Shown: positions 1-64,000 of the stretch, one piece after another
How the letters are laid out: the number at the start of each line of letters is the position of its first letter
Numbering within the stretch: position 1 is the first letter of the stretch
Assembly (NCBI GenBank): GCA_948664205.1
Contig: CAPNDH010000003.1
Coordinates: forward strand, 1,330 to 65,329
Direction: 5' to 3'
Source: an uncultured Clostridia bacterium
GTDB lineage: Bacteria; Bacillota; Clostridia; TANB77; CAG-508
Length of the DNA stretch: 64,000 nt
Program-made: the position numbers and the translations under genes
Notes under the pieces: generated by a model
Database searches by the model: none
The model's input: only the letters and a program-made list of their open reading frames with translations
Told to the model about the DNA's origin: nothing

Positions 1-749
1 ATAATATCGGTTTAGTACCTAATAAGGAAATGATTTGGACTCGTGTAAGCCATGGTATGGTACTTGGTTCAAATAATGAAAAAATGAGTAAGTCTAAGGG
101 TAATGTTATTAACCCTGACGATATCGTTAAAGAATATGGTGCAGACACTTTAAGAGTTTATGAAATGTTTATGGGAGACTACACGCAAGATGCTCCTTGG
201 AGTACAGATTCTTTAAAAGGATGCAAACGTTTTATTGATAAAATTATTCGTTTGAAAGAAAAAGTTGTAGATGGAAATGAATACTCTCCTAAATTAGAAA
301 GCATAATTCATAAAACTATTAAAAAGGTACAAACTGACTTAAGTAATATGTCATACAATACTGCAGTATCAGCATTAATGATTTTAGCAAACAGTTATGA
401 TAATGAGAAAAATATAACTAAAGCAGATTATAAATTACTTTTAACGTTGCTTAACCCAATTGCTCCACATATTACAGAAGAGCTTAATGAAGAATTAGGA
501 TTTAAGCCACTATGTGAATCTACTTGGCCTATATATGATGAAGCAAAAACAATTGATAGTGAAATAGAAATTCCTGTTCAATTTAATGGAAAACTTAAGT
601 GCACAGTTACAGTTCCTTTAAACTCAGAGGAAGAAGCTGTAAAAGAAGTTGTCCACAATAACGAAACAGTTTGTGGATTGTTGGAAGGTAAAACTATTAT
701 TAAAGAAATTTATGTTAAAAATAAGATTTATAATATAGTTGTGAAATAA
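1..749 (+). CDS. leuS: leucine--tRNA ligase, C-terminal part (5' end lies outside the window)
   Basis: The frame is open from the window edge. It has the class I KMSKS box (EKMSKSKGNVINPDDIV) and a LeuS-type C-terminal anticodon-binding region. A strong hairpin terminator follows. Confidence 0.9.
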   Translation, partial: NIGLVPNKEMIWTRVSHGMVLGSNNEKMSKSKGNVINPDDIVKEYGADTLRVYEMFMGDYTQDAPWSTDSLKGCKRFIDKIIRLKEKVVDGNEYSPKLESIIHKTIKKVQTDLSNMSYNTAVSALMILANSYDNEKNITKADYKLLLTLLNPIAPHITEELNEELGFKPLCESTWPIYDEAKTIDSEIEIPVQFNGKLKCTVTVPLNSEEEAVKEVVHNNETVCGLLEGKTIIKEIYVKNKIYNIVVK

Positions 750-750
750 A

Positions 751-787
751 CAAATATAGGAACCTCAATTAGAGGTTCCTATATTTG
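751..787. terminator. bidirectional rho-independent terminator
   Basis: Perfect 16-bp stem caaatataggaacctc / gaggttcctatatttg with an aatt loop. It sits between convergent leuS and ORF 795..1250. Confidence 0.8.
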
Positions 788-794
788 TTACTAC

Positions 795-1250
795 TTAAGC
801 AATTATCCAGTCTTCGAATCTGGTATATCTCTGGTCTAAAACAAATTCACTACGATAATCCTTAACTACCATATGGCTTTTTGACGCAGATAATAAGGTG
901 ACTGGCTCATCCATAAAGGATTTATCTCCCATTGCAGTGGGTTTTATTCTTCTTATTTTTTTACCTTTCCATTTACTCAGCTTAGTTCCTCCTGAGCGCA
1001 ATGCCTTTTTATACGTAATCCAATTCATATCAGTAAAGCTAATAGGCAAAGTTCTTTCTTCATCTCCAAAGAGCCAACTAAGTGTTGTGTGTCTATATAT
1101 AATCCTTCCGTCTGTTGTAAAGCCTAACAATAAAATAGCTTCTTCCGTGTAGCATCTATCTTCATAACATGTTGGATTTGTTCTAATTATCTCCTTTCCA
1201 ATGCACTTGCTTAACCGGTTAATTGTTTTCTTCATAGTTTTGTTTTTCAT
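795..1250 (-). CDS. hypothetical protein (151 aa) in a higher-G+C insertion
   Basis: Long ORF with RBS aggagga before the ATG. G+C is visibly higher than the flanks, and it uses in-frame CGG (1215-1217). I recognise no motif. Confidence 0.6.
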   Translation of the reverse strand: MKNKTMKKTINRLSKCIGKEIIRTNPTCYEDRCYTEEAILLLGFTTDGRIIYRHTTLSWLFGDEERTLPISFTDMNWITYKKALRSGGTKLSKWKGKKIRRIKPTAMGDKSFMDEPVTLLSASKSHMVVKDYRSEFVLDQRYTRFEDWIIA

Positions 1251-1332
1251 TTTTTATCCTCCTAATTATTTAATTAAATAATTAATTACTTCCTTCCTAC
1301 ATTATAAAATAGGAATACTTTTGATACTATAT

Positions 1333-1361
1333 ATTATATAGTATCTTACATAAAATGTCAA
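1333..1361 (-). promoter_or_regulatory. sigma-A-type promoter (TTGACA-17-TATAAT) overlapped by a 23-bp palindrome
   Basis: The minus strand reads ttgaca (1361..1356), a 17-nt spacer, then tataat (1338..1333). The palindrome gatactatata-tt-atatagtatc (1323..1345) covers the -10 and spacer. Confidence 0.55.
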
Positions 1362-1445
1362 TTGTTTGTATCAATAAAATAGCATAAAAAACTGGCAGAA
1401 TTTTCTACCAGTTTTTTCGTATTTCTTTTTTGTCAATCTTGGACT

Positions 1446-1814
1446 TTAGAGCATAGCCTCCAACACTTCCATAAAATTATCCGCTTCGAGAAGGTCTCTT
1501 AACTCATAATACTTCAGTTCTTCGAAGATATCGTTCAAGTTACCAATGTCGTAGTTCTGAAGCAACCGGATAATTGCACTGTCTGCCGCCACCTTGTCTA
1601 TTTCCTTGTAGCTGTACTTTCTCAATTTGGATTCTACCCTCTTCTCATTGATGGTCGCCAGCAAAATGGCTACCTCGGTTTCATCCACATCGGGAACTTT
1701 CTTTGTAATCTGCTCTACCCGATTTGCACACACTTTAATGCTGTACAAATCCTCAGTACTGGATACAAAAAACTTGTCCTGATGTCTTTCAACGTTAGCT
1801 GTCTCGATATTCAT
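1446..1814 (-). CDS. hypothetical protein (122 aa) in a higher-G+C insertion
   Basis: ORF with RBS aggaggt. G+C is clearly above background, and it has two in-frame CGG codons (1566-1568, 1719-1721). I recognise no motif. Confidence 0.6.
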   Translation of the reverse strand: MNIETANVERHQDKFFVSSTEDLYSIKVCANRVEQITKKVPDVDETEVAILLATINEKRVESKLRKYSYKEIDKVAADSAIIRLLQNYDIGNLNDIFEELKYYELRDLLEADNFMEVLEAML

Positions 1815-1857
1815 AGAAATACCTCCTAAAATAAAAGTGATTTACGCTTACACTTTT

Positions 1858-1886
1858 ATTTTACACTATTTACATAATTTTGTCAA
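1858..1886 (-). promoter_or_regulatory. sigma-A-type promoter (TTGACA-17-TAAAAT)
   Basis: The minus strand reads ttgaca (1886..1881), a 17-nt spacer, then taaaat (1863..1858), upstream of ORF 1446..1814. Confidence 0.5.
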
Positions 1887-1985
1887 ATTTGTTGATTTTT
1901 CTTGCCTTTATGTAACTTTTGATATATAATAGATATATTAAATAACTGTAAACTATATTTCATTCTTATTAAGGAGGGAATCTAT

Positions 1986-2291
1986 ATGGGGCGGTATTAT
2001 ATCTATAGCTATTTAGAAACTTTGAAAAACATAGCATCAGCTGCTATTCCAATTTTCTTGGATTACTTATGGGTAAATATTTTAGTTGGAGCTATAACTG
2101 CAGTAATTGGATATATAATAATACATGAAAAGAAACATTCAAGTTTAAGTCGTTTTCTTCGTAATATTATTATTTTTATATTATTTGCTTTTGAAGTTTT
2201 TGTGATTTTGTATTTTTACAATTTGTGCGGAATATACTCTATTCTTTCTGCTTTTTTGGTTATATTCTTTATAATCATAGACAGCATTTAG
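1986..2291 (+). CDS. small integral membrane protein (101 aa, 3 predicted TM segments)
   Basis: RBS aaggaggg lies 7 nt before the ATG. The sequence is hydrophobic throughout and a terminator follows. Confidence 0.55.
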   Translation: MGRYYIYSYLETLKNIASAAIPIFLDYLWVNILVGAITAVIGYIIIHEKKHSSLSRFLRNIIIFILFAFEVFVILYFYNLCGIYSILSAFLVIFFIIIDSI

Positions 2292-2298
2292 AAAAAAA

Positions 2299-2329
2299 AT
2301 GTACAGAGATTTTTTAAATCTCTGTACAT
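2299..2329. terminator. bidirectional rho-independent terminator
   Basis: Stem atgtacagagattt / aaatctctgtacat, flanked by an A-run and a T-run. It sits between convergent ORF 1986..2291 and ldh. Confidence 0.8.
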
Positions 2330-2334
2330 TTTTT

Positions 2335-3291
2335 TTATTCTTTTATTATCTTTTCAATAGAGTCTTCTCGCATTTTCTTTATTAAATTGCAACTATTATT
2401 TAGTTTTTCTTGTTCTTCTGTATTTAATTCTAATTCCATTAATTCCCTTACACCATTTTGGTTAATTACTGCTGGAACTCCTATATACACATCATTTTGC
2501 CCATATTCTCCATTTTCCAAATATGTTGATACTGTTAGTATTGAATTTTCATTATCTAATATTGCCCTTACTAGCCTATTTAAGCTCATTCCTATTCCAT
2601 AATAAGTAGCTTTTTTTCTATTAATTATTTCATATGCTGCATTTATAACATTTTGATGTATTTTCTCTAAATCTTCTATTGGTCTTCCTTTATCTTTTAT
2701 TATATCAGTTAACTTTTTGCATCCTACATAACAATGTGACCAAGGTACAAATGATGAATCTCCGTGTTCTCCCATTATATATGCATGCACATTTTTACTA
2801 GAAACATCCATATAATCTGCTATCATATATCTTAGTCTTGCTGTATCCAATACTGTTCCTGAGCCTATTACTTTATTTTTAGGAAGTCCTGATACTTTAT
2901 ATACTACATATGTCATTAAATCAACAGGGTTACTTGCTACTATTATTATTCCATTAAATCCACTTGCCATTATGTTTTTTGTTATGTCTTTCACTATTTT
3001 AGTGTTTACCTCTGCTAATTCTAACCTTGTTTGGCCTGGCTTCTGCGCAACACCTGCTGTAATAACTACTATTTCAGCATCTTTACAGTCACTGTAATCG
3101 CCCGCTTTTATTACCATTTTTTGTGGTGCAAAAGGAAGTCCATGAGATAAATCCATCTCTTCTCCTACAGTTTTTTCTTTGTCAATATCTATTAAAACAA
3201 GCTCACCTATTCCACCTCTGTTTAACATTGAATATGCCATACTCATTCCAACAAAACCTGTTCCTACTAAAACAATTTTCCCATCTTTCAT
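2335..3291 (-). CDS. ldh: L-lactate dehydrogenase
   Basis: NAD-binding motif VLVGTGFVGMSMAY, substrate Arg in LDTARLRY, catalytic His in MGEHGDS. Length is 318 aa. Confidence 0.93.
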   Translation of the reverse strand: MKDGKIVLVGTGFVGMSMAYSMLNRGGIGELVLIDIDKEKTVGEEMDLSHGLPFAPQKMVIKAGDYSDCKDAEIVVITAGVAQKPGQTRLELAEVNTKIVKDITKNIMASGFNGIIIVASNPVDLMTYVVYKVSGLPKNKVIGSGTVLDTARLRYMIADYMDVSSKNVHAYIMGEHGDSSFVPWSHCYVGCKKLTDIIKDKGRPIEDLEKIHQNVINAAYEIINRKKATYYGIGMSLNRLVRAILDNENSILTVSTYLENGEYGQNDVYIGVPAVINQNGVRELMELELNTEEQEKLNNSCNLIKKMREDSIEKIIKE

Positions 3292-3363
3292 ATCAAATAT
3301 CCTCCTTAATGTTTTTTAATTTGCTATATTATAATTATACCACTTTTTTTATTTTGTAAAACT

Positions 3364-3593
3364 AAAAAACAAGAATAAAATTTTCTAAGCTCATTCTTCG
3401 CTAAGATTTCTTAGTCGTAGCATTTTAATGCGTACGAATAAGTTATGCTTTAGTAAAATCTAATTCTTCCATAACCATCTTCTAAGGAAACTCACCTTCT
3501 TCGTTTCACTACGCATAAGTTATCCGTAAAGTCATTTCATTCCTAACGGCTAACTTAACTAACGTGGATGACTTTCCTAAGAATATAAAAAAC
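3364..3593 (+). repeat. intergenic repeat family A ('ctaag' element), long composite copy
   Basis: It starts aaaaaacaagaataaaattttctaagctcattcttcgctaag and ends gatgactttcctaagaatataaaaaa. The same termini occur at 10570, 15980 and 35180, and inverted at 63964. Confidence 0.8.
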
Positions 3594-4028
3594 TATAAAA
3601 TTATTATTTGATATTCAAAATTTATTATTATAAGTTAAGTTCTGCTTTCACAATGAAATATATTCATCATTATACTGTTGTAATTTTTTTAAGTTTAGTG
3701 ATCATTGTTTTGCTACATATTATTTTACCTTTCCTTTCTAGTTCAATTATGAACTACTAGTATTACATACTTAAGCTACGTGAGCCATTATAATACTTTT
3801 TTCTTCATATTTCAAGTTTTTAATTTAAAATTTAAGAAAATAAATTAAACTTCTTTAGATTAAACTCTTTTATAGCTACTATGGTAACCAAAATGTAATA
3901 AAACTTTAATACCTTTGTAACCCTACTTTTATTATTATATTGTATAATGTATTTGTTAAAATAAATGCCAAATATTTTGGTCATCAATAGCTACGACCCA
4001 ATTATAAAAAATGTACAAAGGAGAAATT

Positions 4029-5237
4029 ATGAATATAGAAAAAGACTTAAAAAAGGATGGTATTACTGTTATTAAACAGTTAGATACATTAAGTGTTACT
4101 TTAATTTCAAAATATGTTGCAGAAAAGCTTATATCTGCCCTTCCTTTTTATGGTTTAAATTATAGTAATTTATTTATAAAAATATGCAATATTCCTATGT
4201 TTATTGCTGATATTCCAAGTAGTATGGGAGAAGCAAGTTATTTTTATAAAAATTCTTCTATATACTTCAAAGATGGATTATCTATTCATGAAATGAAAAG
4301 ATATGCTGTTCATGAATTTATACATGCTTATCAAGAAATAAAAGATAAAAGTAATATATTATATAGGCTTGGGCTTTGTGATTTTACTGGTATTAAAGTT
4401 CATGGTTTAGCTTTAAATGAAGGTGCTGTTCAATTAATTTCTGCAAAAGCTTTAGGTAATGATATAGAAAATGTCAAATATTATGATATAGAATTTAATA
4501 CAAATACTCCTAGTTATTACCCTATTATTTGTAATTTAGTTAGCCAATTAGCTTATATCACTGGTGAAAATGTATTATTTGACAGCACTTTAAATAGCAA
4601 TTCTAAATTTGTAAAATCTTTGATTTCTTTGCTAGGAGAAAAAAACTTTTATAAAATAGAATCAAATTTAGATAAAATATTGAAGATTGAAGAAGAAATG
4701 ATTTCTTTATCTAATAAATTAGAAAATGAATTTTTAAGTGGAGCTTTTATTGCTAAATCTTCTACCAAAATAGGTATATATAAAAATTCTATTAAAAATA
4801 TATTTTTTGAAACTCAAAACCTTATTATAAAATCTTATTTTGATAGAGCATTAAATAATGTATATTCTATACAAGAAATTGAAGATTATAGAAAAAAATT
4901 ATATTGTTATAAAGATTTATTAGGTGTTACAGAAGACTATAATTTCTTTAATGATTATTATATTAATATGATGATGAAACTAGATGAAAAATATGAACAA
5001 GCTTCTAACCCTGAACTTTCACTTGTTCCATATACTAGAAGTATTTTTGAAATTATTATTCAAAAAATACGTGCACTTATTGGTGTTAAACGGAGAAGAA
5101 ATGAATTTTGTAAAAGTGAAATAGAATACCAGAGAGGCTTCGCCTCTCGGACGAGCGATGAAAAGCCCCTACAATTCAAAATCAGTTTTTTCTATAAAAG
5201 TTGGGGAAGTTTTGGGAAAGTTTTAAACATATCCTAA
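4029..5237 (+). CDS. hypothetical protein with an HExxH motif (putative zinc metallopeptidase)
   Basis: RBS aaggag before ATG 4029; the track start at 4011 lies inside the RBS. It carries the motif AVHEFIHAYQE. The last ~45 codons read through an intergenic family B repeat, so the C-terminus is doubtful. Confidence 0.55.
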   Translation: MNIEKDLKKDGITVIKQLDTLSVTLISKYVAEKLISALPFYGLNYSNLFIKICNIPMFIADIPSSMGEASYFYKNSSIYFKDGLSIHEMKRYAVHEFIHAYQEIKDKSNILYRLGLCDFTGIKVHGLALNEGAVQLISAKALGNDIENVKYYDIEFNTNTPSYYPIICNLVSQLAYITGENVLFDSTLNSNSKFVKSLISLLGEKNFYKIESNLDKILKIEEEMISLSNKLENEFLSGAFIAKSSTKIGIYKNSIKNIFFETQNLIIKSYFDRALNNVYSIQEIEDYRKKLYCYKDLLGVTEDYNFFNDYYINMMMKLDEKYEQASNPELSLVPYTRSIFEIIIQKIRALIGVKRRRNEFCKSEIEYQRGFASRTSDEKPLQFKISFFYKSWGSFGKVLNIS

Positions 5238-5267
5238 ATCTTTTAACAAATTAAAGAAATAAATTTT

Positions 5268-5314
5268 AAAAAGTTGGAAAGTTTTTGACACGTCCCAAAT
5301 CTTTCCAACTTTTT
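5268..5314. terminator. bidirectional terminator hairpin
   Basis: Stem aaaaagttggaaag / ctttccaacttttt with a 19-nt loop, between convergent ORF 4029..5237 and murG. Confidence 0.65.
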
Positions 5315-6430
5315 TTATTTAACTAACTTTTTAATTTCTTGATATATTTTCTCTTCAACATTCCCTACTGAATTTTTATTTGCATTTATCCCCATTTCTT
5401 TCATGTGTTGTGGATTATTTACTATGTTTTCTATTTCTTTATTAAGTGCTTTTGCATTTAGATCTTTATTCAATACTATTTTTGCTGCACCTATTTTCTC
5501 TAATACCTTTGCATTATATAATTGATGGTCATTACTTACATTTGGTAGTGGTACTAATATTGAAGGTTTTCCCAAGTTTGATATTTCTGTTATTGTCATT
5601 GCTCCACTTCTTGCAACTATAATATCTGAAATGTTCATAACTTCTTCCATATTATATATGTATGGTACTATTTTCATATTTTGTATATTATTAATATTTA
5701 AATTTATATTCTCAAATTGTCCTTTTATTATTTCATATTGCTCAGGACCTGTTGCCCACATTATTTGATAATTTCTATTTAGTTTTTTATTTGCAATCTC
5801 AATTATTGCTTCGTTTATTGCTTTCGCTCCTTGGCTTCCCCCAAAAACTAATACTATTGGTTTATTTAAACTAAGACCTAATTTAGTTTTTATATTCTCT
5901 TTTTCTTCTTTACCATATTCAAGTTTTTTAACTTTTACAGGTGTTCCTGTATGCACTATTTTTTTAGCATTCTTTATTTTATTTTTTGCATCCTTAAATG
6001 ATATTAAAATGCAGTCTGTTTTTTTAGCAAGCATTGTTACTGCTTTGCCTGGAAACGCATTACTTTCATGGATAATAGTTGGAATATGTAGTTTATGCGC
6101 AGCTGTAATTGTTGCTCCACAAATATATCCTCCTGTTCCTATTACAATATCTGGTTTAAATTCTTGTATAATCTTTTTTGCTTCTCCATAACCTTTAAAT
6201 GTTCTATATAATCTTTTTAAATTTTCAATTGAAATTTTTTTACATAACCCATAGGCTTGTATTGTTTTTAGTTCATATCCCGCTCTTGGAACCAAGTCAT
6301 TTTCTAGACCTCTTGATGTACCTATAAACATTATTTTAGAATTCGGCTCTTTTAGTTTTATTTTATTAGCTATTGCTATTCCCGGATTAATATGTCCCCC
6401 AGTACCAGCCGCCGCAACAATTACCCTCAT
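5315..6430 (-). CDS. murG: UDP-N-acetylglucosamine--N-acetylmuramyl-(pentapeptide) pyrophosphoryl-undecaprenol GlcNAc transferase
   Basis: N-terminal AAAGTGGHINPGIAIA and the GT28 C-terminal domain (GGSQGA ... RSGAMTITE). It sits in dcw context. Confidence 0.93.
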   Translation of the reverse strand: MRVIVAAAGTGGHINPGIAIANKIKLKEPNSKIMFIGTSRGLENDLVPRAGYELKTIQAYGLCKKISIENLKRLYRTFKGYGEAKKIIQEFKPDIVIGTGGYICGATITAAHKLHIPTIIHESNAFPGKAVTMLAKKTDCILISFKDAKNKIKNAKKIVHTGTPVKVKKLEYGKEEKENIKTKLGLSLNKPIVLVFGGSQGAKAINEAIIEIANKKLNRNYQIMWATGPEQYEIIKGQFENINLNINNIQNMKIVPYIYNMEEVMNISDIIVARSGAMTITEISNLGKPSILVPLPNVSNDHQLYNAKVLEKIGAAKIVLNKDLNAKALNKEIENIVNNPQHMKEMGINANKNSVGNVEEKIYQEIKKLVK

Positions 6431-6688
6431 TCTTTTCCTCCCAAAACTCGAAGAGTTTTGTACTCTTCACTATTCATTATTCATTATTCACTATTCATTA
6501 AAGCAATTTTTTCGAAGCACGGACGACTACTAGTCGCTCCTACATCAAACCTCAGGTTTGTATTATTCACTATTCATTAAAGTAATTCCTTTTAAGAACA
6601 GGCAGACACAAGTTCTGCCCTCACATAAATGTCCCAAGAGGGACAGATTACTCAAAAGGAAACGTCCCCAATGGACACCCAATGGACA
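6431..6688. repeat. composite intra-operon spacer built from repeat modules (families D, B and E)
   Basis: Modules in order: a gaagagt/actcttc hairpin; attcatt-type heptamer runs at 6468-6503 and 6561-6582; ttcgaagcacggacgactactagtcgctcctaca; a ggcaga/tctgcc hairpin; and gggacagatta...aacgtccccaatggacacccaatggaca, which is also found at 47495-47550. Confidence 0.8.
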
Positions 6689-7843
6689 TTACACTTTCGA
6701 ACTAGAACGTGATATATTTAATAATATTCCACAGCTACATAGTAATATTACTAGCGCAGTTCCACCATAACTAAAGAAAGGAAGTGATATACCAGTTGCT
6801 GGCATTGAAGAAGTAACAACTGCTATATTCATTATTGCTTGAAGTCCTATTAATGATGTTATACCTACTGCTAGTAAGCTTCCAAAGCAATCTTTTGCTT
6901 TCATTGATATAACGGCTCCTCTCCATACAAATATTGCAAATAATGCGATTACTGCTATACATCCTATAAATCCTAATTCTTCTGCCAATACTGCAAATAT
7001 AAAGTCATTATGTGGTTCTGGTATATATAAATACTTTTGTTTACTGTTTCCTAGTCCTACTCCAAATAGCCCTCCTGAGCCTATTGCATATAAACCTTGT
7101 ATAACTTGCCAACCTGTATCTGTTGCATCTGCCCAAGGATCTAAGAAAGTAGTTAATCTTGCTAAACGGAAATCTCCTTTTCCTGTTACTTGCGCCAAAA
7201 CTAACATTCCAAATACAAGTGCTGAGCCCCCTGCTACACCCGCTGTTAAAAAGTATTTCGTTTTACTTCCTGCCATTACCATCATTATACTTATTATTGC
7301 TATAATAATAATTGATGCACTTAAATGGTCTTGTATAAAGAATAATATTGCTATTGGTGGTACTAAATATATAAGTGGTTTTACAAAACCTAACCAAAAT
7401 GAGTTTAATTCTGTTCTATGATCTGCAAGATATGACGCATAAAATACAATTAACCCTATTTTTGCAAGTTCTGATGGTTGGAATTGTCCAAATCCTAAAT
7501 TTATCCACCTTCTTGCACCCTTAACTTCTACACCTATTTTAGGTACAACTACTAATGCAAGAAATATTATTGAAAGTATGTAAGCAACTTTATAAAGTTT
7601 TTTATAAATTCTATAATCTATTTTTGATATTGTAAGCATTAATACTATTCCAATAAAGCCAAATACTGCCTGATTTATTAAGAAGTGATAACTGTTTCCA
7701 TAATTAGCAAGTGAAAATGGTGCACTTGCTGATAGTACCATAACAATGCCTAATGCTAATAACAAAAAGATTGTTATGCACAATATAAAATCAAATTGTT
7801 TTTGATTTGTTTTTCCTTTATTTTTTACCTTTGTATTAGGCAT
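6689..7843 (-). CDS. ftsW: FtsW/SpoVE (SEDS family) peptidoglycan polymerase
   Basis: Ten-TM SEDS pattern with FLDPWADA, GWQVIQGLYAIGSGGLFG and PEPHNDFIF. I place the start at ATG 7843 (RBS aaaggag); the track start at 7882 would overlap mraY. Confidence 0.9.
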   Translation of the reverse strand: MPNTKVKNKGKTNQKQFDFILCITIFLLLALGIVMVLSASAPFSLANYGNSYHFLINQAVFGFIGIVLMLTISKIDYRIYKKLYKVAYILSIIFLALVVVPKIGVEVKGARRWINLGFGQFQPSELAKIGLIVFYASYLADHRTELNSFWLGFVKPLIYLVPPIAILFFIQDHLSASIIIIAIISIMMVMAGSKTKYFLTAGVAGGSALVFGMLVLAQVTGKGDFRLARLTTFLDPWADATDTGWQVIQGLYAIGSGGLFGVGLGNSKQKYLYIPEPHNDFIFAVLAEELGFIGCIAVIALFAIFVWRGAVISMKAKDCFGSLLAVGITSLIGLQAIMNIAVVTSSMPATGISLPFFSYGGTALVILLCSCGILLNISRSSSKV

Positions 7844-7871
7844 TGTTTTTCTCCTTTCGAAACTCAAAAAG

Positions 7872-8855
7872 TTATATTGCAAATATTCCTATTATGCATG
7901 CTACTAGTGTTACAATACTAAATACTGAAACTACTTTATTTTCTCTCCAACCTGATAATTCAAAATGATGATGTAATGGTGCCATTTTAAATATTCTGTT
8001 TCCTGTCCTTTTATAATGAGCTACTTGAATCATTACAGATAATGTTTCTAATACTGGTATTATTGCTATTATTAACAGTAATAATGGCATTTTTAGGTAT
8101 AGTGCCATTGCAGATACAGCTCCTCCTAAAAGTAGCGAACCTGTATCTCCCATCATTATTTTTGATGGATATAAATTGAATAATAAAAAACCTAAACAAG
8201 CTCCTGATAATGCACTTCCAAATAATGTTACTTCTTTTAAATTAAATATTATTCCAATTACTGTTAAACATGTAAGTATTATTGTTGTAACACTACTTGA
8301 TAAACCATCTATTCCATCTGTTAAGTTAATTGCATTTGTTGCCGCTAGCATTACAAATATTGCAAATGGTATGTATAACCAAATTGGCATTGTTATTGTG
8401 GTTTTAACAAATGGAATATATATGTCTGTTCCATTACCTAATACTTTGCTCAAAAATATAGTGTATACAACTGCTACTATTAAAAGTCCTATCATTTTTG
8501 CCATTGGTCTTAATCCTTTTGTGTTCCTTAATACTAATTTTTTAAAGTCATCTATAAAACCTATTAATCCAAACCCTACACTTGTTAGCATTAAAACTAT
8601 CATGTTTTTAGCAATTTGTGGTTCTATTGTTTTATGTGTATAGTAGTAATATAAACCTATACATATTATTACTATACTAATTGCAATTATTATTCCTCCC
8701 ATTGTTGGAGTTCCTTGTTTTTTTAAGTGTGATTCTGGCCCATCATCTCTTTCAATTTGACCTACTTTTAATTTTTTTAGTATTGGTATTATTATTAATG
8801 ATAGTATTACTGTTATTATGAATGATAATATCAATACTTTTACTTGAAATTCCAT
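7872..8855 (-). CDS. mraY: phospho-N-acetylmuramoyl-pentapeptide transferase
   Basis: Motifs PTMGG, NAINLTDGIDGL, MGDTGSLLLGG and APLHHHFE. RBS aggagg is present. Confidence 0.95.
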   Translation of the reverse strand: MEFQVKVLILSFIITVILSLIIIPILKKLKVGQIERDDGPESHLKKQGTPTMGGIIIAISIVIICIGLYYYYTHKTIEPQIAKNMIVLMLTSVGFGLIGFIDDFKKLVLRNTKGLRPMAKMIGLLIVAVVYTIFLSKVLGNGTDIYIPFVKTTITMPIWLYIPFAIFVMLAATNAINLTDGIDGLSSSVTTIILTCLTVIGIIFNLKEVTLFGSALSGACLGFLLFNLYPSKIMMGDTGSLLLGGAVSAMALYLKMPLLLLIIAIIPVLETLSVMIQVAHYKRTGNRIFKMAPLHHHFELSGWRENKVVSVFSIVTLVACIIGIFAI

Positions 8856-8867
8856 TTTAACCTCCTG

Positions 8868-8980
8868 TTGGAGATTAGAGGTTGGAGGTTAGAGGTTGGA
8901 GGTTGGATTTATGGTAATTCTTCGAAGAATTTACCTAATTTCCAACTTCCAACTTCCAACTTCCAACTTCCAACTTCCTC
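8868..8980. repeat. repeat family C: long hairpin of octamer repeats around a ttcttcgaagaa centre
   Basis: The left arm is (ggttggag/ggttagag)n. The centre is ggtaattcttcgaagaatttacc. The right arm is (ccaacttc)n. It fills the murE-mraY spacer, and copies occur at 62434 and 63811. Confidence 0.85.
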
Positions 8981-9023
8981 TTATGTTCTTTACTGTTTAT
9001 TGTAAAGTTGGTCTATTTTAAAC

Positions 9024-10499
9024 CTAAATGTTACCTTCTATTATATCATTTACTATTATTCTTTCATCAAATGGGTGTTTAACTCCATTTATTTCTTGGT
9101 ATGGCTCATGTCCTTTTCCTGCTAGAAGGATAATATCTTTTTTGTCTGCCATTTTTATTGCTTTTCTTATTGCTTCTACTCTGTCTACTATTACAGTATA
9201 TTTGCCTTTTGTTTTCTTTATTCCTTCCTCTACTTGGTCTACTATTTTTTGTGGGTCTTCTGTACGTGGATTATCTGATGTTATTATTGTATAATCTGCT
9301 ATTCTTCCTGATATTTCTCCCATTATTGCTCTTTTACTTGTGTCTCTATCTCCTCCACAGCCAAATACTGAAATTACTCTTCCACGTGTATAACTTTTTA
9401 CTGCATTTAATATACTTTCTAAGCTTTCTGGTGAATGTGCATAATCTATCATTATTGTTAATTCTTTGCTGTTATTTACTAATTCACTTCTTCCTGGTAC
9501 TCTTACTTCTTCTAATGCTTCTTTTATTTGGTCTACTGTTGCACCTAATTTTTCTGCTACACATATTGCTGCTAGTGAGTTATATACACTAAATCTTCCT
9601 GGTATTCCTGTTTTTATTCTTTCATTTCTCATTCCTAGTTTTACTTTAAAGTCTACATATGAATTTGTTATTGTTATATCTTTTGCAAGCATATTACAGT
9701 AGTTGTCTATTCCATATGTTGTTATATTGCAGTTTGGAACTAATTTTGGTAGTTTTGCTACATGGTAATCATCTGCATTTATAAATGCTGTTTTACACAT
9801 TTTAAATAACTCTACTTTTGAATTAAAGTAATCTTCCATGTCTGGATGTTCCTTTTCACTTATATGATCTTTTGAGAAGTTAGTAAATACCCCTATGTCA
9901 AACTCTGAACCTGCAACTCTATGTAATTTTAAACTTTGAGAAGATACTTCCATAACTACTGCTTCACAACCTGCTTCTGCCATTTTAGCAAAAATTGATT
10001 GTAATTTATTGCTTTCAGGCGTTGTTCTATCACTATCTTCTAGTTTTTCTTCTCCTATATATGTTGCTATTGTTCCTATTAAACCTACTTTTTTACCTGC
10101 TTTTTCTAATATTTTCTTTATCATAAATGTTGTTGTTGTTTTTCCTTTTGTTCCTGTAACACCTATTAATTTAAACTTTCTTGATGGATTATTATAGAAA
10201 TTACATGAACAGATTGCTAATGCATATCTTGTATCTTTTGCAACTATTACTGTTACTTCTTTTGGTATTTTCTTTATTAATTCTGTGCTTACTCCTTCTT
10301 GTAGCATTACAGCTGTAGCACCTTGACTTATTGCTGTTTCTACATATTCATTTCCATCTGCTGTAAAGCCTTTTACTGCTATAAATAAATCTCCTTTTCC
10401 TATATTTCTAGAGTCTTTATCTAAACCCGCTATTTCTATTTCTAAATTTCCTCTTACTTTTAGGCCTTCTAAGCCTACTAATATTTCATTTAACTTCAT
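9024..10499 (-). CDS. murE: UDP-N-acetylmuramoyl-L-alanyl-D-glutamate--2,6-diaminopimelate ligase
   Basis: P-loop GVTGTKGKTTT, Mur ligase middle and C-terminal domains, and the DNPR motif (ITSDNPRTEDP) typical of meso-DAP-adding MurE. I place the start at ATG 10499 (RBS ggagg). Confidence 0.92.
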   Translation of the reverse strand: MKLNEILVGLEGLKVRGNLEIEIAGLDKDSRNIGKGDLFIAVKGFTADGNEYVETAISQGATAVMLQEGVSTELIKKIPKEVTVIVAKDTRYALAICSCNFYNNPSRKFKLIGVTGTKGKTTTTFMIKKILEKAGKKVGLIGTIATYIGEEKLEDSDRTTPESNKLQSIFAKMAEAGCEAVVMEVSSQSLKLHRVAGSEFDIGVFTNFSKDHISEKEHPDMEDYFNSKVELFKMCKTAFINADDYHVAKLPKLVPNCNITTYGIDNYCNMLAKDITITNSYVDFKVKLGMRNERIKTGIPGRFSVYNSLAAICVAEKLGATVDQIKEALEEVRVPGRSELVNNSKELTIMIDYAHSPESLESILNAVKSYTRGRVISVFGCGGDRDTSKRAIMGEISGRIADYTIITSDNPRTEDPQKIVDQVEEGIKKTKGKYTVIVDRVEAIRKAIKMADKKDIILLAGKGHEPYQEINGVKHPFDERIIVNDIIEGNI

Positions 10500-10569
10500 A
10501 AAATTCCTCCATAATATATTTTGTATGTACATTATATCTCTAATAATTGTATTTGTAAATTATATTACC

Positions 10570-10705
10570 AAAAAAAGCATAACTAAAATTTTCTAAGCTC
10601 ATCCTTCGCTAAGAAAATCTAAGTTCTGCATAATTTATTTCTACGTCAAGTGCCTTATAATATATCTAATGTTTATGTAAAAATGCACTTTCCTAGAACT
10701 AAAAA
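10570..10705 (+). repeat. repeat family A copy (diverged)
   Basis: aaaaaagcataactaaaattttctaagctcatccttcgctaagaaaatctaag ... gcactttcctagaactaaaaaaa. Confidence 0.7.
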
Positions 10706-10745
10706 AATAATCATTACATATATGCAATGATTATTTTTTATTTTA
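10706..10745 (-). terminator. rho-independent terminator of the adhesin gene
   Basis: Stem aataatcatt / aatgattatt, flanked by A and T runs, just downstream of the stop at 10758. Confidence 0.6.
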
Positions 10746-10757
10746 GTTCTTTATAAA

Positions 10758-13700
10758 TTACCTTGCTAATACTTTGTAGTATTCATCTAAATCTGTAGTT
10801 CTAATTATTCCGTCTCCTGATTCTTCCCTTAAGTCTAATGCGCGTAATGCTAATGGGTCTTGTATAACTTCTGCCTTTGCTAAATGTTTTATTAACATAT
10901 CTAAATCTAGTGTTCTTACTCTTCCATCTCCGTCAGCGTCACCTTTTGCTACTATTGAAAATACCTTTTCTTGATTTCCTTTTGTTGCTTTTAATATCAT
11001 TCCTGTTTTTATTCTGTTATCATTTGGTACTGGGTTTCCTTCTTTATCCCATACAGTAAGTACACCATTTGACTCTAAATTGTTTATAAATGTTTGTACT
11101 GATACTGTATTCCCTCTTACTGCTTCTTTTGTATCTACAAATGGTTTGTTTATTTCATAATGTTTTCCTTTGTAAGAGCTAAATAAATTATATATATCTA
11201 TTCCTTCTGAATCTTTTTTAGAAATTACATATAAGTCTTCATCTTCTTTTTCATTTGTAATATCTATTTTTATATTACCATTTTGATTTTTAAGTACTGT
11301 TGCTATATCATTTCCCATTATTAGCTCTGGATTTGCAACTACTATTTTTCCTTCAACTTCTTCAAAGCTTACTTTCACAATAATTACTTCTGAAGTTGCA
11401 TTATAACCTTCTGGTGCTACTTTTTCTTTTATTACAAATGTATGACTTTCTCCTACATTTCCCGGCACAATTCCATTTATTAAAAGCTTACCACTTGTTG
11501 TTCCATATTCTTTAGTAGTACCATTTGGATTTACTATTGTAAATATTGCTGAACCTTGTGTTATTAATTCATTTGTAACTGAATCTAATTTATTTATTTC
11601 TATAGAGTAATTTTGTTTTTGAGCTTCTTCTTTTATTTTATCATTTGTTATTATAAGGTTTACTGTATTCTTTTCTACGCTTTCTGCCTTGCTTATATCT
11701 TCTCCTGTAACTGTATAATTTGCAATTTGTATTTTTTCATTTTCATCTTTAGCAAAATTAATAGCTATTTGTGCAAGGTTTGAATTTAGTTCATATCCTT
11801 CTGGTGATTTTATTTGCTCTATTTCATAGTTAATAGTTCCTTCTAATTTTGGAATTTCTAACTCTATAATTCCACCTTTTATTTGAACTTCCTTATATTC
11901 ATAATTACCTGTATTCTTATTCGTTAATTTTAATACTGTTGTTCCTTGTTCAATTACATTTCCTTCTCTATCCACGCCTGATATTTTTATAAAATATTTT
12001 TCTGGTACTACTACTTGTGGCTCTTGTTCATTTATTACTTTTACATTTACTGTGTTTGCTGTGTTACTTATTTTTTCTATTCTTGCTCCATTTACAACTG
12101 CTGTATTAATAGCTCCATCACTATTAAATGTTATCGTTATTGTTTTTGTAGTTTCATCTAGTATATATCCATTTGGAGCTTTTATTTCTTTTAGTGTGTA
12201 TACGTATTCTTGCCCTAGCATAATCTCTTTATTTGTTTTTGAAAATTCATATGTTATTTTACCTTGTTCATTTGCTTTTAAATAATATGTTTTTCCATCT
12301 GCTATCAACTCAAACATAGTATCAGTTGATTCTATATTTTGATTTTGTGTATTTACTTTATCAATATTTATTGAATAATTATATTTTATTGTTTCTTTTT
12401 GAGTTGGTACATTTAGTGTTGCTACTTTTATATTGTCTTGCTCTGTTACTTCTATACCATTATCTCCGCTTACTAGTACTATTTTTCCGTCAATTTCTTC
12501 AAATGTTAATTTTAGTATTATATCATTTCCTTTTACATATCCAGCTGGTGTTGTGTTTTCAGTTAATATATATACATATGTTCCTGCTTTTTCTGGTGCT
12601 GGTAAATTTTCATTATTTCCTGTTGTAGAATATTCTACTTGTGTTCCATTTGGTAATGTTACTGTATACTTAGTTTCGCCAGTTATAATTTGCCCTTCTT
12701 CATCTACTTTATTTAATACTAATTTAAAGTCTTCTGGTACTGGTTCTATTTCTTCTGCTGGTTTTTCTTCATTTATTATTCTTATATTCACTTCATTTGA
12801 AGTATTGTTTACTTTTTCTATTTTCGTTCCATTTACAACTGCTGTATTAATAGTTCCATCATTATTGAATGTTATTGTTATTGTTTTTTCTGCTTCGTCT
12901 AATACATATCCATTTGGTGCTTTTATCTCTTTTAGTGTGTATACATATTCTTGTCCTTCTACAATTTCTTTATTTGTTATAGAAAACTCATATGTTGCTT
13001 TTCCTAATGGATTTGTTTTTATATATTGTGTTTCACTAGCTGTTGTTAATTCAAATATAGCAATGTCTTCTGTTATACTTGTTTTAAAGTTATCATCTTT
13101 TACTTTATTAATATTTATTGAATAATTATATTTTATTGTTTCTTTTTGAGTTGGTATATTTAATGTTGCTACTTTTATACTATCTTGCTCTGTTACTTCT
13201 ATACCATTATCTCCATTTGTTAGTACTATTTTTCCGTCAATTTCTTCAAATGTTAATTTTAGTACTATGTCATCTCCTTTTACATATCCTGTTGGTGTAG
13301 TACTTTCAGTTAATACATATACATATGTTCCTGCTTTTTCTGGTGCTGGTAAATTTTCATTATTTCCTGTTGTAGAATATTCTACTTGTGTTCCATTTGG
13401 CAATGTTACTGTATATTTAGTTTCAGCAGTTATAGTTTGCCCTTCTTCATCTACTTTATTTATTGCTATTTTAAAGTCTTCTGGTACTGGTGGCATTTTT
13501 TCATTTTTAATATTTACTGTTGCTGTTCTTGGGTCTCCATTTGCAATTGTTATAGCTTCACCATTATAAGAAACTACTTTTCCACTTGATAATATTATTT
13601 TATTATCTTGTTTTTCATATGTAAGTTCTAATATTATATTACTTTCCTCTACTACATATCCATTTGGTGCTTTTGTTTCTTTTATTAAATATGTATATGT

Positions 13701-14756
13701 TCCAGTTTCTTCTGGCGCTAAAACAGCTATATTTTCTGTTTTTCCATTAGCATTGGTTGAGTAGTTTTGCTTTGTACCATCTGGCATTGTTATTGTAAAT
13801 TCTGCTGAACTACTTGTAATACTGTTATTTTCTTCATCTACTTTATTTATTACTAAATTAAATACTTCTTTTTCTGCTTCTGGTTCTTTTGCTTTATTTA
13901 GTATTTTTTCTTCTATTGTATTACTCTCACTTGTAACACTTGCTATTCCATTTGAATTTGAAAGTGCTGTAAGAACATTTCCTTCGTCATCAAATGTTAC
14001 TGTTACTTGTATAGGTTCTTCTACTTTTACATATTCATTTGGAGCTAATATTTCTTCAATAGTATACATATATGGAGCTTCTGTAGTAAGCATTTGTAAT
14101 TCTTGTATATTTATAACTCCATTTTCGTCTGTTTCTTGGTATACTACTTCTCCATCTAATTTTGTAATTTTAAATAATGCACTATTATTAGTTATTGCAT
14201 TTCCACTTTCATCTGTTTTTGTTATTTTTAGGTTATGTGGTATAACATTTTTTTCAACTGGTAATGTTATTTCTGGTATATTTACATTTTCGTCTTCCCA
14301 ATATGCATTTTTATCATTACATGTTACATCTGATTCAATTATTTTGATTGTTGTTTGTGTTTGTGAATTTGTTAATGCCTTAAATTTTAGTGTACATATT
14401 GTATCATTAACTCCCAAAGTTCCATCACCTGATGTCTTTGATAGTATAATTGTTTTAGTATCCATTGCTGATGTATTAGTATAGCCTTCTACGCCTATTA
14501 TTTCTAGTAATTGAAGTTTACTCTCATCATACCATACATTTCCTCTATATACTTTAACTTTACCAAGATTTACTAATTCTGAAATTTTTAGTTCTACTGT
14601 AATTTCATCATTTTCATTATATTTAGATGCATTAGAAGTTAGTTCTAAAACCAATTTATCTTCATTTCCTACTGCATTAACTATAATACTCATATAATTC
14701 ATTAGCATTAATATAATTAAAATTATTGCATATACTTTCTTTGTTATTTTTTTCAT
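10758..14756 (-). CDS. large secreted adhesin: signal peptide, N-terminal cohesin-like domain, about 10 Cna-B/SpaA-type Ig-like repeats, C-terminal dockerin
   Basis: Signal peptide MKKITKKVYAIILIILMLMNYMSIIVNA. The N-terminal domain is paralogous to ORF 14863..15630; both end ..(W/F)(E/D)DENVN(I/A)P. Repeated ..Y(V/T)(L/I)KE(I/T)KAPNGY(V/I).. modules are present. The C-terminus has two EF-hand-like segments, DADGDGRVRTLDLDMLIKHLA and EESGDGIIRTTDLDEYYKVLA. There is no sorting signal. Confidence 0.8.
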   Translation of the reverse strand: MKKITKKVYAIILIILMLMNYMSIIVNAVGNEDKLVLELTSNASKYNENDEITVELKISELVNLGKVKVYRGNVWYDESKLQLLEIIGVEGYTNTSAMDTKTIILSKTSGDGTLGVNDTICTLKFKALTNSQTQTTIKIIESDVTCNDKNAYWEDENVNIPEITLPVEKNVIPHNLKITKTDESGNAITNNSALFKITKLDGEVVYQETDENGVINIQELQMLTTEAPYMYTIEEILAPNEYVKVEEPIQVTVTFDDEGNVLTALSNSNGIASVTSESNTIEEKILNKAKEPEAEKEVFNLVINKVDEENNSITSSSAEFTITMPDGTKQNYSTNANGKTENIAVLAPEETGTYTYLIKETKAPNGYVVEESNIILELTYEKQDNKIILSSGKVVSYNGEAITIANGDPRTATVNIKNEKMPPVPEDFKIAINKVDEEGQTITAETKYTVTLPNGTQVEYSTTGNNENLPAPEKAGTYVYVLTESTTPTGYVKGDDIVLKLTFEEIDGKIVLTNGDNGIEVTEQDSIKVATLNIPTQKETIKYNYSININKVKDDNFKTSITEDIAIFELTTASETQYIKTNPLGKATYEFSITNKEIVEGQEYVYTLKEIKAPNGYVLDEAEKTITITFNNDGTINTAVVNGTKIEKVNNTSNEVNIRIINEEKPAEEIEPVPEDFKLVLNKVDEEGQIITGETKYTVTLPNGTQVEYSTTGNNENLPAPEKAGTYVYILTENTTPAGYVKGNDIILKLTFEEIDGKIVLVSGDNGIEVTEQDNIKVATLNVPTQKETIKYNYSINIDKVNTQNQNIESTDTMFELIADGKTYYLKANEQGKITYEFSKTNKEIMLGQEYVYTLKEIKAPNGYILDETTKTITITFNSDGAINTAVVNGARIEKISNTANTVNVKVINEQEPQVVVPEKYFIKISGVDREGNVIEQGTTVLKLTNKNTGNYEYKEVQIKGGIIELEIPKLEGTINYEIEQIKSPEGYELNSNLAQIAINFAKDENEKIQIANYTVTGEDISKAESVEKNTVNLIITNDKIKEEAQKQNYSIEINKLDSVTNELITQGSAIFTIVNPNGTTKEYGTTSGKLLINGIVPGNVGESHTFVIKEKVAPEGYNATSEVIIVKVSFEEVEGKIVVANPELIMGNDIATVLKNQNGNIKIDITNEKEDEDLYVISKKDSEGIDIYNLFSSYKGKHYEINKPFVDTKEAVRGNTVSVQTFINNLESNGVLTVWDKEGNPVPNDNRIKTGMILKATKGNQEKVFSIVAKGDADGDGRVRTLDLDMLIKHLAKAEVIQDPLALRALDLREESGDGIIRTTDLDEYYKVLAR
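11997..13490. repeat. tandem 747-bp (249-aa) near-identical duplication inside the adhesin gene
   Basis: ttaaagtcttctggtactgg occurs at 12724 and 13471, giving a 747-nt period. The protein units start PVPEDFKIAINKVDEEGQTITAETKYTVTLPNGTQVEYSTTGNNENLPAPEKAGTYVY and PVPEDFKLVLNKVDEEGQIITGETKYTVTLPNGTQVEYSTTGNNENLPAPEKAGTYVY. Confidence 0.9.
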
Positions 14757-14862
14757 ATACCTTCTCCCCTTTATATATTGACGATTCTTGTGTCAAAGTC
14801 ATTGTTTAATGACACTCACACAAGAGCCGTCAATTATATACGTCTCTCGTGTCTTTTTTATA

Positions 14863-15630
14863 TTATTTTAGTTTGTTTTCATATATTTTATATCTTGCAA
14901 ATAATATTCCTACCACAATAATTGCACTTACAATTAATATAACTACCATATAAGGTTCTCCTGTTTGTGGTATTTTTCCTGAAGTTGCAGTCGTTTTGTC
15001 ATTTTTTACTCCTGTATTTGAATCAGTTGGTTTTTTATTGTCATTTGATGGATCTGTTGGTTTTGTTGGGTCTGTTGGATCTGTTGGATCTGTTGGATCT
15101 GTTGGGTCTGTTGGATCTGTTGGGTCTGTTGGGTCTGTTGGATTTACTGGATCTTTAGCAGTTACTTTAAATTCTACATATGGTGCATTTACATTTTCAT
15201 CATCAAAATAGACATTTCCATCACTTCCAGTAGCATCAATTTCTGATAATTGAATTCTTGTATTTTCAACTTCTTTTAATACCTTAAATTTTAGTTTTAC
15301 AATATCTCCAGATTCAGCATATTGATTTCTTACTAATACAATATTTGTAGCATCTTCTTTTACTTCCCATCCATTTAATCCTTCTGCTCCTAAGTATTCA
15401 AATATGGTTTTATCATATGACTTTAAAGTAGTTACTTTACCTACATTACTAAAGCCATTAATACTTCCTATTGAAAATGTAACGCTAACCTCATCTCCTA
15501 CTTTAACATTTACATTTTGAGTTGTTAAATTAAAAGTAGCACTGTAAGCTGCATTTACAATATTAATATTTGATAATAAAATAACCAATGCTAGCAAAAT
15601 TGCTAAACTCACCTTTTTTGTCTTTCTCAT
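14863..15630 (-). CDS. cell-wall-anchored cohesin-like domain protein (signal peptide, cohesin-like domain, (PTD)n linker, IPQTG sorting signal)
   Basis: Signal peptide ...NIVNA. A ~130-aa beta-sandwich-type domain is paralogous to the adhesin N-terminus. The linker is PTDPTDPTDPTDPTDPTDPTDPTDPT. The C-terminus has IPQTGE, a hydrophobic helix and RYK, which is an LPXTG-type sortase signal. Confidence 0.75.
   Translation of the reverse strand: MRKTKKVSLAILLALVILLSNINIVNAAYSATFNLTTQNVNVKVGDEVSVTFSIGSINGFSNVGKVTTLKSYDKTIFEYLGAEGLNGWEVKEDATNIVLVRNQYAESGDIVKLKFKVLKEVENTRIQLSEIDATGSDGNVYFDDENVNAPYVEFKVTAKDPVNPTDPTDPTDPTDPTDPTDPTDPTDPTKPTDPSNDNKKPTDSNTGVKNDKTTATSGKIPQTGEPYMVVILIVSAIIVVGILFARYKIYENKLK
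15050..15145. repeat. 9-bp tandem repeat (ggRtctgtt x ~10) encoding the PTD linker
   Basis: Directly visible run gatctgttgg/gtctgttggg within ORF 14863..15630. Confidence 0.9.
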
Positions 15631-15979
15631 ATTTTTCTCCTTTCTTTATATAATAAAATTAATTTCTTTTTTATCTTTGTCTATATCATTCTTATAAAGA
15701 AGTATAAACAAAATATCTTAATATTACTATAAAAAAGTTTTTCTAAAAAATCAATGGCGTTTTTTACCTATATTTTAAATTTTACATTTTATAAAAAACC
15801 ACAAAATATACGGAAACTAGCCTTCTTTTTATATTTTTGCCTTTTATTTTTGTTTTATTATATTTTTATTACATTTTTTTAGCTTTTAATAAGCTTTACT
15901 AGGGAATACCGGACTTTGTTTGTTTTTAATATCAGCTACTAGACAAAATAACTAAGTTATAGTAGAATATCAAAAGTGA

Positions 15980-16040
15980 AAAATAAAATTTTCTTAATAA
16001 ACTCACCTTTATAGTGGATGACTTTCTTAAGAATAAAAAA
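15980..16040 (+). repeat. repeat family A, short form
   Basis: aaaataaaattttcttaataaactcacctttatagtggatgactttcttaagaataaaaaa. It shares both termini with the longer copies. Confidence 0.7.
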
Positions 16041-16056
16041 TTAAAGGAGAATTAAT

Positions 16057-16548
16057 ATGTTTTTAAAGTATTTAATAGTTTTTTTAGTATCAATGGTACC
16101 ACTTATTGAACTTAGAGGATCTGTTCCAATTGGTTTAAGTCCACTTTTAGGTGAAGCTTTACCAATAGTTCCTCTTTATATAATTTCTATTGTTGGAAAT
16201 ATGCTACCTGTACCAATTATATTTTTCTTTGCAAGAAAAGTATTAGTATGGGGAGCTGATAAGAAATATATAGGTAAATTTTTCAAATTCTGTTTAGAAA
16301 AAGGTGAAAAAGGTGGAAAAAAATTAGAAGAAAAAGCTGGACGTGGTTTATATGTAGCACTATTCCTTTTTGTAGGTATTCCATTACCTGGAACAGGAGC
16401 GTGGACTGGCACACTAGCTGCAAGTCTTCTTGATATGGATTTTAAAAAGAGTGTAATTGCAATTATGGCAGGAGTAATACTTGCTGGTATTATAATGGGG
16501 TTAGCTTCTGCTGGAGTATTTGGTGCTATTGGTGCAATATTTGCATAA
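16057..16548 (+). CDS. small multidrug-export-like membrane protein (COG2426 / Sm_multidrug_ex family)
   Basis: N-terminal VSMVPLIELRGSVPIGL signature, four TM segments, 163 aa. RBS aaaggaga is present. Confidence 0.7.
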   Translation: MFLKYLIVFLVSMVPLIELRGSVPIGLSPLLGEALPIVPLYIISIVGNMLPVPIIFFFARKVLVWGADKKYIGKFFKFCLEKGEKGGKKLEEKAGRGLYVALFLFVGIPLPGTGAWTGTLAASLLDMDFKKSVIAIMAGVILAGIIMGLASAGVFGAIGAIFA

Positions 16549-16560
16549 AAAAGATAACTA

Positions 16561-16590
16561 AAAAAGCTGAGAATTCTCTCAGCTTTTTCT
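16561..16590. terminator. bidirectional terminator
   Basis: aaaaagctgaga-attc-tctcagcttttt, between convergent genes. Confidence 0.75.
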
Positions 16591-16593
16591 TTA

Positions 16594-17361
16594 TTATTCT
16601 TTATCATTATAATATATTCCATCTTTTGGTATATAAATGTAATATTCATATCCCTTAACAAATTCGGATTCTGTTTTAAAGTAAACCTTCTTCAATTTTT
16701 GTACTACTTCAAAAACATCAATATGTGGGTTCTCTTCATAAATATCATCTTCAAATTTTTCAACATAATTATTATGTCCATCTATAACTTTAGTTGTTGT
16801 TCCGCCAGTATCTGTTACAATATCATAATAATATGCTAATGATGGCTCAGAACAAATATAATATCTTCCACCTGATATATTTGTATAAGGCACTTCTTTC
16901 ATTTCTACTATGCTTATTGTATTTACTTTTCTAGTATATGTTCCATTATACTCAGATGCATTAATCTGAAACAAAAAGAAACAAAGCATATATAACATAT
17001 AAAGCAACATTCCTATGCTTGCCATAACCACATTAAATTTTCTAAACTTTTCTGTGCTTATAGCTAATGCAAGAAATATCATAGTTATAATAAACAATAT
17101 CCCTAAAATCATAATAGGTACATCCTTATTTATTATTCCACAAATAATAAGAGCAATATTACATATGGTAAATATTATTACCGCAATTATACAGACTGTC
17201 TCCATTATATCAGTTATTTTATTTATTGTGTCTCTGTATTTTTTGGATCCTATGACGTTTCTTTTACATCTTTCATTCTCATTATCAAAAATTGACGTTA
17301 TAACCAAAATAATTACTAAAGCTATTATTGATCTTATAAAGATTTTTAATATCATACCCAT
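16594..17361 (-). CDS. hypothetical membrane protein (255 aa; 4 N-terminal TM segments plus a C-terminal soluble domain)
   Basis: RBS aaggagga and a hydrophobic N-terminal half. I recognise no motif. Confidence 0.6.
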   Translation of the reverse strand: MGMILKIFIRSIIALVIILVITSIFDNENERCKRNVIGSKKYRDTINKITDIMETVCIIAVIIFTICNIALIICGIINKDVPIMILGILFIITMIFLALAISTEKFRKFNVVMASIGMLLYMLYMLCFFLFQINASEYNGTYTRKVNTISIVEMKEVPYTNISGGRYYICSEPSLAYYYDIVTDTGGTTTKVIDGHNNYVEKFEDDIYEENPHIDVFEVVQKLKKVYFKTESEFVKGYEYYIYIPKDGIYYNDKE

Positions 17362-17507
17362 ATAATTTCCTCCTTAATAAATTATTATTTACGAGTTACT
17401 ACATACTTTCCTTTTTAAAATTATTTGTATTTTATAATATTTTACATAAGATGTCAATGTTTTTTTATAAATTCACACCTTTGAAATCCTTTTACATTAT
17501 AAAAACA

Positions 17508-17563
17508 TAAATGACGCAAAAGGGACAGATGACGCATAGGGAAACGTCCCAACGCGTCATCTG
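17508..17563. repeat. repeat family E (gggacagatgacgc ... aacgtccc ... gcgtcatctgt)
   Basis: An 11-bp inverted repeat acagatgacgc / gcgtcatctgt encloses a ggga-aacg-tccc mini-hairpin. Related copies are at 31045-31215, 6625-6688 and 47495-47550. Confidence 0.75.
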
Positions 17564-17564
17564 T

Positions 17565-19583
17565 TTAGTTTAATATAAATTCTATTACTACTTTAAATAA
17601 GTCTCCATCTAAGTGTATATTAAAGTTTCCACCTTGCAGTTTTGTTAAACTTTCGGCTATTGATAAACCTAGCCCGCTTCCTTCTGTATTTCTTGAGGTA
17701 TCTCCTCTTACAAACCTTTGCATTAATTCTTCTGTTGATATGTTTAATTTTGCTTTTGATATATTTTTTAAGTGTATTTCTACTTTGTTTTCTTTTTTTA
17801 TTATATCTACATATACTCTTGAACCTTCTAGTGCATATTTTACTATGTTTGTATACATATTTTCTATTACTCTATAAAGGTACCTACTATCTGCTTTTAT
17901 ATTTACCTTTTCTTTAGGCATTTGAAGAATTAGTTCTAAGTTTTTCTCATTAAATTTATCCTCAAATTCTCCTGATATTTGTTTTATTAATTCTTTTAAA
18001 TTTATACTTTCTATATTTAGTTTTATATTACCAGAAGTTGCTTTTGATGCTTCTACTAGGTCTTCAGTTAACCTTTTTAGCCTCTGTGATTTGTTATCTA
18101 ATATTTCTAAATATTCTTTTGCTTTTTCATTAGGCATATCTTCTTTTTTTAGTAAATCTACATAGTTTATTATTGAAGTAAGTGGTGTTTTAATATCATG
18201 TGATACATTTGTTATAAGCTGTGTTTTCATTCTTTCACTTTTTAAACTTTCTTCTACTGCTTTTGTAAGTCCTGTTGATAAACTATTTATATATTCTGCC
18301 ATTTCTTTTAAATTTTTTTCTAAATTTGTAGTATCTATCTTTACATCTTCTTTTCCTTCATATATGCATTTTAATTGTTCTTTTACATTATTTAGTTGTT
18401 TTGTGTATTTTAATATTGTATATAGAGCTAATCCCCAAAACAATAATAATAAAATTACACCAAACCCTGTTGAAGCTGATATTATAATTAAGAATATAGA
18501 TATCAATACAAAACACATATAATATATTATTAATTTACTAGTAATTTCCTTATTCCATAATATTAAGTTAGATACTTCTTTTATTTTTTCTTTTATCCAT
18601 TTACACATTTTATACATTAAAGTTGTTTTTATAAAGTTTCTTGCTTTTATTCTTTTTATTGTTGTTATTCCTATAACAGCACATGATATATAACATATTA
18701 AATATGCAATAAGACCTATAACTATTGTATACATATTTGCATTTAATAAGCATTCTTTTGCTATTAAAGAGAACGTTACAATTACTATAAAGCCTACTGC
18801 AAATATTATTTCATAAGAAAATTTGTCAAAATTGCTTAAGTATATACCTTCTTTATTATTTTTATGCCCTATTGACCATATTAAGTATACCCCTATTATA
18901 AATAAAATTAATATTGAATATGACATTACATATACTGGCATACTTCCTACATTTGATACAAAATTGTAAATTGATACATTTACTTTATACTCTAATGTTG
19001 AAGATTGCTCTTTACTAAAGCTTGTATATATAGAGAATTTATTATTCTTTATTTCTTTTAAATTTTCTAGTCCATAATTGTATGCGAACCCCGTATCATC
19101 TAATTGCTCTAAATTTGTGTTTATACTTGTTGTTTCTTTATACCAGTGATATTCGCTATTTTTTATTTCTTCTATTTTTTCATTATAATTTTCTACTTTT
19201 ATATTTGTAAATATTGTGCCATTTTCATCTATTATAATGTAATTAAAACCATTATAATAACCTCTATATGTTTGAGAATAATATATTTTAGTTGGCATTT
19301 CTTGTACTAGTGTATAATTGTCTACAAAAGAATTGTAATATTCTCCTTGTTCTCTAATGCCCTCATTTATACTTGCACATATTCTAAAAATTCTTTGTAA
19401 ATTTGGGTAATATTCATTATATATAAAGCTATCTGTTTTGAAGTAATCTCCTCTTGATAGGTCTTCTTTATTATAAGAATTATATTCTATATATATTGCG
19501 CCTAATATTATTGCTAATACTAAGAATGGAATTATTATATATGATATTATCTTTAGTGTATCTGAGTTTTTTATTTTTTCCAT
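17565..19583 (-). CDS. sensor histidine kinase with a large extracytoplasmic domain
   Basis: H-box NVSHDIKTPLTSI, N-box MYTNIVKYALEGS, G-box GSGLGLSIA. It has an N-terminal TM, a ~190-aa external domain and a multi-TM region. Confidence 0.9.
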   Translation of the reverse strand: MEKIKNSDTLKIISYIIIPFLVLAIILGAIYIEYNSYNKEDLSRGDYFKTDSFIYNEYYPNLQRIFRICASINEGIREQGEYYNSFVDNYTLVQEMPTKIYYSQTYRGYYNGFNYIIIDENGTIFTNIKVENYNEKIEEIKNSEYHWYKETTSINTNLEQLDDTGFAYNYGLENLKEIKNNKFSIYTSFSKEQSSTLEYKVNVSIYNFVSNVGSMPVYVMSYSILILFIIGVYLIWSIGHKNNKEGIYLSNFDKFSYEIIFAVGFIVIVTFSLIAKECLLNANMYTIVIGLIAYLICYISCAVIGITTIKRIKARNFIKTTLMYKMCKWIKEKIKEVSNLILWNKEITSKLIIYYMCFVLISIFLIIISASTGFGVILLLLFWGLALYTILKYTKQLNNVKEQLKCIYEGKEDVKIDTTNLEKNLKEMAEYINSLSTGLTKAVEESLKSERMKTQLITNVSHDIKTPLTSIINYVDLLKKEDMPNEKAKEYLEILDNKSQRLKRLTEDLVEASKATSGNIKLNIESINLKELIKQISGEFEDKFNEKNLELILQMPKEKVNIKADSRYLYRVIENMYTNIVKYALEGSRVYVDIIKKENKVEIHLKNISKAKLNISTEELMQRFVRGDTSRNTEGSGLGLSIAESLTKLQGGNFNIHLDGDLFKVVIEFILN

Positions 19584-19608
19584 TTTTCCTCCTTAATGCG
19601 AAGCATGT

Positions 19609-19694
19609 ACTATTCATTATTCATTATTCATTGTTCATTTAAGTATTTTTATTTTAATGAAGAATGAATAGTGAATAATGAATGATGAATAATG
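19609..19694. repeat. repeat family D hairpin made of attcatt-type heptamers
   Basis: The left arm tactattcattattcattattcattgttcatt pairs with the right arm aatgaagaatgaatagtgaataatgaatgatgaataatg. It fills the response regulator-kinase spacer. Confidence 0.85.
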
Positions 19695-19702
19695 TTTTAT
19701 TT

Positions 19703-20407
19703 TTAGTCTATTTTTTCTATTTTATAGCCAATACCCCAAATTACTTTTAAATATTTAGGTTCTTTTGGGTTTATTTCTATCTTTTCTCTTATATGCCTTA
19801 TATGTACTGCTATTATATTATCTGCTCCATATGCTTCATCTTCCCATACATTTTCATATATTTGCTCTATTGAGTATACTTTTCCTTTATTTTTTGTTAA
19901 AAATTTTAATATGTTATACTCTGTTGGTGTAAGCTTTATTTCTTTGCCTTCAACTGTTACTTGTTTTATATCGTCTTTTATAATTAATTCGCCAGTTTTA
20001 AATATATTGGTGTTTTCATCTTCTTTATCTGCTATAGTTCCAAGTCTTGTGTATCTTCTTATTTGTGAATTTACCCTTGCTATTAATTCTATTGGGTTAA
20101 ATGGTTTTGTAACATAATCATCTGCTCCATTATTTAAACCTGCAACTTTGTCATAGTCTTCAGATTTTGCAGAAAGCATAAGTATTGGTATACTTTGTGT
20201 TTTTCTAACTTCATTTGCTACTTCCATGCCATCCATTTCTGGCATCATTATATCTAGTATAATTAAATGTATTTCATTGTTTGCAATTAATTTTAAGGCT
20301 TCTTTTCCATTATAAGCTTTTAAAATATTATAACCTTCTTTACTTAAATAAATTGCAATTGCATTAACTATTTCTTTATCGTCATCACATACTAAAATAT
20401 TATACAT
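19703..20407 (-). CDS. OmpR-family response regulator
   Basis: Receiver domain (ILVCDDD ... ILDIMMPEMDG ... SAK) plus a winged-helix C-terminus (..IRHIREKIE..YLKVIWGIGYKIE). I place the start at ATG 20407 (RBS gggaga). Confidence 0.92.
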   Translation of the reverse strand: MYNILVCDDDKEIVNAIAIYLSKEGYNILKAYNGKEALKLIANNEIHLIILDIMMPEMDGMEVANEVRKTQSIPILMLSAKSEDYDKVAGLNNGADDYVTKPFNPIELIARVNSQIRRYTRLGTIADKEDENTNIFKTGELIIKDDIKQVTVEGKEIKLTPTEYNILKFLTKNKGKVYSIEQIYENVWEDEAYGADNIIAVHIRHIREKIEINPKEPKYLKVIWGIGYKIEKID

Positions 20408-20538
20408 TTTATTTTCATCTCCCTTTTCCTTATATAAGTATAGCACATATTTATTAATAAAAAATAGATAGATTATTAATTTTTTATTAATTTACCATAA
20501 TATTACCCAAAAGGTCAGGTTGTTTTGGTACATTGTAG

Positions 20539-20643
20539 TGTAGGGGCAGCTAGTAGCTGTCCGCTCTTCGAAGAAATTACCCTAAATTAAATGTTAATTT
20601 AAGCAATTTCGTTGGAGACGGACAGCTACTAGCTGCCCCTACA
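20539..20643. repeat. repeat family B: perfect 25-bp inverted repeat around a ttcgaagaa-containing loop
   Basis: tgtaggggcagctagtagctgtccg (20539-20563) pairs with cggacagctactagctgcccctaca (20619-20643). The loop contains ctcttcgaagaaattaccc. Relatives are at 47354, 45545, 28197, 28681, 6515 and 5131. Confidence 0.9.
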
Positions 20644-20677
20644 TTTCTTTTGTAATTTACTATATAATTTAAAAATA

Positions 20678-21799
20678 TTATTTCTTATTCTTCCACTCTA
20701 TAAAATCTTCTATTATTAACATTAATACTGCTACTACTGGTACTGCTAAAAACATTCCTAGCACTCCAAAGTATGCTCCACCTACTGTTACTGCAAATAT
20801 TACTAATAATGGACTTATTTTTAGTGAATCTCCTACTATTTTTGGATTTATTATATTTGCATCTATTTGTTGAAGTATTGTTACTACTATTAACATCCAT
20901 ATTGCTTGGCTAAGTCCTCCTGTAAAGAAGGTTATAATTACTGCTATTATTACTGCTATTATTGCTCCAAAGTATGGTATTATATTTGCTAGACCTATCA
21001 TAAATCCTAATAATACTGCATATTTTACTCCTAATATCGACATTCCTATTGATGTTAATATTCCTACTATTATTGCATCTAATATTTGACTTGCTAAGAA
21101 TTTAAAGAATATTTGATTTGTTCTATTAAAATATTTATCTATATTTTCATAAGTTTTTTTCTTGAATATTGCTCCTAGTAGTTTTCTAAAGAAGTTTATT
21201 ATTCCTTTTCTACTATTTAACATATATACTGACACTACTATTGATACAAATATATCAAATATTCCACCTAGCATTCCTACTATACCTTGTACATAGCCTG
21301 TTAGTGCCTCTGTATTAATTATTTTTGTTAAATCTATATTTTGTATTTCTTTTATTACTTTTTGTGCTATTTCTGATTTAAATATTGAATCTTCTGGAAG
21401 TGTATTTATCTTTTCTACTGCTATATTATAGTAAGTTCCAAAGTTATTTGCTAAATCTACTACACTTTGTATTACTGGTGGTAAAATTACATTTATTAAT
21501 ATAATTATTAAAATTAGTGCTATTAAATATACTGTTAATACACTTAATGCCCTTGCTTTTTTGTTTATAAATTTAGGTTTTCTTACTTTTTTATATAGCC
21601 CTTCTATTTTTTGACATGGTACGTATAAAATATATGCTATTAATATTCCTACTAAAAATGGAGATATTACTCCTAAAAATCCTTTTATTCCTGTAGCTAT
21701 TGCTTCAAATTTATCTAGCACTTTATATACTGCTACTACTGCTATTGCTAGTGAAAACCAGAATAGCCATTTTGTCCAATTTCTGTTTTTGCTTTCCAT
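20678..21799 (-). CDS. AI-2E family transporter (PerM/YhhT-like permease)
   Basis: 373 aa with about 8 TM segments, and the conserved C-terminal core ..NIIPYFGAIIAVIIAV..NIINPKIVGDSLKISPLLVIFA.. Confidence 0.85.
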   Translation of the reverse strand: MESKNRNWTKWLFWFSLAIAVVAVYKVLDKFEAIATGIKGFLGVISPFLVGILIAYILYVPCQKIEGLYKKVRKPKFINKKARALSVLTVYLIALILIIILINVILPPVIQSVVDLANNFGTYYNIAVEKINTLPEDSIFKSEIAQKVIKEIQNIDLTKIINTEALTGYVQGIVGMLGGIFDIFVSIVVSVYMLNSRKGIINFFRKLLGAIFKKKTYENIDKYFNRTNQIFFKFLASQILDAIIVGILTSIGMSILGVKYAVLLGFMIGLANIIPYFGAIIAVIIAVIITFFTGGLSQAIWMLIVVTILQQIDANIINPKIVGDSLKISPLLVIFAVTVGGAYFGVLGMFLAVPVVAVLMLIIEDFIEWKNKK

Positions 21800-21847
21800 T
21801 TTTTTCTCTCCTTACTTTTTCAGATTTTTGGGTGCGTCCTAAAAATC

Positions 21848-22603
21848 TCATATTTCTATTTGCAGTTCTACTGGGCAGTGGTCGCTTCCTAGTATTTCTG
21901 GGTGAATTGCACTTTCTTTTATTTTGTTTTTTATACTATTTGATACTATAAAGTAGTCTATTCTCCAGCCTACATTTTTTTCTCTTGCTCTTCCCATATA
22001 TGACCACCATGAATAGCAGTTTTCCTTTTCTGGGTATAAATATCTGAAAGAGTCTGTAAAGCCTGCATCTAGTAAGTTTGTCATTTTATTTCTTTCTTCA
22101 TCTGTAAAACCTGCATTTTTTCTATTAGTTTTTGGATTTTTCAAATCTATTTCTTTATGTGCTACATTTAGATCTCCACAATATATTACTGGCTTTTTTT
22201 CATCTAACTTTTTTAAATATTTTCTTATTTCGTCTTCCCAAACCATTCTGTAGTCTAAACGTTCTAGCTCTCTTTTTGAATTTGGTGTATAACAATCTAC
22301 AAAATAAAATTTTTCAAATTCTAGTGTTATTATTCTACCTTCTTTGTCATGTTCCTCTATTCCTATTCCATAACTTACGTTTATTGGCTTTTTCTTTGTA
22401 AATATTGCTGTTCCTGAATATCCTTTTTTCTCTGCACTATTCCAATATTGATAATATCCTTCTAATATAAGTTCTAGTTGCCCTTCTTGCATTTTTGTTT
22501 CTTGAATTGCAAATATATCTGCATTTATTTCATTAAAGAATTCCATAAATCCTTTATTTACGACTGCTCTTAAACCGTTAACATTCCATGATATACATTT
22601 CAT
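21848..22603 (-). CDS. xth: exodeoxyribonuclease III
   Basis: MKCISWNVNGLRA.., ..FAIQETK.., ..GDLNVAH.., ..SDHCPV.. (EEP nuclease motifs). Length is 251 aa. Confidence 0.93.
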   Translation of the reverse strand: MKCISWNVNGLRAVVNKGFMEFFNEINADIFAIQETKMQEGQLELILEGYYQYWNSAEKKGYSGTAIFTKKKPINVSYGIGIEEHDKEGRIITLEFEKFYFVDCYTPNSKRELERLDYRMVWEDEIRKYLKKLDEKKPVIYCGDLNVAHKEIDLKNPKTNRKNAGFTDEERNKMTNLLDAGFTDSFRYLYPEKENCYSWWSYMGRAREKNVGWRIDYFIVSNSIKNKIKESAIHPEILGSDHCPVELQIEI

Positions 22604-22814
22604 ATACTTTTTCTCCTTTTTGAATATTGCTATTATAGCATAATTTATTTATTTTGTATAGTGTGGGTTTTATAATTTGTAATATGCAAGAAAGTGGCTT
22701 CGCCACCCTACGTGTTAAATTGTTCGCTCCCAGTAAGTAATATAAAAAACAAAAGCCTAGTAACATTTCTGTACTAGACTTTTTTTGTAAAACTTATTTA
22801 AGTTATTTTTTGTA

Positions 22815-23621
22815 CTAATTGTGATATATAATATCTTTAACATATTGATATGTTTCTAATTCTTCATATCCTTCTTCTTCAAGTATTATACATTCAAAGG
22901 TTTCTGCAAAAAGTTCTAAATTTGAGTTTATCTGCGTATTTCTATTTAGACTATTTTTTTCCTTTTCGTATATACTTCTATATTCTTCTGTACAACTTGC
23001 CCAAGCATTTTTTATATCGTAATAGTGCCCAATTTCGTGAATTATTGTATTGTCCCTTAGCGCCATGCTATGATACGTTATATATATAGTTTTATCTTTT
23101 ATTTCTGTATATCCTTTTAAAAATTGTCCTTCATCTTTAGAAGATAGCATAGATTCATGTTTCCCTAATTTGCTATATATCTCTTCTTCACTACCTATAT
23201 ATATTTTCCAACCTTGATTATTAAAGTCATTTAATATGTCACTTGGTATATAGTTTAATTGCATAATTACTGCATTAACGAAGTTTTTATCATATTCTGC
23301 AGAATTTACAATTAGCTCCTTAGGGTTTACTTGAGTAATTTCGTCAGTTGTTTGCTTTACTACTTTTTCCCGTTCTTCCTTTTTTTGTGTAGCTTGGTTA
23401 TTTAATTTACGTTGTACTTCTTGCTTCTTTACATTTTTACTATCACTTTGTACTAAACTACTTTCTACGTTATATTTTTTATTATATTGTGATTTAGAAA
23501 TTTCATATTTATTTTCATATTCTTTAAAAATCAACATCACAATTAAAATAATTAATATTAACATAGAAAACATTAGAAAGTTAAATAAAAAGTCCTTTTT
23601 CCTCATGTATGTTTTCCTCAC
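22815..23621 (-). CDS. membrane-anchored HExxH metallopeptidase-like protein (ATLF-like domain suspected)
   Basis: N-terminal TM anchor, a Lys/Gln-rich linker, and a C-terminal domain with TIIHEIGHYYD. It contains one in-frame CGG (23370-23372) that must be read in the 0 frame. Confidence 0.6.
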   Translation of the reverse strand: MRKTYMRKKDFLFNFLMFSMLILIILIVMLIFKEYENKYEISKSQYNKKYNVESSLVQSDSKNVKKQEVQRKLNNQATQKKEEREKVVKQTTDEITQVNPKELIVNSAEYDKNFVNAVIMQLNYIPSDILNDFNNQGWKIYIGSEEEIYSKLGKHESMLSSKDEGQFLKGYTEIKDKTIYITYHSMALRDNTIIHEIGHYYDIKNAWASCTEEYRSIYEKEKNSLNRNTQINSNLELFAETFECIILEEEGYEELETYQYVKDIIYHN

Positions 23622-23707
23622 TTTCTATTATAAAATTTAACATAATGCTATTATAACATCTCACTGACTTGTTGTAAATATTTTTTTGCATAATTGTGGT
23701 GTAAAAT

Positions 23708-23736
23708 TTGCTTTTTTATGTCAAATATGTTATAAT
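23708..23736 (+). promoter_or_regulatory. sigma-A promoter (ttgctt-17-tataat, extended TGn -10)
   Basis: ttgctt at 23708-23713, a 17-nt spacer ending tgt, tataat at 23731-23736. A near-identical promoter and leader (gtacattgaacagg) recur at 24592-24650. Confidence 0.65.
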
Positions 23737-23791
23737 TTAGGTATATATGGTACATTGAACAGGATAACCAAAATGAAAAGGAGAGAACATT

Positions 23792-24385
23792 ATGAAGAGA
23801 ACGTTTTTTTTAGTAGTATCCATTCTTTTAGTATCCACTATGCTTACTGGTTGTGGTAAGAGCGAAAAGGTTTCAAAAAAGTACGTTCGTAACTTAGAGG
23901 AAGATAATGAGCGGCTTATTGCTCAGGTCAAAAGGGAAATCGAAAGGGCAGATGAATACAGTGATGATTTAGATGAGGCTAAGGAGGAAATTGCAACTCA
24001 GCTTGCTACCATTACTCATTTAGAGGCTGAACTTGCTGAAAGAGATTCAACTATATATTATTTAGAATCTCAGCTTGAAAACTCTTCCTCATCATCTTCG
24101 GTGGAAAACCCTAATTACAATGTATACTCCGTGGATCCCGGAGATTCAAACTCATACTTAGCTCAAAAGTTTTGGTTTGACGGATTTAATTATTCTGCTG
24201 ATACCACTTGGTATTCAGATATTTCCTGCAAACCGGAGTCTAAGATGAATTGTAGTGTTACCATTATCTCTCCAATTGTCGATGAAATGAAGCAGAGTAA
24301 TGGTTACAAAGTTTATGTATGTATGAGTAGTAGCGGACTTGTTTATTCAAGTAACTACCCGTATTTAGTTAAAATTAACAATTAA
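23792..24385 (+). CDS. lipoprotein with a coiled-coil segment and a conserved C-terminal domain (paralog of 24679..25953)
   Basis: Lipobox LLVSTMLTGC. The C-terminal domain YSVDPGDSNSYLAQKFWFDGFNYSADTTWYSDISCK...VCMSSSGLVYSSNYPYLVKI is shared with the next gene. G+C is higher than background. Confidence 0.7.
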   Translation: MKRTFFLVVSILLVSTMLTGCGKSEKVSKKYVRNLEEDNERLIAQVKREIERADEYSDDLDEAKEEIATQLATITHLEAELAERDSTIYYLESQLENSSSSSSVENPNYNVYSVDPGDSNSYLAQKFWFDGFNYSADTTWYSDISCKPESKMNCSVTIISPIVDEMKQSNGYKVYVCMSSSGLVYSSNYPYLVKINN

Positions 24386-24402
24386 CCACATTCCTGTTCA
24401 AA

Positions 24403-24435
24403 AGAAGCGCACATTTAAATTGTGCGCTTCTTTCA
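24403..24435 (+). terminator. rho-independent terminator
   Basis: Stem agaagcgcaca / tgtgcgcttct followed by ttc. An almost identical hairpin is at 25965. Confidence 0.8.
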
Positions 24436-24591
24436 TGTAATCTTAAAACTATTTTTAAGTTTTAGGAACAGCTATTTTCTCGTTTGTATAATAAAGTTAC
24501 TTTTTTGTGTTATACTTTTAAAATTTTTATATAATTAGTAAATCTAATTATCTGTACTTAATACATTTTATCAAATTATTTTAAAAATAGT

Positions 24592-24620
24592 TTGCATTTT
24601 TATGTAAAACGTGTTATAAT
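24592..24620 (+). promoter_or_regulatory. sigma-A promoter (ttgcat-17-tataat, extended TGn -10)
   Basis: ttgcat at 24592-24597, a 17-nt spacer, tataat at 24615-24620, then the conserved leader gtacattgaacaggtaaacc. Confidence 0.65.
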
Positions 24621-24678
24621 CTCGGTATATAAATAGTACATTGAACAGGTAAACCGCAAAGTGAAAGGAGAAAAAAGT

Positions 24679-25953
24679 ATGAAAATTGCCAAAATTTTTG
24701 TAGTAGTCTCATTAATCATTTTAGTAGCTCTTTTAGGTTACAGTTGTGGAGAACGGAAAAGTACTAAACAGTATCAGGATGAATTAAATGATAGTAATGC
24801 AGAAGTTACACGTCTTACTGGAGAACTCTCTAAAGCCAACACGAAATTAGAAGAAAATGATGCACTTATCTCTCGTTTAGAAGAATTTCAGGATGAGCAG
24901 ACCAAAATTATTACTAATTTAAATAATACACTTGCAAATAGACATTTTACTATTTCTTCTTTGGAATCTGATCTTGATAAGAAAGAGAAAGAGATTTCTG
25001 ATTTGCGAGCAGAGCTTTCTGAGAAAAGTAATCAAACTTCTTCTCAATCTGATATTTACAAGAAGAATGAGGAAATAGCAGTATTGCAGTCTCAGATTTC
25101 TAAAAAAGATCAAGATATTGCTTCTTTGAAGTCTGATATTTCCAATAAGGATGCAGAAATTACTCGTTTAAAAGATGAAATTTCTAAAAAAGATAAAAAA
25201 ATTGATTCCTTAAAGCCTGGATATTATGACAGGGATAGTGAGATTCGTGATTTGAAGGACGAGATTTCTAAAAAGGATAAGAAAATTGATTCTTTGAAAT
25301 CTGATATTTCTAATAAAGATAAAAAGATTTCTTCCTTAGAGACTGAACTTTCTGAGAAGAAGAAAAATATTTCTTACAAGGATCAGGAAATTTCCTCTTT
25401 AAGGTCTAGTATTTCTACAAAGGACCAAGAGATTTCTTCTTTAAAGTCTAGCATTTCTGCAAAAGACCAAGAGATTTCTTCTTTAAAGTCTAGCATTTCT
25501 GCAAAAGACCAAGAGATTTCTTCTTTAAAGTCTAACTCTCCTGCGAAGGATCAGGAAATTTCTTCTTTAAAGTCTGAAATTTCTAAAAAGAATGAGGAGA
25601 TTACTTCTTTGCAGTCTGAAATTTCTAAAAAAGATGAGGAAATAAATGCTTTAAAGGATGAGCTTAAAAATGCTTCTCCTATAATTTATTCGGTTGACCC
25701 TGGTGATTCCAACTCATACTTAGGTCAGAAATTTGGCTTTGATGGCTCCAACTATTCTGCAAATATTTCTTGGTATTCAGATATCTCTTGCAAATCTGAA
25801 TTTCAAGTAAGTGATGTAATTATTATTTCACCTGTTGTTGATAAAATAGAATATAGTGATGGATATAATTACTATACTGTTTATGCATGTATGAGTAATA
25901 ATGGTTTAGTATATACTAACAACTATCCAAATTTATTAAAAATTGACTATTAA
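24679..25953 (+). CDS. long coiled-coil surface protein with 14-aa tandem repeats and the same C-terminal domain as 23792..24385
   Basis: I place the start at ATG 24679 (RBS aaaggaga). It has an N-terminal anchor with Cys (LLGYSCG), repeats KDQEISSLKSSISA, and the C-terminus IYSVDPGDSNSYLGQKFGFDGSNYSANISWYSDISCK...ACMSNNGLVYTNNYPNLLKI. Confidence 0.7.
   Translation: MKIAKIFVVVSLIILVALLGYSCGERKSTKQYQDELNDSNAEVTRLTGELSKANTKLEENDALISRLEEFQDEQTKIITNLNNTLANRHFTISSLESDLDKKEKEISDLRAELSEKSNQTSSQSDIYKKNEEIAVLQSQISKKDQDIASLKSDISNKDAEITRLKDEISKKDKKIDSLKPGYYDRDSEIRDLKDEISKKDKKIDSLKSDISNKDKKISSLETELSEKKKNISYKDQEISSLRSSISTKDQEISSLKSSISAKDQEISSLKSSISAKDQEISSLKSNSPAKDQEISSLKSEISKKNEEITSLQSEISKKDEEINALKDELKNASPIIYSVDPGDSNSYLGQKFGFDGSNYSANISWYSDISCKSEFQVSDVIIISPVVDKIEYSDGYNYYTVYACMSNNGLVYTNNYPNLLKIDY
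25375..25585. repeat. 42-bp tandem repeat (about 5 units) inside the coiled-coil gene
   Basis: aaagaccaagagatttcttctttaaagtctagcatttctgca is repeated head to tail. Confidence 0.85.
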
Positions 25954-25964
25954 TTTCTGTTCAA

Positions 25965-26003
25965 AAGAAGCGCACATGAAAATTGTGCGCTTCTTTATTA
26001 TTT
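25965..26003. terminator. rho-independent terminator (bidirectional position)
   Basis: Stem aagaagcgcaca / tgtgcgcttctt followed by attatttttt. Confidence 0.8.
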
Positions 26004-26004
26004 T

Positions 26005-26994
26005 TTAAGGCTCATATACATAGCATTCTAAAGTTTTTCTACCATATTGCAATGCTTCTCCATGTGAACCCATATATATATCTAATTTGCTATTTGATAT
26101 TGCTCCACCTCTATCTTGTACTTTAAACCATCCTCCATTTGGTTTATTAGCTAGAGCTGGTATATATATTACTGTTCCCATTTTGTAACCTTTACCTGCT
26201 GCTACTGTATACCATGCAGACGCTCTTGCTCCTGAAGCTGTAATTCCTGTTGACTTTCCACAACATTTTGAACATGAGCAATATGCAGATGTATTAAAGC
26301 TTTTTACTATTGGTGTTATTCCTTCTACTGATTTTGCAAGTACAGTTGATGCTGTAAGTGCTGGGTTTGTAGTTGCCACTCTTTCTGCACCTCTTGAGGT
26401 TATTTGTATTGTTCGTACTTCAACAATTTTATTTACTGGTTCTTTTATAACTTTTACAGACATCTCTATTCTTTCTATTTCAATTTCATTTTGATATCTT
26501 ACTTTATACGTTACTTCTTTTAAACCATTAATACCATTTTGCACTACTCTATTTTGTTTTGTTCCTTCTCCTGTTGCCTCTTTTGTAATTGTTTCATATG
26601 GTATTACTACCTTTTCTACTATTATTTTTTCTTTAACACTATTGTAGTTTTGCAAAATTTCTTCTGTAGTAACACTTTCTTCAGTTTCTGCTACTTGTTG
26701 TTTTACTTCGGAAGCTTTTGTTATTTTTATTGTTTTGTTATCTGAAATTTCTGCTTCTAAGTCTGGTGTAACTACTTCATCTTCCAAAACTGTTATATGA
26801 TTTTCTTCTAATATATCTGCTACTTTCGTTTTAGTTGTTAAAACTGTCATTTCATAATTACTTGAAAGTATTATTTTTACATTTACAAATTTAGCGTTTG
26901 TAGCCATTACACCAATACCCATTATAAATATAAATATTAAACATATTGCTAATATTTTTCTTACGGATACAGATGCTTTGTCCGTTTTGTTCAT
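26005..26994 (-). CDS. yabE: YabE-like cell-wall protein (TM anchor, DUF348, G5 and 3D domains)
   Basis: A G5-type segment (QNGINGLKEVTYKVRYQNEIEIER). The 3D domain C-terminus is TSAYCSCSKCCGKSTGITASGARA...WFKVQDRGGAI..KLDIYMGSH. It is syntenic with tatD (yabD), as in Bacillus. Confidence 0.8.
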   Translation of the reverse strand: MNKTDKASVSVRKILAICLIFIFIMGIGVMATNAKFVNVKIILSSNYEMTVLTTKTKVADILEENHITVLEDEVVTPDLEAEISDNKTIKITKASEVKQQVAETEESVTTEEILQNYNSVKEKIIVEKVVIPYETITKEATGEGTKQNRVVQNGINGLKEVTYKVRYQNEIEIERIEMSVKVIKEPVNKIVEVRTIQITSRGAERVATTNPALTASTVLAKSVEGITPIVKSFNTSAYCSCSKCCGKSTGITASGARASAWYTVAAGKGYKMGTVIYIPALANKPNGGWFKVQDRGGAISNSKLDIYMGSHGEALQYGRKTLECYVYEP

Positions 26995-27024
26995 AAAATT
27001 AACCTCCTTTTATGTAACAACGAA

Positions 27025-27053
27025 ATTATATCATTAAAATATAAGCTTGTCAA
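27025..27053 (-). promoter_or_regulatory. consensus sigma-A promoter (TTGACA-17-TATAAT) of the yabE-like gene
   Basis: The minus strand reads ttgaca (27053..27048), agcttatattttaatga (17 nt), then tataat (27030..27025). It lies about 30 nt upstream of RBS aaggagg. Confidence 0.7.
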
Positions 27054-27273
27054 ATTTTTGCAAAAATTTCAACCCCTTCGGCTACAAGGGTTTGCGAGAG
27101 TTTAACATAATTTTTAAAAGCTGTTATGTTCAAAAAAACAAGCCTTTACTATATTATATTCGGCTTGTACAAAAAAATGAATATTTCTTTTATTTTTTTG
27201 AATAATAGTATCATATAAAGAATTTTTTACATTTAAAATAGTAGTACTTAAAATACATAGAGTAATCTTTTGT

Positions 27274-27371
27274 ATTGATATATTAAAATAAAAATTAAAT
27301 GCCGACAGCCCTTTGAGGCGGGGGAATACCCGTGAGCTTGGAGGCTTTGATTTTTATTTTAATATATCAAT
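27274..27371. repeat. MITE-like element: 22-bp perfect terminal inverted repeats around a 54-bp GC-rich core
   Basis: attgatatattaaaataaaaat (27274-27295) pairs with atttttattttaatatatcaat (27350-27371). The core is taaatgccgacagccctttgaggcgggggaatacccgtgagcttggaggctttg. Only one copy is in the window. Confidence 0.7.
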
Positions 27372-27387
27372 ATGAAAGATGGTTTAT

Positions 27388-28182
27388 TTAACACATATTT
27401 ATTATTTTAAATACCTTTGTGGCATTTTTATACGTAGCATTCGCTACTTCTTCTAAGGTTATTCTTCTAAATTCTGCTATTTTTTCTGCTATATATTTAA
27501 CATTTCTACTATCATTTCTAGTTCCTCTTTTAGGCTCTGGAGCCAAATATGGGCTATCTGTTTCTATTAGCATTCTATTTAATGGAACCATATTTACTAT
27601 TTCTTCTGCATTTTTAGAGTTTTTGAAGGTTACTGGCCCTGCAAAAGATATGTAGAAACCTAACTCTAACCCTTGTTTTACAAGTTCTCTATTTAATGGG
27701 CAACAATGAAAAATACCTTTGTTATTTACAATGTTTTCTTTTATAATTTTTAGTGTATCATCAACTGCCTCTCTAGTATGAATTACTATTGGCATATTAT
27801 ATTTATTGGCAAGTTTAATTTGTTTTATAAAAACTTCCCTTTGTATATCTTTATTTTCCTTATTCCAATAATAGTCTAAGCCAATTTCTCCTATTGCTAC
27901 TATTTTCTTATTTGGGTCTTGTTTTATTATATTTTCTATTTTTTCTATCATTAAATCAACTTCGCTTAAACTTTCAGGAACATCATTTGGAGAAATTCCT
28001 ACTATTGAATATATAAAACTATGCTTATTTGATATTTTTAAACTTTCCTTTGAAGACTCTATATCATAACCTGCACATATAAATTTTGTAACACCCGAAT
28101 TATATGTTTCTTGTATTATTTGTTCTCTATCTTCATCAAATTTTTCATCATTATAATGCGAATGTGAATCAAAAAATTCCAT
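27388..28182 (-). CDS. tatD: TatD-family metal-dependent hydrolase/DNase
   Basis: MEFFDSHSHYN.. (HxH), ..GEIGLDYYW.., ..IHTREA.., ..ETDSPYLAP.. Confidence 0.92.
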   Translation of the reverse strand: MEFFDSHSHYNDEKFDEDREQIIQETYNSGVTKFICAGYDIESSKESLKISNKHSFIYSIVGISPNDVPESLSEVDLMIEKIENIIKQDPNKKIVAIGEIGLDYYWNKENKDIQREVFIKQIKLANKYNMPIVIHTREAVDDTLKIIKENIVNNKGIFHCCPLNRELVKQGLELGFYISFAGPVTFKNSKNAEEIVNMVPLNRMLIETDSPYLAPEPKRGTRNDSRNVKYIAEKIAEFRRITLEEVANATYKNATKVFKIINMC

Positions 28183-28196
28183 ATATTTCTCTCCTT

Positions 28197-28305
28197 CCGC
28201 ACGGTAAGGACGGTCCTTTCCGTTCCGAATTCGTAAACGCCAGGGGACACTCCTTTATTTTGGTAATTTCTTCGAATGGTAGGGTCGCCCTAGCCGACCC
28301 CTACA
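28197..28305. repeat. repeat family B variant between acpS and tatD
   Basis: ccgcacggtaaggacggtcctttccgttcc...ggtaatttcttcgaatggtagggtcgccctagccgacccctaca. The ccgcac end abuts the tatD RBS. The cctaca end contains the acpS stop codon. Confidence 0.75.
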
Positions 28306-28672
28306 ATTTTATTATACAGTTTGCAACTGCATAATCTTTTATATGTGATAAGCTAATATCAATTTCTATTTCCTTATCTATTTTTTCTTTATTTAATGTC
28401 ACATATGGTCTTCCTTGCTCATTATTTAATATTTCCATATCTAACCATGTTAAATCGTATTTATTATTTAGTATTGGAGATATTGCCTTAAATATTGCTT
28501 CTTTTCCTGCAAACCTTGCTGCATAGTGTTCGAATTTTTTTATGTTTTTACTTTCACAGTATTGTATTTCATTTTTTGTATATACTTCATTTAAAAATTT
28601 ATCTCCTAATTTTTCTATTGCTTTTTTTATTCTCTGTACTTCTATTATATCTGTTCCACAGGTTATATTCAT
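28301..28672 (-). CDS. acpS: holo-[acyl-carrier-protein] synthase
   Basis: GTDIIEVQRIKKAIEK.., ..ARFAGKEAIFKA.. I place the start at ATG 28672 (RBS ggagggg). The track's upstream 17 codons lie in a repeat. Confidence 0.9.
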   Translation of the reverse strand: MNITCGTDIIEVQRIKKAIEKLGDKFLNEVYTKNEIQYCESKNIKKFEHYAARFAGKEAIFKAISPILNNKYDLTWLDMEILNNEQGRPYVTLNKEKIDKEIEIDISLSHIKDYAVANCIIKL

Positions 28673-28680
28673 TTTCCCCT

Positions 28681-28751
28681 CCGCACATAAATATTTTAAG
28701 GGCGTAATTCGGTAAATTCTCATTGGTATTCCTTACCGATTTAGCCCCTAC
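28681..28751. repeat. repeat family B variant upstream of acpS
   Basis: ccgcacataaatattttaagggcgtaattcggtaaattctcattggtattccttaccgatttagcccctaca. Related tail ttcttaccgatttagcccc is at 60655-60675. Confidence 0.7.
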
Positions 28752-28825
28752 ATCTATTTCTAATTTTCTACTATATCTAGTTTTATATATAATTTCCTAT
28801 GTTTTTTATAATAATTTTTTGAATT

Positions 28826-30337
28826 TTATTTTGTATAATAATTTGCATTTATATCTTCTGATAAATGATATTGTCCAATAAAGTCTATAACTAAATTATT
28901 TTCTAACTTATATTTTGGTTCTACTATTACTTTTCCTGTTTGGTCTATTGCTCCCCATTTTCCATCTTTTTTTACTGCTGAATATCCATATTTATTTTGT
29001 TCTGTTGCATCATCATAAATATAGTCTACTATAACTATTCCTTTATTATTTACATATCCGTATTTTCCATCTTTTTTGCTTAAGAATAATGTTCCTGTTA
29101 ATATTTCTGAGCTTTCTTTTTGTTCTAATTTGAAGTTGTAATATTTATAATCTTCTCCTACTCTTATACGTATATAATTCTTTTGCGTATTAATTTCTGA
29201 TATTATTCCTGTTGCCTTTAAATTAAAATCTCTGCTATATAAATCTGTTTCAGCATTTTCTTTTTGTGCTCTTATAAAATCTGCTTGTGAAACATACTCT
29301 ATATATTCATAATTAAATGGTATTTTTTCTTCATTTTGTATTGTTATAATTCCATATTTGCCCGCTTTTTTAGCAATATATGTGTCTGTAAATGCAAATG
29401 TTAAATCATCATATGTAGCTTCTATTTTTGTTTCTCCTGAAAGTGTAGAAACTCCATATTTACCTGCCTTTTTAATAACTACATTGTTAGAATTTATTTG
29501 TTTTACTTCTTCAAAACCTTCTTCTAAATATGTATTACCTTGTGAATCAACTATCTTTTGTTTTCCATTATCCTTTACTACATAACTATTGTTTCCATAT
29601 ACATTTTTTATTTCATCATATTTTGTTTCTAAAACTATTTCTTTACTTGTAGATATTACACCATATTTCCCATTTTCTGCTTTTACTATAAATCCATCTT
29701 CATACTTGTTTGTTAATGATGTAATTTCATTATAAGAATTTTCTATAATAATATTTCCTATATTATCTACTAAGCCTTGTTTTCCTTCTTTAACTGTTAT
29801 ATAGGCATTTTTAGTTCCAATAATTGCTTTTATTTCATCATATGAGCATGCTAATAATTCTTTTCCTTCTAAATTAATTAAACCATATTTTCCATCTTTT
29901 TGAACTTTTAATACATTTGCTTCATACCATAAATTATTTGATTTATCATTATTGTATATAACCTCTACTTTATTGTAGTCTTTATATAATTCTTGCTTTT
30001 TTTCATTATATACTTTTGTTTCAAATGTACTTGTTTCATAATTTACATTTGAAGTACATATAAATATAGGTTTTGTATTATCTGGTATAATTATCATTTC
30101 TTCATATGTAGGTTCTATTATTACTTTTTGGTTTGTATCTATAACTCCCCATTTTCCATTTTCATATATTGTATAATACCCTATTGGGAATACCTTGTCA
30201 TTTATAGAGCTATCATTATTTAATAATTTTTTTATTCCTACTACAAACATAATAATTACTAGTATTGCAATTATTACTGATATTACTTTTTTTATATTTA
30301 GCTTTGGTTCAGTATCATATCTTTTACCACGACTCAT
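28826..30337 (-). CDS. WG-repeat (KWG) protein with an N-terminal membrane anchor
   Basis: More than 10 copies of the G(K/Q)(W/Y)G(V/L/Y)I(D/N/S).. motif (GKWGVID, GKYGLINLEG, GKYGVIS, GKYGYVNNKG, GKWGAIDQTG). Confidence 0.8.
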   Translation of the reverse strand: MSRGKRYDTEPKLNIKKVISVIIAILVIIMFVVGIKKLLNNDSSINDKVFPIGYYTIYENGKWGVIDTNQKVIIEPTYEEMIIIPDNTKPIFICTSNVNYETSTFETKVYNEKKQELYKDYNKVEVIYNNDKSNNLWYEANVLKVQKDGKYGLINLEGKELLACSYDEIKAIIGTKNAYITVKEGKQGLVDNIGNIIIENSYNEITSLTNKYEDGFIVKAENGKYGVISTSKEIVLETKYDEIKNVYGNNSYVVKDNGKQKIVDSQGNTYLEEGFEEVKQINSNNVVIKKAGKYGVSTLSGETKIEATYDDLTFAFTDTYIAKKAGKYGIITIQNEEKIPFNYEYIEYVSQADFIRAQKENAETDLYSRDFNLKATGIISEINTQKNYIRIRVGEDYKYYNFKLEQKESSEILTGTLFLSKKDGKYGYVNNKGIVIVDYIYDDATEQNKYGYSAVKKDGKWGAIDQTGKVIVEPKYKLENNLVIDFIGQYHLSEDINANYYTK

Positions 30338-30440
30338 AAATTTTCTCCTTATTATGGTTTTGTGCTTATACTATATCATAAATTAGGTACAAAAAACAAG
30401 TATTATAACTTAAAATATTATATTTTACTATAATAGAAAC

Positions 30441-30470
30441 GAACAACTGTGAGTTTTATCACAGTTGTTC
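30441..30470 (-). terminator. rho-independent terminator
   Basis: Stem gaacaactgtga / tcacagttgttc with a 6-nt loop, just downstream of ORF 30478..30909. Confidence 0.65.
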
Positions 30471-30477
30471 ATTTTTC

Positions 30478-30909
30478 TTATTTCCATCTTTCTTCCCAAC
30501 GGCTTAACAATAATGTAAACATATTTTCACTATATTGACAGCCTATATATTGCTCCCAGAAATCTTTGCATAATTCATCTTCCATTGGATATGTAGCATT
30601 TGCATCTATATCTATATTTATAAAATGATATTTTAGATACTCACCTTCACTATCTACACATGTTGAGAAAAACGATATTAATGTAAATACTTCTTCTTTG
30701 GTAGAAATAATAATTAAAATCTCATTAATTGATATTTCTTCAATTAATGTTTCAATTTCATTTTGGCAAGCATTTACTCTTCTCAGCCAAAATTTATAAT
30801 CTTCACTTTCGATATCATTTTTAAACCATCTTCGTTGTGTTTGTTCATATGCAATGTAATAACTTTTGCATAAACTTTTGAAATAGCTTTGTACGTTGTA
30901 TGTATTCAT
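30478..30909 (-). CDS. hypothetical cytoplasmic protein (143 aa)
   Basis: ORF with RBS ggagggt. I recognise no motif. Confidence 0.5.
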   Translation of the reverse strand: MNTYNVQSYFKSLCKSYYIAYEQTQRRWFKNDIESEDYKFWLRRVNACQNEIETLIEEISINEILIIISTKEEVFTLISFFSTCVDSEGEYLKYHFINIDIDANATYPMEDELCKDFWEQYIGCQYSENMFTLLLSRWEERWK

Positions 30910-31044
30910 CCTGTACCCTCCTATAAAGTTATTTACTTCTACTATAGTTACTGCTTTGCATTATATCATATTGTTTTACATAAATCAATACAAAGCATTT
31001 AATTTTACGCAATTTTTATTAAGTAATATTGGGCAGTTTGTTAC

Positions 31045-31215
31045 AAAAATGATGACGCAAAAGGGACAGATGACGCATTGGAAAAACAGAATTAAAAATT
31101 TCTACGCAATGCAAATTGCTAGAAATTCTAAATTCTGTAATAACTATCTTCTAAGGAAAGTCATCATACTATGATAACTTTCTAAGAAGATAGAAAACAT
31201 CCCCAACGCGTCATC
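31045..31215. repeat. repeat family E copy split by a ~110-bp nested insertion carrying a family A-like hairpin
   Basis: The left half atgacgcaaaagggacagatgacgcattgg and the right half aaaacatccccaacgcgtcatct match the contiguous copy at 17508-17563. The insert contains ctatcttctaaggaaagtcatcat / atgataactttctaagaagatag. Confidence 0.75.
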
Positions 31216-33682
31216 TATTATTAATTTTTGCTACTATTACTGTCATGTCGTCTTTTGGTATTCCGTAGTTATTGTCTATGGCTTCTTGCAGAATAATGTC
31301 TGCTATTTTTTGTGGGTCGTCGGTTTCTAGTTCTTCTAGTAAGAATTTTAGCCATAGTTCTTTGTTTGTGTATTCTTCTGATGATTCTAGTATTCCATCG
31401 CTACACATTACTAGTATATCTCCATCGTTTAAGTCTTTATCATATACTACTAAGTCTATATCATTTAATATTCCTGTTGGTAGTGATAGTGATTTTAATA
31501 CTTGTACATTTCTTTTATTTTTAACAAATGTTGGACATGCTCCATTTTTTATAAATTCTAGGTTTTTAGCGTATAAGTCAAATATTGCTATATCTAATGT
31601 TGCATACATATCTTCTTCATTTATTGCTCCTAAACTTGCGTTTATTAAACGTAATGATGTGTCTTTATCAAAACCTGATGATAGTAGTTTATTAAGCATT
31701 GCTATTGCCATATTACTACTTTTTCTTGCTTCTTTTCCTGAACCCATTCCATCACTTATTGCTACTAGGTATTTTCCATCCTCTAGCCTTGTTTGTATAC
31801 TGCTATCTCCTGAAGATATTGAACCCTGCTTTGTAGCTTTTGCTATTCCTATTTGCATTTGTTGTTTATCTTCTGATATAAATGTATATAAGCATTTTTC
31901 TTTATTTAGCCTCAAACCACATTCTTGTTTTTCTAAAACCATATTTTGCCCTAAAGCTTTTGATATTATTTTTGTCATTTTTTTAATATTGCACATTGGT
32001 TTTTCCACATTTTCACATGTGCTTGTGTATAAGTCTAATTTTATTCTTCCTGAAGCTTCTTTTGCTATACTTATTTGTGCTGGGTTTAAATCAATTTCTT
32101 TTAGAAGTTCTTTTATTTCTTCTTTCTTTTCTAAATATTCATCTTCTTCTTTGGCTTCTATATTTTCTGCAAGTGCTCCTATTGCTTTTGAAACTTCTTC
32201 TAATTGATTTGATACTGCTTTTTTATTTTCATCTAACTTTTTCTTCCATATAAAATTTAGTTTGCTTACTCTATATGAATAGTTAATAATTTTTACTATT
32301 TTTAATATATCTTCTTTTGTTTCATCTGTTAAAATTATGTAGTTATTGTGTTTAGCTAATATTTCTATTAAGTCTTTTTCTACTATCATTTCTTTTTCTA
32401 GAAGTAAGTCGAATATGTCTTCTATTAAACCTTCTTCTGGTGAATAAATATCATCAAATAGAATATTATCTTCTATACCTTCTATATTACTTTGAAGTTC
32501 TTTTTCAAATATTTTGAAGTTATCTTTTTCTTGTTGTTTTAGTTCCTCTTCATCTACTATTGTTGCTGCTGCTTCTTTATAACTTTTAGCTATCTCTGAA
32601 AGTGTTTCGGACATTGCTTCTAATTTATATACTGCTTCTTTATTTTCTTCTAAATTTCTCCCTATACTTTCTGGAAGTAACATAGGCTCACTTATTACAT
32701 CTTCTATATTTATTTTTACTTTTTTTGGAACTGCTAAAAGCCCAAGTGCTGCTATTAATATTTCTTGTAATTTTATTATTTCTACTGTATTTCCATTTGC
32801 TACATATGCCAGAGCTACATTTCCTAGTATAAAGCCTATTATTACTCCTATTTTTCCGAATTTACTAAATATTCCTGCTATCATTCCTGAAAGTGCATAT
32901 GATGCTACCATGTCTATTTCACCTGCACCTATTACTCCTAATACTGTTCCTACTGTTATACCTGCAGTTGCTCCCACAAGTATTCCATTTTTCCAACCCA
33001 TTATTAAAACTATTAATATGCATAATATGTTTTTTACTGAATAACCGAATATTGCAAAATTACCTATACATGATACTGCTATCCCTAAAAGCAGGCTTGC
33101 ACCCATTACTTCTTCAATAGAATATACATTTCCTTTTCCTAGCTTATTAATTACTGGTATAGCATTTGCAAATATTTTGTAGAAAATAAATATACATATG
33201 CTATTCATTACTTGTACTAAAATATCATATACTACTATTTCGTTTTTGAATATTAGTTTTGAGCCACCTATAATTAGGCTAAATAGGAATACTCTTAAAC
33301 CTAATTTTCTTTGTTCATTATTTTCGCTACTATATTTAGGTGGCTTTATTAACACACTAAATAATAACATTAGAGATATTAATATGTAATTTAAAGTACT
33401 TGTCCCACCAAATGATATTAAATTTGCAGTTCCTATTACTAAAAATGGTATACCTATTGGCAAACTATTACTTAGTATTGCACAAAGCATTGCTATTCCA
33501 AATGGTGCTAAATCTTCGTTTACCCAAAATGATACTAGTGATACCATAAATGATATTATATATAGTAAAACCTTTTGTTTTGTAAAAGATTTTTTTATTA
33601 TTTCTTTTATTGTTTCACTTCTATTTACTTGTTCATAGGTATTTTGATTTTCTTCAAAATTTCTTTCTATGTTTTGAAACAT
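31211..33682 (-). CDS. spoIIE: stage II sporulation protein E (PP2C-type phosphatase with a 10-TM N-terminal domain)
   Basis: Polytopic N-terminus and a central regulatory region. The C-terminal PP2C domain reads AISDGMGSGKEARKSS..., ..DIAIFDLY.., ..VMCSDGILES.., ..DDMTVIVAKI. I place the start at ATG 33682 (RBS gaggtg). Confidence 0.9.
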   Translation of the reverse strand: MFQNIERNFEENQNTYEQVNRSETIKEIIKKSFTKQKVLLYIISFMVSLVSFWVNEDLAPFGIAMLCAILSNSLPIGIPFLVIGTANLISFGGTSTLNYILISLMLLFSVLIKPPKYSSENNEQRKLGLRVFLFSLIIGGSKLIFKNEIVVYDILVQVMNSICIFIFYKIFANAIPVINKLGKGNVYSIEEVMGASLLLGIAVSCIGNFAIFGYSVKNILCILIVLIMGWKNGILVGATAGITVGTVLGVIGAGEIDMVASYALSGMIAGIFSKFGKIGVIIGFILGNVALAYVANGNTVEIIKLQEILIAALGLLAVPKKVKINIEDVISEPMLLPESIGRNLEENKEAVYKLEAMSETLSEIAKSYKEAAATIVDEEELKQQEKDNFKIFEKELQSNIEGIEDNILFDDIYSPEEGLIEDIFDLLLEKEMIVEKDLIEILAKHNNYIILTDETKEDILKIVKIINYSYRVSKLNFIWKKKLDENKKAVSNQLEEVSKAIGALAENIEAKEEDEYLEKKEEIKELLKEIDLNPAQISIAKEASGRIKLDLYTSTCENVEKPMCNIKKMTKIISKALGQNMVLEKQECGLRLNKEKCLYTFISEDKQQMQIGIAKATKQGSISSGDSSIQTRLEDGKYLVAISDGMGSGKEARKSSNMAIAMLNKLLSSGFDKDTSLRLINASLGAINEEDMYATLDIAIFDLYAKNLEFIKNGACPTFVKNKRNVQVLKSLSLPTGILNDIDLVVYDKDLNDGDILVMCSDGILESSEEYTNKELWLKFLLEELETDDPQKIADIILQEAIDNNYGIPKDDMTVIVAKINNR

Positions 33683-33952
33683 CCTTATCACCTCATACTT
33701 TTAATCTTTTGATTTTTTTCTTTTGTTATTTTAATACAGTCTTTTCTAATTTTTTGTCGTAATTAAGTATGAAATTAAAAAAGTTTTTTACAATTTGTGA
33801 TATATTTTTCTATTTATATATTTTATTGTTTATTATTTTTCAAAAGTTTTATTTATTTTATCGCAAAATGGGGGAAATTACAAGGGAAATACAAAAAAAT
33901 ACCCGTTATTGGGTATTTTTTGCATTTTACATTTCAATTTAATAATTATATA

Positions 33953-34699
33953 TTATTTATACCATACTTCAACTTTAGCTGAATTCTTATAATTAGTCCC
34001 ATTAACGAAAAAGTCCACTATATTTAGTTTAGATTTAGAGATCCTTATATTGTGCCAATACATCTTTCCATTGTAATTACCTTGTACTATGCATTCTCCT
34101 CCATCTGTTAAAGCATCATAAATTACATGATATTGTTCTGCATAACCTCCCCCACTTACCTTTACAATTAATTCTATAAATTCATTTGGTAATGTAATTT
34201 CTTCTGTTCCTATTACATATCCATTCTCATTCATCATATATTTTTTCCACTCGCATAATGTATTTTGAGTATTGTTAGCAACTTTTACTCCATTTATGCT
34301 TGCTAATTGTAGTGACGAATTTATTTCGAATTCATATGGATATTTGCTTAACTTTGTATATATTGATGTTGGATTCTCACTTGGTACATCATATTCAGTA
34401 CTTGCTACTTTGCTTGTTTCAGTTACATATTCTATTTCATTATCATTGCCTAATATTAATGATAGTTCTTTTAGCGTTGGCATCTCTTGCTTTTCTGCAT
34501 ATTTATTCATTTGTGCAGTTGTTATTTTTAAATTTATTATTTCTGTGGCTGTTTGTTTATTTGTTAGCTCTTTTGCTTCATTTGCACGATTAAATATTCC
34601 ATTATTACTTAAACCCAAATATATTGCTACACTTGCTAATATTATTAGTATTATTATTGTTATTACTAATGAAATTAATGTTATTCCTTTATTCTTCAT
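33953..34699 (-). CDS. protein with a prepilin-type (class III) N-terminal signal; orphan pilin-like protein
   Basis: The N-terminus MKNKGITLISLVITIIILIILASVAI resembles the type IV pilin leader plus hydrophobic helix (G/ITLI.LV), but has Ser instead of Glu at +5. No pilus machinery is nearby. Confidence 0.5.
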   Translation of the reverse strand: MKNKGITLISLVITIIILIILASVAIYLGLSNNGIFNRANEAKELTNKQTATEIINLKITTAQMNKYAEKQEMPTLKELSLILGNDNEIEYVTETSKVASTEYDVPSENPTSIYTKLSKYPYEFEINSSLQLASINGVKVANNTQNTLCEWKKYMMNENGYVIGTEEITLPNEFIELIVKVSGGGYAEQYHVIYDALTDGGECIVQGNYNGKMYWHNIRISKSKLNIVDFFVNGTNYKNSAKVEVWYK

Positions 34700-34894
34700 T
34701 TGTTTTCCTCCTTGTTTTATTATTTTAACCTTTATTCTATTAATTTATTATAAAATAAAATTAAAATTTCTAGAAGTAACTTATCCGTAAACATTAATTT
34801 TAGGAATTACTTCAAATTAATGTTATACATCTCTAATATTATTTATACTTATTTGTTTTTTATTTGTTTGTCATTTCATAAATATTTTATCACT

Positions 34895-34938
34895 AAGTTA
34901 TACACTAGTCAAGTTATATATTAGTTAATTTATAACTT
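34895..34938. promoter_or_regulatory. operator-like repeats upstream of the XRE gene
   Basis: aagttata occurs at 34895 and 34911 and is inverted as tataactt at 34931. All lie in the divergent spacer between the pilin-like gene and the XRE gene. Confidence 0.35.
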
Positions 34939-34970
34939 GTTTTTAGTTAAAATAATATAGAGGTGTTAAT

Positions 34971-35171
34971 ATGGTATTTCTAAATGTTAAAGACATATTA
35001 GCTAAAAAGAATAAATCTAAATATTGGTTAGTACAACAAATGGAAAGTGATTGGCAATCTATTTCTGCAATGATGAATAATGAAACTAAAGGAATTAAGT
35101 ATGATACTTTAGAAAAGCTGTGTAAAATTCTTGAGTGTACTCCTAATGATATTTTTATTTTTAAAGACTGA
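34971..35171 (+). CDS. small XRE-family helix-turn-helix regulator (YozG/HTH_26-like)
   Basis: 66 aa. ..KSKYWLVQQMESDWQSISAMMNNETKGIKYDTLEKLCKILECTPNDIF.. is the typical pattern of this family. Confidence 0.8.
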   Translation: MVFLNVKDILAKKNKSKYWLVQQMESDWQSISAMMNNETKGIKYDTLEKLCKILECTPNDIFIFKD

Positions 35172-35179
35172 TATGTTAT

Positions 35180-35299
35180 AAAAAACAAGAATAAAATTTT
35201 CTAAGCTCATTCTTCGCTAAGAAAATCTAATTCTTCCATAACTATCTTCTAAGGAAACTCCCCACTAACGCAGATGACTTTCCTAAGAATATAAAAAAG
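35180..35299 (+). repeat. repeat family A, reference copy
   Basis: aaaaaacaagaataaaattttctaagctcattcttcgctaagaaaatctaattcttccataactatcttctaaggaaactccccactaacgcagatgactttcctaagaatataaaaaa. Confidence 0.85.
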
Positions 35300-35304
35300 T
35301 AGAA

Positions 35305-35330
35305 GGAGAAGTAACTTTATTTACTTCTCC
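35305..35330. terminator. bidirectional terminator
   Basis: Stem ggagaagtaa / ttacttctcc, T-rich on both sides, between the XRE gene (+) and the adhesin gene (-). Confidence 0.65.
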
Positions 35331-35352
35331 CCTTATTTTTATTTAGTTAATA

Positions 35353-38300
35353 TTACAATACATATTTCTTAATAAATATTACTCCTGTAGATATTATTGC
35401 TAATGAACCAGTTGCTAATAGTACGTAACTTAAATTTATTAGTTCTCCTGTTTTTGTAGCTAGTATTACTGGTGCGTCGTCTATGTCGTCTTCTCCTGGT
35501 TTTTGGTTGTTTGGAGTTGAGTCTATGTCTGGTGTATCACTGTCATTTTTATCTTCGCTTATTTCTGCTGTGTTTACTTTTAGTCCCATGTTGTTATTTC
35601 CATTTATCCATGTTAATAATACTTCTACTTCGGCACTTTCACCTGGGTTTAATAGTGTATTTGCTAATGCATTTGTTACTATTTTTCCGTCTACTTCTCT
35701 CCAGTCTTTATTGTCTGTTGCTACAAATTTTAGTCCTTCTGGTATATAGTCTGAAATCTCTAGCGCGTATCCTGGTATTTCACCTTCGTTTGTTACTCTT
35801 ATGCTATACCTGAATTTAACTACTACTTTATTTACTTTATTTTTAGCTATTTCTACTTTTACTACTTCTTCTGGGTCATCTTCTGCTTTATGACCTGTAT
35901 TTGTTACTGTTTCTTTACCATTTTCTATTACTATAGCTTGTGTTACCCATTTTCTTAAAGCTAAGTCAAAGTATTTTACTTTTACTTTTTCTATGTCTTG
36001 GTCGTCTTCTCCTTCTATCCATTTATCTGGAGTTGAGTCTTTATCTATTACTGGGTTCCCTTTTTCGTCTTCATCATCTGCTATTTGTGCTTTGTTTATT
36101 AGTATTCTGTCAGATGTATTTGGTTCTGTTACTTTGAATGCTATTTTAATATCTTTATGGTCTGGTTCTTCCATTGTTTTACTGTCAAATGCTTTTAATA
36201 AGTTATTTCTTCCTGTTTCAGTTTCTTGTGCTTTTGATAAGTAATCTGTTGAAATTGAAACTGCTTCTTCTATATTTTCAGTTACATTTCCTTCTTCATC
36301 TAACATTACCCATCTATATTCTTTATTTAAGTCATTTTCTGGTAAGAACTCTAAGCCTTCTGGTAAATCATCCTTTACTTGTTTTGCGTATCCTGCCATT
36401 GTTCCTTCATTGTATATACGAAGTGTATATGTTACTATATTTCCATTTTCAACGTCTACTGGTTCTTTTGTATGTGTGTAAATATATTTACCTTCTTCAG
36501 TTATACTAAATACTGGTACTCTATTAGTTATTTCAGTTTCATTTACTCCTGTTATGAACTTTCTTAAAGCTAAATCGAAGTATTTTAATTTGATATGTTC
36601 AACATCTATGTCATCTTCTTTTTCATTATTATTGTTTGGAGTTGAATCTCTATCTATTATAGGGTTTCCATTTTCGTCTGAGTCTTCTGATATTTCTGCC
36701 GTATTTGTTATTATTCCTTCATGTGAATTTGGAGCTATAACTTTAAATACTGCTTTTACATCTTTATGTTTTGGCTCAGCCATTGTGCTTTGATCAAATT
36801 CTCCTAGTAAGTTATCTCTATTAGCTACTATTCCTTGTTCTTTTGATAGGTAATCTGTTGCTATTATTTGTGCTTCTTTTTCATTTTCTGTTACTACATA
36901 GTTTTTACTATTGAATACTTTTATATCTTCTGGTGCTACTTCTTCATTTTCTTTAACTTCACGATACATTACCCATCTGTATTCTATGTTTGTTTCATCT
37001 GCTGGAATGAATTCTAAACCACTTGGTATATCATCCATTACTTCGCTTGCATATCCTGCAATATTTCCTTCATTGAATATCCTTATTGTATATTCTACTA
37101 TGTCTGTTGTTTGTACTTCTACTGGTACTTTTGTATGTTCATATATGTAATTTCCGTTTGAGTCTTTATTAGTAGTAAATACTGGATATCTATTTGTAAT
37201 AGGTGTTTCATTTAGCCCAGTTATAAATTTTCTTAAGGCTAAATCAAATTCTTTTAATATTAATTTATCAAAGTCGTCATCATCTTGTTGACCTTTATAA
37301 TGATATTCTTTATCTGTTAATACAGATTTGTTATCTGTTCTACCTTTATAGTCTGGTAAATCATTATCAGCTGGTAAATTATCATTTTGTATGTCATCTG
37401 CTGGTTTTGAATTGTCTTTTGTTAAACTATCAGCTGTTGAGTCTCTATCTATAACTGTGCTTCCATCGCTAGATGTATAGCCTGTTATTTCTGCTATGTT
37501 TGTTATTACTTTATCTAAGTTTTGTACTGATTTTACTCTACATTTTATTTGTACATCTATGTAATCTAATGTATCTCCACCATCATATGCTTTTAGTAAA
37601 GTTCCATTCTCTCTATTAGCATATGTTAAGTCTCTAATTCCTGAATGAGTACTATTTGGTGATGTAATATCTGTTTTTACAACCCTTCCATTTGCTGACC
37701 AGCCATAGTTTGCATTAAATTCATCATTTACATATTCTAATTCTGGTGGTAAATAGTCTGTAATTTCTGTTACATATCCATCTATTTCACCCTCGTTATA
37801 TACTCTAATTGTATATATTACTTCAGAACCTACTGAAACTCCTACTTCTGCTTTTTGATGTCTATATGTAGCTGTTGTTGCTGTTCCTGCTTTTAAGTTT
37901 GTAATGTCTACAACTGGTTCTTTTAAATATTTATTTTCTTCATTTAGTAATGGTTTGTTTTTTACTGTTGTTATGAATTTTCTTAAGGCAAGGTCAAATT
38001 CTTTTCCTGGTAACACTAAATCTTCATAGTCATCATCATCTTCGTAACCCCATCCAATAGTTGATGTTCCTGGGTTATAGTTATTTATTTTATCTTGAGT
38101 TAAATTTTCAAAAGAGTCTCTATCTGCTTTGTTACCATTTATATCTACACGGTCTGTTATTTCTGCTACATTTTTTAATATTTGGTCTGAACTTGTTACA
38201 CTTGCTACTACTCTACATTCTACTTTTACATCTGCAAATGAAATTTCTCCTCCTTCAAATGCTTTTAATAGTGTTGTATTTAGTTTATTTGTTGTTATTG

Positions 38301-39819
38301 TTTTTTTGTCACTTGATGGTACCCATCCATTTTCTTGGTTTAATGTGCTATCTTCTATATATTCTAAACCTGCTGGTAAGTGGTCTGTTATTTGAAGCGC
38401 ATATCCATCTAATTCGCCTTCATTATATATTCTTATTGTGTATTCTACTATATCTCCTACTTGTACTTCTACTGGGGTTTTTATATGTGGTTTTTCTACT
38501 GTCCATTTTCCTTTGTTTAATGTTGCTAAATTTTGTGTTGTTACATCTGGTATTCTATTTGTTATCTCTGTTCTTACATCATCTGTTGTTTTTGCTGTTA
38601 TGAATTTTCTTAGGGCTAAGTCAAATAATTTTTCTTCTGGTATATTTGGTGTTACAATGTTTGCTTTTCTTTCTATTTTATTTCTTGTTATTTCTACAAC
38701 TGGTTGATCTGTTTCTGGTGCATTTTGTACTGACCAGTATGTAAGTGTTGTTTCATATGTAGTTGCTACTACTTCAAAGTTTAACCCTGAAACATATTTA
38801 TCTTTTTCGACTGATATATAGAATTGTCCGCCTATTGCTTCTTCTAATGAAATTTCTGTTCCTGCTTCATTTACAATTTTATATGTTACTTCCAATTCAC
38901 CATTTTTTAATGTTGATGAAAGTTTATATTCTATATTTGGTTTTGCTGTAAGTGTATATGGTCCTAATATATAATTTCCATTTTCTAATTTTATACCTGC
39001 ATTTGTTGGAGTTAATGTAATTAAATTGTCAGTATCTAATTTAGTTGGAACTTTATCGCTATTTGCAATTCCTCCTTCTACCAAGTAATTAAATATTGCT
39101 ACTGCTAAGTCTTTTCTATCATCGCCATCTCTAAATTTATCTTCTATTGATACATAAACTGCATCTAATGGTCCTTTTTCTTTTACATCTAATGCAAAAC
39201 TTCCATTTTCTACTTGATAGTCTCTATCTCCATCATTTGTAAAATACCATATAGCTAATTGTTGCGCCACATCTATTTCATCATCTGTTATATTTATATT
39301 AGGGCTAAGGTCTGTACCTTTTAATGCTTCTGTAATTAGTTCTTGCCTATAAGCTTCACTTGTAGGAAGTCCTGGTACATAGCAGTGTTCTAATACCCAT
39401 ATAAGTGAATTATAATTTGCTCCACTTGGCAATACATTTTTGTATTTATCTGGCATAGGATTTGTTGTAGAATCTTTATCTTTTAAATCAAAATGAAAAG
39501 TATATTCCCTTACATCGTTTTGTCCTACATATTTTCCATCTTCATCTACTGAACCAAATCCATCTCCACCTTTTATACAGTAAAATGTTCTTGATTGGTC
39601 TGGGTCTTTCTTTGTAAGGCTTTCATATGAAGATATTTTCCACATTATTTTATCTAATGCTTTATACCCATATGAAGGTGAACCTTTACGATATTCTTCA
39701 ATTCCTAAGTATAATGATTGGTCTGCAACTGCTGCATTAACTTTTGTTGCTGTTATACCTAAAATCATAATCGCTAAGCTAATTATTAAAACACTTAAAA
39801 TTCCTTTTCTCATTTTCAT
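35353..39819 (-). CDS. giant cell-wall-anchored adhesin: signal peptide, thioester (TQxA-type) domain, 5-6 DUF11/Cna-B-like repeats, sortase signal
   Basis: Signal peptide ..TATKVNA. The candidate thioester pair is Cys in TFYCIKGGDG and Gln in VAQQLAIWYFTN. Repeat starts (F/Y)FDLALRK(F/W)(I/V)T occur six times. The C-terminus has ATKTGE, a hydrophobic helix and KKY. Confidence 0.75.
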   Translation of the reverse strand: MKMRKGILSVLIISLAIMILGITATKVNAAVADQSLYLGIEEYRKGSPSYGYKALDKIMWKISSYESLTKKDPDQSRTFYCIKGGDGFGSVDEDGKYVGQNDVREYTFHFDLKDKDSTTNPMPDKYKNVLPSGANYNSLIWVLEHCYVPGLPTSEAYRQELITEALKGTDLSPNINITDDEIDVAQQLAIWYFTNDGDRDYQVENGSFALDVKEKGPLDAVYVSIEDKFRDGDDRKDLAVAIFNYLVEGGIANSDKVPTKLDTDNLITLTPTNAGIKLENGNYILGPYTLTAKPNIEYKLSSTLKNGELEVTYKIVNEAGTEISLEEAIGGQFYISVEKDKYVSGLNFEVVATTYETTLTYWSVQNAPETDQPVVEITRNKIERKANIVTPNIPEEKLFDLALRKFITAKTTDDVRTEITNRIPDVTTQNLATLNKGKWTVEKPHIKTPVEVQVGDIVEYTIRIYNEGELDGYALQITDHLPAGLEYIEDSTLNQENGWVPSSDKKTITTNKLNTTLLKAFEGGEISFADVKVECRVVASVTSSDQILKNVAEITDRVDINGNKADRDSFENLTQDKINNYNPGTSTIGWGYEDDDDYEDLVLPGKEFDLALRKFITTVKNKPLLNEENKYLKEPVVDITNLKAGTATTATYRHQKAEVGVSVGSEVIYTIRVYNEGEIDGYVTEITDYLPPELEYVNDEFNANYGWSANGRVVKTDITSPNSTHSGIRDLTYANRENGTLLKAYDGGDTLDYIDVQIKCRVKSVQNLDKVITNIAEITGYTSSDGSTVIDRDSTADSLTKDNSKPADDIQNDNLPADNDLPDYKGRTDNKSVLTDKEYHYKGQQDDDDFDKLILKEFDLALRKFITGLNETPITNRYPVFTTNKDSNGNYIYEHTKVPVEVQTTDIVEYTIRIFNEGNIAGYASEVMDDIPSGLEFIPADETNIEYRWVMYREVKENEEVAPEDIKVFNSKNYVVTENEKEAQIIATDYLSKEQGIVANRDNLLGEFDQSTMAEPKHKDVKAVFKVIAPNSHEGIITNTAEISEDSDENGNPIIDRDSTPNNNNEKEDDIDVEHIKLKYFDLALRKFITGVNETEITNRVPVFSITEEGKYIYTHTKEPVDVENGNIVTYTLRIYNEGTMAGYAKQVKDDLPEGLEFLPENDLNKEYRWVMLDEEGNVTENIEEAVSISTDYLSKAQETETGRNNLLKAFDSKTMEEPDHKDIKIAFKVTEPNTSDRILINKAQIADDEDEKGNPVIDKDSTPDKWIEGEDDQDIEKVKVKYFDLALRKWVTQAIVIENGKETVTNTGHKAEDDPEEVVKVEIAKNKVNKVVVKFRYSIRVTNEGEIPGYALEISDYIPEGLKFVATDNKDWREVDGKIVTNALANTLLNPGESAEVEVLLTWINGNNNMGLKVNTAEISEDKNDSDTPDIDSTPNNQKPGEDDIDDAPVILATKTGELINLSYVLLATGSLAIISTGVIFIKKYVL

Positions 39820-40102
39820 TTTTCTACCATCCTTTTTTATTTTGGCATATTTATATATAATATATTTTAATTAGTTTTAAAATATAAGTCAATACCAATA
39901 TTTTCCGGCTTTTTTACTGTTTTTAATTATACTTTAAAATGCACTACGGAAGTACATTTTCCAAGTGTCAATTTTTTTCAAAGCCATATATTATTATTAT
40001 ATTACATTTTGCTTACAAAATCAAGGTTTTATGTGAATTTCTTTAGGGAGAGTGGGGTTACCCTATGCTTTCTTATTTTGATGTTTTAAATTAATTTAAC
40101 GT

Positions 40103-41300
40103 CTAATTCATTAAAAAATCTATTATATTAATAACCCTAATACCATCAATTTCTTTATTTTTTACTTTATCCATAGTTAGTATAAATTTAGGATAATTGT
40201 CTTTAATTGCAAGCAAAGATTTTTTTTCTCTTTCTTCTACTTTTTCATCAAGTATACTTCTAGATACTTGATAATAAATTCTTTCATCAGGTTTTATTGC
40301 TATAAAGTCTATTTCTATATCATTATATTTGCCAACATATACTTCGTATCCGTCTACGTAAAAGTTCAATATATATTAAATTTTCATAACTACTTCCAGT
40401 ATCATATGAAGAAAAGCCACTAATTATGTTTTTAAGTCCATTGTCTACAAAATAGTATTTTCCTTGCGTTTTTAATAACTGTTTTCCTTTTAGTTCATAT
40501 CTAGGAACTCTATAGATAAAATAAGCATTTTCAATCATTTTTAGATAAGCATCTACAGTTTCGTTTGTAATACTACTACCATTTTTTTTCATAAAATCTG
40601 CAATTGAATTTGGTGTAGTCAAATTACCTATACAACTAGACATATATTTTATTAAATTGTCTAAAAAAATTACATCTTTAATATTATTTCGATTTATAAC
40701 ATCTTTTTTTAAAACAACTTCTTTAATATCATTTAAGTAATTAATCATTAATTCTTCATTATTGTTCATATTTACTAACATTGGCATACCACCGAATTTT
40801 AAATATTTATCAAATTTGTCATATTTATCTTCATCTTCTTTAAATGGATATTCTTTTATAAATTCCTTGAATGAGAATGGATATATTTTTATTGTTAATA
40901 CTCTGCCAGCAAGTAGTGTTGTTAGTTCACTTGATAAAAGATAGGCATTTGAACCTGTTATATAAATATCGCAATCTATATCAACTAATAGTGAATTAAC
41001 AGCTTTCTCCCACATTTCTACATTTTGTACTTCATCTAATAAAATGTAATTCTTTCCTTTTTGAATATTTTCCTTTATATAATTGTATAAATCTTGATAG
41101 TTTTTTATATGATACCAATCTGCACTTTCAAAATTCATATATATAATATTTTTGCGTGAAATATCCTGTGATAATAAATAATCTTTATATTGAAGTAATA
41201 AAGTACTTTTTCCACTTCTTCTAACACCAGTTATTACTTTAATTAAATTTAGGTCTTTACTTTCTATTAATTGTTTTAGATATTTTTCTCTTTTTAGCAT
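40103..41300 (-). pseudogene. AAA ATPase of the DUF4143 family (COG1373), interrupted by a +1 frameshift at ~40352
   Basis: Walker A GVRRSGKST. ORF 40323..41300 ends ..IELLRRRIRSICWQI*. ORF 40103..40369 continues ..GYEVYVGKYNDIEIDF in the +1 frame. The junction is cgt aga C gga tac. Confidence 0.8.
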
Positions 41301-41601
41301 AACATTCACCTCTATTATTATTTTACAATATTTTTTATTCTTAGTCAAGTTTTACGGTTATAAACTTAAAACTTTTATTTTTTCATTTTTTTACGTTTAT
41401 ATATTATATGTAACAATATAGTATATATACATTTTTCTTTCATAATATACTAAAGAATAAGGGGGAAATTAGTAATTGCTCTAATAATGGGCTATTTTTC
41501 ATGGAATTAAAGCCTTTCTGATATTTAAAACTATAGATTATTAATTTTAAAATTTGATTAGTTGATATTTTAGAAATTTGAAATATTAAATTTTTAAGAA
41601 T

Positions 41602-41720
41602 TTAGTGAATAGTTAAAAATTAATAGTTAATAGTACATAAGTGCTCTTAGTAATTAATTATAACTATTCACTATTAACTATTAACCATTAACTATTAAGT
41701 GCGACTTGTTAAAGTCGCAC
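41602..41720. repeat. family D-like hairpin (tagttaa/ttaacta units) followed by a GC hairpin
   Basis: ttagtgaatagttaaaaattaatagttaatagt pairs with actattcactattaactattaaccattaactattaa. The hairpin gtgcgacttgttaaagtcgcac follows. Confidence 0.75.
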
Positions 41721-41960
41721 TTATGGAGGCGATTGCTTACCAGACTAACTTCTGTATATAGCTTATATCTAGTCTTTAAGTTGTTTCAAAATATTATTTT
41801 GTCACATTTTTGTCACATCAAAATCAATTTATTTTATATACCTTTTTTAATTATTAACCAAAACAAAAAAGAACATTTATTTGTAAGAAGTATTGAAAAG
41901 CATTAGATTATATGATAAAATAGTTACTATAAAATTGTAATAATTGAAATGAGGTATAAA

Positions 41961-42803
41961 ATGGTAAGAAAAAATATATTTGAAATTTTAGAAAATAAAT
42001 GGGATAGTATCGCAGAAATAAAAAGAATTTACAAACTATTATATAAAAAGTCTATTAGTAATCCCTATAGTACAGATATGACTCCTATAGCTGTTGTGAA
42101 TCAATATTGTTTCCATAACTGGAATAATCGACATACTTATTTAACTATTGAAGATATGGCAAAAGCATTAAATATAGAAATATATTATGATAGTATTCCA
42201 AGCAATTTATCAACTACTATGATATTAAATTATTTGGAATTTGCAAGCAATATTGTAATGCTTTGCGATACTAAAATATTTGAAGAAGGCTCAAATTTTG
42301 ATTATTATACAGATTATGTAATTCTTGATGAAAATATAGAAATTGCTTTGGAGCATTTAAATTTTTCTAAATATGAAATTAATAATGAAGAAAGAATAAT
42401 TTTAATTGAAAAGAATCCTTCTGCAATAGCTGTTGCTGAAATTGTTGATGAAGATACAGCTTGTAAAGTAATTGAGTATAATCATTATTTATTAAAAGGC
42501 AATATCGATAAAAAGAAAGATATTTTATTGCAATTAGCTAATAAATATGAAGGTATGAAAAGTAATATTAAAAGTCTAAATAGTAAATTAGATGATGATA
42601 TTGGATTTATGCTAAATAATGTGCATGTCAGACACAATAATAAGAGTGGAAAAAATAAAAAGGAATATATATCTAAAATGAGAAAAGACACAATGGAAAA
42701 ATGGTATGATGAAACATACCAAATGTTACTATTAGCATTTCTTTTAACTGAACAACCAAGTAGAAGTAAAAAGATAAGTCAGTTAAAAGAAAAACTTAAA
42801 TAA
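41961..42803 (+). CDS. hypothetical protein (280 aa) in the tRNA-adjacent islet
   Basis: RBS gaggt before ATG 41961. I recognise no motif. It is followed 20 nt later by the RhuM-like gene. Confidence 0.55.
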   Translation: MVRKNIFEILENKWDSIAEIKRIYKLLYKKSISNPYSTDMTPIAVVNQYCFHNWNNRHTYLTIEDMAKALNIEIYYDSIPSNLSTTMILNYLEFASNIVMLCDTKIFEEGSNFDYYTDYVILDENIEIALEHLNFSKYEINNEERIILIEKNPSAIAVAEIVDEDTACKVIEYNHYLLKGNIDKKKDILLQLANKYEGMKSNIKSLNSKLDDDIGFMLNNVHVRHNNKSGKNKKEYISKMRKDTMEKWYDETYQMLLLAFLLTEQPSRSKKISQLKEKLK

Positions 42804-42823
42804 TAAAAGAGGAGGTTAATTAT

Positions 42824-43835
42824 ATGCAAGATTTAACAAAAGGAGATTTAATTATATATGAAGATGAAAACAATAAAATAGACATAGAAGCTTTTTTATA
42901 TGATGAAACAATTTGGTTACCTCTTAATAAAATTGCTGAATTATTTGAAAAGGATAAATCTACAATAAGTGAACATATAAAAAATATATTTGATGAACAA
43001 GAATTATCCAAAGACTCAACTGTTGGGAAATTCCCAACAGTTCAAATCGAAGGTAATCGTAAGGTTAATAGAAATATTGATTATTATAATCTTGATATGA
43101 TAATAGCTGTTCGGATATAGGACAAATTCAAAAAAAGCAACAAAATTTAGACAATGGGCGACAGAAGTTCTAAAATCATATATCATAAAAGGATATAGTA
43201 TAAACAAAGAAAAATTAAAAAATCCTAATAAATTTGGTAAAGACTACTTTAATGAGTTACTAGAAATTATCAAAGAAATTAGAACAAGCGAAAGAAGGTT
43301 TTATCAAAAAGTAACTGATATTTTTGCAGAGTGTAGTATCGATTATAATAAAAATTCTGAAATTGCAAATAATTTTTATGCTACTATTCAAAATAAGTTT
43401 CATTATGCCATTACAAATGAAACGGCAGCAGAAATAATTTATCATAGAGCAAATAGTAAAAAAGAACATATGGGATTAACTTCTTGGAAACACTCTCCAG
43501 AAGGAAGGATATTAAAAAGTGATGTTAGTATTGCAAAAAACTATTTAACAAATAAAGAACTAGATTTCTTACAAGATATTGTTAATATGTATTTAGATAT
43601 AGCTGAAAACCGTGCAAAAAGACAAATACCTATGAAAATGAAAGATTGGGTAGAAGAATTAGATACAATGCTACAAACAAATAAATATGACGTTTTAGAT
43701 AATAAAGGAAGTATATCATCTGAACAAGCAAAACAATTTGCAGAAAATGAATTTGAAAAATTTAGGGTAGAACAAGATAAAAAGTATATCTCTGATTTTG
43801 ATAAAATCATTGATGAGTGTAAAAAAAGTAAATAA
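42824..43835 (+). pseudogene. RhuM-family protein, interrupted by a +1 frameshift at 43112
   Basis: The N-terminal part ends ..YYNLDMIIAVRI*. The +1 frame continues GYRTNSKKATKFRQWATEVLKSYIIKGYSINKEKL.. through to 43835. The junction is gct gtt C gga tat agg. Confidence 0.8.
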
Positions 43836-44014
43836 AATTTTGTTACGTTTTTATACATATGTATTAGTTTTTTTGTAACATTTTGTCACATTTTTGGCAC
43901 ATACACTTTAATTTTATATAACACACAGTAAAAAGTAAAAATTAAAAAATCCCTATTTTTAGGGAAAAAATAAGACCTATTAAAACGCATTAACACGCAA
44001 TAATAGGTACATTT

Positions 44015-44088
44015 TGGAGGCGCCACCCGGATTTGAACCGGGGATCAGAGTTTTGCAGACTCGTGCCTTACCGCTTGGCTATAGCGCC
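44015..44088 (-). tRNA. tRNA-Cys (GCA)
   Basis: GGCGCTATAGCCAAGCGGTAAGGCACGAGTCTGCAAAACTCTGATCCCCGGTTCAAATCCGGGTGGCGCCTCCA. It folds as a cloverleaf with anticodon loop CTGCAAA, T-arm CCCGG/TTCAAAT/CCGGG and an encoded CCA. Confidence 0.9.
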
Positions 44089-44098
44089 GAATATTATT

Positions 44099-44172
44099 TG
44101 GAGCAGGTAACGGGAATCGGACCCGTAACTTAACCTTGGCAAGGTTATGTTTTACCACTAAACTATACCTGC
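44099..44172 (-). tRNA. tRNA-Gly (GCC) with an unusual T-loop (C at position 55)
   Basis: GCAGGTATAGTTTAGTGGTAAAACATAACCTTGCCAAGGTTAAGTTACGGGTCCGATTCCCGTTACCTGCTCCA. Acceptor stem is GCAGGTA/TACCTGC, anticodon loop TTGCCAA, T-arm ACGGG/TCCGATT/CCCGT. Confidence 0.85.
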
Positions 44173-44212
44173 GCATGCTTATAAAAGCATATTTATAATA
44201 ACAAAATTATAC

Positions 44213-45491
44213 TTAAAAGTCAAGACATGTTGGTAAATTTTCAAAAAATTGAAACATATAGCTTATTATATTTTTCTTTTTGACCTCTTCTTTTATAATT
44301 ATATCTATTGTTTCAATTATTTCTTCTTTATTTTTTACAGCTAATGTTCCTACTTTCTTTCCTTTTTCTAATGGTGCTTCATATTCATATATACAATTTA
44401 TTTCTATTTTTATATCTTTTGCAGTTCCTTTTTTTATCGGAATTATCTTATTTTCTATATTTGCTAATTCTAGTTCAATATTTTTTCTTTGCGCTTTATT
44501 TATATATATGCGACTTTCATTTATTTGTTTCCAATTTTCAAATTCTTTTTTTATAATTTCTTCTAAATTTATTCTTTCATATTCTTTAAATGCATATTCT
44601 ATTAATTTTATACTATCTGATGTTCTTTGTTTTTTTGTATCTGCTCCTAGTACTACTGTTATTATTTGGTTTCCTTCCCTTGTACATGATGTAACTAGGC
44701 ACCTCATGGCATTTCCTGTAAAACCTGTTTTTACGCCATCTACACCATTTAAATTTCCTAGTAATTCATTTGTATTGCTTATTTCTCTGTTAGCTCCATT
44801 TATATTTATTGTTGTACTTTTTGTATTTACTATATTTGCAAATTTTGAATTTTGTAGTGCATAATCTGTTAATACTGCTAATTCATATGCTGTTGTGTAG
44901 TGATTGTCGTCATCTAACCCATGTGGCGTTACAAAGTGTGTATTTTTTAGCCCTAATTCTTCTGCTTTTTTATTCATTAAATTAGCAAAACCTTCTACGC
45001 TTCCGCCTACATACTCAGCAAGCGCTACTGCACTATCATTTCCGAGAACGTAACATTAAGCCATATAATAAATCATTTACTGTTACTTTATCATTTTCTT
45101 TTAATTTAAGACTTGAACCTCCAGTATTATCTGCTTTTTTTGATACTGTTACGATATCTGTTAATTTAGCATTTTCTAATACCACTATTGCTGTCATTAT
45201 TTTTGTTGTTGATGCCATCGCTCTTTTTTTATATTCATTTTTACCCCATATTACTTTTTTTGTGCTTCTATCATATACTATTGCTGATTTAGAGTTTAAA
45301 ATAGGCTCTTGATTTGGCTTTGTCGCAGATTCTACTATTTCTTGCATTTCAATTTCGTTTAGTTCTTCTTCATCTCCGTCATCTGCATATATTGTTGGAA
45401 CACATATATTAATTAGTATTAATAATATTAGTATAATTTTAAATAAAATATATTTTTTAGAATTTTCAAACAATGAAATCACCTTATACAT
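44213..45491 (-). pseudogene. dacB: D-alanyl-D-alanine carboxypeptidase (S11, DacB/DacF-like), interrupted by a +1 frameshift at 45044
   Basis: The SxxK box (MASTTK) is in ORF 45036..45491, which ends ..LMLRSRK*. The +1 frame gives [33 protein letters not shown] (SxN box) and runs into ORF 44213..44977, which carries KTG (GVKTGFT). The junction is cgt tct C gga aat gat. Confidence 0.85.
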
Positions 45492-45544
45492 TTTATTATA
45501 TAAGGTGATTTTTATTACTAATTTATATATATTTTTTGTTTTAA

Positions 45545-45710
45545 ATTGTAGGGCGATTATTTCTTAGCTCTTCGAGCGAATAGCGAGTTAGAGATAAGTT
45601 ATGCGTTAGCTTAATCGTCCGCTCTTCGAAGAAGTTACCCTAATTTATATATTTGTTTAAGTAATTTCTTCGAAGACATGACGAGCAATGCTCGCCCCTT
45701 TAATATAAAT
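45545..45710. repeat. repeat family B, long variant with two ttcgaaga cores
   Basis: tgtagggcgattatttcttagctcttcgagcg ... cgtccgctcttcgaagaagttaccc ... aatttcttcgaagacatgacgagcaatgctcgcccc. Confidence 0.8.
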
Positions 45711-45715
45711 GTATA

Positions 45716-64000: not shown

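Follow-up and report, generated by a model that had tools for sequence, protein, structure and literature searches.

Cohesins and dockerins outside cellulosomes are common in genomes, mostly without an assigned function. The locus described here, from the metagenome-assembled genome (MAG) of an uncultured low-GC gut Clostridia bacterium with a small genome, raises the question of how a long, exported adhesin that has no sorting signal of its own could be held at the cell surface. The window, i.e. the whole stretch of 64,000 nucleotides that was analysed, carries the two genes concerned side by side on the minus strand, and the list of open reading frames placed both of them exactly where the initial annotation had located them. 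We regard the locus as a compact and testable case, in which a putative anchored socket is encoded beside a stalk adhesin that bears a plug at one end and another socket at its tip.

The anchor protein and its cohesin

The anchor gene (14863..15630, minus strand) encodes 255 amino acids. All four parts that had been proposed for it (signal peptide, cohesin, (PTD)n linker, IPQTG sortase signal) were recovered: a signal peptide that ends after VNA, before A, a cohesin module (CohA; residues ~30-157; 15160..15543, minus strand), a (PTD)n/Pro-Thr linker and, read from the sequence, a complete sortase-substrate signal at the C-terminus (14863..14973, minus strand), in which IPQTG is followed by a hydrophobic helix of 20 hydrophobic residues, the tail RYKIYENKLK and the stop codon. 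Scanning the genome for sorting motifs gave IPQTG and LPKTG twice each, LPITG and TPKTG, and the sortase family PF04203 had nine matches in the genome, none of which lies in the window or on the contig of the window. The complete signal and the nine sortase matches agree with the earlier proposal of a wall-anchored receptor. Judged by its sequence, the anchor protein is fully equipped to be exported and to be joined covalently to peptidoglycan by a sortase acting at IPQTG, after which a single CohA would stand on a Pro/Thr/Asp-rich spacer.

In order to assess the identity of CohA, profile searches and structural models were used. Against the cohesin family PF00963, whose gathering cut-off is 24.1 bits, CohA scored 20.2 bits alone, i.e. 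below the cut-off, and 22.3 bits in a six-frame search, or a borderline 24.4 bits when neighbouring stretches were included. Several orthologues of CohA bear a precomputed PF00963 match. The AlphaFold2 (AF2) model had block-mean pLDDT values of 91-98 over residues ~31-160 with 9-10 beta strands, and a Foldseek search of this model against the PDB returned cohesins for all of the top 13 matches (E-values of 1.3e-9 to 2e-7, TM-scores up to 0.79), the best being 2vo8 (E 1.3e-9, TM 0.78), followed by 1g1k, 2jh2, 4dh2, 5lxv and 2xdh. The modelled fold of CohA is thus the nine-stranded beta-sandwich (jelly-roll) of solved cohesins. Single-sequence phmmer searches against the PDB were uninformative, yielding nothing beyond calmodulin, marginal matches to scaffoldins and matches in Pro/Thr linkers (R. 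bromii Amy4). About 18 close orthologues of the anchor protein were found in metagenomes, nearly all of them with IPQTG. The fold matches of CohA also include domains with other roles, namely the CLIPPER domain of a fibrillar adhesin (9ifr) and the copper protein YcnI (7me6).

The adhesin, its stalk and its dockerin

The second gene (10758..14756, minus strand) encodes a protein of 1332 amino acids with a signal peptide, an N-terminal cohesin (CohN), eight SpaA modules, an X module and a dockerin. The N-terminal domain (residues ~33-167; 14256..14660, minus strand) had been described as a cohesin paralogous to that of the anchor, and this holds: it aligns to CohA with an E-value of 1e-12 at 30% identity (30-38% for the CohN-CohA pair overall) and scores 24.5 bits alone against PF00963, above the cut-off. 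Cohesin identity is thus supported by the profile for CohN and by the fold for CohA, the one of the two that was modelled.

The stalk (11241..14240, minus strand) matches the SpaA family PF17802 in eight stretches (E 8.5e-43), which lowers the earlier count of about ten Ig-like modules to eight SpaA/CnaB-type modules, beginning at residues 174, 299, 428, 545, 677, 794, 921 and 1050. Modules M3 and M5 are 88% identical and M4 and M6 65%, which points to a tandem duplication of two modules. In the module alignment, the Lys, Glu (in ExxxPxGY) and Asn columns are kept in most modules, with M7 lacking the Lys; the modules are probably stabilised by isopeptide bonds. As noted before, the protein has no sorting signal: neither the sequence nor the motif scan revealed one of the LPXTG type. 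A sortase-assembled pilus was rejected on this ground and because no sortase lies on the contig of the window.

For the C-terminal 62 residues (1271-1332; 10761..10946, minus strand), the dockerin family PF00404 (gathering cut-off of 22.9 bits) gave 23.7 bits with the isolated C-terminal 158 residues, 24.8 bits in the six-frame search and 19.1 bits in a scan of the full-length protein. The model of X module plus dockerin reached a pLDDT of 95.7 and a pTM of 0.90. Its last 62 residues superposed on 1ohz_B, a type I dockerin of C. thermocellum, with a TM-score of 0.90, an rmsd of 1.2 A and 30% identity, and on 2ccl_B with an rmsd of 1.2 A and a TM-score of 0.87; for so short a module, the Foldseek E-values were weak (0.1-0.2). 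The C-terminus thus passes the dockerin profile, and its modelled structure is a three-helix dockerin fold superposable on solved dockerins. The module consists of loop 1 (DADGDGRVRTLD) with its helix, a linker helix DPLALRALD and an expanded loop 2 (DLREESGDGIIRTTD) with its helix. Of the canonical two-segment dockerin announced in the initial annotation, the dockerin itself and segment 1 stand, the latter being a 12-residue DxDxDG loop with D1, D3, D5, G6 and D12, but loop 2 is not fully canonical: it is longer by a 3-residue insertion and varies at positions 1 and 3, which makes binding of a second Ca2+ uncertain. Both loops have Arg at position 9, and the invariant residues in the dockerin alignment are G98, D99, G104, D110, D134 and D148.

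Directly N-terminal to the dockerin lies the X module (residues 1175-1270; 10947..11234, minus strand), a conserved, beta-rich stretch of about 95 residues in the model. Foldseek found no convincing match for it in the PDB, the Ig-like and MCU N-terminal-domain matches being of low probability; in alignment, four canonical dockerins of the genome are likewise preceded by sequence that aligns with its C-terminal half. Homologues of the adhesin (n=22, 1090-1731 aa) all have PF17802 and the same C-terminal X-dockerin. Taken together, the 1332-aa protein is, judged by sequence and models, exported without a covalent anchor and follows the layout of Gram-positive fibrillar adhesins, but with the X-module-dockerin in place of the LPXTG tail and with CohN at the tip.

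Cohesins and dockerins elsewhere in the genome

The locus had been presented as a minimal two-gene system, which does not hold at the level of the genome: the MAG has at least eight dockerin ORFs and at least six cohesins on five contigs. The dockerin ORFs include amidase, SH3, RCC1, transglutaminase-like and Big_2 proteins and a 4260-aa giant, which bears an X-dockerin of the same family as the adhesin and a VWA tip at the position corresponding to CohN. A second pair of anchor and cargo is found on contig C19, where a transglutaminase-like protein of 1255 aa, which has both a cohesin and a dockerin, adjoins a 266-aa cohesin protein with LPKTG. On contig C39, a 338-aa LPKTG protein is another anchored cohesin, and a 163-aa protein makes up the sixth of the cohesins. 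Two X-dockerin subtypes occur in the genome, that of the window and that of the giant; the latter has a 9-residue insertion in loop 1, the reverse of the loop arrangement in the dockerin of the window. Many proteins of 2,000-5,300 aa match the X-dockerin profile at their C-terminus, and both of those that were scanned have SpaA stalks. Since the MAG is 69.6% complete, partners may be missing.

The non-cellulosomal context, by comparison, was borne out. No GH5 and no GH9 were found in the 69.6%-complete MAG; GH48 was not found either, which is of little weight as the search drew a blank in the 14 control genomes too. No CAZyme domain was detected on the dockerin proteins scanned, among which coverage was incomplete for a 1552-aa protein (its sequence being RCC1-like) and for the greater part of the 4260-aa giant. 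A cellulosome was rejected, as neither cellulases nor a CBM-bearing multi-cohesin scaffoldin turned up in this incomplete MAG, each cohesin protein of which has a single cohesin.

Conservation among relatives

Strong matches to CohA (E < 1e-30) were obtained in only four of 25 same-genus genomes (G000, G008, G018 and G021), and strong matches to the X-dockerin of the window in the same four, compared to canonical dockerins in 24 of the 24 same-genus relatives searched; the four genomes may form one clade, in which case the co-occurrence counts as one or two events. The order of anchor and adhesin is kept in L016, G008 and G021, and probably also on metagenome contigs, as anchor and adhesin matches agree in the lengths of their longest contigs (8386 and 4945). 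In G018, CohA is directly followed by murE without an adjacent adhesin, and a 4719-aa giant of this genome bears the same dockerin subtype. L016, G008 and G021 have a third, membrane-anchored cohesin gene at the locus; a tblastn search for it in the genome of the window recovered only CohA, CohN and a weak match to the C19 cohesin.

The modules diverge at different rates. Between loci, identity is 38-53% for CohN compared to 48-68% for CohA and 53-65% for the X-dockerin, making CohN the fastest-diverging module. The X-dockerin of the G008 adhesin is 82% identical to that of the giant of G008 itself and 54% to that of the window. Judged by these identities, the X-dockerin is an exchangeable anchor cassette, swapped between giant and adhesin in G008. 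This genome has only the subtype with the insertion in loop 1, yet its CohA is 68-71% identical. An assignment of dockerin subtypes to cohesins by presence and absence in G000, G008, G018, G021 and L016 was rejected, the pattern being inconsistent.

Proposed assembly and alternatives

The reading that we favour, and hold to be fairly probable, is that cohesins and dockerins form a surface-display network across the genome, poor in enzymes, of which the locus is one branch, and that the X-dockerin of the adhesin plugs into CohA. The adhesin would then probably hang non-covalently on the cell surface via the anchored cohesin, as the initial annotation had suggested. The pairing of CohA with this X-dockerin is deduced from conserved adjacency and phyletic co-occurrence, both of which fit it, and the choice of CohA among the six cohesins as the partner of this dockerin is likewise a deduction. 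Mechanistically, the X-dockerin would plug into CohA in a Ca2+-dependent manner and the stalk would project from the wall, with the force entering the X-dockerin from its N-terminal and the cohesin from its C-terminal end, as for CttA-XDoc on ScaE. The 4260-aa giant, with its VWA tip and related X-dockerin, is probably held by CohA as well. At the distal end, CohN would act as a further socket, into which either another protein with an X-dockerin (in stacking or as an adaptor) or an external ligand could fit. Self-capping in cis was rejected, as the eight-module stalk keeps the CohN and dockerin ends apart.

What CohN receives decides between several readings. Tentatively, the tip cohesin could make the adhesins stackable, an X-dockerin adhesin or the VWA giant plugging into the tip of a docked stalk and thereby giving extensible, exchangeable non-covalent fibres; if so, the cell would have an alternative to pilus polymerisation that needs no sortase and is built from isopeptide-type stalks, and some of the many Firmicutes fibrillar adhesins without a known anchor would turn out to be held by dockerins, an anchor class not recognised so far. 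Strict homopolymerisation, in which CohN binds the dockerin of the next adhesin copy so that non-covalent fibres grow head-to-tail from a CohA-bound base, would amount to a sortase-independent pilus analogue. It agrees with the presence in one protein of both a cohesin paralogous to CohA and a dockerin, would give the same pulling geometry at every link of the chain and has a precedent in R. bromii Amy4, whose cohesin binds its own dockerin (PMC4611034). We nevertheless consider it unlikely: cohesins as distant as CohN and CohA often differ in specificity, and the faster divergence of CohN than of the X-dockerin is unexpected for a tightly co-evolving self-pair. It is doubtful, too, that the adhesin acts on CohA as an extension scaffoldin whose CohN captures a different dockerin protein, such as the VWA giant or dockerin-tagged wall hydrolases. 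Adaptor scaffoldins that dock and then capture a different dockerin protein are established in cellulosomes (PMC4959524), and two X-dockerin subtypes in the genome, two cohesins at the locus and the second cohesin-plus-dockerin protein beside an anchor on C19 would suit such a role, but the mapping of subtypes to cohesins is inconsistent across genomes, and the adhesin and the giant of G008 share one subtype.

CohN could also be no dockerin receptor at all, and instead an adhesive tip that binds an external ligand, e.g. from the host or the diet, leaving CohA and the X-dockerin as the only pair. The VWA at the same position in the giant paralogue, the rapid divergence of CohN and the cohesin-like folds with other roles among the fold matches (9ifr, 7me6) speak for this; we think it rather improbable, since CohN passes the cohesin profile and is, within the genome, most closely related to other cohesins, and since the network offers many candidate dockerins. 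Finally, the adjacency of the two genes could be coincidental, with the adhesin docking on the 266-aa cohesin of C19 or the 338-aa LPKTG cohesin of C39 and CohA serving other dockerins. Several anchored cohesins do exist in the genome and cohesins can be promiscuous, e.g. R. bromii Sca2, Sca3 and Sca4 (PMC4611034); given the conserved synteny and the restriction of CohA and the X-dockerin family to the same 4 of 25 genus genomes, compared to canonical dockerins in 24 of 24 relatives, we regard coincidence as very unlikely.

Comparison with known systems

Docking of the adhesin on CohA, the reading preferred here, is the anchoring trick of cellulosomes reused without cellulases, and as a mechanism it is not new. 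The closest known systems are ScaE-CttA of R. flavefaciens and Sca2-Amy4 of R. bromii. ScaE-CttA of R. flavefaciens and R. champanellensis is a type III cohesin paired with an X-module-dockerin (PDB 4IU3 as cited in PMC7456326), and binding was measured for the Rf/Rc XDoc:Coh complexes (PMC7456326). As would be the case here, a sortase-anchored single cohesin is the docking site of an adhesion protein that is no enzyme and ends in an X-module-dockerin, with the same predicted pulling geometry and an X module packed against the dockerin (pTM 0.90 in our model). The cargo differs, being a SpaA-type stalk with a cohesin tip here and a cellulose-binding protein in CttA; GH5, GH9 and GH48 were not found in the incomplete MAG of the organism, the X module has no fold match in the PDB, and the nearest structures are a type I dockerin (1ohz_B) for the dockerin and non-cellulosomal cohesins of C. 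perfringens for CohA. In the amylosome of R. bromii, for which binding of Sca2 and Amy4 was measured (PMC4611034), a sortase-anchored single-cohesin protein (Sca2) likewise stands beside cargo with both cohesin and dockerin (Amy4/Sca1, self-binding) (PMC4611034), and dockerins are also found on proteases and proteins of unknown function, the cohesin serving as a general surface anchor. Amy4 is, however, a GH13 amylase in which the cohesin adjoins the dockerin, whereas the cargo here is enzyme-free and has them at opposite ends of an eight-module stalk.

The non-cellulosomal pairs of C. perfringens (PDB 2vo8, 2jh2, 2w1n) provide the best structural matches of CohA (TM 0.78-0.79) and also employ cohesin and dockerin outside cellulose degradation, but they link secreted glycoside hydrolases to each other, with neither a sortase-anchored receptor nor an adhesin stalk. 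Sortase-anchored fibrillar adhesins and pili (Cna, SpaA-type; PMC8286594) share the N-terminal tip, the stalk of SpaA/CnaB repeats and a C-terminal anchoring device, which is LPXTG in their case and a non-covalent dockerin here. The main text of the two published surveys of fibrillar adhesins never mentions dockerin or cohesin, and the list of anchor models in PMC8286594 includes neither. As the X-dockerin is found at the C-terminus of so many large proteins, dockerin anchoring may account for part of the fibrillar adhesins without a known anchor in gut Clostridia. Such a non-covalent, exchangeable anchor would permit adhesins to be swapped or shed without new wall synthesis, and the modules may serve as small orthogonal plug-and-socket parts.

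RNA hairpins flanking the adhesin gene

Folding of the locus revealed two hairpins on the minus strand. Directly 3' of the stop codon of the adhesin gene, an AT-rich hairpin with a U run (10695..10750) has a fold energy of -22.4 kcal/mol (z -8.5). A consensus terminator scan of the minus strand returned nothing, and this hairpin escaped it because the scan requires three G-C pairs; for the two-gene unit, it likely serves as intrinsic terminator. The hairpin between anchor and adhesin (14773..14840) has no U tract and folds with -30.9 kcal/mol (z -5.7). It is kept in four loci, with a compensatory change from U-A to C-G in the inner stem, and probably sets the ratio of anchor to adhesin expression.

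Domain architecture of the anchor and the adhesin

Both genes assigned by the initial annotation to a wall-anchored receptor and an adhesin were recovered as minus-strand ORFs at the positions claimed, 14863-15630 (255 aa, the anchor) and 10758-14756 (1332 aa, the adhesin). The anchor begins with a signal peptide (MRKTKKVSLAILLALVILLSNINIVNA/A) and a domain of ~130 aa, and then runs from a (PTD)n-rich linker through the sorting signal IPQTG and a 20-residue hydrophobic stretch to a basic tail. In a full-length Pfam scan, the anchor scored 20.2 bits on PF00963 (Cohesin), below the gathering score of 24.1. In a model built on an alignment of ~30 homologues, its domain, termed CohA, formed a beta sandwich at approximately residues 31-160 with block-mean pLDDT values of 91-98, and ranks 1-13 of a Foldseek search against the PDB were all cohesins. 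The best matches were the non-cellulosomal Clostridium perfringens cohesins 2vo8 (E 1.3e-9, TM 0.78) and 2jh2, followed by cohesins of C. cellulolyticum, C. thermocellum OlpC (4dh2), R. flavefaciens ScaC and Archaeoglobus. Sequence and model agree with the predicted layout of signal peptide, cohesin-fold domain, linker and sorting signal.

The adhesin starts with a similar signal peptide, followed by its own cohesin (CohN) and a series of repeats, and, as predicted, its sequence carries no sorting signal. CohN is paralogous to CohA, as had been proposed (30% identity, BLASTP E 1e-12), and the N-terminal 175 aa reach 24.5 bits on PF00963. The stalk was expected to hold about 10 Ig-like modules; module alignment gave eight (M1-M8), starting at residues 174, 299, 428, 545, 677, 794, 921 and 1050, and the full-length Pfam scan found SpaA (PF17802) in 8 stretches (E 8.5e-43). 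The pairs M3-M4 and M5-M6 are a recent tandem duplication, with 88% identity between M3 and M5 and 65% between M4 and M6.

The adhesin C-terminus reads ...GDADGDGRVRTLDLDMLIKHLA...DLREESGDGIIRTTDLDEYYKVLAR. On PF00404 (Dockerin_1), the full-length protein scored 19.1 bits, below the gathering score of 22.9, and the C-terminal 158 aa alone scored 23.7 bits, above it; as isolated modules, two of three pass the Pfam gathering score, and a six-frame genome search was concordant. A model of these 158 aa, built from 21 sequences (pLDDT 95.7, pTM 0.90), shows a beta-rich part (residues 1-95) packed on three helices, which superpose on type I dockerin structures of C. thermocellum (1ohz_B, TM 0.90, rmsd 1.2 Å, 30% identity; 2ccl_B, TM 0.87). 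The segment had been described as a canonical two-segment dockerin. The dockerin fold and a regular 12-residue loop 1 uphold this description, but loop 2 is expanded by a 3-residue insertion and variable at positions 1 and 3 in the alignment, so that the dockerin is not fully canonical. Position 9 is Arg in both Ca loops. A conserved X module, absent from the earlier description, lies N-terminal to the dockerin; we refer to the two together as the X-dockerin. A sister subtype, found on a 4260-aa protein of the same genome (the giant) and on the adhesin of the related genome G008, is reversed: its loop 1 is enlarged by an insertion of 9 residues, and its loop 2 is regular. The proposal therefore withstands the checks that the initial annotation had set on the N-terminal domains as cohesins and on the C-terminus as a dockerin, given the cohesin fold of the CohA model, the Pfam scores of CohN and the dockerin, and the dockerin superposition.

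Proposed pairing of the adhesin dockerin with the anchored cohesin

The locus L016 and the genomes G008 and G021 share one gene order, in which the gene for a small membrane protein comes first and the anchor, the adhesin, a third gene, murE and mraY follow. The product of the third gene (193-201 aa) has a signal peptide, a cohesin and, at its C-terminus, a membrane helix; this gene was not found in G000, the metagenome-assembled genome holding the window. As a natural control, murE directly follows the anchor gene in G018, without an adhesin between. In a set of 25 same-genus genomes, CohA has strong matches in G000, G008, G018 and G021 only, and the window X-dockerin likewise has strong matches in these four only; that of G018 is of the window's subtype and sits on a 4719-aa giant. 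Since these four genomes may be close kin, the co-occurrence may count as few events. Synteny and co-occurrence make docking of the adhesin onto the anchored cohesin, as suggested by the initial annotation, plausible, although the pairing itself is inferred. No consistent assignment of the two dockerin subtypes to particular cohesins emerged. Between loci, CohN diverges fastest (38-53% identity, compared to 48-68% for CohA and 53-65% for the X-dockerin). The X-dockerin of the G008 adhesin is 82% identical to that of its own giant and 54% to that of the window, with 68% identity between the CohA domains of G008 and G000; the X-dockerin therefore behaves as an exchangeable anchor cassette.

The data show what the modules are, that signals for export and sorting are present, that the adhesin is devoid of a covalent anchor and that the gene pairing is conserved. 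We propose that a sortase would fix CohA to peptidoglycan and that the adhesin X-dockerin would bind CohA with Ca2+. Force would then pass from the X-dockerin N-terminus to the cohesin C-terminus. In the single-molecule literature, CttA-ScaE is strong when pulled in this, its native, geometry. A related R. champanellensis XDoc:Coh complex is treated elsewhere (PMC7456326). The VWA-tipped giant would use the same or a sister socket. The partner of CohN may be the adhesin's own dockerin, giving a polymer, another dockerin protein, for which it would be an adaptor, or an external ligand.

The anchor-adhesin spacer of 106 bp contains a hairpin at 14773-14840 (minus strand; -30.9 kcal/mol, z -5.7) without a U tract, which ends ~15 nt upstream of the adhesin ribosome-binding site and is kept in all four loci, with one compensatory pair in the inner stem. 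Its role may be to set the ratio of anchor to adhesin, by stabilising the anchor message at its 3' end or by acting as a leaky terminator. The adhesin stop codon is directly followed by another hairpin, AT-rich and with a U run (-22.4 kcal/mol, z -8.5), and murE has a promoter-like site of its own. In the region 10499-10559 (minus strand), the start annotated for murE at 10532 probably lies 11 codons too far upstream, since relatives begin at MKL(N/K)EILxGLEG; just upstream of the shorter start there is then a promoter close to consensus (TTTACA, 17 nt spacer, TATAAT).

Cohesins and dockerins elsewhere in the genome

G000 (1.41 Mb, 86 contigs, 69.6% complete, ~27% G+C) does not bear out a minimal two-gene system, as the genome search gave 8 dockerin and 6-7 cohesin matches. 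Two putative wall-associated enzymes carry canonical dockerins, a 534-aa Amidase_3/Big_2 protein (C19:6855-8459) and an SH3_3 protein (C36:4589-6511); they suggest that, in this lineage, cohesin-dockerin pairs take the place of the non-covalent modules that usually bind the wall. Three dockerin proteins are encoded in a cluster at C2:53264-74682 (L003, L004, L008), two RCC1 proteins of 606 and 1552 aa with one dockerin type in common (one Pfam-scanned, one judged from its sequence) and the giant, with an N-terminal VWA_2 domain and a C-terminal X-dockerin of the window's family. In a Big_2-dockerin ORF at C39:3217-4434, the dockerin frame breaks off behind the first segment (GDINGDGKINSLDLLVLQRHILEIERLNGTFLKARKYKQ...), apparently through a frameshift or an error in assembly. 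Genes flanking this ORF encode a Coh-LPKTG protein, a sortase and a 163-aa secreted cohesin-like protein.

Small cohesin anchors with LPKTG are encoded on C19 (266 aa; signal peptide, cohesin, Asn-rich linker, LPKTG) and on C39 (338 aa, adjoined by a sortase gene). At C19:15025-19614 (L005, L009, L010), the 266-aa anchor immediately follows a 1255-aa secreted transglutaminase-like protein with Ig-like domains, an internal cohesin and a canonical X-dockerin. This pair follows the same logic as the one in the window: the cargo has both a cohesin and a dockerin, and its neighbour is a small cohesin anchor. A related trio in G023 (L033) has cohesin proteins on both sides. The sole other IPQTG protein of the assembly (474 aa, C6:1592-3016) contains DNSIS, a motif of the MIDAS type (DxSxS) that points to a candidate VWA domain. 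IPQTG may therefore be the signature of proteins handled by a single sortase.

The non-cellulolytic setting that had been claimed holds within this 69.6%-complete assembly: GH5, GH9 and GH48 were not found, the GH48 search also matching nothing in control genomes, and no scanned dockerin protein of G000 has a CAZyme domain.

Relation to known systems and distribution

Cohesin-dockerin anchoring is already known. In logic, the closest known system is ScaE with CttA of R. flavefaciens, a species whose transglutaminase-like and LRR dockerin proteins are suspected of cell-surface roles (PMC2930009). In architecture, it is Sca2 with Amy4 of R. bromii, because the cargo, Amy4, likewise has a cohesin and a dockerin and the Amy4 cohesin binds Amy4's own dockerin (PMC4611034). 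The window system differs from both in its cargo, a SpaA stalk without enzyme and with cohesin and dockerin at opposite ends, and in its new X module, asymmetric dockerin loops and non-cellulolytic small-genome host. Two surveys of fibrillar adhesins mention neither dockerin nor cohesin in their main text, both are absent from the anchor-model list of PMC8286594, and one survey reports that about half of such proteins lack a known anchor.

Dockerins were present in all 24 same-genus genomes searched (1-10 per genome), often on ORFs of 2,000-5,300 aa. A profile search with the X-dockerin gave only 11 representative clusters at E < 1e-30, including proteins of 2781, 4441 and 4610 aa. At E < 1e-10 the number rose to 197, and many of these matches are C-terminal in proteins of 3,700-5,300 aa. 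Both profile matches scanned have SpaA stalks.
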